DNA of 64,000 nucleotides. It comes from a virus. Its lineage: Duplodnaviria; Caudoviricetes. The stretch's first letter is position 1. Every line of letters starts with the position of its first letter. The position numbers and the translations under genes are program-made. Shown here in pieces: positions 1 through 64,000 of the stretch. Under the pieces are notes generated by a model. It saw only the letters and a list, made by a program, of their open reading frames with translations, did no database searches and had not been told where the DNA came from. The stretch is taken from IMG/VR virus record IMGVR_UViG_3300020576_006967, positions 124,934 through 188,933 of that record; one strand, given 5' to 3'.

Positions 1-129
1 TTAACCGCACTCCAGATGTGTGCACTTGCTACCAGAAGGACCGCAATGATGATGTAAATAATTGTCTCCATAGTTGAACTTTTGTTAATAAATATGTTTA
101 AAAAAGGTCTGGGAAAATTTGGAAAATTG

Positions 130-158
130 TGAAACCTTTTATATCTTTGTTCGTATAA
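130..158 (+). promoter_or_regulatory. Class A phage promoter (ECF-type TGAAAC-N16-CGTATAA), first of 13 copies
   Basis: Same 29-bp motif on + at 3482, 5930, 9972, 16514, 18762, 27117, 29901, 39257, 40159 and 43649, and on - at 54269-54297 and 59936-59964. Sits upstream of ORFs. Confidence 0.85.
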
Positions 159-178
159 TATTAAAATCAAGACGAAAG

Positions 179-829
179 ATGCAAAAGACAGCCACGCAAA
201 CAGCCACAAACAGCGCAAGCAAAGGGTTAACAAAGAACGTAATTCAATTCCGTAATGGTTTTGTAAATTTACCAAGTTCTAAATCGGCTAATTATCAGAT
301 GGCAATGTCTGTTACTGCTGAACTTATGCAATTTGGTTATATTCTTGAACAATCTGCTATAACAAATTTGAGCTCAGCTTCCAAAGAAGATATTATAAAT
401 TTCCACAATGAAATAATTGTGTATTTAAAACATATGACTGGTTCTAATAGAAACTACCAAGCTTTCTATTCTGGTTTTCCAACTCAAGTAATGGAAATGT
501 CTGATTGCGAACTTTGGGTAAACCAAATTGTTCATTATATTTCTAATGGTCGTTTTGTTCCAAACGAATGGACAAAAGAAAAACCGACAGCTTTCGAGAA
601 TTCAAAATATACAAAAATTGGTTCTGGAAATGATGAAAAATTTATAAACATTTTTACTGATTTGGTAAGTGTAAACAACTCTTTAACACCAGACGATCAA
701 AGCATTATTGAGTTTTTTATAAGCAATGGAATTGAATTAAGATTTCCTGACCAGATACCATTTAAAGAAAATCTTTGCAAGGTTATAGGTGAATTAGCTA
801 AAAGTGGTAAAAAAATAGAAATTGAATAA
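179..829 (+). CDS. N-terminal half of a split TerD-domain-associated helical protein
   Basis: ATG at 179 downstream of the promoter at 130-158. Motifs ELMQFGY, FYSGFPTQVMEM, NQIVHY and IPFKENL resemble, from recall, the N-terminus of large proteins ending in a TerD-like domain. Confidence 0.65.
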   Translation: MQKTATQTATNSASKGLTKNVIQFRNGFVNLPSSKSANYQMAMSVTAELMQFGYILEQSAITNLSSASKEDIINFHNEIIVYLKHMTGSNRNYQAFYSGFPTQVMEMSDCELWVNQIVHYISNGRFVPNEWTKEKPTAFENSKYTKIGSGNDEKFINIFTDLVSVNNSLTPDDQSIIEFFISNGIELRFPDQIPFKENLCKVIGELAKSGKKIEIE

Positions 830-889
830 AAACCATAACAGACTTTGTTTTTTTTAAAAAAACTTAATATTTATATTAAAAAGTCTGTT

Positions 890-1804
890 ATGGAAGAAAA
901 AACTAAGTATTTTATTGGCAAAGCAAAAAAAACACATGGAAACAAATATGATTACTCTTTAGTTGAATATAAAAGTAGTCGAGAAAAAGTTAAAATAATT
1001 TGCAAAAATCACGGAGAATTTGAGCAACAAGCTAATTCTCATTTGCAAGGAAAAAAATGTATGCAATGTTCAATAGAAGAAAGATCTTTGAAAAGAAAAA
1101 ACACAAAAAAAGAATTTATAAACAAAGCGATTGAAATACATGGGAAAATTTTCGATTATTCAAAGGTTGACTATGTAAACAATAAAACTAAAATTAAAAT
1201 AATTTGTAAAAATCACGGAGAGTTTGAACAAAGACCAGATTGCCACTTATTTTTAAAACACGGATGTCCAAAGTGCGGCGGCACTTCAAAAGTTAGCTTA
1301 GAAGAGTTTAAGAAAAGAGCAAATGATAGACACGATGGTTTTTTTAATTATTCAGCAGTAACATTTAATAATATTACTGATAAAGTTGAAATAAATTGTC
1401 CAAAACATGGCCCATTTATACAAGGTGTTAAAGCTCATTTAGATGGAAATGCTTGCCCTAATTGTAAGACTTCAAAATTAGAAAACAAAATTTTAAAAGA
1501 AATAAAAGGAATAACAAATGAAATTAGAATTAAACAATTTTACAAGAGCGCATGGTTAGAAAGACAACATATTGATATTTTTTTGTTAGATTTTAATATA
1601 GCAATAGAGTGTCACGGAATACAACACTATGAGGTAATTGAAAAATTTGGAGGTGAACCCGCATTCAAAAAAAGAATTGAGTTGGATTCTAAAAAAAGAA
1701 AACTGTGTGCAGAAAACAATATTGAACTTTATGAAATTCCGTATTTTTATAACAAAAGTGAATTGAATGAAGTTTTACAAAAAATAAAAAACAAAATAGC
1801 ATAA
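890..1804 (+). CDS. Free-standing homing endonuclease (tandem HG-x-YDYS / C-x2-HG-x-F-x-Q / CPxC zinc-ribbon repeats plus C-terminal PD-(D/E)XK-like domain)
   Basis: Three YDYS..IICKNHGEFEQ..CPKC-type repeats, then HIDIFL..IAIECHGIQHY. Paralog at 57786-58913. Confidence 0.8.
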   Translation: MEEKTKYFIGKAKKTHGNKYDYSLVEYKSSREKVKIICKNHGEFEQQANSHLQGKKCMQCSIEERSLKRKNTKKEFINKAIEIHGKIFDYSKVDYVNNKTKIKIICKNHGEFEQRPDCHLFLKHGCPKCGGTSKVSLEEFKKRANDRHDGFFNYSAVTFNNITDKVEINCPKHGPFIQGVKAHLDGNACPNCKTSKLENKILKEIKGITNEIRIKQFYKSAWLERQHIDIFLLDFNIAIECHGIQHYEVIEKFGGEPAFKKRIELDSKKRKLCAENNIELYEIPYFYNKSELNEVLQKIKNKIA

Positions 1805-1817
1805 AAAAACAAAGCAT

Positions 1818-3455
1818 ATGAACACAACATTAAATAAAGAACAAAACACTATTGTGTTAAAAAATTTAAAACTGACCGTGACAGATATTTTGCGTGTGGC
1901 AGTTCATATGTCTGGTGGAGATATTTCATTGCCAAAGGTGCCAAGAAAACTTATTAGAGCTAACAGATGGAGCTCACATCAGTCTGCCAATCCAGAGCGT
2001 GAAAAATTTAAGTTTAAAAGCTTTTCTCGTCCTGAACGTAGAATTATCCTTTCTCTTCTTGAGAAAACAAATTGTGATGCTTCCGAAGCAAAACTTAAAG
2101 CGCAGCGTTGGGCAAAACTTGGTCATTCACTTCACGTTGGTGAATATGCAAAGAAATTTCCAAAAGCTTTAGCTATGTTCAATTCTGTGCGTAATGAAAA
2201 GGTGCAGTCTTGGTATGGTAAAGTAAATAGCGCATTTGCTTCTTCTTTTAACGAAGGAATTAAACTTCTTTCACAAAGACCAGGTGAATTTATGCGTAAA
2301 CTTGACTGGTTGCTTAGAACAGAGGTTTCAAGCACAAAACCTTTTAAAGGAAATATCCTTGCAAAGTATTTTACTAAGGATCCACATGTTTCAGATTCTT
2401 TAAAGAAGTTGACCCTTGAAGAAAGAGTTGCTCTTGTATTGGATGTGTTTAAAGTTATTGCTCCTAAAGTAAGTAACAAAGTGTTATATGAAGCATATAG
2501 CCATTTTGAAGGGCGTTACGAGGAAAAAACTAATAGAACTATTATGGTAAAGGGTTCAAGAAAAAGAACTACATTACCTAGTTTGCCAGCTATTCCAGCA
2601 AGTGTAATTGAATCAGTTCAGCGAGGTGTTATTGAAGCTCTTATGAGTAAATTTGCTGCATTACCAAAGCTTGAAAAAGTTTATGTGGATGAGCAATTAA
2701 AAAACATTCCTATGCCAACTAACATGCGTTCTTTAAATTCTTCGTTGAAGCCTACTATCAGAGGTTTGAGAATGCCTATTGGAAACACAGACTCTAAGGT
2801 AATTCGTGTTTATGTTCACTGGTTCGATGAACGTGGAAATAAAGATATTGACTTGAGCACAACTTTTGTTGGAAATAACAAGCAGCCAATTGTAATTGCT
2901 TACACAAATTTGAGAAATGAGTTTACTACTCACTCAGGTGACGTAAGGCACCGTCAAGGTGCTTGTGCTGAGTACATCGACATTGAAATTGCTAAAGCAC
3001 GTAAGGCTGGATACAAATATGCAACTGTTGATATCAGAAACTTCAATGGTGGATCTCTTGCGTCAATTAAGGACTGTGTGTTTGGCTTCATGGAGCGTGA
3101 GTTCCCAGAGTCTAACAAGACATTCTTACCTTCTACATTGGCAAATTCAATGAAGTTGGAAAGTTCATCTACTGTAACTTTGGCCGTGATTATTGATCTT
3201 GAAACCAGAGAGTACATATATATGGACATTGATTCAACATCGTTGCCAGTTGCTTCTATGTCTGTAAAAGACACTATTGCTGCAATTAAGCCTTATACAG
3301 ATGCACCAAAATTCTCTGTATATGACTTAGCATTGCTTCACGCAGAAGTTAGAGGTGCAGAACTTGTTGAGAAAGAAGAAGAAGCTAACACCTGCTTTAA
3401 GTTTGAAGAATATAGCCAAAGCTATATCGAAATACTTAAACTCATGGGAGTTTAA
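1818..3455 (+). CDS. C-terminal half of the split protein, with TerD-like C-terminal domain
   Basis: TVTDILRVAVHMSGGDISL and RPGEFMRKLDWLLR, then TerD-like DIDLS..HSGDVR..GACAEYIDI. Confidence 0.7.
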   Translation: MNTTLNKEQNTIVLKNLKLTVTDILRVAVHMSGGDISLPKVPRKLIRANRWSSHQSANPEREKFKFKSFSRPERRIILSLLEKTNCDASEAKLKAQRWAKLGHSLHVGEYAKKFPKALAMFNSVRNEKVQSWYGKVNSAFASSFNEGIKLLSQRPGEFMRKLDWLLRTEVSSTKPFKGNILAKYFTKDPHVSDSLKKLTLEERVALVLDVFKVIAPKVSNKVLYEAYSHFEGRYEEKTNRTIMVKGSRKRTTLPSLPAIPASVIESVQRGVIEALMSKFAALPKLEKVYVDEQLKNIPMPTNMRSLNSSLKPTIRGLRMPIGNTDSKVIRVYVHWFDERGNKDIDLSTTFVGNNKQPIVIAYTNLRNEFTTHSGDVRHRQGACAEYIDIEIAKARKAGYKYATVDIRNFNGGSLASIKDCVFGFMEREFPESNKTFLPSTLANSMKLESSSTVTLAVIIDLETREYIYMDIDSTSLPVASMSVKDTIAAIKPYTDAPKFSVYDLALLHAEVRGAELVEKEEEANTCFKFEEYSQSYIEILKLMGV

Positions 3456-3456
3456 T

Positions 3457-3482
3457 AAAAAGGGCCTCAGGGCCCTTTTTTT
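3457..3482 (+). terminator. Intrinsic terminator
   Basis: AAAAAGGGCC-TCAG-GGCCCTTTTTTT immediately after the stop at 3455. Confidence 0.85.
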
Positions 3483-4055
3483 GTAACCTTTTTGTTTTAT
3501 GTGCGTATAAGATTATAAATCGTCTAAAAAATGAAAAACGGTAAATGGTTGTTCTTATTATACCTTCTTTGTCTAGCTGTTGGATTTGTATGGAGTGTTA
3601 AGATTTATTTCGATAATTGGAATAGAATAATGAGTGACCACGATAAGTTTGAATTATATAAATATCCAGTTGGCGTGTTGTGTTTGGGTATCATTGCATA
3701 TAACTTTCACAAAGTATTCTATGAAAAAGAGTAACAAAGTCAATAACTCTACAAAAAGAAATTTCCAGCTTCAAGGTTTGTGGTTTACTCAAAAAGAAGC
3801 GACCTATTTGGTTCGTGAAGCTAAAAAAATTGGTTTTACACCAATGTCTCAGTACGCAAAGGAAAAAGTTTTTAATAAAAAAGAAGTTCTTGGTTATATT
3901 TATTTCCTTCATACAAAAAGCGAAAACACATTTCGTTTGGATAAATTTGAAATTAAAAACGCTGGCTTAGATATATTTAAAGATAACGTTTCGAACATTT
4001 TTTTTACTCTATTATTTAAGCAGCACGAAGAAAGCATATCTATTTACCACGAAGA

Positions 4056-4556
4056 ATGACGATTCCAAAAAACATAGCTAAGGCTCTCGGAAACCCTGGA
4101 ATATGGGCGTATGTAAAAGAAAAATATTACAACGAGGCAATTAATTATCTTGACAAAGAGCTTGATGAATTTCACGACAAAAAACGTGGAGATATTAAGG
4201 TAAAATTTAAAGACTTCGACTATAAACATGAAATTGATGCTTGTGATTTCTCACACGAGAAATTTCAAGACGAAGATGTGTTGATTGGTATTTGGAGAGT
4301 AAAAAAAGAATATCTTATTCCAGACCTTGATGATTATGAAGATATGGTTAAAGATAAAGATTGCAAGTTTTGCCGCAGAGAATACCCGTCAAGAAAAATA
4401 TCTCTTGATGGTTTAAAAGTTGAGCACTATGACCATGATGGCGGTTGGCCCGTAAGAGGATTTGCAAAAAAGCAGTGGCTTTATGTGGTTTGCCCAGGAT
4501 GTGGTCACCAACACTCATTTAATCATCTTGGAATTAGTAAAGAAGTAAAGCAATAA
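4056..4556 (+). CDS. Hypothetical zinc-finger protein
   Basis: CKFC and CPGCGH motifs. Confidence 0.5.
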   Translation: MTIPKNIAKALGNPGIWAYVKEKYYNEAINYLDKELDEFHDKKRGDIKVKFKDFDYKHEIDACDFSHEKFQDEDVLIGIWRVKKEYLIPDLDDYEDMVKDKDCKFCRREYPSRKISLDGLKVEHYDHDGGWPVRGFAKKQWLYVVCPGCGHQHSFNHLGISKEVKQ

Positions 4557-4557
4557 T

Positions 4558-5169
4558 TTGGATTACGAAAAACAAATAGATATCATAAGAAGCGTAACTC
4601 ACAGTATAGAACCTCACAAAGTGACCATACTTACTGGAAAAAACGGTAGCGGTAAATCTCTTGTAAGAAAAATATTGAGTGGAGTTATAAGTGAAAAGTG
4701 TGGAACTGATATCAAACACACTGTTGCCGCAGTTTCTATGGAATCTAGATCAAATCGCAAAATGGATTTCAGCGCTCTTAATTCTGCTGGCATTGACGAT
4801 CCTGAAAATCCAACTGGTTTAGAAAGTCTTCACAATCTGGACATGATTCTTGGATCCTTTACAAAGGACAGTCCAAGATATATTGTGATTGACGAGCCTG
4901 AGCTTGGCATGGGTGAAGAAATGGTTGTTGCTTTTGCTAACAAATTAAACTCTGTTTTTGAAACGCTTCCAGAGGGTTGTTTGGGTGTTATGATCATTAC
5001 TCACAGTCCAACAATGATAAAGCTGTTAAAAGGCAAATTTGCTAACATGGAGGGTATGACTCGTGAAGAATGGCTTAATAGAGAAATTATACCCACTGAT
5101 TTAGAGCAATTTAAGGTTGATTCCCTGGGTCTTTGGAGGGCAATACAAAATTATTCGAAAAAAAATTAA
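4558..5169 (+). CDS. Small ABC-type ATPase
   Basis: Walker A GKNGSGKS, Walker B IVIDEPE, H-loop ITHS. Confidence 0.8.
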   Translation: MDYEKQIDIIRSVTHSIEPHKVTILTGKNGSGKSLVRKILSGVISEKCGTDIKHTVAAVSMESRSNRKMDFSALNSAGIDDPENPTGLESLHNLDMILGSFTKDSPRYIVIDEPELGMGEEMVVAFANKLNSVFETLPEGCLGVMIITHSPTMIKLLKGKFANMEGMTREEWLNREIIPTDLEQFKVDSLGLWRAIQNYSKKN

Positions 5170-5176
5170 AAAATAC

Positions 5177-5207
5177 TTGCTATTTATTTGAAATAGTATT
5201 ATATTTG
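5177..5207 (+). promoter_or_regulatory. Bacteroidota housekeeping-type promoter upstream of the ncRNA array
   Basis: TTG (5177), 20-nt spacer, TATATTTG (5200-5207), matching the -33/-7 TAnnTTTG consensus. Confidence 0.65.
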
Positions 5208-5234
5208 TACTCAGAAAGTTCTTTTACGTATTTT

Positions 5235-5850
5235 AAACAAACTAAAGCAGGCCATGTGTCTAGTTACTTCTATCTCTTGAAATGATTTTACTGTCACGCT
5301 TTCCAGCTTTACTTTGTTTTACAGATATTCAAAAATATTGACGGCCATCTGTATTCTTACTTCTCGCCGAAAGGCATTCAATTGTTAACTGAAACCACAG
5401 AAGCAGAATTACCGTCTTTGTTATTGGAGGCCATGTGTCTACTTACTTCTAAATTTTTCAGCAAAAAAAACATTAGTATCACAATTTCCTCCTGTTATTT
5501 CAAATAAGTTTAAACGGCCACATGTCTAGTTACTTCTACTTTTATTCCAAAAAACTACTAGCATAATTACCGTTTAAACTTATTTACCTTATTAAACTGG
5601 CCATGAGTCCAGCTACTTCTACAGATCCACCTCAAGGAGGATTACCAAACTGCTAGCTCAATTACCAGTTTATGTTCTTTAAAATATTGTCAATTCAGGG
5701 CTAAACGGCCATGTACCCAGAGACTGAAAACTACTTCATCAGGTTCCCGTAATTGGAACCCGTGAAAGTTCAGAGTCTGCAGCTACTTCTATACAATTAT
5801 AAAATAGAGATGATCTTATGATCGGATGCTGATACAATTACCGCCTGGAA
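5235..5850 (+). ncRNA. Array of six structured RNA units (stem-GG-CCAT-stem-stem-TACTTC-variable-stem-stem-AATTA-CC-stem)
   Basis: Units at 5235-5319, 5340-5416, 5426-5492, 5502-5585, 5593-5672 and 5695-5850. Conserved loop motifs with compensatory changes in the stems. No ORF in the track. Confidence 0.85.
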
Positions 5851-5884
5851 AAACAATCATCGGGTCATCTCGACCAGAACAATA

Positions 5885-5920
5885 ATCCGCCATTACACAT
5901 AAGAACATGGCGGATTTTTT
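5885..5920 (+). terminator. Intrinsic terminator closing the ncRNA array
   Basis: AATCCGCCAT...ATGGCGGATT followed by a T tract. Confidence 0.8.
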
Positions 5921-6940
5921 GCTTTTAATTGAAACCTTTATGATAGTTTTACGTATAAATGTATATGAATCTAACAATTTATCATGCAAAGAAGAGACGA
6001 AATAAAAGAATTGCTAAAACATCTTTTAGGTAAAGCTAAAGACGCTATAAATACTAAAGCTTACTCCGATGATTTTAAAGAAGTTTTAAAATCATCACAA
6101 GAGGTTGTGGTAATATCAAAGCAAATTGAAACTTATATGACCGAATTAAATGAAATCACTGATTAACTTCATTATGTATAAAATTTTTCGTCGCACGTAT
6201 TGGCGTTTAAATGCTATTTTGGGTTTTATTTTATTGAACTCATTTAGTTTGCTGGAGGCAATATTTACAAAAAACTCTTATGCAGAATACTATGAAGAAA
6301 ATATGGTTGTAATTAAAAACAGTTGGAACAAATATTAAAAATGAAAACAATACCATTTAAAATACCCTTACAAGGAGCGCCAGTGTTTAGCAAGTCTCCA
6401 GCATTTATAATAAACTCAAGTGAGAATATACTGATTGTAGAGGTTAGCATGAAAAGCAAACGGTGTTTGGTGGAAAGTATTGTTGGCGGAGATGATGAAA
6501 TGCCAGGTTTGTATATTTGTGCTTCTGAAAATTCTGTCTGGTTAAAAAGTGGAAAACGTGTAAACGAACCAACTTGTATTATGTTTCCAACACTAAAAGA
6601 TTGGAACCATTTTTGTTCTGATATTGGCAAAAACACATTAAGAATTTGTTTTTTAAAAAAATAAAATGGCAAAAGGCGACTGGATAAAAGCTCAGGCTTT
6701 TCCAATATACTACATAGATTCTTGGAGTTCAGATGAAAGCAAATTCATTCTAAGAATTGAGCAGTTGGTGCTTGAAGAGGGAAGACCATGGATTGTTGAT
6801 GTAATGGGAGTTGAGAAATTTCTGGTAATTGGTGAAGACAATCCAGATAAAGTTAAAAGACTTGCAAAGAAATATTTGCGAGAGGTCATTAAAAAAGTGG
6901 CTTGGACACTTGATATGAAAAATTTGGACACAGAATAATT

Positions 6941-7192
6941 ATGAAAAAAATAATTTTAATTTTTGCAATTTTAATTGCTTCTTGTAAAGAAAGAGCAACA
7001 GTTGTTATTGATGGCTGTGAATACATTGAGACAGAGAATTTTAATGGTGAAGGAGTTAATACTTCTTTAACTCACAAGGGTAATTGTAAAAACCCAATTC
7101 ACCACTATGTAACTCCTGATGTAAAAAATGACACAATTGTGTTGCCATTAATTTCAGGCCCACTTATTTTAGACACATTAATTAAAAAATAA
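6941..7192 (+). CDS. Small lipoprotein (paralog of 28613-28882)
   Basis: Lipobox-like IASC. CEYI and THKGNCK motifs are shared with 28613-28882. Confidence 0.6.
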   Translation: MKKIILIFAILIASCKERATVVIDGCEYIETENFNGEGVNTSLTHKGNCKNPIHHYVTPDVKNDTIVLPLISGPLILDTLIKK

Positions 7193-7196
7193 AACC

Positions 7197-7754
7197 ATGA
7201 ACAATCCTAAAAAAGCATTATTGGACAAAGCGTTAAACGCTCTGTTTCTTGCGGTTGATGAAAAGATTGCACAAGACATTTCAAATAAAGTTATTGAAGC
7301 GTTTGAAGAAAAAAACGTTGCTGGTGAAGATTTTTATCTAGATGAAGAAAACGCCTACCAAAGACTTAAAGAAGAGTACGAAAAATATCATACTCTTATC
7401 GTGGCCTATGACTTTGGAAACACTGTGTTTGATTACAATAACAAAGGAATTACTTTTCAAAATGTTGTAGAGCTTTTAAAAGTGTGCAAAGAAATTGGCT
7501 GTCACCTATCTGTATTCACCTCTGATGATGATGATAGCATTCAGGATGTAAAGAATTACCTGGACGAAAACAACATCCCTTACGACAGCATTAACGAGCA
7601 CCCAGATTCAATCAAGTTCAAATCTAAAAAGATCTATTACAACATTCTTTTGGATGATAGAGCTGGTTTACCATCTGCTTACAGAGTGTTGTCTAGAGTT
7701 GCTTATGGAGCAAGGATGAAAAAAATGCAAATTGGAATGACTGACGTGGCTTAA
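7197..7754 (+). CDS. HAD-superfamily-like hydrolase
   Basis: IVAYDFGNTV (DxD-like, second D absent), FTS and LLDDRAG motifs. Confidence 0.6.
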   Translation: MNNPKKALLDKALNALFLAVDEKIAQDISNKVIEAFEEKNVAGEDFYLDEENAYQRLKEEYEKYHTLIVAYDFGNTVFDYNNKGITFQNVVELLKVCKEIGCHLSVFTSDDDDSIQDVKNYLDENNIPYDSINEHPDSIKFKSKKIYYNILLDDRAGLPSAYRVLSRVAYGARMKKMQIGMTDVA

Positions 7755-8528
7755 TGGAAGAAAGAATAATATGTGCAGCTAACTGGTACAAAGATTTGCA
7801 AAAGCCTGTATACGGTCCAAAAAACATTGTAGAAGGCATTGTGTTCTGTGGTCATAGTCACTTAATGTGTTTGCATCAAATGATTGCAATGACTGGTAAA
7901 AGACAAGCTGAAGTTGGAGCGTATGAAGAGGGTTTTATTACAAGTACAAATAGATTTGTTACAAGAGAAGAGGCTGCTAAGATTGCGCTTTCTTGCAAGC
8001 AGATTGAAAAGCTGAAGTACAGCAGCAAAGATTTGTACAGCGAAGATTTATATTAATAATAATTTATTTAAATATGTTTGGATTTTTATACAGAGAAATG
8101 GAAAGCACAGGGTCTGGAGACCGATTTCCCAAGAGGATTGAAAAATTTAGAAAAGCTGAAAAGCGCTTTCCAATATTGCAGCACTATTTTTGGTGGTTTA
8201 CGCATAACTGTATAACTCATCCGTTAATTGGTTTGATTCCAGTAAAGTTATTCTTCCAATTTCATGATTGGACAAGCGTAAAGCTAAATGCTGGAGAATC
8301 AGCTTTATCAACTCCGCTGGATGATTTGGAAGCCTGTAAGGCTCAAGCTAAAAAAATACATGAAAAGCTAAAAGAAATAAGCGGTAATGAAGAAGCAGAT
8401 TCTATTTGGGAAACATTGGTTTTAATTGAAGCTTTAGAGGCAGATATTCGATATAATCAAGATCAAAAACGTGCTGGCAGATTAAGAAGAGCAACAAGAA
8501 TAATTTTTAAAGAACAACAAGAGAAAAT

Positions 8529-9299
8529 ATGAAAGACGCAATAGGAGATAGAATGAAGGAAGATTTCGAGGATAGAACTCGAATTTCATTGCCAAGAAGA
8601 AGTTACACAATAGCGAGAATTGACGGGAAATCTTTCCATACTTACACCAGAGGTCTTACAAGACCTTTTGACGACGGATTGATAGAAGATATGGATTTAA
8701 CAGCTGCGTACCTGTGCAAGAACATTATGGGTGTTAAATTCGCATTTGTACAATCTGATGAAATTTCTTTGTTACTAACAGATTTTGAAGATATTGGCAC
8801 ACAAGCCTGGTTTGACAATAATTTACAAAAAATGTGTAGCGTTTCAGCTTCTATGGCGACAAGAGCTTTTAACGAAGCTAGACTTAAAAGGTTTGTAAGT
8901 GATAAAGTGTTTTTTACAAAATGGGCCGAGTTCGATAGCAGGTTTTTCCAGATTCCTCAAAAAGCAGAAGTGTTCAATTATTTCTTGTGGAGACAAAAAG
9001 ATGCCACCAGAAACAGCATTTCTTCTGTAGCGCAATCGTTGTATAGTCAGAAAGAATTGAATGGAGTTAACTCTGATCAAAAACAAGAATTAATTTTTCA
9101 AAAAGGAATTAATTGGAATGATTATCCTTCTAAATATAAACGTGGGAGAATTATTCTAAAAGAATCTTACGAAAAAGCTCCAGATATAGATGTTATTAAT
9201 TCGTCTTCTTCAACTAGGACTAAGTGGATTAGTGTAGATACACCAATATTTACACAAGATAAAGAATTTTTGAATAAATTGATCCCAGATAATTTATAA
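8529..9299 (+). CDS. thg1: tRNA(His) guanylyltransferase Thg1-like protein
   Basis: RIDGKSFHTYT, FVQSDEISLL, FDSR, YFLWRQKDATRNSI and KRG motifs. Confidence 0.9.
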   Translation: MKDAIGDRMKEDFEDRTRISLPRRSYTIARIDGKSFHTYTRGLTRPFDDGLIEDMDLTAAYLCKNIMGVKFAFVQSDEISLLLTDFEDIGTQAWFDNNLQKMCSVSASMATRAFNEARLKRFVSDKVFFTKWAEFDSRFFQIPQKAEVFNYFLWRQKDATRNSISSVAQSLYSQKELNGVNSDQKQELIFQKGINWNDYPSKYKRGRIILKESYEKAPDIDVINSSSSTRTKWISVDTPIFTQDKEFLNKLIPDNL

Positions 9300-11118
9300 A
9301 ACTCACAATGAAATTGTCAGATAATCAATTGAGCTCGCTTTTTATTTTAAAAGAAGAAAAAAGTCTAGGTCACAACAATAGCAAGTTAAATAAAAATACT
9401 ATGAATTCTTTGTATTTTAAAGGGTTAATAAGAAACGTTAATTATGCTAATGGCCCACATTGGGAAATGACAGACAAGGGCATAGAGTTTTTAGAAAAAA
9501 CAAAACGAGTGTGATTGATTGGAAAAAGGCAACCAGCAACCGAACTGTTTTTATTTATGTGCCAAAAACGCCCGATGTTTAAAAAAAACACACATAATTA
9601 TATTTATGTTTCGAACTATATTAATTGTACTATTATACCTTTCTTTTTCTGCTAAGTCTCAGATTTTTAGAACACAAGAGCAGCCAAAAATAAATCAGAA
9701 TTTCCAGCACACATTTATTAAAAAGCAAAACTTAATCTCTTACAAAGCTTCAAATTTTAAATTTACTCTTAAAGCAAATTTAAACGGCGGCGCTATACAA
9801 AACAGTTTTCAAAACAACTCTATTTCAAATTCAAACCTTGTAGGATATGATTTTAGGACCAAATATTACTTAACAAAAAGAGTTCATCTGGTTTTAAAAA
9901 CCAAGTTTAGTGGAACATCTGCAATTGCTTCTTTTGGAATATATTACATCCTAGAAAAAAAATAAAAAATCTGAAACCTTTTTAATTGTGTTGCGTATAA
10001 GTAACAACAACATTGTTTTAAATAATTATGGAAATTTATAAACGAAAGTACACCAACGGCTTGTTGATGTTTAGTGTTTTATTTTTTATGATTGCAAATG
10101 TTATTGATGGCTTGTTTTATTGGAAAGATGTTGTCTTGGTTTTAACAATACCAGTAACAATATGGTATTTTTTGTGTAAATTTGTATTTAAAAAACTAAG
10201 ATGAAAAACGAAATCGACGAAAAGATATTAGAGCAAAACAAAAAATTTGCTGAATTCATGGGCGGCAAACCAGTCGGAAACGGTTTTGAATTCTCAACCC
10301 CGCCAATTACAACAGATACAAGTAGGTTATTTCACATCGAAGATATTTCTTACCACTCTTCCTGGGATTGGCTTATACCTTTGTGGAGCAAATTAATTAA
10401 TGAACTGCGTGTCGTTGGAATTTTGGTCGAAGAAATGTCTGGCGCTGTTATGTCAAACGACGTTCAAGGTGCATGGGAAGTTGCCTGTAAGACCATTGGT
10501 AAAATCCCACAAAAAGTATGTAAAAACAAAGTCAATGGCAGTTGTCCACTACCTAATGTGCACTGTACATTTCCTAAATGTGAAGAATGATGAAACTAAG
10601 CAAAGGAAAAAAACTTATTTTTAAAGATAGAGAAGAAATCATTCTAAAGGCTAGCAACAATAGAAGAACAGGGTTGGTTTTAACTGATAAGCAAGAGTAT
10701 TCAACAGATTTTATTTGTCGATGGTTAGAATTTGGTTTTGTTAAATTAGAAAATAAAAAATGAAAAAAGAAGAAAAATCAATTTGTGATTTTATGTATAA
10801 TTTTACAAAAAAAAATTGGGATAAAATTGATAAGGAAAGATGCGAGTTGCATAAAATAGGCAAGGAAACTTTTTTAAAAGAGGTCAGTGAAAACGTACAA
10901 ACAGCGCTTTGGGTTTTGACAGAAATTTGTAATTGGGGTATGTATGGCGAAAAATTTCTGGAAGACATATGGGTAAAACAAATTGATGAAACTGATTTTC
11001 ATGTAATTAAAATTGAAGACAAATACATCAAGCTTAAATTCAACGGTTTGAATTATGAAGTTAATTTTTGCTCACCAAAAACAAAAACAGTAATTTATTT
11101 CGATTAAAACATACAACC

Positions 11119-11406
11119 ATGAACATCAACAAAGAAATAGGAGATAGAGTAAGAACCTATCGCAAAAAAGCAGGATACTCACAGCAAGACATCGCAGACA
11201 TGCTTGGCATAACAAGAGTTAATTACGTTAATATGGAAGCTGGTAAGCAGAACTGGCAAACCATTTATCTGTACAATGTGTGTAGGGTTTTTAAGTGTAG
11301 ACCAACCAATATTTTTCCAAAGATTGAATCTATCGAGTTAAAGAGTAAGGTTACCTCAAGAAGAGTTACAATTACAAGAAACAAGGAACGTTTCTTTAAA
11401 ATTTAA
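11119..11406 (+). CDS. XRE-family helix-turn-helix regulator
   Basis: IGDRVRTYRKKAGYSQQDIADMLGITRVNYVNMEAG. Confidence 0.85.
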   Translation: MNINKEIGDRVRTYRKKAGYSQQDIADMLGITRVNYVNMEAGKQNWQTIYLYNVCRVFKCRPTNIFPKIESIELKSKVTSRRVTITRNKERFFKI

Positions 11407-12426
11407 AAGCCAAAAATGAAAGAGAGTGAAATACATAATAATTTACCACACAAAGAACTAAGAGACTTTATCTCTTTATCATTGGTTAAAAACTTTCAAA
11501 AAGATTGTGATAACCAAAAAGAACGTGTTGGACCCATAAAAGATAATCCAGTAGAATGGGCCATTAAAGATTGCGAAAGCGAGATCGCCTTTTATCAAAG
11601 AAAGTTGGAGTTGCGAAAAGAACTTTTGGCGCTTACGCAAATAATGAAAATGAATAATTGGAGAGAATTTGATGTCTCCGATCAAGTTTCTCGTGATTCG
11701 GGTTTAAAATTAATTTTAAGTTTTATAGGTACAGAAAAAGAGGCCAATGAACTTGAATTAAAAATAAGTCATGAAAAAAAATAAAAAACTACTTTCAAGA
11801 TTAAAAGTTTTAAACAAAAAACTTAAAAAATCATTATCCACCAATAAGGAAAATGTAAAGACAATTAGAGGTCTTAACAAAATATTGGAACGCCAACCAG
11901 GCTTGTATTAAAAACTAGACAATTTTCTTGTATATTCCAGAATAATTTCATAATTTAGCAATTGTGAAAAACGGAAGAAAAATATTTATACCTGAACTAA
12001 ATACTTTTGGTATTGCATTCGACGTACAACTTGTTGTAAAAAACAAAAATGGTAGCGATGGTTTTGCAGATTGGGTAAAAACTATTGACGTAGAAACATT
12101 AGAGCGTCTAAAGAAAACGCAAGTTGAAAACGAAAATTTTATGTCCGCAGATGTAATTTACAAAGAACTTGAATCTAGAAAAACAAAAACATGAAATACC
12201 AAACATTAACATTAAACGAAGAAGAAAAATTGCTTGTAAAATTTCTTCTTGAACACACTAAAGATGGCGGAGCATCACCGCTAAAATATTTTAAAACTCT
12301 TGGACCAGACAAAGACAATATTTTAAACACACACGATTTTCTTCTTGGCAAAATAACAAGGAACTTAGAGTCTAATAAAGAAATTAATAAAGTGCCAGCT
12401 TTAAACAAGAAAAAGGCAAAAAAATA

Positions 12427-13191
12427 ATGAAAAAAATTAGCACATTATATAAAAAAGACCCAAAAGATCTTGGTAGAGTTACCAATGAAAAAAACCCTGA
12501 AAACTCATGGGTATTTGAAGGTTATGGTGTTGCTACACGTAAGTTTGATGGAACTGCTTGTGTAATTATAGATGCAGAAATCTATAAAAGATATGATGCA
12601 AAATTGAAGCCTTGTAAAGTTTTTGAAATTGGTGATACCGTGTCAAAACCAAGTAAAAAGCCTTTTAAAAACGGTGAATTAACTGATGAGATAGTCAGTT
12701 TCACGATCAACGAAAATGATCCGAATAAAAGACAAGCCGCAGTATTAAAAAATTCTGATTCTATTGTATCTTTAGAAGGCTTACAAGTGGTTGGAAAATT
12801 TTTAAACGAGTATTTTAAACCCCTGCCAGAGGGCGCAATCGAATGCCAGGAACCAGATTTAATAACTGGACACCACCCACATTGGTTAAAGTGCGATAGA
12901 GCAAATAGTGAAGATAAATACTTTTTTGAAGGTTTCGATTTATTACAAGACAAAGTTGATGGCACTTATGAACTTTGTGGTGATAAAATTAATGGAAACC
13001 CAGAGAGAATAAGTGGGCATCAACTTATAAAACATGGTTCTGAAATCGTTCATTTAACAAGCTTAGACTTTGATTATCTAAAAGAATTTTTATCTGATGC
13101 AAAAAATGATATTGAGGGAATTGTTTTCCATCACAGATCAGATGGTAGAATGTGCAAAATTAGAAAAAGAGATTTTGAAATTAAAAGATAA
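12427..13191 (+). CDS. RNA-ligase-like nucleotidyltransferase (DUF5565/RLIG1-like)
   Basis: Motif I TRKFDGT, GTYELCG..INGNPE, IEGIVFH and KIRKRDF. Confidence 0.7.
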   Translation: MKKISTLYKKDPKDLGRVTNEKNPENSWVFEGYGVATRKFDGTACVIIDAEIYKRYDAKLKPCKVFEIGDTVSKPSKKPFKNGELTDEIVSFTINENDPNKRQAAVLKNSDSIVSLEGLQVVGKFLNEYFKPLPEGAIECQEPDLITGHHPHWLKCDRANSEDKYFFEGFDLLQDKVDGTYELCGDKINGNPERISGHQLIKHGSEIVHLTSLDFDYLKEFLSDAKNDIEGIVFHHRSDGRMCKIRKRDFEIKR

Positions 13192-13811
13192 AGTATATAC
13201 AATGAAAAAAACAACCAGAACAACACTGTCCTCCAAAATACAGGAAATAAAAAATATTTTTGGAGAAAGAAGTGTTATAAGGTATTCAGAGTTAAACGGA
13301 AAAGATAAAGAACAATATGATGCTTTTATGCACATGGAAAAAGAAAATATGGTAGAAACATATTTTGAGGGGTATAAGGTTTTTATAAAACGTGTAAGTT
13401 TTTAAAATGACAATAAGTAACACAAACATATTTACCAAGTTGTTATTTTTCTTATTTGTTAAGCTTCACAAGGCTCATTTTGAACAAGAGTGGAATGGTA
13501 AAAAAAGATTGACGTTAATTGAGATAAGGGGTTTTAGAACGGCTCTAGTAGATGATTTATCTCAAAGGGCAATAACAACCTTTTATTGGAAATTTGGTAA
13601 ATGGTATATTTAAAGGAGGTATAAAATGGGAGTAACAACAACTGCAGATGAAAAGTTAAGAGATGCCAGAGAGAAAATAGAAGGCGCTTATAAAGATCTT
13701 CTTGAATTTTTAAATGAAGATACATATGGTCACGGAGATTATAAATCAGACTTTATTGATACTGTTCACGAGTTAGCTTTAGAATTATTAAAAATTAAAA
13801 GAAAATTATAA

Positions 13812-14333
13812 ATGTTAGTAGTAGTAGACGTAGAGGCCGATGGGCCGATACCAAATAAATATTCAATGGTTAGCTTTGGCGCTGTCATTGTAGAGCCTGG
13901 ACTTACCAAAACATTCTATGGAAAAGTAAGGCCAATTTCAGAGGAATGGATTCCAGAGGCGCTTAAAGTTTCTGGAATATCCAGAGAAGAGCACCTTGCG
14001 TTTGATGATCCTAAAGAAGTTATGGAAAAATTTGCTACCTGGTTAAAAGAAAACGTTAAAGGTCAACCTAAATTAATAAGCGATAACAATGGTTTTGACG
14101 CTATGTGGATCACTTATTACTTTCATTACTACCTTGGGCACAACCCATTTGGACATTCTTCAAGAAGAATTGGAGATTTGTATTGCGGTATGAAGATGGA
14201 TATTGGGGTTAATAATGAATGGAAGAAGTTAAGACAAACCAAACACACGCACAATCCAGTTGATGATGCTAAAGGTAATGCTGAGGCTATTTTAAAAATG
14301 AAAGAAATGGGCCTTAAAATGCCAAGTAAATAA
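13812..14333 (+). CDS. DEDDh 3'-5' exonuclease (RNase AS-like)
   Basis: VDVEADGP, NNGFD and HTHNPVDDAKGNA. Confidence 0.85.
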   Translation: MLVVVDVEADGPIPNKYSMVSFGAVIVEPGLTKTFYGKVRPISEEWIPEALKVSGISREEHLAFDDPKEVMEKFATWLKENVKGQPKLISDNNGFDAMWITYYFHYYLGHNPFGHSSRRIGDLYCGMKMDIGVNNEWKKLRQTKHTHNPVDDAKGNAEAILKMKEMGLKMPSK

Positions 14334-14690
14334 CAACTAAATGGGAACCAAGAAAAAAATAATATACGAATTTTTATATTGCTCATGTGTGCACGAAAGT
14401 TCGTGGGCAACTATGAGTTTGCACAAGACAAAAGAAGGCGCTAAAAAAGCAATGAAAAAACACAAAAGCGCCGAGCGTAGAAGGTTTAATAAAATTTACG
14501 AAGATAGCCCTGAGTTAAAAGAAATTGTAAAATTTGGAGAACACGAAAATTGGTGCATTGGAGAACAAGAGCTTCTTGATTAACTTAATATGCAATATAT
14601 AAATTATACAACAATTATAAATACACAATACACGTTTAACTACATTTTTGATGCAGGTGGATTTGTGTGCGGTGTTACTTTAAAGTTTTA

Positions 14691-15161
14691 TTAGCCTAAA
14701 GAACAGTTTAATGGCTCTATAACTAACTTTATTTTTTGTAGCTCGCTTGAACCATAATCATTTTCCCCAAAGGAAACGCTAACAACTTCTTTTACTTTTA
14801 TTGTCCAGGTTTCTATTGTAATACCAGTAGGGTCTAAGTCTTTTATTGTGAAAATAAATAGTACTTGTTTGTTTGGGTCTGTTACACCCTTGTTAGAGAA
14901 TTTGTTTTTTTTATTTTTACAATGATCTATTATTTTAAGTAACCCAACAGAAGGAGATAATTCACCTGCAACGTCCAACATTTCAATAGATATATGACCC
15001 CAGGTATAATTGTTTTTGTCATGATAAGTTAACCTGGGTTTACTTACAGTTTGCACCAAATAAGATTCTATCCCAAATTCACTAGGAAATTCTAAAATGA
15101 ATCTATTTTCTCTTTTTGGTTCCAACTCAATAGGAGTTTGTTTAAATTTTGTGTCAGCCAT
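14691..15161 (-). CDS. T4 gp19-like tail tube protein (isolated copy)
   Basis: EPKRENRFILEF..P..WGHISIEMLD..LDPTG..ETW..FGENDY pattern. Confidence 0.6.
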   Translation of the reverse strand: MADTKFKQTPIELEPKRENRFILEFPSEFGIESYLVQTVSKPRLTYHDKNNYTWGHISIEMLDVAGELSPSVGLLKIIDHCKNKKNKFSNKGVTDPNKQVLFIFTIKDLDPTGITIETWTIKVKEVVSVSFGENDYGSSELQKIKLVIEPLNCSLG

Positions 15162-15415
15162 AGTTGTTGTTTTTTTAATAACTAGACCAAAATAAAAAAT
15201 TGCAAAATTGATAAAAAAATATTACCTTTATTTTTACAAAAAAAACCAAAATGGACAAAGAAAAAAAAGAGCAGCTATTTAGCCAATACGAAAAATTAAA
15301 GGGCGCTGTCCTAAAAACTGTTCAGGAAGACAGTGGATCTATTAAGGAAGATGTTAATGAATTGCTAGAGCAATTTGGATATGAGTTAAAATTAATAACC
15401 GAAGATTCTAAATAA

Positions 15416-16312
15416 ATGGAAAATCCAAAAAGAGCAATTGTAATACAAGGAGGCGGCTCGTTTGGCGCTTTTACGGTTGGAAGAATATTAAAAAGTCAAA
15501 AACAATATGATATGGCAGTGGGTTCTTCTACTGGAGCATTGATAGCGCCTCTGGCTTTAATGCAAGAATATGATGTTTTAAAAGATAACTATACCAATGT
15601 TGAAAACAAAGACATATATAGCCATTATCCATTCTGGAAAAATGGTGTACCGAAAATTTATATGGCTCTGTGGGCGTGGATAAGACAAAAAAAAGGTCTT
15701 ACTGATAGTAAACCATTGAGAGAGTTGATAAGAAAGGCATATACAGAAAAAACACACAACGATATAATTCAATGCGGCAAAGAATACTATGTAACAGTAT
15801 GTGTTTTAAATTCACTTCAAACCGCATCTCAATATGTATGCTCCAGTGATTTTGAAAATAATTACGAGGAGTTTTGTGATTTAATATGGGCTTCCACATT
15901 AATTCCAGGACTGTTTGAGCCTCTTTTAAGAGAGGTTGATGTTAGAGTCAATGTTTTTCCTGGAAAGACAGAAAAAAACAGAGTTTTTGCCGAGTTGGTA
16001 GATGGAGGAACGGTTGAAAACTTGGGTTTAAAAAAGGCAATTGAATTAAACTGTACAGATATTGATGTTTATATGCACACGGTTAAAGCAAGTGGTTTTA
16101 AAGAAGTTGGAAAGAACTATATCCACAATCTTATTAGGGCTATTGCTATACAAAGACAAGAGGTTACTGAAGATGATTTATTTGGCACAAAAATACCAGA
16201 TGGAACAAATGTGAATTTGCACTATATGCCATTTAAACCAATAGGTGCAAGCATTTATGAATTTGACAAAAAAGTAATGACAGACTGGTTCAATAAAGGA
16301 TATAATTTATAA
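15416..16312 (+). CDS. Patatin-like phospholipase
   Basis: GGGSFG, GSSTG nucleophile elbow and DGG motif. Confidence 0.9.
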   Translation: MENPKRAIVIQGGGSFGAFTVGRILKSQKQYDMAVGSSTGALIAPLALMQEYDVLKDNYTNVENKDIYSHYPFWKNGVPKIYMALWAWIRQKKGLTDSKPLRELIRKAYTEKTHNDIIQCGKEYYVTVCVLNSLQTASQYVCSSDFENNYEEFCDLIWASTLIPGLFEPLLREVDVRVNVFPGKTEKNRVFAELVDGGTVENLGLKKAIELNCTDIDVYMHTVKASGFKEVGKNYIHNLIRAIAIQRQEVTEDDLFGTKIPDGTNVNLHYMPFKPIGASIYEFDKKVMTDWFNKGYNL

Positions 16313-16509
16313 TGGAAGTTTTATTTGTAAATGATTGGCTGCTTCTTAGACAGCGTATTTTTGAAGAAATAAGGTTTTCAAGACTCGATTTACAAGATTA
16401 TAATTTACCAGAAATGCACATCAGTGGTGAAGGTAATTATTGGAATGTAAATCTAAAACCAAAAGTTTCAGCAAGGGTTATAAACATAACAATCTTTCCA
16501 GATACTTAG
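16312..16509 (+). CDS. MEVL-tag family small protein
   Basis: Starts MEVLFVNDWL. Confidence 0.6.
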   Translation: MEVLFVNDWLLLRQRIFEEIRFSRLDLQDYNLPEMHISGEGNYWNVNLKPKVSARVINITIFPDT

Positions 16510-18907
16510 CCATTGAAACCTTTATTATTTAGTTACGTATAAGAGATATGTTTAATAAATACACGAAATGAACACAGAAGAATTAAAATTAAAATACAGT
16601 CTACAAAAAATGTATGTTATACTTGTGGATAGTAAAGAATCAAAGTTTAAAGCTGGTGACATAATCACAAATGGTAAAGAAACCAAGATAGCCACACATT
16701 CAAGTGGTTTTTTAAATTTTAAAAATTGGGGTTACAAAAAACGAGATCTTATTTTCGCCTCACAAAGTTTCATAAACTTGGGCGAATTATTAATAAAGCC
16801 AAATATTGTAGAAGGTAAAATCGTAGACTTTGATGGCAGCGAGATCAAAGAGGCTAACATGTCATATTCAGAGGGCCCAGAAGCTCTCAAGGTATTTGCT
16901 TCGACTGGGCATGAATATTATAATCTTGCCAAAATAAAACCAGAATTTATAGATTTGTATTTTAAACGTGAGGGCGGAATTAAAGTTACAAACGTTGTTG
17001 TGCACAGATACACAAAAGATAGATATGCGCCGCAAAAAAATGAAGATGGCACTGTAAACACAAGGCCAGTTTTTAGAAAATTTAAACGTTTTAAAGGTGG
17101 AAAAAAATAACTACAATTTCATTCCAATACTGGTGCCAACAAATAGACGTGAGGCTCCGATATGTAAAATGAATAACGGAAAGCTGTGCGCAAACACCAA
17201 TGCTAGTTCTAGATGGGCTCTATATGATCTATTCATTATATCTGATAGACCGATAACCACAGATTCCCAATTGGCTTTTTCAGCAACAATGCAAATTGTT
17301 AAAATTACTCAAAACACAAGCGCTGATTTTTTAGTAATAGAAGCGTGCACAAATTCAAATTTGAATATATTAAATATTGAACAGGACTTCATAAAGTCTT
17401 TTATAGACTGCTTTAACAAAAGAAAACCAATTTTTGAAGTCAAATTTATTGTAGTAGAAAATCACATAAAAATTACAAAAATAAAGAAAAATGAAAGTAG
17501 TTGGTTACGCACAAATAAGTTCTAATACCACAACTGGTATGAGCGCAATTCCCATGGAAAGATTTAACGGCAAAATTTGTCGTGTGTTTGAATTTGCTTC
17601 TGATGGAGGCGTTCTTGTTATTGATTCTCAATGTACTGGTATAGCAACGTTTGATAAAGAAGATGTGTTAAGAAAATTCGAATGTACATCACAAGGAGAT
17701 GTGTTAATGCCGAAAGATTTGAATGAGATGGAACAAATTCTTTATATGGGAAAAGTAATGATGAGAAAAGGTGGATATAATGAACTTTTAAAAAACATGG
17801 TAATAGCATCCAGTCTTTCAAAAGGTGAGTTTTATGATGATTTTTTATTTCAAAACCAAGATTAATATGCAGTAAATGAACAAAGAAGATTATGAAAAAG
17901 ACCTAAAAAAAAGGCAAGAACAACACTTAAAAAACATACAAGGTTTCAGAGAATCTACTTGGCAACCCTGCTTACACGATAGTTGCTCTTCTTGTCTTGG
18001 TACTGGCGTTAAAGAAAACGGTTCAATATGTATACATTTTATAAGCTGCAGTTGTCCAAAATGTTCTCCGCAATGTTTGGCTAGCAATGCCATGCACACA
18101 CAAACAATAAGCAACGCCTACAACGATCTTAAAAACAAAGTTGAAATTCCATTTAGGCACAAAAAAGTTTTAGATTGGGATAAAGTTGAAAGCGTTTGGG
18201 ACAAATATTTTAAAGGTTAAAAAATATGAACTTAAATAAATTAAAAGAAATTCTAAATTACAACATGATATCTGATGATCAAAAGGAAGATCTTATAATT
18301 GAATGTCTTTCTTCTGATGAAAAAATTATTCCGATCATCATGAAAATTTTAGATAAAGAGAGGTCATCAAAAAAAGAAATTGTGAGAGAGTTGAATAACC
18401 TGGTTTCAAAGGCAGAAGCCGCATTGGGCACTCCTCGTCTTAACAAAGAAGGGTTTATTCAAAAAGAAATAAATGACTTTTTTAAAAAACATGAAGAAAC
18501 AAAAGGGGTTTTTCACGCATATAAAGAACAGTAATGACCCCTGAAGAATATATAGCTGAAAAGATGAAGGAATTTGCATCAAACATTGACGAGTTTGATG
18601 TTGGCTGCGAGGTTAAAGATTCAAATGGTGTTGTGTGCTCTGTAAAAGAAAAAACAGCAAATTCTATTTGTGTATATATAAAAATAAAAACAGATAGAGG
18701 TTTAGTGGAAGGAACCCAGTGGTATGATATGAGAGATTTTAATAAAAGGTTTAAAAAAATATGAAACCTTCCTTGTTTTTTTGCGTATAAAAGGTCATGA
18801 TACAAGTCGGCAATAATATTTATCACCTTTCTCCAATGGGTTGGATTTTGTGTGGTAAAGTTAAAATTGGCTCAGATGGGCCTTTTGTCGAATGGTATGA
18901 ATAACAA

Positions 18908-19004
18908 GGCGGTTTCTTTGTAGAATACGTTCAGCTTAGGGCGTATGCAGGTTTTGACGAGGATAAGCGCTCGTTGAGTTTAGGTTCGAACCCACCAACC
19001 GCCA
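18908..19004 (+). ncRNA. tRNA-like RNA (degenerate tRNA or tRNA mimic)
   Basis: GGCGGTT/AACCGCC acceptor-like stem plus A, GGTTCGAACC T-loop, two internal hairpins, no canonical D arm. Confidence 0.45.
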
Positions 19005-20967
19005 CGATATTATAAAAATGAAAAGTGAAATGCTAGATAATTTGCGCAAGCATCTTGATTCCGAAGAAGGAAAAAAACAGATGAAAGAGTGGTTTGAAAA
19101 AGAAGCCAGACTTGTCGCTATTCACAATTCTCAACTGGAAAGATTTAAAAATAAGTTTGGTCACAGACTCTCTGAACTTATCGAAAAAATTAAAATTAAG
19201 TATCGCTCAGATAAATATTATACATCCTGGATAAAAAGAGGCATTGAACCGCCTGAAGATCTATATTTCTTTTTATTTGATTATGCTGAAAAATATGGCA
19301 GAGAGGCCACAGAAGAAGAGTTTAAGGATTATAGTAACATGTTCACTGGTGAGCTGTATTTTATTGATGGTTTCTTTTTTAATAAAATGAATGGTCAGGG
19401 CACAGTGGTTCAAATAGAAAAAAAGCGTGAAATCTAAAGAAGAAATAGATATTGAAAAGGGTAGACTTAGGAAACTTAAAGAAGTTCTTCCTGAGTTTTC
19501 TTTATTTGGAGATTCCAATCATTTAACTATTGATGCCCAGATTGATGTTTTGGATGGTATTATTTCCGACGAAGACGAAGCCTGGGAAAGAGAAGATGAT
19601 CTTGGAGAGGGCGTTATGGATGTCATAGATGCCATTAATTGGCTCAGTGGTAATTACGATGGTTCCTTAGTAAACGACCATGATTTGGTGCCTAAGAAGC
19701 CAAAAAAAGACCCATTAGAGGTGCTTAGAACAAGATGGAGAAGGTGGATTGGACAAAAATGTCGTATTGATAAAAATGGCTGGGTGGATTTATTTCATTC
19801 CGATTGGGCAAGTTGGCCAAACAACGTAAAGAAAAGAAATAATTTACCTTATAAACATTTAAATTGGGCAACATCTGGGGCTGCTGAACTTTACGCTCAC
19901 TTTTTGGAATCTATAAATGTGGCAAGCATTGATGAATTAAGAACGCTTGATAATATTTATGTTGAAAACAATTTTGAAAAAATTGAAAACAGGAAAAAAA
20001 GAAAATAATGGACTGGAATTTATTTGTATTTAAAAAAGGTTTTAAGCATTATTTGGTTCCTGCCGAATCTGAAGAGAACGCCTGGGAGCTTTTACAAAAG
20101 AAGTTGAGTTGGAAAATGGAAGTTGTTAAAAAAACGTGTGAGCTAGTTGAAATTATGAATTGCAATAGTGAAATTTTATCTTTAAAATAACCAATTAAAA
20201 TGACAGACAAACAAATAGTATACACAGTTTTAATTGGCACTGCAACAATGTTTATTTCAGTGTGTGTTTTTTTAATATTTTTCATAAGGAAACATAACAA
20301 AAAAATTAAAGAAAAAAACCTCTCTAAATGATTAAGGTTCCAAGAAAAAAGAAAAAACAAATTCCAGAAGGAGTATATTGTTATACGATGACTTCTGGTT
20401 TTAAAGAACTTGGTGGTGGTGAATATGGCTATACAATTAAGTCTTGCCCTTTTTACAAACATGTTGAAGGTATTGAGGGCCATTGTAAACTTTTAAATTG
20501 TGAAACAGAAGACCAGTTAAAAGATTGTGGAATAAAAGATAAAATAAAATTTAATGAGACAATTTAAACCAGTGTACGGACCAAAGGTGGATCTTGATGA
20601 CCCTGAAACTTACGATTATCTTCCTAAAACAGAGAAAGAGTTAGATGCACTTATGTTTAGAGAAATTGGATATGCACTTGTGTATATGGATTATTTTAAA
20701 GATAGAAGAAAGTTTTTTCCAAAAAGAAAAAATAAATCTGACATGGTAAGATTTTGCGATATCTTCACAGATAAAAAATACGCAAAAAATACGACTCTCA
20801 TAGATGTAAACAACGCAGCTTATGACCAAAGACAAAGAGTACAAAAATTGATTCAAAGTTTTGCGGACAATAGAAGAAACAACCACGGCAACGTTCTATG
20901 GTATCAGGAACAAATCTTTTTATTTCAAGATGAAATAGAAAATATGTGTTAATTAAAAAAACAAACC

Positions 20968-21585
20968 ATGATAGTAAGCAAAATTAAATTTCCAAAATTT
21001 ACAGGCATTAAATGTATTATGATGCCTTTTATCCAGGGTGATAGCTCTTCACTTCCTGAAATCTATAAACCATACAAAAAAATTATAGATGAGAACTTTT
21101 TAGAGAAAGGTCAAATTGGTTTTTTAACCATTGATGAAGATTTTGTTGAGGGCGGTAAATCACAACGTGGCTATAACGATGCTGGTATAACCCGCAACGT
21201 TCACATTGAGGTTGGTAGAACAAAAATGGGAAATCGCTGGGGCAGTGGCGGCGGAAGCTCATGGGGTGGAAAAAGAAGCACTCGTTTAAAAGACAGCACA
21301 ATGGTTTTGATCGCCAATAGCATTTCAGATACTTGTCGTGTATGGAATACAAAAGATAAATCTTATACAAAAAACGGAGATCTAAGTAAGTACATTGACA
21401 AATATCCTGAAAACACAGGTATTACTATGAAAAAAGGAGAGCTGGCAAAAATAAGCATATTTACTCCACACGAATGTGTGCCACAAAAAAAACCAGGACA
21501 AAGACAATTTTTTAGAATTGTTGGTAAAGGTGTTACTGGTCGTGAAAAATACTTCACAGTTAATCCATTGGTGTCAATCAAATAA
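20968..21585 (+). CDS. Hypothetical protein, possible double-stranded beta-helix (2OG-Fe oxygenase-like) fold
   Basis: VHIE, TPHEC and RQFFRIV motifs. Confidence 0.35.
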   Translation: MIVSKIKFPKFTGIKCIMMPFIQGDSSSLPEIYKPYKKIIDENFLEKGQIGFLTIDEDFVEGGKSQRGYNDAGITRNVHIEVGRTKMGNRWGSGGGSSWGGKRSTRLKDSTMVLIANSISDTCRVWNTKDKSYTKNGDLSKYIDKYPENTGITMKKGELAKISIFTPHECVPQKKPGQRQFFRIVGKGVTGREKYFTVNPLVSIK

Positions 21586-21781
21586 GTTATGAAGCTAAAA
21601 GATTATATCAAACAACTTAAAAAAATAAAACCAGAGCTACAAGATGTGGATGTTAAAGTTGTGGCGGAAAACGGTTTGCTGTTTGACCCTAAAGCGAAAT
21701 TTGTTTTAAAAGATCCAATGGATCCTTTAAATATTAGCAAAAAAAATGTAGAAACGATTGTTATAACTTACTAAAAAAAAT

Positions 21782-22030
21782 ATGATTCCAAGAAATTGCC
21801 AGGAAGTAATTGCTTCCATGATTGAAAAAGTTCCTGTTGACAAAGAAGATTTTATCAGAGATCTAAATTGGAATTTAAAAGATGCCATATATAAAGCCCC
21901 AGAAGAAACATTGCAATGGCATAGAACTCAGCAAACTTTGATTGCACATATTCCAAGACCAAAACAAGAGTGGGAGTTCGAAGTTGTCAGCATTTTTACA
22001 ACGGTTGGGTGTATATGTAGTGGTGGATAA
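21782..22030 (+). pseudogene. Hypothetical gene interrupted at its 3' end by the cassette (native tail at 22710-22746)
   Basis: Joining 22002 to 22710 restores the frame ...SIFTT-RPVDELKAMYP-stop. Confidence 0.65.
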
Positions 22031-22709
22031 AGACCAGAAATGTTTGATTAACCACAAAACATCATAGAAAGCACAAATCTTGAAATCACATACAAAACCA
22101 CCATTACATATACACCTTGTTATGTGTAGGTGTGGTTAATTAAGGTAGAGTGTTTAATCGGAGAACTGAACAAAAATTTTAAAAGAAAAAGAAGGGTGGG
22201 AAGTTTTAATTCTTAATATTTATATATAAAGAAAACAAATATATGAAAGATTTGAGAAAATTTATTAAAACCACTATACGAGAGTTTTTGAATGAGAATA
22301 TTCAAAATTACGATATTGTATATAGAGGACAACCTGATGATGTAGATGATATTTCACCAAAAAAATCAATTTGGGTTACTTATGATTATGATTTTGCGAA
22401 TGAATATGGTAATGTTAAAAAATATAAATTACCAAAAAATCTAAATATTTTAGATACTGATTATTATAGTGAATGGGAAAGTTTGGTTGATGAATTTGAT
22501 GAAGATGGTGATTATGATGAGTATAAATATGAACCAACTGATGAATTTATATCCTTTTTAAGTTCAAAAGGGTATGATGGATTTATGAATGGTGATAATA
22601 TTTTAATATTTAATAAATTTCTATTGAAATAAAAGTGGGTGGGATTTTTCTTTTAAAATTTTCAACCGAAATGTTGATTAGAACAATTAACGGAACACTT
22701 ACACATAAC
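22003..22709 (-). mobile_element. Solo integron-like gene cassette with attC-like site
   Basis: 19-bp inverted repeat at 22008-22026/22098-22116, GTTATGTGT at 22119 and ACACATAAC at 22701-22709. AAC is present at both junctions. Confidence 0.7.
22243..22632 (+). CDS. Cassette cargo: putative ADP-ribosyltransferase-fold protein
   Basis: VYRGQ..SIWVT..FANEYG..GYDG pattern, with N-terminal MKDLRKFIKTTIREFLNE leader. Confidence 0.5.
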   Translation: MKDLRKFIKTTIREFLNENIQNYDIVYRGQPDDVDDISPKKSIWVTYDYDFANEYGNVKKYKLPKNLNILDTDYYSEWESLVDEFDEDGDYDEYKYEPTDEFISFLSSKGYDGFMNGDNILIFNKFLLK

Positions 22710-22781
22710 TAGACCTGTAGACGAACTTAAAGCTATGTACCCTTAAAAAAATCAAATAACTTCCTATTTATTTAGAAAGTT

Positions 22782-23135
22782 ATGGATATTTTTAAAGATA
22801 TAAGTGGTGAAATTCAGTTATTTTTTACTGGGTTAAATTGGACATATATTTTCATTTTTATAATGGTTCTCTATGGAATCAAGTATAAGCCAGAATTCCA
22901 CTGGTACAATTCTCTTTTGCACAAATTAGGTGCTTCAAAGTTTAAAGTGTGGATCGCTGGTATCGTTATAGGTATCTTTTTTTGCATTTTTAGACACTCA
23001 GACGGTGTTTTACCTCTTAATAGCTTATATGTGTCCAGTTTGTTAAGAAGTTGGATTGTAGCCATCGTATTCAATTCTTTGGCAAGCTTAAAAATTCAGC
23101 AAATAGACAAATCTGAAGATCCAAAAAAAGATTAG
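22782..23135 (+). CDS. Small multi-pass membrane protein (holin-like)
   Basis: Three hydrophobic segments and a charged C-terminus. Confidence 0.4.
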   Translation: MDIFKDISGEIQLFFTGLNWTYIFIFIMVLYGIKYKPEFHWYNSLLHKLGASKFKVWIAGIVIGIFFCIFRHSDGVLPLNSLYVSSLLRSWIVAIVFNSLASLKIQQIDKSEDPKKD

Positions 23136-23546
23136 GTTTTGGAATTTTTGAATTTAATGTTTATATTTTATAATGTTGTTACCAACCGTTAAAATAATAA
23201 ACTCAGAGGTCCGTCAAATTACAGAGTGGCTTCTTTTAAGTGAATTCTATTGTCTTGTTGAAAAATCCAGACTTCTATTACTTTCCTCCACAAATTTAGA
23301 AGAGCTTGAAGAAGCTAAAATGTCAGTTGATGACATGGCAAATTTTTTATTAAAGATTTTGCTTAAAAATTTAATTGAACCAGATGATTTGTCATCTTAT
23401 GAAATACCAATAATTTACAGAAAAATACAGCCAGAGAACGGCTATAATGCTGGTTACTATTTAAACATGTGTTCTCTATATTTACTTCATGCAAACTTGT
23501 TTAATTATATTGTGGATGGTAGATATAAAGAATTTAGAAAGAAAAA

Positions 23547-23717
23547 TCAAGGTTGGTAAGATTTTCTAATTTGATAAGCTTTAAACTCATCTAAAATAGT
23601 AAAACCAGGAGGTGGTTCTATTTGTGAAAAATGTTTCCAATAACCTTCTCTTTGTTCTAAGATGGTGAAGTGTATTTTTTGTTTTTCTAACCAGTCGTTT
23701 ACATGTAAAACTTCCAT
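23547..23717 (-). CDS. MEVL-tag family small protein (56 aa, not in ORF track)
   Basis: MEVLHVNDWLEKQK..., hand-translated; ATG overlaps the stop of the upstream ORF. Confidence 0.6.
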   Translation of the reverse strand: MEVLHVNDWLEKQKIHFTILEQREGYWKHFSQIEPPPGFTILDEFKAYQIRKSYQP

Positions 23718-23935
23718 TATTTATTTTTTACTTTAAAAACCAATTTATCATCTTCTAACAAAAATCTGGGTGTATTAAACACAATTTCGTATGTGCCGCC
23801 TCCAGAATCAGCATGTCCAGCAATTACCCTGCTAAACCTTTCTGCTTTTCTGTCTTTTTCTTTTTCTTCCTGTTGTTTAATATACTTTTTAATTTTTTCT
23901 ACTTCCATCCAGATATTAATATTTAGTACTTCCAT
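23717..23935 (-). CDS. MEVL-tag family small protein
   Basis: MEVLNINIW, preceded by a TATATTTG host-type promoter element. Confidence 0.6.
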   Translation of the reverse strand: MEVLNINIWMEVEKIKKYIKQQEEKEKDRKAERFSRVIAGHADSGGGTYEIVFNTPRFLLEDDKLVFKVKNK

Positions 23936-25754
23936 ACTTTTTTTATTTAACAAATATAATAAAAAAATTGTTTGTATAGGATTTTATTGCTAAATTTGTT
24001 TGACCAACAAGATTGTCATGAAAAACCACATTGTAGAAAAAATAAACCCGCACTCCAAAAATGAACCACCAACCTACACTGTATATGAAAATTTAGACAA
24101 AGATTTAAAGGCACAAATACAAAGTTTTGAATTTGATAACACCAAAGTTGTTATAGGACTTCCAAGAGAGGAATGGAATATTGTTGAGTGGGAAGAAGAA
24201 GAAGTAAAATGTCAGAGAGGCAGGAACATACACTATTATAAAAAAGAAGAAGTCGAGCAACACCTACAGGAGGATTTTGAAAAAGCTCTCAACAAAAAAT
24301 TTCCAGCTTATATGTATTTTAAAAAAGTATTTGGTGTTTTATCTTTTTATCAAGAACAAATACATAACACAACCACCTATTATAGTTTAAACAAAATTGA
24401 TTTAAACAAATTATTATATTTTAATTTAAACAATTCAGAAGAATCACATGTTGATACAACGAGTGTACAACATTACAACAATATAACATGTTACAATTTA
24501 AGGGTTTACGAAAATGGTTTAGATTTGAATGTGAGTGGCCATGGTCAAAGCTTGAATTTATATTTTAACAGAGAAGGCAACTTCGTAAATCGTGATTACA
24601 ATACAAATTTATCCATTTATGAAAGGAAGGATATAGATCCCATTGAGCTGTATAAAAAGGCGTGCGAAACAATTTTAGGAACACAAGGACCGTTTCAATA
24701 TTATAAAGGAAAATTTTTTACAGAAAATGTTTGTTATATAATTTCTAAAAATGAAGAAAGCTTTAAAAGCGGTATTACTTTAAACGGTTTCAAGTCTGAA
24801 TATGGGCGTGATACTTTTAGAATTTGTGAAGGTAGAAAATACACAACAGTGAAAAGGCCAAAAAAATTTGAAATGAAGACCACTCAAGATTTATTGGAGT
24901 TTTTTATTTCTGAAATTCCAAAAAAAATGTTACACGAATTTAACATTAAGATAAAAGAAAATGCTTGATAATTTCACAGAAAATGATTGGAACCACATGC
25001 ATGATTGTATATTGGATGCCACCTGGAGTACAACGAAACTAAGCATGTCTCAAAAGGCAATGGAAAATTTATTTGAATCTCTGCCAGAAGATTTGCAAGA
25101 CGAAGCAATACATTGGGGCATGAATGATACTGTGTGGAGAGATAATTTTATTCAATGGTATAAAGAAAATTTTTAATTATGGCAACAATACAATTAGAAA
25201 TAAAAAGCTGTCAAGAATGTCCCCACTTTAAAACAGAAAATCAATATTCCACAGATGGCTGGGATAGAATGGAAGATTGGATATGTACAAAAACAGAGCC
25301 AGAAAAAAAGATACAAGGCGCTGTGGAGTGGCATGAAGAAAAACACATTAAAGTTCCAGAATGGTGTCCGATAAAAATATAAAACCATGTACTTGGTACT
25401 GGGTAGAGTTGGCCATGAAGATTGTGGCAAAGGATTTACGTGCACCATTGTGCGTTAGACAAGGATTGGTTAAACCTAAAAAAAATAAAAAATGACAGCA
25501 ATTGAGTTATACAGATTTCTTCACAACAACAGAATAGAATGGCATTATTCCGAAAATGGCAACGAAAAAGATGTTATCATATTTGTGGAATATTATAATG
25601 TTGAAAATTTTAGAAAGATATTGTCAGCTTCCATGTTTGATGATGAAGGTATTGAGTGTAGTATGAAAGATGGTTATTTTTGTTTTTGGATGAAATACAT
25701 TTGTGAATATTACGGCATTGAATTAAGTGAGGTTTTTATTAAAGAAGAAGAACA

Positions 25755-26936
25755 ATGAAAAAAATAATTGTATTAGGTGCAGGAATGGTTGGCAGCGCAA
25801 TTGCTATTGATCTATCAAAAAAATATGAAGTCACGTTGTTTGACAAATCACTCGATCAAGTTGAAAGAGTGAAAGAAAAACACCCTCAAATAAATATAGG
25901 CACATGTGATGTTACAGATGAGCATCAATTGGTAAGCATGACAATAGACTGCGATTTGGTTGTATGTGCGGTTCCAGGATTTCTAGGCTTTCAAACAATA
26001 AAGTGGTTAATTGAGGGTGGAAAAAACATTGTTGACATTTCATTTTTTCCAGAAAACGCTCTAATGTTAAACGAACTAGCAGTGCGTAATGGCGTTACAG
26101 TTATTGTAGATTGCGGCGTAGCTCCTGGACTTGACAATATAATTATTGGTCACGTCAACAACAACATGGAAGTAATCCAAAGCTTTGATTGTGTTGTTGG
26201 TGGTTTACCTAAAACTAAAAAATGGCCATTTAACTATAAAGCCCCTTTCTCTCCAGTAGATGTTATAGAGGAATATACAAGACCAGCAAGATATGTGGAA
26301 AACGGAGTTGTTGTTGTAAAAGAAGCTTTGTCAGATATTGAACATGTTGAATTTGATGGTGTGGGCACCTTAGAATCTTTTAATTCTGACGGGCTCAGAT
26401 CTCTCATTTATACAATGAGACATATACCAAATATGAAGGAAAAGACTTTGCGTTATCCTGGTCATGTTGAATACATAAAGGTTTTAAGAGATAGCGGATT
26501 CTTTTCAAAAGAACCTATTATTGTGACCTCTAAAATGATGGGCGAACACAAGTATTCACTTGATGATGTATATGTTACTCCGTTAGATGTTACAAGTAAA
26601 ATTCTTTTTAAAGAATGGAAGCTTAGAGAAACAGAAGAGGAGCTAACTGTGATGCGTGTAACCATTGTCGGTAAATTTAAAAAAGAAGATGAAAAATTTA
26701 CAGAGGTGGTCTATAACCTTCACGACGAATTCAACAAAGAAACAAACACATCATCAATGGCAAGGACCACTGGGTATACAGCTACAGCAGCTGTTGAATT
26801 AATTATTAATGGTTTTGCTAAAGGCATGTATCCTCCTGAGATAGCCGTGCATGCAGCACCTGAATTCTTCACATTGGTTTTAGATCATCTCGCAGATAGA
26901 GGAATAGTTTTAAATGTTACACAAAAAACAATATAA
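25755..26936 (+). CDS. Saccharopine dehydrogenase / lysine 6-dehydrogenase family oxidoreductase
   Basis: Rossmann GAGMVG, DCGVAPG, EKTLRYPGH and SMARTTGY. Confidence 0.9.
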   Translation: MKKIIVLGAGMVGSAIAIDLSKKYEVTLFDKSLDQVERVKEKHPQINIGTCDVTDEHQLVSMTIDCDLVVCAVPGFLGFQTIKWLIEGGKNIVDISFFPENALMLNELAVRNGVTVIVDCGVAPGLDNIIIGHVNNNMEVIQSFDCVVGGLPKTKKWPFNYKAPFSPVDVIEEYTRPARYVENGVVVVKEALSDIEHVEFDGVGTLESFNSDGLRSLIYTMRHIPNMKEKTLRYPGHVEYIKVLRDSGFFSKEPIIVTSKMMGEHKYSLDDVYVTPLDVTSKILFKEWKLRETEEELTVMRVTIVGKFKKEDEKFTEVVYNLHDEFNKETNTSSMARTTGYTATAAVELIINGFAKGMYPPEIAVHAAPEFFTLVLDHLADRGIVLNVTQKTI

Positions 26937-28612
26937 GTTATGAAAATAATATCAATAATAATTTGGTTAGTAGTGGTTTTTAATATGTGGATATTCGCCA
27001 CAAAAACAAAGGTAGAACCTGAAAAATTTAAACACCTTGAATTCAGGGTTAGAAGTATATTTTATTGGTTAGCTGTAATTAGTTCGTTTTTATTTGGAAT
27101 TATAGTGTGTAAACAATGAAACCTTTTACAATATAAATCGTATAAATTAAACCAACTTAAATTCAATGACATATTCAGATTTAAATAAAAAAGAAAATTG
27201 GACTAAAGCAGAAGCTTTTAAGATGATGATTTATTGTGCAAACACACTTAAAATGGTGCCTAGCAAAAACAAAATTTCTAAAGCAAAAAAAGCACTTAGT
27301 AATTGTAAATAACATGAAATACATTAAAATTAAATTGGCTAGAGCTTTAAGAGACAAAGGTTTTGTAGAACCTTGCTTGTGCTGTTTTGATGGAAGCGAT
27401 ATGCTTTCCACATACGTGAAATCTGTTTTTGAGCCTCTGAATTATAATACTGGAGGAAGCAAAAACACATCTGCTCCTACTTACGATGAAGTTCTTGAAT
27501 GGCTTCGTACAAAACACAAAATTCATGTGGCTCCATTTATAGGTCATGACGAGGATAAAATATGGTACAATTTTACATTGGAACCAATTGAATTAGGTTA
27601 TAATTATGAACCACATACTTGTGATGAGCAACCTTTTAAAGATTATTTTGACATGCTCGAACACGCTATTTTTGAGGCTTTAAAACACATCAAATGAAAC
27701 CACAAGGAATAAGACCAGAAGATAGTAGTTGTTGCCCAGGACACGCCAAATATGGCGTAAGGGGTCTTACTGCTAAGGGTGTAAAAAGACCACGTAAAAA
27801 AAGCAAGGATAAGCCTAGAAAGGCTAAAGAAAGAAAACTAGATCATGTTAAATTTACAGAAGACGACGGAAACTAAATGAATAAGCCAAATTATAAATAT
27901 ACAATTGATGGTAATGTAATCTTTATCGAGGATCTTGGAGGTCCTTTTCAATCGGTGACAAATGGGATTGAAACAGTACTTCAAGAGGTGTCTGATGATT
28001 TAGAAAAAAACGGAATTAGCGGCACTGGAATAAATAACTTCAAAGTAGTATACAAAGATTCTGATGGAGCAATAGATGGCGTTGCCATTGACTCCGATGG
28101 TATGTTTATGAATTTTTATCATATAGGTGCTAAAAACTTTTACGAAGCTAAACTAAAAATAAAGTAGTCATGGAAGAAAAAAAGTGCACCAAGGTAAAAT
28201 TTTTAACCCAAAAATATGCCGACTTTCATATTGTAAAAAACGAATACAGAAACATTAAAACAGGTAAAAAGGCCAGAAGTTATAAGTGCAAAATTTGTCA
28301 AAATTCATGGCACATTACTTCTAAAATAGAAAACTTTAAACTCGTCGAAGACAATGAGTTTTTATTTAACAAAGTTGAGGCGTTTAGAAAGACAAATCAA
28401 TCGTTAAGTGATGCAAATAATAAATTGATAAACAAAGAAAGAAAGGAACTTAGAGAAGAAGTGGTAATTTTACATTTAGAGAACCTTGTTTCAAAAAAAT
28501 CTGAGGATATAATTGGTATGTCTAAAAGAATAAACGATCTAAACACCTTTAATGAAGCTCTGCTTAGAAGAATAGATTCACTTGAAGAAGAAAAACAAAA
28601 AACAACTACATC

Positions 28613-28882
28613 ATGATAAAAATAAAACAATTTATTTCGTTTATATTACTTGCAGCCCTTTTTTATTCTTGTGGGCCAAGCAGGGAAGAAATGGATGCGC
28701 AAGCTTTAGAGGGTTTAAAAAGCCGCAAGAGTTTAAATCACATTAGTACGTTAAGCAACGGGCAGTTTCAAACATATGTTGTCGATAGTTGTGAATACAT
28801 TGGCGGTTGGATAGGTAGTTCAAAGGGCGGTCCCATTTTTACTCACAAAGGAAATTGTAAATTTTGCAAACAAAGAAAATGA
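28613..28882 (+). CDS. Small lipoprotein (paralog of 6941-7192)
   Basis: FYSC lipobox-like segment, CEYI and THKGNCK. Confidence 0.6.
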   Translation: MIKIKQFISFILLAALFYSCGPSREEMDAQALEGLKSRKSLNHISTLSNGQFQTYVVDSCEYIGGWIGSSKGGPIFTHKGNCKFCKQRK

Positions 28883-29458
28883 AAAAATTACACGAACACG
28901 ATTGTGATACATGTATATATTTAGGAAGTGATTCTGAACACGACTTTTACTTCCATCACGATAAAGAATATCCAATTCTTTCTACGCTAATTACTAGATA
29001 TGGAGAGTTTGGAGATTATAGTTCAGGTTTAGATTTTGCGTTTTCTTCAATACCACTTAATTGCGCTCTTAAATTAGCAGTAGAACAAAGTGTAATTCCG
29101 CAAGATGTGTTGAGTTATTTGAAAAAAGGTCAAGATCGTTGGTTTAGTTATTGCAAAGAAGACAAGGAGTATGCTGATAGCATTGCAGAGAGATGGAAGG
29201 ACAAAGAAAGGTTTATTCTTAAATAAAAATGAATAAGATTTATTGTTCACATTGCGGCAACCCAATAGGGGAAATGCATAAAAGAGATGAAACTTACTAT
29301 CATAAGAATAAAATAGGTAAAGTGGTTTGTTTAACTTGTGAATTTAACAAAAGAAACAGTCGAGCTCAAACTTCTTTTTTTATAATTTTTGTTTTTGCTT
29401 TAATCGTAGTTATCTATTTAGCTATAAAAGGTTTATAAATGAAAAATAATAAATACAA

Positions 29459-29899
29459 ATGAGGTTGTTTAAATTTTTATTTGGTTGGTTATACTTTAAA
29501 AAAACCAAAAAACAAATTGGAAAAAGAAATGAGCCAAGCAATGTAAAACCAGGAGATTATGTTGTAATTGAATGGAACAGAATTAAAGGCGGAATTGGCG
29601 GCTTAAAGTGCATAAACAATGACACAGAAACACAAAAAATGTTGCTTGAAGTTAGCTGGAACAACCCTCAAGATGTTCCAGGAACAGAGCCTAAAGAAAG
29701 AATTATTGTAGATTACTTTAGTCATTATTTAAAAAATTTCAACCTTTTAAACCCGCTTAGCAAAGAAGAAGAGGAAGAAGAAATTGATGAATATGATATT
29801 GCGAATCTTCAGAGCAAACTTAACAAAGCTTTAGAAGAACAGGAGTATGAGAAAGCTCAAGATCTCCAAACCAAAATTGATAAACTTTTAAAAAAATAA
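29459..29899 (+). CDS. Hypothetical protein with C-terminal UVR-like coiled coil
   Basis: LQSKLNKALEEQEYEKAQDLQTKI. Confidence 0.55.
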   Translation: MRLFKFLFGWLYFKKTKKQIGKRNEPSNVKPGDYVVIEWNRIKGGIGGLKCINNDTETQKMLLEVSWNNPQDVPGTEPKERIIVDYFSHYLKNFNLLNPLSKEEEEEEIDEYDIANLQSKLNKALEEQEYEKAQDLQTKIDKLLKK

Positions 29900-29942
29900 T
29901 TGAAACCTTTTTAAAACAAATACGTATAACAAAGAAAAACAA

Positions 29943-31280
29943 ATGACAACTATTGGATCATATAACGACAAAGTAATTGGAGCCAATTACAGCTTGCAGA
30001 TATATCAATCAGCCCAAGAGTTGTCAAAACAATTAAAATCAACCTATAAATCAATTGGGATAGATTTTAAAGAGTTCAATTCAGGCGAGGTAGAATCTAG
30101 TTCGGTTGAAAATCCTCCTTCAGAAATATACGAATATCAAAACTTTTTTTTACTTGAAAAAACTGATGGCAAGATTGTTCTTTTAGATGGGTTTCGTAGA
30201 CTTTTGTGGTATAATGCACCCAATACATCAATATACGTGCGTACATACAAGCAGGAAGATTTAACCAGCAGTCAAATTTTAACTTTGCTTGTAAACTTAA
30301 ATCATTTTAAATTCTTTTCTAATGCCTCATATCAAGAACGTGGTTTTGGCTTGTTGTTGAAAACTGTTTTTGATATAGATATCACAAAGTTCAGAAGTGC
30401 ATTTGACGCTTACCTTTCCTCGGATTCAATAAAAAATGATTATGGTTCAAGTTACGGAAGATCTATTGGAACTGAAAAAATAGAAACCATTAAAGAAAGA
30501 ATATTAAATCCTTTATTCATAGAAGACATGAAGTTTATTTCTAAACTTCAAGAGGAACAATGTATGGTAAACACATATTTTGGTGCTTTTGTATATAAAA
30601 AAAGACTTGAGTTCGATGAAGCTTTTGATACAGATAAGTTTTTAACATTACATAAGTCAGACAAGGTGCTCGCTGATTTAATGGAAAAGTATAAAAAAGC
30701 TGGAACAAACTCTTCTGTAAAAAGCATGGAAGCTGTAAATCGTGTAATGGAAACGTATAGTAATTTTTTCATACTAATGAAAGGCGGTTCAGTTGAAAAG
30801 TCGTATGCCGAAAAAATGCAAGAGTGCAAAGATTTGCGTTCTGAAATCAACAAGGATAAAAACTACACAAAACTCACAGGAAGTAAAAATTGTTATTTGA
30901 TAGAACGTGTGATGGAAAAAAACCCTGGTGATCTTAAATTCAAGTGCTTGGTTTATCCTAAAGAAGAAAGTTTAAGTAATTTCTCAAGAGGTAGTGGTAT
31001 GCCTTTAGAATATGGTGTAAACGACCTAGTTCGCTTTATAGGTGTTGTTGCAAAAAGTTTTGGTCAAAAGGAAATGGTGTTTGGTTTAAATGATACAAAA
31101 ACTGGAGCTGAATGGAAGGTTAGACACAATTACGGTGGCTATAATTCTTATGGAAAAAAATACACAACACTAGACTTTCAATGGAACAAAGAAATATCTG
31201 AAAAATACAACGTCGGAAGCATGTCTTGTAAATATGATATTGAATTGTGGGTAAATATTAAACAAGAAGAATGGAAATAA
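29943..31280 (+). CDS. Protein with ParB/Srx-like N-terminal domain
   Basis: IVLLDGFRRL motif. Confidence 0.45.
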   Translation: MTTIGSYNDKVIGANYSLQIYQSAQELSKQLKSTYKSIGIDFKEFNSGEVESSSVENPPSEIYEYQNFFLLEKTDGKIVLLDGFRRLLWYNAPNTSIYVRTYKQEDLTSSQILTLLVNLNHFKFFSNASYQERGFGLLLKTVFDIDITKFRSAFDAYLSSDSIKNDYGSSYGRSIGTEKIETIKERILNPLFIEDMKFISKLQEEQCMVNTYFGAFVYKKRLEFDEAFDTDKFLTLHKSDKVLADLMEKYKKAGTNSSVKSMEAVNRVMETYSNFFILMKGGSVEKSYAEKMQECKDLRSEINKDKNYTKLTGSKNCYLIERVMEKNPGDLKFKCLVYPKEESLSNFSRGSGMPLEYGVNDLVRFIGVVAKSFGQKEMVFGLNDTKTGAEWKVRHNYGGYNSYGKKYTTLDFQWNKEISEKYNVGSMSCKYDIELWVNIKQEEWK

Positions 31281-31851
31281 AAAAAACAACATGAAAAACA
31301 ACGAAGAAGTATTAGATTTAATTATTAAAAACAGCAAAAGTTTAAAGGCGTTTTATACTTATCCAACAGCTGGGTGCGGAGATGTAATTGCTGAAACATC
31401 TATTCACAATGGAAAAGAATTTGACCACAATTTAAAAAACCTGATTAACTTAACAGTACAATTGGGCGCAGCCGCAGCTGGCTGCGGTAATGATAATAAA
31501 ATTGCGGTTAAGGTTATTGTCGATCAGCTTGATTATCCTGTTTATTTTTGTAAAAAAGATGGTAGATATTGTATTACAAAAGATGTCAATGCAATGGATA
31601 AGCAGGAGCCTATTAAAATTAATTGGAGCCTAGAACACTAAATATGAATGAAGACGAAAAAGATGACTGGCACAGCGTGCAATTTCGAATAAAAGATGAA
31701 GGAATTCATTATTGTTTTAATGACTACAGCAGGTGGGAGCATATTAAAGACGAAGATTTTCATAAGTTACGCAAAGCATATTTAAACGCAGCAGAAGAAC
31801 TTAAAAATTATGTTTTAAAGAAGAATGAAGAAGCTGATAAAGAATAATTTT

Positions 31852-31883
31852 AAAACCCAGGAATTTGTTTTTCTGGGTTTTTT
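31852..31883 (+). terminator. Intrinsic terminator
   Basis: AAAACCCAG...CTGGGTTTTTT. Confidence 0.7.
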
Positions 31884-31898
31884 TATTATATTTAATTA

Positions 31899-32171
31899 AT
31901 GCAAGTTCTAAAAATAGAAGAATACATAAGTATACAAGGTCAAATTATTACAAAAGCAAATAATTTAAGAGACACAATTTTGTCTTGTGAATATCCGTCA
32001 CAAGAAACTAAAACCAAGCTTATAAGAGATGTGGAGCGTTTAGCGGAAATGGTAGACGAATCAATCCATTTTAAAAAGCAAGTTGATTTAAGTCATTTGA
32101 CCGTTGAGAATGACAAATGTGAACATAGCATAGTTAATTATTATAATTACTTGGTAACATTTAAAATTTAA
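31899..32171 (+). CDS. MEVL-tag family variant
   Basis: MQVLKIEEYI. Confidence 0.55.
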   Translation: MQVLKIEEYISIQGQIITKANNLRDTILSCEYPSQETKTKLIRDVERLAEMVDESIHFKKQVDLSHLTVENDKCEHSIVNYYNYLVTFKI

Positions 32172-32173
32172 TC

Positions 32174-32506
32174 ATGCAAGTATTAACAATAGAACAATAT
32201 TTAAAATTGCCAGAAATGGTTGTTGAGTATTCTGGTGTTCTAAACAAAGCTCTACACAATTTAAATAAAAGAAATAGAAAGACTGTGGTCGATATAGAAT
32301 TTATTGATAAAAAAATTGGTGAGTTTTGCAGTTTAATGATTTTAATGCTCGATTTTAAAATAAAAATACCAAATCTGGAACGCTTTAAAATAGAAGAGGT
32401 GTCAGATTACCACTCGCTGAAGGTTCGTACAAATTACGAGGTTTTTAATTTGTTGGTAAGCGAAGATCTTCCGAACCTATATGAAGAATTAAAGTCTATT
32501 TGTTGA
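32174..32506 (+). CDS. MEVL-tag family variant
   Basis: MQVLTIEQYL. Confidence 0.55.
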   Translation: MQVLTIEQYLKLPEMVVEYSGVLNKALHNLNKRNRKTVVDIEFIDKKIGEFCSLMILMLDFKIKIPNLERFKIEEVSDYHSLKVRTNYEVFNLLVSEDLPNLYEELKSIC

Positions 32507-33743
32507 GAAGAGTTTTATAAAACCCCTCATTCCACTCTATATCATTAATGCAAACAACATCGTTATTGTCCATAAAAACATAAGACATCACCATGCTTTC
32601 AAAATACTTTATGTTTGATGTGGTTTTTTGAGAACTTTCATTAATGTACTCCACAAGATCTCCAACAAAAAACATGCTGCCGTCTTTAATCCTTTCAACT
32701 TTATCAAAGCTATCATCTATAAAAAAGAATTGATCTTTTGCCTTTATCCAATCATCTACTGTTAAAACTTCTCCCATGGTCTTTTATCGTCGTTTAATTT
32801 TGATAAGCTATTAATTGGTATTGTAAAATCTGAATTATCTTCGTTTGAAATAACCCACACATCTATGTTGTTAAGAGCAAATCCAGTTATTTCACAAAAT
32901 TCCACTCCAACATTATTAAAGAACATAACGTCTTCTTCTGTTTTAAATATTGCCCCATCGTTTAATCTTTGAGCTGTTTCAAATATTCCATTTGTCAAAA
33001 ATTTAAACTGATCTCCGTCAGATTTTTTAACCCAATCATCTACTACCAGTACTTCCATTTTGTTTTTTATTGATAAGTTGTACAATTTTTTCATCTATTG
33101 AAAAGTTGATCGCTGGCATGTTTAAAATAGATGGATAAACAATCGTGTAATTGCCCCAAGTTATATATCCTTCTTTTTGCTTTTTAAGCCATTCATCTAT
33201 GAATAAAACGTCCATGTTAAGCTTTTTTTATATCGTTTATTTCTGCTATTATCCCGCCAATTTCTCTTCTTTTATAATTATCAAGTTCGACACTTTTCAT
33301 ATCTGGGTGAAAATACCAAATCTTATAAGTGTCGTTATCAAAAATAACAAGTTCTTTAACCGCAAACTCAAGGTTATCTTTTAATCTTGTGACACAAGTC
33401 GCCCATCCAACAGTTCCATAACCCTCCGTTACTTTAAACTGAACACCATTTTCTTGAGCACTAATCCAGTCTTCTACATTTAAAATTTGCATAATATATC
33501 GTTAATGAACGTTTTATTATTTCTAAAAAAAACAGTTTTCTGATCTTGGCCAAAAGATAATATCACACCCATAGGTAAAGCGCTAGAAAATTTATTTTCC
33601 CCTTTAAATATAACACAATCGCCGATTTTAAAAGTTTCATTGTCAATCACCCTTATAACAGATTGGTAGAAAATATCTTTAGGAACAAACTGTAATCCTT
33701 TGCTTAGTTTAACCCATTCATCTATGTGTAAAACACTAACCAC
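32496..33743 (-). repeat. Tandem cluster of five MEVL-tag genes (32496-32777, 32762-33058, 33036-33215, 33217-33492, 33480-33743)
   Basis: Starts MGEVLTVDDWI, MEVLVVDDWV, MDVLFIDEWL, MQILNVEDWI and MVSVLHIDEWV. Four of the five share QF..R(L/I/V)xD..F..IND/INS. Confidence 0.75.
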
Positions 33744-34029
33744 GTAAAGCTAAATTGACATGTTTAATTAAAACTGCCAAAGAGCCAGAACCAAACACAA
33801 ATCCAAACGCATACCAGCCACCATTGTTGTTTGGGGCATAAACCGCAACATCATCCCAGAAAATCATAGCAACTAAATCCCACGCCATTATCATTCCATG
33901 CCAAAAACCACCACAGAAACCGTATACATGACAACTAACACACTCGCTCGGTAAAGTATTATCAGCGCAGCCAGTTAAAAGAAGTATCGCTAAAATGCCT
34001 AAAAAGGCTAAGTTAAATTGTTTTTTCAT
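33736..34029 (-). CDS. Membrane lipoprotein
   Basis: LLLTGC lipobox, GFWHG and GWYAFGF hydrophobic segments. Confidence 0.6.
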   Translation of the reverse strand: MKKQFNLAFLGILAILLLTGCADNTLPSECVSCHVYGFCGGFWHGMIMAWDLVAMIFWDDVAVYAPNNNGGWYAFGFVFGSGSLAVLIKHVNLALRG

Positions 34030-36789
34030 CTAATGTATGTTTATGGTTATATTTTTTTAATTCTAATCTGGTTCCATTTATTTTGTCTTTAATTAAAGAC
34101 ACACGACCAAGTTGAAATCTATCCACTATTTGGTTGTTTTCGTCGTATATTAAAACTATGTCTATTTTTGTTACATCTATTTTCATAACATTAATTCTAA
34201 TAGGTTGATATTTTAATTGTTGAGGAGCCTGGTCCAAGAGTATCATCCATAAAACCAGATAAAACAACTTCCTGATACCACCAAGCTGGATACCCGCCAT
34301 TAAATGCTTTTTTAATTGTGTCGCAGTTGGCGTTCCATTCACTTGAATTTTTGCTAGACTTTAATAAGTCCATTACTTCTTGTTTTTCCATTGTTAATTA
34401 TTTGATGTTTATAAATTTATTTACAAGTGCTTCGTCTGCCATGGTGAATAATCCATTTGCGCTTCCATCTTTACTCCAAACAGTACACTGTTCAGATGGA
34501 GAAAGACTATCATACCATTTTTTAAAAGCTACCATTTCACTTTTAAACAAGTTTTCTAAGTTTGTAGAAAGACTCTGGTGATCAACAGAATCCCCGCCAA
34601 CTTTTTCTCTTGGTATCTGTTTAACTTCTGAATTAATTTTGTCCCACAAAGGACTTCGTTTAATTTTGCTAGTCGTTTCCATTTGTATGTGTTTTTGTTG
34701 TTAATTCATTTTTGTAATTTTCCATTCTAATTTCTAGTTTCTCAATTTCTTCAGGAATTTTTTCAAGCATTATCAAAATATGTTCCACTCTGTTTTCTTC
34801 TTTTTTAAAACATTCGCCATCGCATTTCGAACCAGTTGGCGTTTTGGTGCAATAACCACAATAGTTTTTTGTTGATTCTTCTTTTGTCCAATCTATCATA
34901 AGTTTTCTATATTTAATTTTATAATATTGCTAATACTAGTATTTACGTCATATTCAATTTCCCAGGCGTTATTATAGCTGTCAACCTCAACAACAACATC
35001 ACAAGAATATATTCCAAAAACAGATGGAATATCACCAGGGTTTTGAATTATATTATCTCTAAGATCGTTGCCGTCAAAAACATCAAACTCTAAAAGATCT
35101 GGGTTGCTCTTTAATAAAACTGGCTCACCATGAGTGGTTACAGCAAATACACATTTGTGCGTGGTTCTTTTATCTAACATGTTCTTTTTCCTGTTTATAA
35201 ATTATTGTTTTTCCATCTCTTACAACAAAATGATTTGTAACCCTTACACCTGTTTCAAACAATTGACTGGCCGTGTAAACTACTTCATATTTTTCTGGAG
35301 TAATAGGTTGTTTGTAACCATATCTCTTGGTAAGCTTTTCAATTAATTCATCTGGAAACATTCTATTCATAAATGTATTTTTAATATCCGTAAAAAACCA
35401 TCACATTTCTCTTCCAATCAAACGTTTTATATATCCTCACCAATTCAAAAATGGCATATTCGTATTTCCAGCTGGTGCTAACTTCATTGCCTTTTTCTAA
35501 GTCATATGGAAGCATTCCTTCTCTCCATTCCCAACTAAAACTTCTAACGTGTTGTATTACTTTATACAGAGCGGTTTGCTCTTCGTTGGTTATTTTTGAA
35601 AAATCGAATGTATAAGAATCTTTACTTGAGCCATAATCTTTTTTTACACTTTCTATAAAGTTGCTTTCTTCATGTATTTTTTTATAGAATGGCTCCATCA
35701 TATCAGTATAATAAGCTTGGATTTTTTTAGTGTACGTCTCTATGATATAAGCTAAGAATTCTTTTTTTACAACTTTAAAATCGTAATCTTCATACTTGAT
35801 TTTTAATTCTTCTTTTTTAAAAAATGGTAGTGTAGTTTTTTTAGGCGGTTCAAAATAGGCCTCCCCAAGACCATAGATTTGTTTTGTGAAATCATAAGGG
35901 CCAATATGATAACCACCGTCTTCAAAATTTTGAATTTTTTTTGATTCATTATAAAAATCAAACAATTCTCTTGAAGTCATCGACTTAATTTTATTGTACT
36001 CTCTTTTTGGCATTGAGCCTATGTATACTCTATATCCCATTGTTATAACTCAAACATTCCATTAGGAGCTTCAAAATTCGGTTTCTCTTTTTTTTGTTCT
36101 GTGTATGGTATGTATCTTAACATTTTTCCACAATGGTCACAAATTTCAGCAGGATCAATGCATCCAACTCTCCAAGACCAGTTTCCATTGAATGTTTTTT
36201 CGTGTGGGCAAAACTTTCTAATTTCCTCAAGTCTTTGTTGAGAAGATTTTATTTTTTCATATAAAGACGTACACTCAATTTTGATTTCTTCACCTGTCAT
36301 AATACAAATTTTAAACAAATATACAAAACCTAGACGATATGTGCAAGTTAAAAAAACGTTTGGGTTTTTTACTAATTTTGTGTATATTTTATAAAAATTT
36401 GTATGGAAGAAACTATTATTGAAATATCAGCCTATAAAATTGGTAACATGTGTTTTGAAAACAAAAAAGAAGCTGAAAGATATAAATATGAAAGAATTGA
36501 CCCTGTAGTAATTGGCGATTGGGTATCATTAAGCGGTGGGTTTAGAAACGTGTATGGAGTTTTTGGTTTAGAAGGTATTGTTTTTGATATCATTGGAGAT
36601 GAAATCTGGTTTTATCGTGGTTTGCCAGACAAATACAAAAACTATTCAAAAGAGTTTATAAAAACAGGTGGAATATATATGGATGGCAAACTAATCGAAT
36701 GGGATGTTATGAGTAGACACAGAAATAAATTATTTAGAAAAAGATATTAATATTACAGTTATAAAAACAAATTAATAATACTAAAACAC

Positions 36790-36987
36790 ATGGCAAAGAA
36801 GAAGACAGAACCATTACCAGTACCAGAAAAAAGGGTTCAAATGAGTTTCACACTTAAAAAAGGTGTACACGATAGGTTTAATAAACATTGTGAAGAAAAC
36901 CTTATCAGCAAATCTTTGCTAATGGAGAAATTAATCGTAGATTTCTTTGATAAAATTGACTTCGGAGGAATGGAAAGGCGAGATTAA
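36790..36987 (+). CDS. Ribbon-helix-helix-like DNA-binding protein
   Basis: RVQMSFTL strand followed by two helices (KSLLMEKLI). Confidence 0.6.
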   Translation: MAKKKTEPLPVPEKRVQMSFTLKKGVHDRFNKHCEENLISKSLLMEKLIVDFFDKIDFGGMERRD

Positions 36988-39776
36988 ATAGAGTTTATCA
37001 AATTACCTCTATATTTAGTACATCGCCAACAATTTTTGCCAATTCTTTAATTTCCATAGAACAAATATAATAAAAAAACCTAGACTTTTAACAATTGTGA
37101 ATTGTTTTTATTGTTATATTTGCAATAACCAAAAAACACATAATGAGCGATCAAGAAATTAGTCAGTGCGATATTTGCGGAACAGAAGCTGCTGTCGAAA
37201 GGAAATATTATCACTACCCAATCACTTGTGATTGTTGCAACGGCGAAAAAGATAATCACTTTGAAATCGTTTATTTTTGTAGTAAGTGCACACCAAAACC
37301 ACCTAGGTTGGTTACTTGTGAAATTTCACCGTTAGATTAAAATATCATGTCAGAAGATAAAAAAAATGAAAAAATAATTTTTGTTTCACCTGGTTTTGAT
37401 ACACCTGAAATAGTTCATATTCCAATATTTGATATAATTGCAACCCGTAAATTAAAAAACGGCGATTTCTTCCTTTGGGTGAGCGGAATGACTGGAAGAA
37501 GAGAAATACATCAATTTCACTCTGATGCTGGCTATGGTGTTAAAACCTGGACTCAATTTAATGAAAAAGATGGCAGCTCCATGATTGTAAATTGGTCAGG
37601 TGTTTGCGGAAAAATAATTGCTAAACAAAACATGTAAAAATATGAAAGAAATAAATTTTAGAATTATCGAATTACCAGAACACCAAATATTGCTAACAAA
37701 AGATTTTGACGACGAAGAAGAATTAGAAGATGACGAAGAATCAAAACCTTTATTGGTTGTTACATTTTTTGTAGAAGACCTTAAAGTAAATCAAAAATTT
37801 GGTTTTTCTGATGATAACAAACGTGACAAGGCTTTTGAAAATTTTACAGATGCTCAGGCCCAATCGCTTATTGATAGCGCTATTCAAATGATGACTGACA
37901 CAGGTGAATAATTTATAACTATGAGAAGATTTGAATTAAATAAAAACACGCAAGTGGAACCGTGTCCTCAATGCGGTCAAAACGAAATATTTGAAGGTCA
38001 CTCTCAACAAGTTGCAGAAGACTGTTGTGAAGTGTGGGTTATTTGCAAGTGTGGGTATGACCCAACAGCCCACAACACTGATTATAGAATGGAAGATGTT
38101 TGGGGTGGCACAGATAACAACAACATGATGGCGGCGCTTTCTTGTTCTTGGAACGAACCTATTAATGAAATAAAACTTTTAAAAGAAAAATGGGTTAACA
38201 AAAGAGTGGCATGTGTTAAAGAAGATCCAATGGATGATCATTGTGGAATACCTGAAGAAAACAAGTGGCAGATTGGAGAAGAGTTTGTTGTTGATAGTTT
38301 GGAGATTGAGCCTTATGGCATTTTCTTGCACGATGGCAAAGGTCACAATTTAAATATAAGAAGAGCGATAATAATTTAATTATGGAAAAAGTTACAGCAA
38401 AAAGCTACACACTATACGATGATGGTGGAAGCTGGTTAGGCCAGATAGTATTAACAAGCGATGGCATGTTTGCCTCTGTCACAGATTATGGCAATCTTTC
38501 TTATTCATGGAGGTCTTATACTCAAAAGGATTTTCGTGAATTCTTGGTCGGATTAAATGTCGACTATTTTGGAGGCAAAATGTATACAGGAATGGCTTAT
38601 ACTCTTTACGGAAAAAAATGCGAAGACTCTTGTCATAGATACGCCGCCAAGATATTACCAGCGCTCCAGAAAGCCTTAAAAGAAGAATTGGAGCTTGAGT
38701 CTCAACTTGCTGAAGGAACATTTCCACTAGACTAAACACATGGATTTTCAATACATAAAAGACCGTTACAATGTTCCTGCTGAAATGCATAGAGAAGTCA
38801 TTGTAGATGGTAAAAAAGGCGTTATAACCAAAGATATGGGAAACTATATCGGCGTGAATTTCTACGAAAATTTAACACCAGATCCATTGCCTTGTCACCC
38901 AACTTGGGAAGTTAAATATCTAGACACGTTTAACCATAAACCGCCAGTTAAAAAACTAACAAGGTCCCAAAGGAGATATCTTGATTTTTTGCACGATGAC
39001 TCAGGCCTTTCTTTTAAAGAGTGGTTGGGAATAAAGTAAACAAATGGATACTTGCAACATATTATTCTTGGATGAGATGTCTGTAGAAGACACCACAGGT
39101 TGCTTAAAGCCATATGCTCACAACGATTTTCATTTGTTTAAAAATCAGCATGGAGAACTGATTGCTTGGGATTATGACTGGGAATGTAAATGTGGTTGTT
39201 GGGATTCTGATGAATGGAGTGACGCTTGTAGGTTGTATTGGAAAATAGAAAAAACTTGAAACCTTTTTAGTCTTTAGTCGTATAAGTAATTATGAATTTA
39301 AATAAGGCAAACGATATTAAGAATTGGAGAGCGCAAGAAAAAGAAAGATTGCGTAGCGAAAAAAAACACCAATCAAATTTGAAGCGTGAGTTAAAAATTT
39401 TAAAATTCATGCTTAAGAGTGATGTTTTGTATTATCATCACAACAGACAAGATTCTATGAAAAAAGCAGTCTTGTTTGCAATTGATACACTTAAACAAAA
39501 AAACCAATACGAAGAATACAATTTATATATCTGGAATTATTTAGGACAAGGTAATGACTATGCACCATTTTCCTGGTTAGGTTGTCGATTCTTTAGTTCA
39601 GATTTTAAATCAATTTACGAAGTCCCTCTTGATGGCACGTATAAGTTTCACATATACGACTCAGGAGAAAGGGGTTTGGGTTCATTTAACATATTAACCA
39701 CAACAAAGGTGGAAGATGTTCCAAAGATACCAAAAGTAAAGCCAGGAGCATTTCCGCCTGTTTACGCTAGCACTTA

Positions 39777-40157
39777 ATGATCAAGAAAAAAACCATATAT
39801 CGCTCAGACAATATTCCATACCTTGTAAGGTACTCGATTTTTAATTGTCGCTGGTTTGCAATTAAAATACACAACATATTGAGTAGCGATGATGATTGTT
39901 TACATGATCATCCTTGGCGCTTTGTCACCTTTCTTATGAAGGGAAGTTATATCGAACACACTCCAGATGGCAAAAGTAAAAAGTACGGCAGGTTTAGTTT
40001 GCTTTATAGAAACCTAAATTATATTCACCGCCTTGAGATTGTAGAGCCAGTTTGGACTTTTGTTGTTACATTTAAAAAGAAAAAGAAATGGGGCTTCTTC
40101 ACAAAGAACGGTTGGGTAGAATGGTTTAAACATTCTTATAATGACGGTTGTAATTAA
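39777..40157 (+). CDS. Cupin-like protein
   Basis: LHDHPW..GSYIE..HRL motifs. Confidence 0.65.
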   Translation: MIKKKTIYRSDNIPYLVRYSIFNCRWFAIKIHNILSSDDDCLHDHPWRFVTFLMKGSYIEHTPDGKSKKYGRFSLLYRNLNYIHRLEIVEPVWTFVVTFKKKKKWGFFTKNGWVEWFKHSYNDGCN

Positions 40158-43100
40158 TTGCAACTTTATTAATTTTAATACGTATAATTTAAAAACACAA
40201 CTATGGAAGTTTGCTATCTCGTCGCCCTAAAAATTCAAGGAAAAAATTATATCCAACTTACAAAAAAAGGCGAAGGCTTTGCTCTATCTGCTTTCGAAAC
40301 AAAAAAAGAAATTATAGAAAATTTTTCCTCGTTCAGAGATAAAACAAAAAGTTCCTCTTATGAAACGCACATCTCAGGCTCAATTGGGATTATAAACCTT
40401 AGTCCGCACGCAATTGAAGTACCAAAAGATAACCCAGAAATTCTACAAAAATACATTGTGCACAACAAACCACTAAACCTTAAAGGCTCTGTGTTTGGAG
40501 CATTCCTTGATTTTGTTGGTCTTGAAGTCACAAATGATATTTTTGAATTATCTGTATGTGATGTGGCCAAAGAATTTATTAACGAATTGTATAGCTAAAA
40601 ATGCAATGGATAGTCGACTCAATTAGAAACCAGCGCCAACGTGAAAGAGATAGAGCCAGGCAAGAATGGATGGATGATTATAAACGTGGCACGTGGTTAA
40701 AAGATCAAAGAGATATGACAAGAGCAATAATTGTTCTTGAACTTGATATCAATAAAAAAAAGCAAAATGTCACATAAACCACATATAAGCACAATATTAA
40801 AGAAAGGCGCAAAGCTAAAAGCTAAGAAGATAACTTCAAAAAAAGCTCTGGCCTTAATTGAAAAAACAATTGAGGTTCAAAAGAACTTGCCTAAATCAAT
40901 TAGATTTCCACATCATTAAACACACATAAACATGGCACACTATATCCCAGATAACAAATACATAAAAGGCAAAGAACTCGTAGAAAATCTTCCTGGCGAA
41001 GAAGGTGAATTAATTAGGTATTACATCAGTGAAAAAGATAAACACACTCAATCGCTCAATAAAATAATTGATGAAATGCAGCAGGTTTTTAAAGGAATAT
41101 CTAGGTTTGCAAGATAAAAATAAAAAACCTATATTTACAAAACTATGAAACATCTGCTTTATATTTTAATTTTCGCATCGTCAATTGGTTTTTCTCAAAC
41201 TGTTGAATATCCGATAACTTGTCACAAAAAAACACTTGGCGAAAATCACGCTTCTTATATTTTTATAATTTCAGTTAAAAAAATATATTTCTATAATTTT
41301 ACAGATCACATGGTTAGTGATAACCAGTTTAAAGATATGTTTTGGAAAAAATCATCAACAATGCCAATTGATACAAGTGGTTTTGAAATGATTTGTAATA
41401 CAAAAATAAGAGAAGATCAAATTAGTGAAAGACTTAAAACGGAAATCAAAAAATTGCAATGAAATCATCAACAACTTGTAAAAGTGATTCTGAAGACATA
41501 AGAATCTATATTGATGATATACTTCATTTGAGAATTCCAAGAGATAAAAACATAAAGATACAAAGCTGGGTTGAAGGTCATACAAAAACTTTTGTCATAG
41601 AAATTTGGGCGAAAGGACATTCTGACTGGGTGTCATACGACAATAAAGCACTGTGGAAATCTATATTAAAATTAATAGATGAAAATATTTAAATCCAAAA
41701 ATACTATGACAATGACCAAAGATGAAATGTTGACCGCTCTTAATGAGGGTAAAAAAGTAACCCATAGATATTTTACGGATGAAGAGTGGATGATGTTAAT
41801 TGATCCCATTGACAACATTTATCTTTTCGAAGATGGCGTTAAAATACCTGCTCACGAGTTTTGGGCAAACAGAAGAGATATGGATTGGATGGAAGATTGG
41901 GAAATTTTTAAATAAAATGGCATTGTTAATATTAATACTCACAGCAATTTTCGTATTTGTTTTTTTACTATACGCTTTTTTTCTATTGAATAGGATTAAA
42001 AAAAATATAGAGCGAAGGATAGAAAAAAATAAAGACGATTATAACGCCCAAGTAAAAAAGATGTCGCTATCACATAACGATAGTATGGGTAAATATTTTA
42101 AAAAAAATGTGGAAGAAAAATTTTGCAGATGCCGATATGGTTCAATTATGACCTCTAGACATCCATGTAAAAATGGTTGTAAACACCCAGATTAACATAA
42201 AATACGAAATATTTATATGTAAAAACAATTACATATGGATACAAGGATAAAAATGAAAGAACTTGGAAGGTTCTTTAGAAACCTTAGGGCAGATTATAAA
42301 TCTGGAAAAGGACCAAGCAAAAAAGATAAAAGAAAAGGTTATCTTCGTTTAACAAAACTTTCTTTTATGGGCGTATGGAACGCAATAAGTGCGCCATTCA
42401 TTTACCCAATCTGGTATCTGTTCAGAAAACAAATTACAAACAAAATTTACAGCGGCACCTCCTGGCAAGAAATCAATAAACTCATTGACGAAAACAAAAC
42501 AGCTCAGGTTAAAACCACTTTAAAGAATAACGCTGGTAATTTCATTTATTGGTTATGGACCTATGGTGACCTTAGAGATCCATTAGGCGAAGGTGAAATC
42601 ATAAACTATGGAGTAAAAAACAATTTTTGGAATAGGTTTAAAGAAAATGCCATTAGAAACGTGCGTTTTACAACCAATTTCATGGAGTTTAGGACTGGCA
42701 ACATCAAAGAGGTGTTCGTAGTCAAAGATGAAAGAAACCGCTCTTATATGCACAAATCTGAAGGAATTGGCGATAGTCCTGATGGAGTTTACTTTAAGTG
42801 GATGCTAGACGAAAATGGTAAGTGGGGTTTTATTTACGAAGACAATAATGTTGAAAACATTTTTTACTTTGGAAACGTTGGTTTGTTGTATAAAGACATC
42901 GGTTATAACGGAAGATTTGAAACTGCTTATAGAAAAACTGATAGTAGTTACCACAAATAGTTCTAGCTTTGACTTGCAAGTTAATTAAAAAATGGCTATT
43001 TTTGTTAGCCACATGAATACCAAAAAAACATACACAACCAAACAAGTGCTAGCCAGGCTAAAAAAAATGGCTAATAAGAAGCACCCAGTAATTAATAAAC

Positions 43101-43352
43101 ACCTAGAAAAACACCTTAAAGCCATCGTTCAATCAGAGGTCAAAAAAGAGGCCAGAGTTGAAGCGATGAAAATATTGAAGAAATCCGCAAGAGAAGAGGT
43201 GGCCGAATTTTTATTTGCTTATTACTCCGATAAGTCTTCTGTTGGTTTATGTTGTATAGCACTTGATTTTATGAAAGACAGACTTGCTAAAGAAGGAAAG
43301 GTTGGTAAAAAATTCGGCACCAATTTCGGAACAACACACTTATTATAAAAAA

Positions 43353-43640
43353 ATGGCACATACACTTCCAACAGATTACACAAAATTAAAACCAAAAGAA
43401 AGAAGAGAGGTTAGAGAACAATACATTGTCGAGCAAAACAATCTTTGCTTTTATTGCAAAGAAGATCTAAGTCAGCCCCCTCCAGCAAGAATAACCTCAA
43501 AACCAATCAATCTTACTTCATTTCCCCCAAACTTCTTACAGGCACCAATACATCTGCAGCACGATCATAACACAAATATGACAGAAGGCGCTGTACATGC
43601 TTATTGTAACGCTGTGATGTGGCAATATGAGTGGAGGTAA
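43353..43640 (+). CDS. Endonuclease VII-like His-Me nuclease
   Basis: CFYC..HLQHDHNT..GAVHAYCN. Confidence 0.65.
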   Translation: MAHTLPTDYTKLKPKERREVREQYIVEQNNLCFYCKEDLSQPPPARITSKPINLTSFPPNFLQAPIHLQHDHNTNMTEGAVHAYCNAVMWQYEWR

Positions 43641-45373
43641 AATTTCAATGTAACCTTTTTTATTTTATAACGTATAAAGTATTATGAAAAATATAATATT
43701 AGGTTTATTAATTGGCGTGTCTATCATGCTTTCTGTTAATGCAATCACCACGTCATCCACAATCACAACAAAACCAGCCCAGCCAAGAGCGTGGGTTATA
43801 GATGTGGGTAGCGCCGAAGTAATTCAAAACACAATTTTAAAGTTTTCAAAGCAAGGATATATTGTCCACTCACTAGAAACAAGTGGGTATAACTCTTACA
43901 GACACTCAATGGTTGTAATGTATAAATATTATTAAACTTAAAAAATAATCATGCACAGATTCAATAAAAACGAACCAATAAGACACTCTGTGTTTAGAAG
44001 CAGAGATCTTACTTGCATGGCAGTAACTATGCATAAAGAGGCAACTCCAATGGGTTATGTTAACTCTTTAGAAGAATTTGATGGGTATGTAAAATTAGAA
44101 TATCCAAACGCAACAAAAGTAATTTCTAATTCTCATAGGGGCACAGGATATTATTATTATACAGATGGAGATTATAACATCTTTTACCACACATTTTACA
44201 AACTAAACACTATATGACATCAAACGTATGGAATCAAAAAAAGAAATTGGCTGGGGTGTTGATGTGACCAAAAAAAGTCACCACCACTATTATAAAGACG
44301 GCATATCTTTGTGTAAAAGAAAAGTGAAACCGTTTCACGTTGACAACCTTAAACCAGATGTTGATTATACATTTGTACTTGGTTATCAGTGTTCATTTTG
44401 CTTAAAGGCGTTAAAAAAAATAAGCAATGAATAGCACTGAAATAGGATCTGAGTTATATCCGCCATGGAACAACGAAGCGTGTCACACATGCAAAAAAAA
44501 TCATGCCAATGGGTCTGTTTATAAATCAAATCAATGCCCAAACTTATATCACGACAAATGTATTGTTGAACTGTTTAATATTGCCATTAACGAAAGACGC
44601 AGATTCAACTATTTCAACTCTATGGCCCTAGATACCATAAGAGAAAAATTTCCCCAGTTTACATATAGAATAACCATTGGAACTGTTGAGGTTTATATTG
44701 CAGAATTCGATAAATATTTCTACTTTTATAAAAACTATACAGACCAAATTTATATACAAGCACACTAAGCCATGAAAACATTCCTACAAATCATAAAACA
44801 GCAAATTTTAAACCAAGACGAAGAAGAAGATGTGGTTGATATGCATAGCATAAATGCAAGACACTGGCCGCAAGAAGAGGAAGAAGAATTGGATCTAGAA
44901 AACTGGGACATTTACGAGCTCAACGAAACAAGAATGGTTATGACTGCAGGTGGAGATTGGCAGGAAGGTGGCTTGTTAACCATTCAACTTGTTGATGGAG
45001 AATTGGTAGTAACAAACTTTACAAAAATTATTCCTTCAGACAATCCCCTTTCTTCTGAAGAGGTATTGGAAATACTAATGAATGTACCAGATGCGCCAAA
45101 AGAAAAACCAATACAATATTTCTACATCCAGAATAGAGACGCTGGTTTCTTAGGAAACTCACCATACTGGTGGGCTTTAAATAGCAATGGCTACACATCA
45201 CATCTAGAAAAAGCTGAGAAGTATACCGAAGAACAAGCTAAGAAGATTTGTCTTGGTAACCCAGAGAAAAATAAGGCCTGGCCAGTTGACTATATCAACA
45301 ACAATGAAGGTGTACACAAAACAATTGATAGTCAGTATATGGATTATGAAAAAGTAATAAAATTTGAAGAGGA

Positions 45374-46934
45374 TTAAACCAATTCGTTTATTTCTACCGA
45401 TATGCTTTGCCACGCACCGCCAAGCAAAGTAAGTGTAAGGTGGATTGAATCTCCTATAAAAAATCTATTTATATAATACCCTGTTAGCTGATCACTTTGT
45501 AGCATTACAACTTGACCGTGTTCGTAAAACTTGTTATCCTTTAACCTGATAACACCACCTTTAAAAAACTTAAATTGTGCCTTATCCTTAATCCAATCTT
45601 CTGCTTTCAATACTTCCATTACACACGATTTTTTATTATGTCATTAGCTTGCCACTGCATGCCATTCTCCATCATAAAATGAATGCCGTCATTACAAAAA
45701 TAATAAATTATAAGTTTATAACCAGAAGAGTGAGTAACTAGATCTTTAACACAAAACCAAGCGCCATCTTTTATTCTTTGCGCAAATTCTCTCTCACTAT
45801 CAAGAATACCAACTTTAACCATTTTAAACTGTTTGTTTTTATGCTGGCTTAGCCACTCATTTACCATTAATATTTCCATATATCATTTATTTCTGGTGCT
45901 ATATTATTAATTATTGTTCCAGTTATACTTTTGTTGTTAATATACACACGACGACAATCTTCGTGGAAGCCAAGAAGTTGTACATATCTGTTTTCACCAC
46001 CGTCTTTAACAAAGTAATAATCATTCATCCAAAAATATTCATAATCTTTAAGACGCACAACCGAAAATCTGTCGCAATATTCAAACTGTTTGTTTGATAA
46101 TTCTGACAGCCACTCATCCACATTTTTAACTTCCATTTTTAAGCCTTATATATTGTTGAAGCATATGGTCTTGACACCAACTCATTTATCTCTACCATGA
46201 AGTAAAACGAATTGGCATCTTTTGATATGTTTATAAAAACACATTTACGATCTTCGTGAAACTTTATTAAAACACCATTCAATCTCACGCCTTTTCTAAT
46301 TATATAAACACAACTTCCTTTTCCAAAAAGTTCTTTATCTTTAAACCTTTTAGCAACAAATTCACGATTTCTCAAAACAATTTTATATTGCTTGTTGCTA
46401 TCATTTAACCACTCATCTATATTTTTTACTTCCACGATTTTTCTATATCATTAATATTTACAACAATTATTTCAAGATTATTATTTAGAAGTGTAACCTC
46501 ATATAAGTTATGCGAAAAAAGCCAAATTGACATATTAGAACCATAGCATTTAATATGTTCATTTAAATCAAAAACAACCCCATCTTTTAAACGCTGCGCC
46601 CTATAAATGCTCAACCTGTTGTTCAATGCAATTATTTTAAACTGAAATGCATTATTTGTTTTTAACCACTCATCTATATTTTTTACTTCACTCATAATAA
46701 ATCATTTATTTCAACCAACCTTTGAATACCTCCAAGATACACATGAATAAAATCTTCACAAAAAGATTGAATAATATACCAACTACCACTATAACAAGCC
46801 GCCCCATTTATGTGAAAAATACGATAATCAACAAGTCGAACAGCTATTGGCTGTCTATACATATCAAGCTTTACTCTATATTGAGCGCCACCTTGATTGT
46901 TAAGCCAATCTTCTACATGCAATACATCGCTCAT
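45374..46934 (-). repeat. Tandem cluster of six MEVL-tag paralogs (45374-45619, 45619-45879, 45867-46136, 46139-46435, 46426-46695, 46692-46934)
   Basis: MEV(L/K)x(I/V)(D/E)(E/D)WL..Q(F/Y)..R(L/I/F)xD..IN(D/E)(I/L)-type pattern. Genes abut or overlap. Confidence 0.8.
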
Positions 46935-46945
46935 AAATTAAAACC

Positions 46946-47197
46946 TTAGTCTATGCGTATAGTATGGCCCTTTAAAAAACCACCACACACAGTTCCTGTA
47001 ACCTCTTTTCCAACAATTGTTTTTGCTTTGAAACCAGTGGCATAAGCATCATCTTTAGAACAAGTAAAACACTTATAACCTGTAAAACTTATTTCAGTAT
47101 ATCCCTCTGCTTCTAAAATTCTACGAGCTTCCGTGTTGTCTGTTAAACACCCTGTAAGAAAAATTACAGTTGCGATAATAAAAATTGTTTTTTTCAT
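46946..47197 (-). CDS. Small lipoprotein
   Basis: FLTGC lipobox. Confidence 0.6.
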   Translation of the reverse strand: MKKTIFIIATVIFLTGCLTDNTEARRILEAEGYTEISFTGYKCFTCSKDDAYATGFKAKTIVGKEVTGTVCGGFLKGHTIRID

Positions 47198-47513
47198 ATT
47201 TGTTTTGTTTTTTTAGTTTCTAAAATAATCCCACGCTTTAACTGCGTCCAACATGCCAACCTGGTTTATAGAACCATCAGCATCATAATACTCCATAATT
47301 TTATTTGCCAGATCATCACCAAGCAACTTCATCTTTTCAACCTCAGCTCCATTATGTGAAAGACCATCCATATAACCTTTGTAATAAGAAACAAAATCTG
47401 CTTCGACAAAAGTCAAATAGTTCTCTTTGGTTTCATCATCCCAATCTTTGGTTTGATTTTTAATATATTCTTCTTTTAATTCTTCTTTTGTTGTCATAAA
47501 TTATTTATGTTAA

Positions 47514-47810
47514 TTAGTTCATTAAATTATTTATGTTAATTAGTTCATTTGCTTTAACTTTGGTCAAATGTGCAAAACGTTCATCAATCAATTCATTCTC
47601 CTCTTTTACGGCCACATGTATTTTGTCTGCAAAAAAATGAACAATGCTATGTAATTTAACACCTGCGTCGCTCTCAATACAAACATATTCTGTCTGTCTA
47701 AAATAAAAACCATCTTTCAACCTTTTAATCAGTGTTCGATCTAAAAACTTAAATTGAGCGCCGCTATTTTGAACATTCAACCACTCATCAATATTTAATA
47801 CTTCTTCCAT
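47514..47810 (-). CDS. MEVL-tag paralog
   Basis: MEEVLNIDEWL..QFKF..RLKDG. Confidence 0.7.
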   Translation of the reverse strand: MEEVLNIDEWLNVQNSGAQFKFLDRTLIKRLKDGFYFRQTEYVCIESDAGVKLHSIVHFFADKIHVAVKEENELIDERFAHLTKVKANELININNLMN

Positions 47811-48052
47811 TTTTTATAAATAAGGTATTGTTGTACCATCCAATATATTATCGCACATTATGTGCGCATTCTCTAGTTCGTAACCAACTTCATGGCTTTT
47901 TCTAATATAACGATGAACCTGTCCGCTTGTAGGTTCCTTAAGCATGATTCTATCAAATTGAGTCACGCCATTATCCATGTAATTCACAATTATTGACACA
48001 GAAACAAATAAACCCCTGTGTTCTTTAATGTCTTTAAATTCTTTTCTTTCTG

Positions 48053-48313
48053 TCATCTGTATAAATAATTAATTTCTACTTGATAATATGTGCCAAAACT
48101 AACTATATCAACGTGACGTTTGTTGTCGCAAAAAGTTATAATATAGCCTAAAAAGTTAGAAGAAAAGTTTGGTGACCCTTTTATTAAAACAGTATTACCA
48201 ACCAAAAAATTTGCACCATCACAAAGCCTTCTTACCAAATGTTTGCCTCCAATAAATTCAAATTGTTCAGATGTGTCGCCCACTAACCACTCATCTATGT
48301 TTTTTACTTCCAT
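48053..48313 (-). CDS. MEVL-tag paralog
   Basis: MEVKNIDEWL..QFEF..RLCDG. Confidence 0.7.
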   Translation of the reverse strand: MEVKNIDEWLVGDTSEQFEFIGGKHLVRRLCDGANFLVGNTVLIKGSPNFSSNFLGYIITFCDNKRHVDIVSFGTYYQVEINYLYR

Positions 48314-49660
48314 TACTTAAATGTCTTTCTGCAAATACTTAATTAATACATCAAAATCTTTACCACTAAAACTACTACAAATTCTAACACGACTCTTGTC
48401 ATTATGAAAAAATACAATATAGCCTCTTACTGAAGATGAACCAAATGATTTGAAAGTTTCTCCAGCATTAAATTTGGTATTAAACTTACCTTTGATGACA
48501 TAAACAAATACAATAACAAGGCTATTCATAAACATTTCTCTCTACTTCGTGATAAGATTGATTTACCAGACGAAAAAGAACATGAACCAGATCTTAAAAA
48601 AGAAATCGCCAAAATACTTTTTGATGCGGCTCAAGAACAAAAACTCAATTTAAGCGAATATGATGTTAAACGGATAATTGAAGACGTATTTGAACTTAAA
48701 CATATGTATTATTCATTCTACTACGGATTCAAATTGTATTGTGTTAAAGTAATCTATGGTCAATATGACCTTTATAATGGAACACCACATAGGAAAATAC
48801 TTGAAGAAGCGGTTAAAATCATGTCAAATGGAACAAAAAATGTATATTCATCAAGAGGAGCCATTGACACTAGAGAAGAATTAGATATTTCTGAAGAAAT
48901 ACCAGAAACAATACAAGAAGGTAAATTCGGCAATTGTTACTACGTATACCACAAACGCCATGAATTTGATTCAAATTATGAACTTACATCTTTTAATCTA
49001 GATAATTTACAAATAAACGCTCAGCCGTAAGGCTTTATAATCCATTACATGTCAAATATCGACTCAATACAACAACAAATCAATTCCCTATCCAAAGATG
49101 GCGGCATAGGTATAAAACTATCTGGATACCCAACCAATGAGAAAAAGTTTACCTGGATACTAGCCCAAGAAGGTTGCCACCCAAATGCTACACAAAGAAT
49201 ACTAGATAGAATGAAACCAATAGGTTACGATCTACTCACCGTAATGGATAGACTAAACTTCTATTGGCTCATTTCACAACTAAAAGGAATCGAAGTCACT
49301 CTAACCATAATTAAACCATCTGAACACTATATCTTAAAAGATGAAGGCAAATGGCCCAAAGAATACCTGCCCGATTTTAAAAACTGGACAATTGGTAAAA
49401 CCAAACCTTTATATAAACCATAAAAACTAAATGCAAATGCTACCAGAAAAATTACACATAGAACAAATTAACCGCTTCCATAAGAAACTCGAAACACTGA
49501 GCAAACAAATAGAAACCGAACCTGATAAAGAAAAACAAGGCAAGCTCTCTATGCAATACTACCTCCTAACCAAACTTTGGGAAAAACTAGATGATTTCAT
49601 AGAGTTTACCCTAAAACATGAACTTGATGTAATGGATAATCAAACAGATAAATTATAAGC

Positions 49661-49918
49661 TCAGCCGTTGGAACCTATTACACGCTCCACATATTTGAAT
49701 TCGTACTTCGTGTCACCACGGAAAAGATAAAACTTGTCATCAATATAACAAGCATGTGATAAATGAACATGAACACCATCTGGGTCAAAAGACAATATAC
49801 GGCTTTTAATTGTGGTCCCAGGTAAGAATACATTATCGCCAACATTTAAAATAACGCCAGCTCTATTCCTCCTTTTTGATTTGATTAACCAATCACTTAT
49901 GTGCAATACCTCTTCCAT
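49661..49918 (-). CDS. MEVL-tag paralog
   Basis: MEEVLHISDWL. Confidence 0.65.
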   Translation of the reverse strand: MEEVLHISDWLIKSKRRNRAGVILNVGDNVFLPGTTIKSRILSFDPDGVHVHLSHACYIDDKFYLFRGDTKYEFKYVERVIGSNG

Positions 49919-50180
49919 CAATACCAAACCATTCTAAATCATTTATATTGACTTTTACCACATTTATGTTTAAATCTAAAATCCCCACATCAATACAGTT
50001 TTTATCAAATCCTACAATAGGCATAAGATCACTTGACTTACCAATACTAACTCTATGATTTATACCAAAAATTATTCCGTCATTTAAACGTATTGCCGTT
50101 CTTTCATTTGTGCCAATAAACCTGAACTGTTTTTTTTTAGAAGCATATAACCAATCTTCTATATGTAATACCTCTTCCAT
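49893..50180 (-). CDS. MEVL-tag paralog
   Basis: MEEVLHIEDWL..QFRF..RLNDG, with TATCTTTG just upstream. Confidence 0.7.
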   Translation of the reverse strand: MEEVLHIEDWLYASKKKQFRFIGTNERTAIRLNDGIIFGINHRVSIGKSSDLMPIVGFDKNCIDVGILDLNINVVKVNINDLEWFGIDGRGIAHK

Positions 50181-51268
50181 ATAAACAAAGATATAAATTA
50201 ACCCAGACAAATGCAACCATAATTATAGGGAGAGTTTATAGGGAGAATTTGATTTCACGAAATGTCGGTACATAAGAGGGAAGAGAATGGCTTATTAAAT
50301 TATACACACCAAATCATTCACATCCACCACCCCCCCATTATATACCGACATTTATTTAATAAGATAATGGGGAGAGTTTATAGGGAGAATTAACCTATCT
50401 AAATAGGGAGAGATCACCTAATTATTTGCATGAAATTTCATTAAAAATTCATGCAAAATTTAAGAGCTTTTTTATCAAAAATTAAACCCAGTTTTTTGCC
50501 ACTAATTAAGGGCCTTATTTCCCGAAGGGAGAGGTCGAAAAATACCAACGAAATTAGGGAGAATTTAAGGGTTGATTCTGGGCAATTCTACCACTTTCTA
50601 CCACCATTTCCCACAAGAACGTAAAATGTGTAAAATACAAGTGGTTGAGGGAGAGGGGGTTAGGTGGGAAAAGTTTCGTTTTGTGGATTTGGATTTTGGG
50701 TTCCTGTTCTGCGCTGATAATGAGCACCTTACAGTTTGTCGTTTTTGCACCCTTGATTTTTGTAAAATTTCGATGGTTGTTGCGTTATGTATAGTAACAC
50801 GCTACGCTCTTGTGCTGTTTGTATAACTTAACACTGTGTTTACCAGTATCATACGAAAATAGTTCTTACCAGAAATTGCCAGATAAAAACCCAGACGAAT
50901 TTTCCAAGAAAAGCTAGACAAAACTAGACGATAAAATTTAATATTTTTTTAGAATAAAAAAGGTCATAATTATCCCATGAATTACAGGGGTGTAATTGTG
51001 TGTTAAAATGGTGTAATAAAAATGGCGCATAAACAAAAAGGCCAGAGGTCCCAAATTTTTCATTGGGCAGCACTCTGGACAGTTTTGTGCTCTTCCTTTT
51101 GTCATCACCCTTGCGAATGTGACACGAATAGGCGTGGATTATAGTATACGTTAAAGGGGGTGGAAGGTTGCAGATTTCAACAAAAAAAGTTTGGGGTAGG
51201 GGCGGATTAACCCTGCCCATTGTCTGGGGGTGGCTTCCACTTAATAAGGTGTCTTGCTTCCTGTTGAC

Positions 51269-51485
51269 TATATAGGGATGGAATTAAAAAAAGAATATTT
51301 GGTAACTGGAAGTAACTTACATTTTTGTTACCTTTTACTTACGAAAGTAATAGGCACCAATTATATAGGGATGGAATTAAAAAAAGAATATTTGGTAACT
51401 GGAAGTAACTTACATTTTTGTTACCTTTTACTTACGAAAGTAATAGGCACCAATTATATAGGGTTGGAATTAAAAAAAGAATATT
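51269..51485. repeat. 93-bp tandem direct repeat (about 2.3 copies), each copy carrying a class B promoter
   Basis: Units start at 51269, 51362 and 51455; the first two are identical. Confidence 0.95.
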
Positions 51486-51589
51486 CTGGTACGATCTGAT
51501 TCGATATGAGACGATAATGGTACGAAAAAAGTTAAATAATAATTTACATTACTACTTTACTTTTTTAAATATTTTGTTTATATTTTAAT

Positions 51590-52177
51590 ATGATAAAAGA
51601 AAAACAAGAACTTTGGATTAAATTTTTACAAAGCGGTAAATATCGAATTAATCCTGAATTGGGTAAAATAGAAACTTATAGACCAAAATTAAAAGCATGG
51701 CTTCCTTTAGTTGGGAACAAATTACCAGCTGGCTATATTCAGCACAGTTTAAATTTAGGATTAAGAAGCGGTCAATACTTGTGTATTTATGAACACGTGG
51801 CTATTTGGATTGGAGTTAATGGAATATATAAACCTGGATTAGTTGTTAATCATTTAGATTTTAATAGGTCAAACAATATAATTACAAACTTAGAAATTTG
51901 TACTCAACAAGAAAATGTAAATTATAGTAAGCCAAAAATCGAATTTAAAGAAAAAGATGAATTTAATCAAAAACCTGATATAGAGATAATAGAGGTATAT
52001 AAACAAGTTAGCAAACCAAAATTAATTCGAAACAACGAAATTAAGCAGATCAGAACATTGTTGTCTGAGGGTGAAAATCAAACAGCAATTGCACTAAAGT
52101 TAGATTTAAACCGATGTGCTGTTAATTATATTTGTCAAAAAATTAAAGCTGGTGAATCACTTAAATATGAAATATGA
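51590..52177 (+). CDS. HNH homing endonuclease with C-terminal HTH
   Basis: VVNHLDFNRSNNIITNLEICTQQEN and QTAIALKLDLNRCAVNYI. Confidence 0.85.
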   Translation: MIKEKQELWIKFLQSGKYRINPELGKIETYRPKLKAWLPLVGNKLPAGYIQHSLNLGLRSGQYLCIYEHVAIWIGVNGIYKPGLVVNHLDFNRSNNIITNLEICTQQENVNYSKPKIEFKEKDEFNQKPDIEIIEVYKQVSKPKLIRNNEIKQIRTLLSEGENQTAIALKLDLNRCAVNYICQKIKAGESLKYEI

Positions 52178-53114
52178 CTTTAAAAAGTTATTAACAGGCA
52201 TTTTTATTTGTACAAATGTTAAAATTATTTTTATTTAATCTACTGATAATCAATTAAATAAAATTGTTAAATTTCTATTTAACATAACGTTCCTTATGTA
52301 CCGAACTATATTTTAACAATTTATGGCATGATTTTAGTTTATTTAGAATGATTCTAAGCTCAGAATATAAGGCAGGGGCGGATTATCCTCGCCCAGTCTG
52401 TCTCAAGTGGGGGCCGATCTTTGATCTGATATTATAGGGATGGAACAAAAAAAAGAATATTGGGTATAAAAAAACCTCGATCAAAAACCCTGTGTATGAA
52501 GCAGGGGAAAAATAGATCGAGGTTTAAGCATGAAAACAAAAAAAATAGAAGAGCCAACCTTTGTAGTGCATCAACCTAGAGTGACTAATTCTGGGCGAAT
52601 ATGTTGTCTTGTTTTTTTAGTTTATGGATTAAAGTTAAACAATCTTCGGGCACATTCCAAATAATTTAACAATTTATTTAAAAAAATTTTTATCTAGGAT
52701 AAAACAAAACCCCTAGATTTCTCCAGGGGTTTCGCCAGCTCAGCGGACCAGGTATCCGAGGAGTTGTGATTGCCACATTGACCAGGTTTTCACCAGGACC
52801 AGGCTACGTTAGATTGATGCCATAACTATAATATTCCTCACCTGGGCATCTATGGCAGGTGTCCTATTGCTAGGATTCAGGAATGTTTTTATTTAGTTTA
52901 AAGAATAATCTAGTTTTAAATCTTTCTAGAATTCTTCTTTGTTTGTGTAGATTTTCCAGGTGTTCTAGTTTTTCTGGGATCTCTGAAAGTTTAGGTCTTT
53001 TAATTAGACGTTTGTGTTGTTTATCAATAAGGGTTATATCCTCATCAACTTGTTTAATACGCATTTTTAATCTAAGCCTTCTGAACATATTACAAATATT
53101 CATTTTATTTTAAG

Positions 53115-53184
53115 TGCCGATAGATGGAATCGAACCATCCCCACCGTGGGGTTAGAATCCAGGGGGCTTACTCGTCGTACCGAC
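53115..53184 (-). tRNA. Degenerate tRNA-like element (possible CUA anticodon)
   Basis: Acceptor GTCGGTA/TATCGGC-A and T arm GATGG-TTCGATT-CCATC. D and anticodon arms are poor. Confidence 0.4.
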
Positions 53185-54595
53185 TTTTATTTAATCTCCT
53201 TTAGCAAATCTATAAATTAGGTACAGCGGCCAGAATGTGATATTCATTGTAGATGAAAGTTGTTTTCCAGAATCCCACATTCCGCCGAAGAACCATGCGT
53301 TCAAAGATAATAAAACAATTCCTAAAATCCAAATGGCGGCGATGATAATTAAAGTTGTGATCATGTTTACTGGGTTTTTACTGGGTTTAAGTTGCTTATA
53401 ATTACTCTTGTATTAACTTCAGGTTCTTTAGAATCTCCTGCAGTCAGCGTATTATATAAAGAATAGGATTCTGATAAATTTTCTGTAAATAATTTAGAGT
53501 TCCAAATTGTTTTATTTGTGAACAAATTTACGCACATTTGTTCAACTGAATAAAATACAGTTTCTTTGCCAATATGAATCCTGGTAATTTCTTCAATTTT
53601 ATAGAATTCAGTGTTTTTCCATATTAACTTATCTGTTATAAAAATTGAAAGCACTAAAGCTAAAGACGAACCAAATGCAAAAGCAAGAAAATTTTCTGGA
53701 TATGAATTTGTATTTAATGTACAATAAATCAAAAAAGCAGCAGTACTAAACATAGCTAAAATGCTTGCGGCGACTAATATTTTTGTTTTCATTTAAAATA
53801 AAGAATTAAGGTTAACTACTACAGCTTCGGACACATTATCGTATCCACCTTCTCCATTACCATCTCCAGCCATTTTACGTTTAAGTTTTTCGGCGGCGAC
53901 ATATGTCATTGTTTCTTGCATTGTGCAGATGGTACCTTTATTGTTTTTATAAACCACGGTCCATACTTGTTTATTAGTTTCTGCGGCGTAATTGATGAGG
54001 AGTGTTTCTATTTGGCGTTTTTGTTCAGACCAAAGAACTTGACCTTTTTTTGCTTTAACGGCAATAAACCAATTTGAATGTTCTTTCCAAAGGCGATTCC
54101 AATCAATGTGAATTGTTGTCGAGCTTTCGAATAGGTTTTGGATTACTTGGCGCTGATCGTTCCAAGAGATGACAATACCGCCTAGTGTTCTTTTATCGAA
54201 CCACTTTTGGAAGGCGATCCAAGTAGATTTAAATTTAAAGTTGATTGTTGTTTTCATATCTTACATAGTTATACGTAAGTAGTTATGAAAGGTTTCACAA
54301 ATCGTCGTATTCTTCTAATAAATTTTGAAATAAATTTTCTATTTCATTTTTGATATCGGATGTAAAATCGTCATCGGGTGTTTCTGATATGAACACCATG
54401 ATTTCACGGGCGCTGGAGATAACATTTTCTATAGATTTAGAAGCATGTACATCATTATAAATTCCTTCGATTGCTTCAGAAAGAATTTGATCCTCAAGTT
54501 GTGAGCAGAGGTCGAAAATTTCGTCTAGGATTTTTTTTGTTGATTTAAGGTCCATTAGGTTTTATGAATCTAAATTAAATAGATTCATAAAAACA

Positions 54596-54625
54596 AAAAA
54601 CCCATGGTTTGTGGCCATGGGTTTT
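54596..54625 (-). terminator. Intrinsic terminator after the sigma gene
   Basis: AAAAACCCATGG-TTTGTGG-CCATGGGTTTT. Confidence 0.8.
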
Positions 54626-54644
54626 AAAAAAGTTAATTTTTGTT

Positions 54645-55364
54645 TTATGCAACTGGTACTTCAGTGATAATCTCATCAGCTTCCACTTCAACTGGTTGAT
54701 CTTTTTTTCTTCCTTTGAATGCTGTTGAATCAAAACCTTTAGAGATTATATACTTTCTGATAAGCGTTTCTGCTCTGTAGTTGTTGGCTTTATAAGTGCC
54801 AACTGGCATATTTAATTTAGCGCAAATTTCGTTTCCTGATAATTGTTCGATGTATTTCATATAAACAATATCACGCATTACGCTTTTTTTGATGCTAGCG
54901 ATAGCTTTGTGTACCAATGCTGCATTTTCTTTTGCAGTTAAAACTTCGATACCATTTTTAAAGTTGGTATCTTTGAATTGAAAGCTTTTATCTTTGAATG
55001 AATCAGAATCGCCATTTAATGTTGGTTTCATTGAATCAAATCTAATGATTTCATGTTTTTGTTTTCTGATATGATCAATCAAAGCGTTTTTAGCGATGGC
55101 GTATAACCAAGTGGAGAAGTTTGTAGATCCATCATAAGTATGTATAGATCTCCACACTTTTGTAAATGTTTCTTGCATTACATCTTCGGCATCTTCTTGG
55201 TTGCATTTAAGTTTGCCTTTTAAATCAAACAACAAGCCTTCTTTTCTGTTTTTGTACAATTCGTTAAAAGCTGTTTGAATTTTATCTTCTTGTCCGCTTT
55301 GGATAATTGCGATAAGTACTTTTTCTCTTTCTGCAGTTGCTTTATTTAAAGTGTTGTTTTTCAT
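54645..55364 (-). CDS. ECF (RpoE-like) RNA polymerase sigma factor
   Basis: Region 2 DAEDVMQETFTKVW..FSTWLYAIAKNALIDHIRK and region 4 LSGNEICAKLNMPVGTYK. Confidence 0.9.
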   Translation of the reverse strand: MKNNTLNKATAEREKVLIAIIQSGQEDKIQTAFNELYKNRKEGLLFDLKGKLKCNQEDAEDVMQETFTKVWRSIHTYDGSTNFSTWLYAIAKNALIDHIRKQKHEIIRFDSMKPTLNGDSDSFKDKSFQFKDTNFKNGIEVLTAKENAALVHKAIASIKKSVMRDIVYMKYIEQLSGNEICAKLNMPVGTYKANNYRAETLIRKYIISKGFDSTAFKGRKKDQPVEVEADEIITEVPVA

Positions 55365-55398
55365 GATGTAAGTTTTATATTTATATTGTTTATGATGA

Positions 55399-55427
55399 TA
55401 TAGGGACGTATTTAAAAAAAGAATATT
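55399..55427 (-). promoter_or_regulatory. Class B phage promoter (AATATTCTTTTT-N-TCCCTATA on - strand), 12 copies
   Basis: On + it reads TATAGGG-N-AAAAAGAATAT at 51271, 51364, 51457, 52433, 55399, 55700, 56542, 60374, 61502, 62186, 62886 and 63618. The eight from 55399 onward directly precede - strand ORFs. Confidence 0.85.
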
Positions 55428-55727
55428 TGGTTATAAGAGTATCATATTTGTTGTTGTTCCGCCTAATGTTCTTTGCACTGTACCTGGATCGCTTTTTATG
55501 ATTCCTTTTTTCAACATTGCTTTGGCCGTCATCTGGTGAACCGAGTCGCCATCTCTGAATCTATAGGAAATATAGTTCTTGTTGGTTACCTTGCTATTTA
55601 ATGAGGATCCTGGTTTCATAAATGTAGAAAACTTGATCAGCGTTCCGCCGAGCTTCATTTTTTCAATTATTTCTTCTTGAGTTAAGTATTTCATATCCTT
55701 ATAGGGATGTATTTAAAAAAAGAATAT

Positions 55728-56534
55728 TTAGGTTTTGTTTTTATTTGTATCCACCAATTGTTGTACTGTTTTTGTCAGTTCTTCAATTTTAGCTTCAAGT
55801 CCTTTGTTATTATCATCAACCATTGCATCAACGAAAATTGAATTAACGATTGCTAATCCTATAACGCCGCCTACGAACATGAGCAAAGAGAAATAGATCC
55901 TGGCGAATGTTCCCATTGCTGCGTTGCTATGGGCTGCTATAAATTCTGGTATTGTATTCCAGCCTTCCACTGTAAAGATCTGGAACATTGTAAACACGGA
56001 TGAGAGTGGCGTGCCAAAATGTTCTGGGTCCACTTTTTTAAAGATTGAGCAGGATAATATAGAAAAGATAAACAGCATGGTAAAGAAGCCAAAGAAAATT
56101 AAGTAAGATGATTTAAAAGCTTTGGCCACACCTGGGATAACTGAATCAATACGAGGAAAGAATTTTAACAGTCTGAAGAACTTGAATACTCTAAACACTC
56201 TAAAGACCAGGAGAAAATCCAGATCAAATATAAAACCAGTAAATAGTGATGGGATAGAAATTGCCACCAGGAAGAAGTCTAGCTTATTCCAATTTGTGCT
56301 AATATACACTTTAAATGTTCTAGTTTGTGATTTAAAAAAGATTTCCAGAATAAAGAATACGGTAAATAAACTTTCGATTGTGCTTAGGAAAGGGTTATTT
56401 ACATTGAACTCCTGAAGGCATATGACTGCTGTGTTTAATATAATTAAAAACAAAATGAATTCATTGTTCATTAACAGCTCATGAGACTTATCATAAATTC
56501 GTCTAGCAACATTTGTAAAGAATTGTTTAATCAT
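55728..56534 (-). CDS. Voltage-gated cation channel (bacterial Nav/Cav-like, 6TM ion transporter)
   Basis: WNKLDF (S3), S4 FRVFRVFKFFRLLK, pore FQIFTVEGW and C-terminal coiled coil. Confidence 0.9.
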   Translation of the reverse strand: MIKQFFTNVARRIYDKSHELLMNNEFILFLIILNTAVICLQEFNVNNPFLSTIESLFTVFFILEIFFKSQTRTFKVYISTNWNKLDFFLVAISIPSLFTGFIFDLDFLLVFRVFRVFKFFRLLKFFPRIDSVIPGVAKAFKSSYLIFFGFFTMLFIFSILSCSIFKKVDPEHFGTPLSSVFTMFQIFTVEGWNTIPEFIAAHSNAAMGTFARIYFSLLMFVGGVIGLAIVNSIFVDAMVDDNNKGLEAKIEELTKTVQQLVDTNKNKT

Positions 56535-56618
56535 ATTTGTCTATAGGGACGTGTTAAAAAAAAGAATATCTAGACAAATGTAAGTATTATTTTACATTGC
56601 CCGAAGTTTTTTAACAAT

Positions 56619-56774
56619 TTATTTTTTAGACAAATTATACAAACGTATAAACCCAAGAGGAGACGGATCAATTTTTGGTATTGGCACATTAAACGGATCA
56701 TTGTGATCTGGTCTAGGTGTAATAACAGGTTTGGTGTCTGGTTTTGTTATAGGTTCTATTGTTATAGGTTCCAT
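56619..56774 (-). CDS. Small proline-rich peptide (51 aa, not in ORF track)
   Basis: MEPITIEPITKPDTKPVITPRPD..., hand-translated; overlaps the end of the upstream ORF. Confidence 0.45.
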   Translation of the reverse strand: MEPITIEPITKPDTKPVITPRPDHNDPFNVPIPKIDPSPLGFIRLYNLSKK

Positions 56775-57811
56775 GAGTCGATGAGGTTTTTAGCTTCTAG
56801 TTTTTTGTCTATTATATTTCTAAACAACACAACTAATTCATTATAAGATAGTTGTGTTAAATTTGATATAAGTCTTGGTATTTGATCGTTATTAATGTTG
56901 GCAGTTTCCAATAAATCTACCCAAAGAGTAGGCGATAAAAGATAATGATATGGTTCGTTTATATGATTATCTGCTTTGGAGTAATAGTATTCCAACTCTA
57001 TTTCTGAGTATTCTTTTGGGATGCCTGAAGCAAACAGATAATTCATAAGTCCTTTTTGAAGTTCGTGTAACATTACTGGGAAGTTTATAGATTCTGTTTC
57101 TATGTTAGCTCCAAAACCTTGAGTTCTGTTAAATTTAACTTTACTAAATCCTTGTGTTATCATTTTAGAATCAATAATATCTTCCATTAAATCATCTGGG
57201 TTCATAAACCAGAGTGCTATTCCAATTGAGGCTGTGTATTGATTATAAAGCTCTTTTAAATCTGGGTCCAATAAGTTTATTTTTTCTGCTATCATATGGT
57301 GTAGTCCTTTCCATATGTTCATTGAACTTCCATGTATTAAACCTATAAAAACTTCTCTTTTTTTTATTTGGTCCAACATTTTATTTTTTTGTTCAAGAGT
57401 AAGCTCAAGAAATGGTTTTGGATTATTATCTTGCTCAGAATTAAAATCAAGCCCAGGTCTTATAATTGCCTTAAGGTTAATATAGTCTGGTATGTTATAA
57501 ATTTCTTTTATTAAACTAATTCCAATTTCTTCTAATTGTTTTCTGATTGGCTTTTCTTTTTTTACAATTAATTGTTGAATACCCGCTATTCTAGTCATAC
57601 ATTGTTCAAGTTTAACATTTGTGTTCCTTGATTTAAATAATTCTAGACATTTATTAAACTCTTTGTAGGCTAAATATTCTGGTTTATAATTATAAACCAG
57701 ATTCATATCAAATGGAAACATTCCAGAATCCATACGTTTAATTATTTGCTTATGTGGAGCATGAGATAGTGAAGAAATAAGAACGCTAAATTTTTTTCCT
57801 GTTGATTTCAT
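56762..57811 (-). CDS. Hypothetical protein (349 aa)
   Basis: Long ORF with no recognised motif. Confidence 0.6.
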   Translation of the reverse strand: MKSTGKKFSVLISSLSHAPHKQIIKRMDSGMFPFDMNLVYNYKPEYLAYKEFNKCLELFKSRNTNVKLEQCMTRIAGIQQLIVKKEKPIRKQLEEIGISLIKEIYNIPDYINLKAIIRPGLDFNSEQDNNPKPFLELTLEQKNKMLDQIKKREVFIGLIHGSSMNIWKGLHHMIAEKINLLDPDLKELYNQYTASIGIALWFMNPDDLMEDIIDSKMITQGFSKVKFNRTQGFGANIETESINFPVMLHELQKGLMNYLFASGIPKEYSEIELEYYYSKADNHINEPYHYLLSPTLWVDLLETANINNDQIPRLISNLTQLSYNELVVLFRNIIDKKLEAKNLIDSWNL

Positions 57812-58913
57812 TTAAAAATTGATTTAATTTTTTTTGTAAATTATCTGTATACTTTATTCTATATAAGATTATATTTTTTTCTTGACAATATTTATTTTTT
57901 ATTGCATCATTTTTTTGTATTTGTTCTAGTTTGTTTTTAGCGTTTTGATCTTCTTTTAAGCGCCAAGTTTCAAAGTGTTGTTCTCCATCGAATTCAATAC
58001 ATAAATTGTATTCTGGTAAATAAAAATCAAAAGGGAGAGCCCTCTTGTTTATACATTCATCAAATTTTTGTTGTTTATTAAACAAAATTTTATTCTGTTT
58101 TAAAAAAGAAGATATAAATTTTTCACCCTTAGACTCATTACAGGTTGGACATCCACTACCCATGGTATGATGTGATGGGGACTGTGAAAATTCACCATGC
58201 TCACTGCATATTATTACAACTTTATTCTTGTTTGTTTTATAATAAACTTTTGAATAATCATATTTATCTCCGTGTATTAACTTACTTTTATTTATAAATT
58301 CTTCTTGAGTTAATTTTGAAGTGCCGCCACACTTTGGGCAACCTCCTCCTAACAAATGAACATTTGGTTTTTGTTTAAATTCTCCATGAATTTTACAAAT
58401 AATAGAAACTGGAATTGAATTTTTCGCATAATCTACTTTGTCATATAAGTATTTGTCGTTGTGTGTTTTTACAGCTGAGTTTATAAATTTTTCTTTATTG
58501 GAAGTTATTTTTTTGCCACCTTCTTTGTGACCACACTTTGGACAGCCACTGCTTTTTATGTGAGTTTTTGGAGTTTGGAAAAAAGAGCCGTGTTCAGGAC
58601 AAATAATTTTACAGGGAGACTCGTACATTTTATAAAATTCTTGATCATATTTAAATTTATTTCCATGTTTTTTATTGGCTCTTTTAAAAAAAACTTCAAA
58701 GCTAATTGATTTATTTTTACCAGCTTTAATTCTACCACACACTGGACATCCTTGTCCACTTATATGAGCTGCTGGGGTTTGTGTAAATTGTCCGTGTTCT
58801 TTACAAATAATATTAACTTTAGTTAAACGATCTACATAGTTTAAATTAGAATAATTATATGAATTACCATGAGATTTTTTAAATTCAATTATTATTTCTT
58901 TCTCAGTTCTCAT
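57786..58913 (-). CDS. Free-standing homing endonuclease (four zinc-ribbon repeats plus PD-(D/E)XK-like domain)
   Basis: HG..Y.YS..IICxxHGxFxQ..H..G.GCPxC repeated four times, then PFDFYL..IEFDGEQHF. Confidence 0.8.
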   Translation of the reverse strand: MRTEKEIIIEFKKSHGNSYNYSNLNYVDRLTKVNIICKEHGQFTQTPAAHISGQGCPVCGRIKAGKNKSISFEVFFKRANKKHGNKFKYDQEFYKMYESPCKIICPEHGSFFQTPKTHIKSSGCPKCGHKEGGKKITSNKEKFINSAVKTHNDKYLYDKVDYAKNSIPVSIICKIHGEFKQKPNVHLLGGGCPKCGGTSKLTQEEFINKSKLIHGDKYDYSKVYYKTNKNKVVIICSEHGEFSQSPSHHTMGSGCPTCNESKGEKFISSFLKQNKILFNKQQKFDECINKRALPFDFYLPEYNLCIEFDGEQHFETWRLKEDQNAKNKLEQIQKNDAIKNKYCQEKNIILYRIKYTDNLQKKLNQFLNEINRKKI

Positions 58914-59015
58914 ATAAATAAATATAATAAAAAAATAGAAAAAAAACAAATTCCTAATCATTATTTTTTTAAACAAAAAAACCCCGCTTGTTAGACGGGG
59001 AGAGTTTGTTTTTTA

Positions 59016-59918
59016 TTATTCAAAAATGGCGACCAATTTTTTCACTGAGATGTTTTCGTCAAGGCCTTCCATAAGTTCGAGGAATGCTTTGGCACGTACA
59101 TTTGTTGCGCCTGATTTTTCGATTGTTTCTTTTACTGCAGCCAATTTATCTTTTAAAGATTTCGGCTTGATAGTTTTCACGTGAGATGCTGTAGCTTTCT
59201 TTGGAGCTTTACCAGTTTTTTCAGCTTGCAGCTGAGCTTCGAACACTGCTTCTTCTACAGCTTTTATTTGTTCTTCAGGAGTTTTAATCTCACGGGTAAT
59301 GGCAAGTACTGCGTTGGATGAAATTTCGTTATTGTGGATGAGGGTTTTAATTTCCTCAGGTAATTTATTTAGGGAGAGGATGTTATAAACATTGGCAACC
59401 GATTTGATGCCGAAGCTTTGTTGTAATTGTTTGATGGCATCTCCACGTTTAAGGCCTTTTGAATTTTCCAATTCTGAGATCACACGCTCAAACAAGTTTG
59501 CTTTTTCCAGGTCGGTTAAAGGTTGTTTGCCTTGGCCAGTAACGCCCATGATCATGAGACGCTCAAGCATTGTGTGACCAGAGGTGCGGAAAGGAACTTG
59601 AAGAATTTTTGAAATATCTTCGAAACCAGCTTTACCAGCGGCGTGGTTTATGTGTGCTAATTTAACAGCACGTAGACGGCGATGACCTTCGGTGAGAATG
59701 AATGTTCCATTCTTGCGGAAACCAAGCAATGCTTCGTAGATTCCGTTTTGTGCAATGTTAAGGGCTAGGCCATTGATATCACCGTAATTTGATTCTTCAC
59801 GTTGATTAAAGCCTTCTTCTACTTCAACAAGACGGTAATCAACATTCATTACATCGGTCTTTGTGGTTTTAAGGAACTCGGTTTCTTGGGTATTTGTTTT
59901 TGTGGCGATTTCTGACAT
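59016..59918 (-). CDS. ParB/RepB/Spo0J-like protein
   Basis: FNQRE..LALNIAQNG..LTEGHRRLRA..LTDLEKA. Confidence 0.8.
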   Translation of the reverse strand: MSEIATKTNTQETEFLKTTKTDVMNVDYRLVEVEEGFNQREESNYGDINGLALNIAQNGIYEALLGFRKNGTFILTEGHRRLRAVKLAHINHAAGKAGFEDISKILQVPFRTSGHTMLERLMIMGVTGQGKQPLTDLEKANLFERVISELENSKGLKRGDAIKQLQQSFGIKSVANVYNILSLNKLPEEIKTLIHNNEISSNAVLAITREIKTPEEQIKAVEEAVFEAQLQAEKTGKAPKKATASHVKTIKPKSLKDKLAAVKETIEKSGATNVRAKAFLELMEGLDENISVKKLVAIFE

Positions 59919-60401
59919 TTTGCTTTTTTTAATTGTTATACGTTTTATTTGTTTAAAGGTTTCATTATTTTAAACATGATTAAGCCACTGGCTGGGTTTT
60001 GAATTTTTTGCAATATCTTCCTTGGCTTTGGCGAAGCTTTCCACAATTGTTTTGGCAACTTCTTTAGAATTTTCATTCCTGCCGTCGGTGCGATATTCAT
60101 CAGAGGCTATGTATTCAATTTGTGATAGCATTACACGGAACATATTTTGTTGAAGAGTACGGTGTTGGCGAGAGAAGGCATTTTGGAAGCCTTTGGCTTG
60201 GTCTTCATGTGAGAAGTTATTTACCAGATCAGAGAATTGGTCTAGTAATTTAAACCACTTCTCGTCTCTTTGACGTTCTTTTTCAAACTTTTCATACTCG
60301 GCTTCTTGCCTTTGGTGTTCTTGTTCAGATGTTAATTCTTTGTTGTCGCTCATGTTTTTTTGTTTTATAATGTTATAGGGATTGATTTAAAAAAAGAATA
60401 T

Positions 60402-61496
60402 TTATTCGTCGTCATCATCTCCAGCAAGTTCTTCTTTATAAACCAGCTGAGTTAATTTACATTCGGCGATTGATACCACAGTCCTTTCTTTGATGTATTT
60501 AGACTGAAAGATTGCGTTTGTACCTTTGTGGGCGTAAAGATATTCAGCTTCAACAACTTTGTCAAGAGCTGGTATTTCTTTATTGGCTGGGATTGTAATT
60601 TTGCCAACACTGGTACGATTGCCATTCTCATCAATAAGCTCAAGGCCAACACTACGTTTTCCTTTAGTATGATTACCAACAATAAAGCTGGCGGTCTTAT
60701 ACCATTTAAATTTGAGCTGGTCTCCGCCGCTGTTTGGTCTACCTGCTTTATATTCGCCGTCTTTATCTTTTCCAACAAAGCCTTCGGCATTGCGAGCTTT
60801 AAGCTCATTATACATTGCCAGTTTTTCTTCTTTGGTAAATGCTGGTTTGGACAGGACAATGTTTTTATTGAATGGCAGTGTGTGGCCTGAAGCTAGAGCT
60901 AAAACTCTTTCTTTAAATCCATCACCTTTCATGTTCATTCCATGCCAAGACAATAAGTCAAACACAAATAATTTATCTCCAATGATTTCACAATCAATTT
61001 CGAATTCGTGTTGAGGTAGAGCATTAATAAGAAAATCAGGTAAAGGAACGGCTGTGCCCAATTTATTTCCGCCAGTGATTCCATTGGCGTTACGAATAAC
61101 TGTACGGCGTTGACCGTTATGTTTTTCTTGCATAACATAGCGATTATCGTTTATGATAATCATTGGGTCTTGAACTTCGTTTAGAAGTTGTGGGAGAAGA
61201 ACAATTTCTTTTTTCTCTTGAGCTGGTGTAAGAGAAAATCCAGCTTCTGCATCTGTTTCACCGCCAGTATATTGTTTTTTAAGACGTTCCTTTGTCATGG
61301 AATCAAAAATCTTTGTTGCTTCTGCTAAGGTAACAGGAGTTTGTGTTTTGGTTTCTGCTTTAAGGTTTCCACCAATAGCTCCGTATTGGAATTCTACAAT
61401 GTGGCCAGCTTCAGTTTCTATGAGCTGGAAATGGTATTCTTTATTTGACCTTGCATCTTGGAATTTCCAAGAAGATTTACGTAGGATGTTTCTCAT
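60402..61496 (-). CDS. WGR-domain ATP-dependent DNA ligase
   Basis: N-terminal WGR-like SNKEY..YGAIG..KKQY; ligase motifs EKHNGQR, EIDCE, FDLL, EGFVGK and KFK; OB-like C-terminus. Confidence 0.8.
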   Translation of the reverse strand: MRNILRKSSWKFQDARSNKEYHFQLIETEAGHIVEFQYGAIGGNLKAETKTQTPVTLAEATKIFDSMTKERLKKQYTGGETDAEAGFSLTPAQEKKEIVLLPQLLNEVQDPMIIINDNRYVMQEKHNGQRRTVIRNANGITGGNKLGTAVPLPDFLINALPQHEFEIDCEIIGDKLFVFDLLSWHGMNMKGDGFKERVLALASGHTLPFNKNIVLSKPAFTKEEKLAMYNELKARNAEGFVGKDKDGEYKAGRPNSGGDQLKFKWYKTASFIVGNHTKGKRSVGLELIDENGNRTSVGKITIPANKEIPALDKVVEAEYLYAHKGTNAIFQSKYIKERTVVSIAECKLTQLVYKEELAGDDDDE

Positions 61497-61589
61497 ATGG
61501 TTATAGGGATTAAATTAAAAAAAGAATATTAATGAAAAAAGGCCATCAGAATAAACCGATGACCTTTTTAAAACAAAACTAACAACAAG

Positions 61590-61663
61590 TGAAAAGGACA
61601 TGGAGTCGAACCAGTGACACAAATGGGTTCAGCATTTTGCTCTACCACCTGAGCTACCTCTTC
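61590..61663 (-). tRNA. tRNA-Phe(GAA), slightly non-canonical
   Basis: GAAGAGG/CCTTTTC acceptor, GCTC-AGGTGGTA-GAGC D arm, AAATG-CTGAACC-CATTT anticodon arm and TTCGACT T loop. No encoded CCA. Confidence 0.75.
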
Positions 61664-64000
61664 ATGTATTAAATATAGAAATAACACATTTTAAAATCAA
61701 GTCTTTTCGAAAACAAAGTTGTTTTTTAAAAAGGTTCCACTGAATGATCCAAAACAAGTTTTTTCTCCAACAAAGAACATCTTGATTTTCATGGAATCAT
61801 CTTTGTTTATTTTTGATTTAACTTTAAATTTAAAGTCAGTCATCAACCTTCCAATCTCATCTTGTTTAAGTTTTCTTCCAAACACTTTTAAGATAAGCAT
61901 AGCGGCTCTTAAGTTCTTTGCTTTTTTAATTAATTTCAACATCTCAGATGAGCTGCCAAAAGAATTCAATTTGTTTATTTTTATATGTAATGCTTCGAAT
62001 AAAACTTTGGCCTCTTCTTTTGAGGTCATATAAATTCTGCCATGGGACATGGTTTTTGAGATGACTTCAACACTGTACTTGTCATATTCTCTGATCATCA
62101 TCAGCGACATATACTCTTTGTTGTTGTAATCAATAAATTCTTCAGCTAATATTTTAAAATCGGTGTTCATAAGTTCGTATGCTATTATAGGGAGAGTTGT
62201 TTAAAAAGAATATTAAACAATCGTTTGTTGAAATCCTTATGCAATTAATATTTTTATTTTTTTTACAAGACAAAGTAGATCATTTTAACAACTCCTTTGT
62301 CATCAGTGTGAACCTCTAGACCAGAGTTCTGGGCAGTTCTCACATCTTCTTTACCAAAGACATTGATGAATTCGGTTCCCAATTTATGGTTGCTTACAAT
62401 GAAACACTTTGAAGCTCCTTGGGTTGTTTCTGCAGCTCTGTTGTCTTCCAGACGCATGATCATCTTTCGCATTACAGGAACTGTGTCATCTCTGTGAGTG
62501 GCCACAGCTGGCAGGCGATACTTAAACAACTGGTTCATAACCAATTGGAAGCTCTTGTATGTGTCTGGGAACGATTTCTGTTCCAAATTGTGGTGTTGTG
62601 CCATTTTTTAGAAGTTAAGTTCTTTTAGTTTTTCTTTTATGTACTCGCTTTGAGTGTCTTTGTTTTTAAAGATCGTATCAAGATTGTCGGCAACTTTATC
62701 AGGTTCTTGAATTCCTGAGACACAAGCACTTCCTTCAATGGTTGCGCCAAGTTCACCTTTGTCATCCCAGTCTTCACTGTCATAATCAACAACAACGATT
62801 TTTACATTTGGGTTGTTTGAGCTTACAGCGGTCACCAGACCACCTTTGCACTCTACGAGTATTTTAATTTCTTTATCCATGATATTATAGGGATGAGATT
62901 TAAAAAAGAATATTTTACTTACAGTTCCTCCAAAGCTTGAAGTAGAGAAATTCCATCTTCGATTGTAATTAGCTCATCATCAAGAGCTTGTTGGATTGGA
63001 AGAACATCTCCAGCGATGTCGATGGTACCATCTTTGAACACCTTGTTGATCTGTTCATCTTCAGTGTGTTGGTTGAAGAATGGGAAGTCATCTCCGTCTT
63101 CGAAGTTTTTGTTTACACGAATGAGGTTCCATTCGATGGCTTGAGCAAGTTGCATCCTTAGGTGTTGCAAGTCTTGTTCGAATTGTGCGGCGTATTTTAT
63201 TTTGCTCATATTAAAATTCGGTTAATTTTTTTCCTTCGATATATCCACCGTTACCAGTAAAGATTGCTTTGCGACCAAACACAAATTCATCGGCAGCGAT
63301 TACGAATTCATCCAGATAATTACATTCAGGGTTTTGATCCAAGAAGTCTTTCATGTCCATTGGATCACCATTGCCATCGTTAAACACGGCTTTCATAGCT
63401 TTAAATTTTGCTGGTGATATACCATGTTCTTTTCTTTCAGCTGTGCTGAGGTTTTCGATCATACTAAGAGCATCACCAAATAACTCGAAATAGGCATCAG
63501 CCTCGCTGTCATGTAGTTCAGGGCTTGGTTTACCATTATCATCGGTGGCACATTGATGTCCGTCTACGATGGTATCATATGCAACGATAAATTTATCTTT
63601 TAAGTCTTTCATGAGAATATAGGGATGGGTTTAAAAAAAGAATATTTTAATAATCTGTATCAAAGACTTTGAAGTATTTTTTGTGTTTCCATTCTGTATA
63701 GTCCTGTACAGTTGTATCCATTCTAACAAGTCGGATGGTATCAGTTTTCCTGTCATATATTTTCACACGTTCAACGGTGAAGACCATGTTATAACTTGTT
63801 TTCCATTCATTAACAAGCTCAACCCTTTTATAGGTTGAGCATGAGGTGAATAGAATAAGAATTAAAAACAGTTTTTTCATTTAGAACTTTTGTTTAGAAT
63901 AAACTTTTGCTCTTTCTAAGGCATCTTCTTTTTTTGCGCAAGATGTTGAGAATTTTTCTCCAATCACAGCATACTTATGACTGATCATGTACTCTGAAGT

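Follow-up and report, generated by a model that had tools for sequence, protein, structure and literature searches.

Introduction

A 64-kb stretch of viral DNA (hereafter the window), which lies at the end of an IMG/VR virus record of 188,933 bp (G000; CheckV 74% complete, 32% G+C), carries six structured RNA units in tandem on the + strand at positions 5244–5847. The question raised by this locus is whether these units belong to an RNA system that has not been described, as suggested in the original prediction, or represent a divergent form of a known one.

The known RNAs that bear on this question are the Y RNAs, which are partners of the ring protein Ro60 (Rsr in bacteria). Bacterial and phage Y RNAs are reported to be modular, with a docking stem formed by both RNA ends and a variable effector module (PMC4201824; bioRxiv 10.1101/312249; PMC12135203). 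In YrlA, a bacterial Y RNA that mimics tRNA, the order T arm, closed acceptor stem, D arm is the defining layout (PMC4201824; 10.1101/312249), and a conserved YUAY opens the effector module (PMC4201824). The Ro60-binding motif is on the 5' strand and reads GGUCCGA in animals and GNCGAAN0-1G in YrlA. Y RNAs are also reported to be encoded in several copies and to be present in phages (PMC4201824; 10.1101/312249). Ro60 and Y RNAs have been reported in mycobacteriophages, CcrColossus and Bacillus phage G (PMC4201824), and the Thermus phage phiLo encodes its own Ro60 together with Yrl1 and Yrl2, the phage Ro60 binding host PNPase (PMC12135203). Phage Ro60 and Y-RNA genes are thought to hijack host RNA decay (PNPase).

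Layout of the array and its candidate transcription signals

All six units follow one order (Table 1), namely an outer stem ending in G-G, CCAY, a 3-bp helix, one to three unpaired bases, a second helix of 3–4 bp, the invariant TACTTCT, a variable insert, the return strands, and AATTA (AATTT or GCTTT) ahead of C-C. Outer stems of 5–16 bp are present in 6/6 units, and the invariant UACUUCU of the RNAs is followed by 15–45 nt of variable cargo. The original prediction had listed six units of a single architecture with their positions, 3-bp stems, second stems and internal loops, and a perfect 16-bp outer stem in U4; every detail was verified in the sequence. Minimum-energy folds of U1–U5 give the same architecture, and that of U4 has an energy of -21.9 kcal/mol (z = -6.9). 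With R1, a covariance model built from the phage units, U1 scores 65.6 bits and U3 75.8 bits, and the match to U6 is partial. On its 5' side U6 contains a branched hairpin of about 65 nt (5713–5779), which separates the 3-bp stem from the second stem. The cargo of U2 opens with a GNRA-capped hairpin, CGCC-GAAA-GGC.

Table 1. Features of the array interval, in window coordinates
Feature	Positions	Strand	GGCCAY start	TACTTC start	Description
Promoter-like site	5177–5207	+			TTGCTA-17-TATATT (5177–5205)
U1	5244–5310	+	5250	5265	Outer stem AAAGCAGG/CCAGCTTT with one A.A mismatch; loop CCAT/GCTTT; helices GTG/CAC and AGT/ACT; TACTTCT; cargo 17 nt
U2	5340–5416	+	5343	5358	GACGG/CCGTC; CCAT/AATTA; CTG/CAG; TTCT/AGAA; TACTTCT
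U3	5426–5492	+	5429	5444	GGAGG/CCTCC; CCAT/AATTT; GTG/CAC; TACT/AGTA; TACTTCT; T-run/A-run cargo
U4	5502–5585	+	5516	5531	Perfect 16-bp outer stem; CCAC/AATTA; ATG/CAT; TAGT/ACTA; TACTTCT; 15-nt cargo
U5	5593–5672	+	5599	5614	TAAACTGG/CCAGTTTA; CCAT/AATTA; GAG/CTC; AGC/GCT; TACTTCT; small-hairpin cargo
U6	5696–5847	+	5707	5784; extra copy 5732 in nested hairpin	Outer stem CAGG..CGG/CCG-CCTG with bulge; CCAT/AATTA; GTA/TAC; second stem CAGC/GCTG; TACTTCT at 5784
Small hairpin	5862–5876	+			GGTC-NTCTC-GACC, between U6 and terminator; conserved in L147
Intrinsic terminator	5884–5920	+			AATCCGCCAT / ATGGCGGATT, 10-bp stem (5884–5916), 13-nt loop, T run to 5920

The host-type promoter proposed upstream of U1 held up in part. 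The site is present and is shared with L147, a 76-kb metagenome contig with an orthologous array (see below), but its match to the consensus (9 of 12 positions) is by itself not above chance in a consensus scan. The -10 box and the bases downstream of it are identical in the alignment with L147; the -35 hexamer falls outside the part that could be aligned, further upstream, but has the same letters in L147. In Bacteroidota, the -7 box has the consensus TAnnTTTG, and we take the last 8 bases of the promoter-like site, TATATTTG, to fit this box as well. The terminator consists of a 10-bp stem and a T run, with a fold energy of -13.7 kcal/mol (z = -5.5); a simple scan overlooked it because its loop has 13 nt. 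L147 has a terminator with another stem sequence, equal shape and a T run. Read from the DNA, the array lies between a promoter-like site and a predicted terminator on the + strand, as would be expected of one transcription unit.

Covariation and exchange of cargo

Covariation was assessed on 15 units from four phage contigs. In this set 92% of the alignment cells are paired, and changes on both sides were found at 10 of 13 pairs. The covariation score was 0.714 compared with 0.21 in shuffles, none of 500 of which reached 0.714, and it was at most 0.14 with the partners slid. In the outer stem, four of six pairs change on both sides and the two loop-closing G-C pairs are invariant, as is TACTTC (15/15 units). 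G.U pairs occur in the sense orientation only, which fits an RNA read from the + strand.

L147 likewise has six units, and it shares their order, the promoter-like site and the hairpin after U6 with the window array. U1–U3 are about 90% identical between the two (the U1 orthologue differs at 2 bases), and the hairpin of the U2 cargo is kept in other letters (CGCCC-GTAA-GGGC). In U5 of L147 the outer stem is kept, the 3-bp stem reads TTG/CAA (vs GAG/CTC), the second stem reads TAGC/GCTA, and the cargo is replaced. The L147 counterpart of U6 has only a 10-nt hairpin in place of the branched hairpin of about 65 nt. Overall, the cargo of U4–U6 is largely replaced between the two arrays and the handle is retained. 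The covariation score and the compensatory changes in L147 agree with the earlier claim that structure is conserved over sequence, and the retained handle with the claim of a constant part carrying exchangeable cargo.

Further units were found in other sequences. A pattern scan of metagenomes yielded five further contigs with true units (L147, L143, L138/L141 and L139); apart from L147, units are present in three phage-like contigs (L109/L143, L138/L141 and L139). A scan of IMG/VR for the handle pattern returned only the record itself and G001, a related phage record of 154 kb (59% complete); the remaining matches were without stems. DNA comparison of G001 with G000 revealed no synteny. Cargo like that of U2 follows the motif in unit c of L138 and in the unit of G001, where it has a GTTA loop.

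A constant handle, variable inserts, tandem arrangement, an own promoter and the turnover of inserts between related phages would also be features of a guide-RNA array, CRISPR-like or TIGR-like, in which the handle binds an effector and the inserts guide it against host or rival nucleic acids. A CRISPR array was excluded in the original prediction, and rightly so, as the conserved pieces are short loop motifs and the stems vary in sequence and covary. The broader guide reading is extremely improbable, since no Cas- or Nop-domain match was found among the ORFs of window 119–9299, the inserts are without significant complement in the phage genome (best 14 nt, E 0.011), several inserts are themselves hairpins, and the inserts of relatives may be whole tRNA-like bodies, unlike guides.

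Searches against known RNA families and genomes

Rfam 15 gave zero matches at gathering score in the 64-kb window, in agreement with the earlier statement that no named family was recognised. Over 5100–6000, with E values allowed up to 10, only chance-level matches were obtained (E >= 2.5), and the Rfam YrlA model (RF02553) had no match anywhere in the window. BLASTN against 50,697 phage records in near and distant modes returned no match. Searches with R1 recovered only the known units in G000 and G001, and no match in 151 Bacteroidota genomes or in Rsr-linked viral loci. A strict DNA pattern run on 185,579 species genomes produced three matches, all of which were rejected by R1, and no true copy. 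The looser array pattern GCAG..TACTTC..ATTCTC was discarded because its matches were mostly due to chance. Inspection by eye also led to the rejection of hairpin-ribozyme loop B, the 11-nt tetraloop receptor, kink-turn, box C/D, integron attC, REP elements and TIGR arrays, because the nucleotides or partners that define them are missing.

The handle in tRNA scaffolds

A motif search of the whole phage revealed two further copies of the handle in the tRNA cluster of G000. Both are circularly permuted: a loop closes the outer stem, and a tRNA scaffold continues from the inner end. With introns allowed, ARAGORN reported G000:1870-2004 as tRNA-Tyr(GUA) carrying an intron of 48 nt at the canonical position 37/38, and this "intron" is the loop-closed handle. 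In this tRNA-Tyr-like gene, the anticodon stem is formed by AGAAG and the CUUCU of the invariant motif. The other copy belongs to an acceptor/T-arm molecule without D arm and with an encoded CCA.

In G001, a unit of the array type encloses a tRNA 3' half, a 15-nt linker and a tRNA 5' half. The tRNA-like body between the two strands of the handle runs from the V region through the T arm and the closed acceptor stem to the D arm. The unit matched Rfam YrlA (RF02553) with 27.8 bits (E 3e-4, model positions 24–84), which is below threshold, and a match to the tRNA-like part of YrlA is also expected from any permuted tRNA. The tRNA-like domain is absent from 6/6 window units. The G001 unit was initially taken as a permuted tRNA gene with an intron-like handle, partly because G000 encodes RtcB. 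When its permuted halves were re-joined, ARAGORN gave tRNA-Thr(GGU) or tRNA-Ile(UAU), which are mutually inconsistent and therefore provide no clear splice rule.

Permuted and split tRNA genes, as in Cyanidioschyzon merolae and Nanoarchaeum, are processed via intron-like helices, and tRNA introns lie at 37/38. As in these genes, the handle is a helix that joins tRNA-like halves at the anticodon-loop position, and its closed form sits at 37/38 of the tRNA-Tyr-like gene. The handle could on these grounds be a signal for cutting and joining: the tRNA intron would be cut by an endonuclease or by the RNA itself, the phage RtcB would seal the exons, and the array units would be permuted intron-exon units whose short "exon" (ACUUCU plus cargo) is released and circularised. 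The tRNA-Tyr(GUA) gene with its handle-derived intron, the CUUCU/AGAAG anticodon stem, the circularly permuted gene order in G001 and the RtcB gene are all consistent with such processing. The implied splice sites, however, shift relative to the handle: they fall within TACTTCT for the Tyr gene, after TACTTCTAAAT for unit e of L138 and before the second stem for unit g. Unlike the C. merolae and Nanoarchaeum genes, the tRNA-Tyr insert has no bulge-helix-bulge motif around it, and a search for the splicing endonuclease domain PF01974 gave no match. Within the Tyr-like gene the anticodon region changes fastest: G000 and G001 differ there at 5 of 14 bases, C33 and an A.C mismatch among them, whereas the acceptor and D arms differ at only 1 of 25 bases. 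An intact tRNA-Tyr is also present in L143, a contig closely related to G001. Taken together with the bacterial counterparts described below, these data make cutting and joining at the handle distinctly unlikely, and it is very unlikely that the handle is a new non-group-I cut-and-join signal of a bacterial virus, which would be excised from the anticodon loop of the phage tRNA-Tyr and close permuted units, with RtcB sealing the ends and the array acting as a natural factory of tiny circular RNAs.

Ro60-linked arrays of Bacteroidota

Arrays of comparable layout occur at Ro60 (rsr) loci of Bacteroidota. A TROVE/rsr gene was found within about 1 kb of YrlA-type RNAs in six Bacteroidota genomes (L154, L156, L160–L162 and L165), and the same type of unit is present in IMG/VR contigs that bear Rsr (L189, L225 and L211). 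The Puia sp. locus has the order TROVE gene (rsr), YrlA match (46 bits), rtcB, and its RNA reads CACAGG-UGCC-GUAG-AUAAGAGA-UACUUCA...CUUUUAU-CGCUUGUCG-CCUGUG. In general, the Bacteroidota unit consists of an outer stem, UGYYGUAR, a 7-bp stem, UACUUC(G/A), cargo, the returning stem, CGCUUGUYR and the returning outer stem. The loci contain 2–5 tandem units, whose cargo ranges from a bare loop through a T-arm hairpin to a complete tRNA-like body, and the Rsr-bearing IMG/VR contigs contain 2–9. The helices covary at 14/14 pairs. TACTTC is invariant in 14/14 aligned bacterial units, in the same structural position as in the phage units; all the loci of these units except G043 were tested for rsr, and the tested loci have it within about 1 kb. 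The rsr-adjacent RNAs score 46–47 bits against a gathering threshold of 69 bits for Rfam YrlA, and this threshold therefore does not discriminate in Bacteroidota. These rsr-linked counterparts fit Y RNAs, in which a closed acceptor stem is normal (10.1101/312249), and this argues against the cut-and-join reading of the phage handle.

The Bacteroidota and Rsr-bearing IMG/VR arrays share with the phage array the tandem arrangement, covarying outer and inner stems, variable cargo, a UACUUC that follows the inner stem without a gap, and ..UUA-CC at the end of the 3' loop. The 3' loop ends resemble each other, with AAUUA-CC or GCUUU-CC in phage and ..GUUA-CC or CGCUU.. in bacteria. The phage variant GG-CUAUAGAU of L138 aligns with the bacterial GGUGCCGUAGAU, and this variant, GGCUAUAGAU, is intermediate and bridges the phage and bacterial 5' loops. 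Unlike those of the phage, the Bacteroidota loops are longer (8 x 9–10 nt), the inner stem has 7 bp, the cargo usually has a T-arm-like hairpin, and the arrays always adjoin rsr. The phage 5' loop, GG-CCAY-NNN, is without the published Rsr motif GNCGAAN0-1G and without the Bacteroidota UGYYGUAG, and only its GG..CC-R-U resembles the bacterial form. With the bacterial model R2 the best phage match had an E value of 0.011, and R1 and R2 barely cross-detect.

Ro60 and the gene context of the phage array

No TROVE/Ro60 gene was found in the 189 kb of G000 (Pfam in six frames; tblastn with Bacteroidota Rsr), a record that is 74% complete, nor TROVE in G001 (59% complete), and tblastn with Bacteroidota Rsr found no Ro60 gene at any phage locus retrieved. 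The chance of missing a Ro60 gene in both incomplete records is about one in ten. G000 encodes RtcB, many tRNAs and a Thg1-like enzyme. The ORFs neighbouring the array (window 119–9299) code for a P-loop ATPase, an HNH endonuclease, a phosphoheptose-isomerase-like protein, the Thg1-like protein and proteins of unknown function. An upstream ORF of 545 aa was considered as a hidden Ro60 and rejected, as it has no Pfam or PDB match and its atlas leads were unrelated. A flanking protein of 203 aa has no relatives in IMG/VR.

The absence of Ro60, the divergent 5' loop and the weak profile-to-profile matches weaken the Y-RNA-like case. They leave some room for the array as a Y-RNA-derived decoy that has lost Ro60 binding, its units mimicking tRNA or Y-RNA features and so soaking up some other host factor, for example an anticodon nuclease, an enzyme of tRNA modification or a protein that regulates RNA repair. 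A phage that carries RtcB and a Thg1-like tRNA repair enzyme, has no Ro60 gene found in G000 or G001, has diverged from the host type in the loop of its handle and has this handle grafted into tRNA scaffolds would fit such a role. That the loop and UACUUCU are strictly conserved even between distant phages, however, suits any specific partner equally, and we regard a decoy as rather unlikely. A handle that is unlike the host type and yet strictly conserved in distant phages argues for a co-evolved partner, which may be a Ro60 that has diverged strongly or a different protein.

Y-RNA-like reading and proposed role

A diverged Y-RNA-like array is the most likely reading of the locus because a YrlA-type body is present on the handle in G001 and because the rsr arrays match in layout and contain UACUUC. 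The interval probably forms one transcription unit and codes for six small RNAs of the Y-RNA-like (Yrl) kind, in a subtype that is diverged and specific to phages. The suggestion of an undescribed RNA system was not upheld, on these same two grounds and because modular Y RNAs are already described for bacteria and phages; the handle with cargo of the original prediction corresponds exactly to this published picture, in which a locus can have several different copies (PMC4201824; 10.1101/312249; PMC12135203). That the array RNAs bind a protein of the Ro60 family has a little less than an even chance.

Like YrlA and YrlB, the array units have a stem formed from the 5' and 3' ends, a conserved internal loop, and YUAY (UAC in UACUUCU) at the start of a variable second module; differing copies lie in tandem on one strand, and there is linkage to RtcB and tRNA genes. 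The order of the YrlA tRNA-like cargo is shared by the G001 unit, whereas the window units are without the tRNA-like domain. They also differ from YrlA and YrlB in the 5' loop (GGCCAY), in an extra 3-bp helix in the rod and in shorter loops; no Ro60 gene was found alongside the array or elsewhere in the record (74% complete), and the Rfam model is blind to the units. Phage-encoded Y-RNA-like genes are a feature in common with phiLo, the mycobacteriophages, CcrColossus and phage G, but these encode their own Ro60 beside the RNAs and none was found here. phiLo has two RNAs with the CGAA motif, compared with six RNAs and no CGAA in the window.

In the Y-RNA-like reading, both ends of a unit would pair into a rod consisting of the outer stem closed by G-G/C-C, CYAY opposite NMUUW, the 3-bp helix and the second helix. 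This rod would be the counterpart of the Y RNA docking stem, the invariant UACUUCU that of the conserved YUAY opening the YrlA effector module, and the variable insert would serve as the effector or tether module. The transcript would be cut between units, e.g. at the outer stems, into unit-length RNAs. The constant stem may then dock onto a ring protein of the Ro60/Rsr kind, either that of the host or an unrecognised phage protein, and the distal loops, some with GNRA-capped hairpins (unit 2), may recruit or block different partners or gate the protein. The likely aim, in a phage that has tRNAs, an RtcB ligase and a Thg1-like repair enzyme of its own, would be to redirect or block RNA decay, surveillance and repair of the host (PNPase, RtcB) during infection. 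A comparable role has been proposed for the Ro60 and Yrl RNAs of phiLo with host PNPase (PMC12135203).

Y RNAs as such, along with their modular build, tRNA mimicry and occurrence in phages, are known already. New are the diverged handle subtype that is missed by Rfam, the six tRNA-less units in an array with no Ro60 gene found (record 74% complete), and the insertion of this handle into tRNA scaffolds in either circular permutation. If the Y-RNA-like reading is true, phage Y-RNA-like genes would be commoner and more varied than current models detect, and this phage would be a case of six Y-RNA genes in a virus with no obvious Ro60 gene, which would point either to the capture of host machinery (Ro60, PNPase, RtcB) or to a partner protein that has gone unrecognised. 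The docking stem in tRNA scaffolds of both permutations would form a natural series for the study of stem binding and of the tRNA-like part of YrlA. The multi-unit arrays beside rsr in Bacteroidota likewise offer a ready comparative data set, and the tandem units at the rsr loci and in the Rsr-bearing contigs indicate that an array of several units, in which the handle is constant and the cargo varies, is the usual form of this system.

The handle of the array (the constant stem with the GGCCAY loop and the invariant TACTTCT) also occurs in tRNA-like genes of the same phage (G000, the whole record). A tRNA-Tyr(GUA)-like gene carries at position 37/38 a 48-nt insert that is the array handle closed by a loop, and the 3' strand of its anticodon stem is formed by the CTTCT of TACTTCT. 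The homologue in the related phage G001 has C33 and an A.C mismatch, and this tRNA-Tyr-like scaffold may therefore no longer decode. A second, tRNA-like RNA lacks a D arm and bears the array handle where a tRNA has its anticodon arm. Its acceptor stem reads GGGGGAG/CTCCCCC, and it also has a T arm and a CCA that is encoded in the gene. This RNA is conserved in G001 and gave a weak match to the tmRNA model (E 0.008). The 58-nt insert of a tRNA called by ARAGORN with a CUA (amber-reading) anticodon contains AAAATTTCC and is devoid of GGCCAY and TACTTC; it may represent an insert of another kind or a degenerate one.

Handle-bearing units were also found in the related phage G001 and in a phage-like contig. 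The cargo of the handle-flanked unit in G001 is a permuted tRNA body (3' half, 15-nt linker, 5' half), which scored 27.8 bits with Rfam YrlA, below threshold. The mixed array of L138, a phage-like metagenome contig, lies in a tRNA cluster; one of its units has a complete tRNA-like body in which a GAAA tetraloop replaces the anticodon loop. L138 also has closed-loop handles in two tRNA genes, between direct repeats of 7–8 nt (ATCAGTCC/ATCAATCC and TGCATCC/TGCATCC).

Tandem arrays of 2–9 Y-RNA-like units each occur at Ro60 (rsr) loci of Bacteroidota (L156, L160-L162, and L165, in genomes G004, G111, G031, G047, and G020) and in Rsr-bearing IMG/VR contigs (L189, L225, and L211). These units share the invariant signature UGYYGUAR...UACUUCG. 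All of them scored below the Rfam YrlA gathering threshold and are therefore probably missed by standard annotation.

Within the array, the nested branched hairpin of unit 6 includes a second TACTTC (5732) and a hairpin of 6 bp with a 7-nt loop (GGTTCC-CGTAATT-GGAACC). At the corresponding place in the orthologous array there is just a hairpin of 10 nt.

Among its protein genes, the phage encodes the tRNA/RNA repair functions Thg1-like enzyme and RtcB. An HNH/homing-endonuclease ORF appears to split the PHROG 33734 gene, which could reflect an intron or the insertion of a free-standing endonuclease.

Features of the phage and of related sequences
Feature	Location	Strand	Remarks
Large gene, PHROG 33734	window 119-3455	+	apparently two parts, 119-829 and 1818-3455
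HNH/homing-endonuclease ORF	window 845-1804		
Nested branched hairpin, unit 6	window 5713-5779		
Thg1-like tRNA-His guanylyltransferase	window 8529-9299	+	PHROG 4717, E 2e-84
tRNA-Tyr(GUA)-like gene with insert	G000:C1:1870-2004 (L001 1121-1255)		outside window
tRNA-like RNA without D arm	G000:C1:2206-2302 (L001 1457-1553)		outside window
CUA-anticodon tRNA with insert	G000:C1:4327-4458		ARAGORN, introns allowed
RtcB RNA ligase	G000:C1:18138-19214		Pfam E 3.5e-33
Handle-flanked unit	L129 1387-1525 (G001:C1 about 27,020-27,160)	-	related phage
Mixed array, seven handle-bearing units	L138 about 3065-3935	-	contig Ga0302286_10004288

Follow-up and report, generated by a model that had tools for sequence, protein, structure and literature searches.

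A solo integron-like cassette in a phage gene belongs to a phage-borne family whose arrays adjoin a predicted Xer-like recombinase

Background

Gene capture through sites folded from a single DNA strand is classically exemplified by integrons, a capacity thought to be bacterial and to depend on the IntI-specific domain of the integrase. In these elements the ORF of a cassette lies upstream of the attC site on the top strand, and the cassettes are mostly promoterless. The attC site, an imperfect palindrome of about 57-141 bp, carries AAC at the end of its R'' box and GTT at the start of its R' box, and the IntI-specific insert binds the extrahelical bases of the folded site. These bases and an unpaired central spacer of the folded bottom strand determine the choice of strand, and the arrays end at an attI site beside the integrase gene. 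Integron cassettes can also be inserted at secondary GTT/AAC sites, known as attG. In the CTX phage it is the whole genome that integrates, at dif and by means of the host XerCD, through a hairpin-folded single-stranded attP. The exchange of PeSLs is thought to take place by homologous recombination between repeats; these are mobile regulatory cassettes of T4-type phages which Arbiol, Comeau and Krisch are said to have described in 2010.

Virulent phages, including the Polaribacter phage P12002L, carry CALINs, clusters of at least two attC sites without an integrase, and some of their sites can be used by IntI1 (Qi et al. 2023, Front Microbiol, PMC9892861). In that work the phage CALINs are treated as stray integron parts usable by the bacterial IntI1 (Qi et al. 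2023, PMC9892861). Searches of the literature on integrons in phages returned no description of a platform composed of a recombinase and its array, but only the CALINs (Qi et al. 2023, PMC9892861).

Here we analyse a single cassette of integron-like build that interrupts a coding gene of a phage, together with the family to which it belongs and the recombinase genes found beside the arrays of that family.

Results

The window, that is the whole stretch of DNA analysed (64,000 nt, to which all coordinates of the locus refer, on the + strand unless stated), belongs to an IMG/VR record of 188,933 bp that is about 74% complete. Comparison with related phages confirms that ORF 21782 is split by a real insertion, a mobile cassette of 707 bp at 22003-22709 that is missing from syntenic relatives and has the anatomy of the family described below. 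The 5' part of the interrupted gene (21782-22002, delimited by alignment of homologues) consists of 73 codons and 2 bases and ends in the AAC target core at 22000-22002, which is repeated at 22707-22709; the crossover is ambiguous within these three nucleotides, and on the minus strand both junctions can be read as G|TT, as initially annotated. As it stands, the ORF runs into the cassette and stops at 22030 with a foreign tail, VGCICSGG, the last 13 codons of the gene being replaced by 8 foreign ones. The displaced 3' end lies at 22710-22746 and is composed of a T followed by RPVDELKAMYP and a stop (22711-22746). Excision of 22003-22709 joins TTT ACA AC to T AGA CCT and restores the tail SIFTT-RPVDELKAMYP-stop, which had been claimed at the outset and agrees with the tails of the homologues: in eight database and two IMG/VR homologues SIFTT is followed by [KR]S[VI][ED][ED]L[KR], two of them ending in TTRSVDELKAMK (P0067) and in KSVDELKAMQP (P0069). 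Among the aligned homologues, the VGCICSGG ending belongs to the protein of the window only.

Four syntenic contigs (L082 and L083-L085) have the gene order of the window in common (205, 61, 87, about 117 and about 128 aa), with 74-80% nucleotide identity over the aligned flanks. Their alignment to the window extends to 22002 and resumes at 22708 or 22745, and in L082 the two flank matches abut, leaving an empty site; in the relatives this site reads ACAAC|CAGA, and the corresponding target in the window, within ORF 21782, is TTTACAAC|TAGACC (in its context, TTTACAACTAGACC). The initial annotation had proposed an insertion at a secondary AAC/GTT site, had suggested that related phages be searched for the empty allele, and had held that its reading would fall if the homologues normally ended in VGCICSGG and no empty site existed; the empty site of L082 and the uninterrupted tails of the homologues bear the proposal out.

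The insert precisely interrupts a coding gene and has its own ORF, as would also be expected of a self-splicing intron or of an assembly chimera. The chance of either is practically negligible. Assemblies of at least 3 samples (the places shown being JGI 3300033069, SRR10761721 and SRR32380203) yielded the interrupted allele, on 8 contigs in total, and it therefore is no assembly artefact. As for an intron, the boundaries do not fit, with no U at the end of the 5' exon and no GUGYG at the start of the insert, and the same units occur elsewhere in intergenic arrays; moreover, a scan of 21500-23200 with Rfam 15, at E values up to 10, returned noise only, with no match to group I or group II introns or to any known RNA.

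The cassette begins with a GGTTG spacer (22003-22007); when the + strand is folded, the first G of this spacer is paired to a T and the GTT is left as a bulge on the 5' side. The spacer is followed by the first arm of a hairpin, an L-box-like stem (GGTGTATATGTAGTGGTGG, 22008-22026), by a variable loop of 71 nt (22027-22097) and by the second arm (CCACCATTACATATACACC, 22098-22116). The 19-nt arms are complementary at 18 of 19 positions when recomputed, in agreement with the inverted repeat between AAC/GTT cores reported earlier; the one exception is a G.T wobble, able to pair on the + strand only. Within the window, the stem arm is found at two places only, with up to 3 mismatches allowed and a chance expectation of 0.01. 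After a TT comes an R'-like box, GTTATGTGT (22119-22127), which is the exact reverse complement of the R''-like box at the right end of the cassette, ACACATAAC (22701-22709). In the circularised cassette, the predicted junction joins ACACATAAC to GGTTGGGTG (GGTTGGG...), and the complete site, of 126 nt in total, is composed of ACACATAAC, GGTTG, the 19-bp stem with its 71-nt loop, TT and GTTATGTGT. This is the layout of an attC site, with boxes that do not strictly match RYYYAAC/GTTRRRY.

The cargo of the cassette is an ORF of 129 aa (22243-22632), made of an N-terminal leader, MKDLRKFIKTTIREFLNE, and a compact domain. It is bracketed by a perfect 18-nt inverted repeat, AAAATTTTAAAAGAAAAA (left arm 22173-22190, right arm 22645-22662), with a direct repeat, GGGTGGGA, just inside each arm (arm and direct repeat together at 22173-22201 and 22637-22662). 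Without the gene, the bracketing arms would make a perfect AT-only hairpin, and the same arms are found in a unit of locus L013 around another ORF body.

The search with the cargo protein led to L013, a locus with three contiguous units of the same plan, one of which has the hairpin of the window and both of its ends. A 16-mer that covers the foot of the stem and the GTT box, ACCTTGTTATGTGTAG, was used as an exact-match probe for the family and matched 62 viral loci of IMG/VR; 67 matches were scored, 66 in these loci and the window's own copy. The full anatomy of hairpin and cores is present in 45 of the 67, and all 45 have AAC before the boundary. The layout of the family is AAC|GGTTG, stem, loop, stem, TT, GTTATGTGT, ORF, ACACATAAC|, and when units are followed from end to end they line up in tandem, with as many as 12 in a row (L048). 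Of 62 distinct units, 53 carry at their far end the exact reverse complement of their own 10-nt GTT box, directly before the next hairpin, whereas the match of this box to its counterpart on the other side of the hairpin, part of the adjacent unit, is limited to a core of 3-6 nt in 55 of 62. Such a pattern is the signature of units that circularise, with the crossover inside the core.

The cassette of the window thus belongs to a large and widespread family carried by phages, which in other phages is organised in arrays. Its cargo, at 86% identity, is a cassette within an 11-unit array (L158), and in two loci (L009 and L010) a homologue of the interrupted gene is itself the cargo of a cassette, with end boxes GTTATAGGGC and GCCCTATAAC. 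In 596 Gb of prokaryote genomes the 16-mer gave 70 matches, 15 of them with the hairpin; all 15 are on MAG contigs (most of 1.7-45 kb, one of 74 kb) whose inconsistent taxonomy points to no particular host, and the subfamily was found in no isolate genome of this collection. Among cultured phages, a blastn search with the locus returned a single unrelated match of 180 bp, to a 635-kb uncultured phage. The genome of P12002L (L165) contains two units of the window's build at 37262-38932 of its minus strand, whose genes encode a DNA methyltransferase and a Mom-like protein; the genome has no recombinase. These two units may be the methyltransferase-bearing CALIN of Qi et al. 2023 (PMC9892861).

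The hairpin of the family is conserved, supported by covariation and strand-asymmetric. A consensus of 26 pairs was obtained from 14 sites with unrelated stems, with compensatory double changes at 18 pairs; TAAC and GTTA are invariant, as are a G.T pair that closes the core helix and a second one within the long stem, and the 5' arm has a bulge of 3-4 nt, while single extrahelical bases are not obvious. By a strand-symmetric criterion, the stems of 76 sites contain 187 G.T and 21 A.C pairs. When the reconstructed circle junction of the window is folded as DNA, the + strand reaches -24.9 kcal/mol (z -5.9) and the minus strand -20.4. The loops of the sites of about 80 nt have a motif in common, TTCAAATTAAGCACAAATGTT (alignment A3, columns about 40-65), on stems that differ, and this motif could be a promoter or a protein-binding element.

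The strand that carries the wobbles is the mRNA-sense strand (59 of 62 ORFs), and the G.T bias could for this reason reflect RNA structure rather than a folded DNA substrate. The hairpins might accordingly be intergenic RNA elements involved in processing or termination, the 707-bp block having been moved by illegitimate or micro-homology recombination. The wobbles (G.U in RNA) conserved on that strand and the position of the hairpins between co-oriented ORFs are consistent with such elements, and cassette frames that are 85-96% identical around unrelated bodies demonstrate that homologous exchange takes place as well. We consider this explanation quite unlikely, since the boundary falls at the same AAC in 45 of 45 members, the end boxes of a unit are exact 10-nt complements, target and donor share only AAC (plus TAGA), which is too little for homologous recombination, and the arrays stop precisely before a recombinase gene. 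A homologous, PeSL-like route of insertion was also considered and was rejected on account of the same overlap, AAC(TAGA), between donor and target.

A protein of the PF00589 family is encoded in 15 of the 30 other cassette-bearing records (E values from 1e-33 to 1e-40), including four of the five that are at least 82% complete; for 13 of the 15 the nearest cassette is no more than about 10 kb away, the length of these records being 28-362 kb. The final junction of nine distinct arrays reads AAC|TA(G/T)(A/T)TTATATA and is located 36-52 nt upstream of the start of the recombinase or of its truncated remnant. The gene is on the same strand and, beside these array ends, has an ORF of 266-268 aa where it is not truncated; overall, the tyrosine recombinases measure 266-271 aa. 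Such an attI-like array end next to a recombinase gene was found at the level of the family only, and in two loci (L014 and L017) it reads AAC|TAGATTATAT, having AAC|TAGA in common with the target in the window. Remnants of the recombinase are also seen beside array ends (L074, 2912-3098; L030; L024; L064), as ORFs of 46, 55 or 227 aa or as the first codons only. The platforms seem to lose the enzyme often and to keep the cassettes.

The recombinase has a SAM_4 N-terminal domain and the catalytic residues R...HxxR...H...Y. It is closest to the archaeal XerA, with 185-195 bits to NF040815 and a full-length alignment to 4A8E (E 6e-40); against the integrase model TIGR02249 it reaches 155-171 bits, below the cut-off of 265. 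Its alignment with VchIntIA (2A3V) is made of two blocks, separated by 37 residues where IntI has 85, and the enzyme therefore is without the IntI-specific insert. Judged from its sequence, the array-linked enzyme is a short Xer-like tyrosine recombinase and no classical integron integrase. Among cultured phages, the Polaribacter phages Freya_1 to Freya_10 and the Cellulophaga Ingeline phages have recombinases that are 38-41% identical to those of the family. The near-identical Freya genomes differ immediately upstream of the integrase, where additional small genes occupy between 0 and about 4.1 kb; in Freya_10 (L086, 1-4150) the last unit ends in GGTTGCTAAC|ACCCC, exactly where the Freya_1 record (L087) starts.

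The nature of this enzyme bears on another explanation, by which the insert, with a true attC, would be a cassette of a classical integron that the IntI of a bacterial host brought to a secondary G|TT site in the phage genome during infection. The AAC/GTT cores, the imperfect palindrome, the 126-nt site and the G|TT junctions all fit an attC. We nevertheless regard an origin by bacterial IntI as unlikely: the family adjoins a phage-encoded Xer-like recombinase that has no IntI insert; the longest ORF is on the + strand of the hairpin, and thus inverted with respect to integron cassettes, in 59 of 62 units, that of the window included; in the 596 Gb of prokaryote genomes the hairpin is found only on MAG contigs of inconsistent taxonomy and in no isolate; and the unpaired bulge is found on the crossover arm, the reverse of the arrangement in attC bottom strands. 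In support of IntI, on the other side, IntI1 recombined one of the two P12002L sites that were tested (Qi et al. 2023, PMC9892861), in a phage that has at least two units of the window's type. Of the initial description as an integron-like cassette of attC type, the integron-style working is supported, and its handling as an integron cassette by IntI is not, the array-linked enzyme being Xer-like and without the IntI-specific domain. The antisense orientation of the cargo relative to canonical cassettes, already pointed out for the window, turns out to be a property of the family (59 of 62 cassettes).

An IS200/IS605-like or other HUH single-strand element, inserting 3' of TAAC by means of a subterminal hairpin, would likewise enter beside a fixed short sequence and have a subterminal, strand-asymmetric hairpin, and the box at the hairpin foot, complementary to the distal end, loosely resembles the guide sequences of IS608. 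The Y1 HUH transposase (PF01797) was detected in 3 of the 30 other cassette-bearing records, at 2-18 kb from the cassettes and never abutting the array, it was missing from all three records with a completeness of 90% or more, and it is absent from the record of the window; furthermore, the units have one hairpin each, not one at each end, and recombination at a common core would account for tandem units that share their boundaries. A HUH element is therefore very improbable.

The initial annotation had described a solo cassette with no integrase in view, and had recommended a search of the whole genome for similar elements and for a recombinase. Profile searches of the 189-kb record for tyrosine recombinases, serine recombinases and Y1 HUH transposases found none, tblastn with the recombinase of the family found no remnant (best E value 1.1), the attI-like motif was not found, and two detectors agreed on a single site of the family, at 22000-22128. 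With no recombinase and no second site in the record, the insertion is therefore off-platform and at a secondary site. Other hairpin matches in the record are barely above shuffled controls (11 against 2-5) and have no features of the family. A candidate relic site after the interrupted gene (22755-22790, ATAAC...GTTAT) was rejected, since only its inner 7-bp hairpin, and not the AAC/GTT flanks, is conserved in the relatives. Elsewhere in the window, 845-1804 (+) and 57786-58976 (-) are paralogous HNH/homing-endonuclease-like ORFs (phrog_559, E values 3e-60 and 8e-93); the latter adjoins a ParB-like ORF (59016-59918) and a weakly DNA-ligase-like ORF (60402-61496).

The cargo protein has 63 homologue clusters, none of them named, and its sequence matched neither Pfam nor PHROG. 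Y27-R28-G29 and several other positions are invariant in the homologues, and several Glu residues are conserved. The ART fold is characterised by a split beta-sheet and by a triad, R/H...S/Y...E, that binds NAD. In a VIA structure search with the AF2 model (mean pLDDT 84.7), most of the top 50 matches were ART-fold proteins, all with Z below 8 (diphtheria toxin 7.3, MbcT 6.6, ParT 6.3, PARPs about 5), and a Foldseek search of the PDB gave no match at E<=0.001. The model thus suggests that an ADP-ribosyltransferase-like fold is likely, and an ART-like enzyme or an NAD-binding protein would be a reasonable, if unproven, reading of it. A homologue with 75% identity (L159-L161) is located in an ordinary, hairpin-free context beside an IF3-like gene; the gene family therefore exists both as cassette cargo and as a fixed phage gene.

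The cargo is enclosed in a frame that is common to other cassettes. In a comparison that included loci L031, L048, L029, L035, L071 and L074, the segment from the GTT box through codon 20 (22119-22308) has 85-92% DNA identity to seven other cassettes, and the last 76 nt (22634-22709) have 89-96% identity to six of those seven and 59% to L029. The ORF bodies between these conserved parts are unrelated (16-24% amino acid identity), so that a standard frame seems to receive one unrelated gene in exchange for another, and about 120 nt of conserved upstream sequence travel with the ORF. The leader MKDL[KR].FIKTTIRE[FY]LNE (22243-22296 in the window; cassette ORFs in L014-L075) is found on at least 8 unrelated bodies, a second one, MSKEMREQI..VKN[WF].QF[LV]NE, on about 7 to 9, and homologues of the window's cargo also bear other leaders. 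The L-x-E ending of the leader resembles T4-type prohead-protease sites and capsid-targeting sequences; a T4 gp21-type prohead protease (PF03420) was searched for in the 189-kb record, and none was found.

Discussion

Phages capture genes one cassette at a time, and the cassette of the window is a record of such a capture. We think it probable that 22003-22709 is one mobile cassette of a phage-borne, integron-like gene-capture system, inserted at a secondary site by an enzyme that was supplied in trans or is encoded in the unassembled part of the genome. In the platform phages, cassettes would be carried head to tail upstream of a tyrosine recombinase of about 270 aa, of Xer-like type. Recombination at the conserved AAC core would excise a unit as a circle, in which ACACATAAC and GTTATGTGT could pair and complete the long hairpin site. 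The circle would then be re-inserted at another AAC, normally that of AAC|TA(G/T)(A/T)TTATATA before the recombinase gene or that of another cassette boundary. The cassette of the window would instead have entered a secondary site, TTTACAAC|TAGACC inside ORF 21782, truncating this gene and delivering a self-contained gene for a small protein of putative ART fold. No recombinase is present in the 189-kb record, and the enzyme would for this reason have acted in trans, from a co-infecting phage or in an ancestor, or lie in the unassembled 26%, approximately, of the genome.

Several steps of this scheme are deduced from the arrangement of the family. From its place beside the arrays, we infer that the Xer-like recombinase of the family is the catalyst of cassette movement and that it performed the secondary-site insertion in the window, in trans or from the missing part of the genome. 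The folded + strand is presumably the substrate of recombination, and by analogy with integrons the exchange would involve a single strand and be resolved by replication.

A wider reading, which we put forward tentatively and hold to be somewhat less probable than its opposite, joins these elements into an integron analogue proper to large phages of Bacteroidota type, with a minimal Xer-like recombinase, delivery in trans, a swappable chassis and injected effectors. The recombinase would work without the IntI-specific domain, and any AAC of a co-infecting phage, coding genes included, could be a target. The chassis would be composed of the cassette's own upstream region, the shared leader peptide and the 3' inverted repeat, among which unrelated effector bodies would be exchanged. 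The leader ending in LNE might mark proteins for packaging in the capsid and for injection, and through the whole system injected effectors directed against the host or against defences could be plugged in, the cargo of putative ART fold being one example.

The cassette and the empty site in close relatives are natural evidence of an integron-style unit entering a coding gene of a phage, and the relatives show a phage-borne platform with a simpler, apparently Xer-like enzyme and an inverted orientation of the genes. The solo insertion indicates that the system can reach secondary AAC sites beyond its platform, can truncate genes and can probably act on genomes that do not encode the enzyme. 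If the role of the enzyme is confirmed, the range of mechanisms of hairpin-site recombination would be wider, the mosaic stock of accessory genes in large phages would be explained in part, and a compact pair of recombinase and site would be available as a tool.

Comparison with known systems

The system resembles integrons, the sedentary chromosomal ones above all, in its imperfect-palindrome site with AAC...GTT cores, in the crossover within the core and in end boxes that are complementary only after circularisation. The arrays of both end at a distinct site directly beside a tyrosine recombinase gene, and on the G|TT strand the phage recombinase is directed away from the array, just like intI, being followed by the attI-like site and then by the cassettes, each ending in its hairpin; the fold is strand-asymmetric in both. 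It differs from them in the recombinase, which at 266-271 aa is about 48 residues shorter than VchIntIA exactly at the IntI-specific domain, in the inverted ORFs of the cassettes (59 of 62), which apparently carry their own upstream regions, and in the site, whose bulge is on the crossover arm and which has conserved G.T wobbles in place of the classical extrahelical bases; moreover, these cassettes are hosted by phage genomes. The insertion in the window is comparable to attG insertions, because in both a single cassette is found off-platform at a short GTT/AAC target and leaves a hybrid site. Those insertions, however, are made by a bacterial IntI in bacterial genomes, whereas in the window a phage gene was hit, and the likely enzyme is not IntI.

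The CALINs of phages (Qi et al. 2023, PMC9892861) are also similar in their attC-type sites, in their small cassettes, often of DNA methyltransferases, and in being carried by lytic phages without IntI; a phage platform of Xer-like type, inverted ORFs or an intragenic cassette with its empty site are not described for them. The record of the window has one site, and a CALIN needs at least 2; it is therefore no CALIN. As with PeSLs, small accessory genes of phages are bracketed by conserved stem-loop sequences and shuffled between phages, with frames around unrelated bodies, but the cassettes described here have fixed boundaries at a 3-nt core, need no homology and have a dedicated recombinase at their arrays. 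With the CTX phage and XerCD, finally, the system has in common a tyrosine recombinase of Xer type and a hairpin-folded site on which it would act; here, unlike in CTX, the enzyme is encoded by the phage and would move units of a single gene within and between phage genomes.
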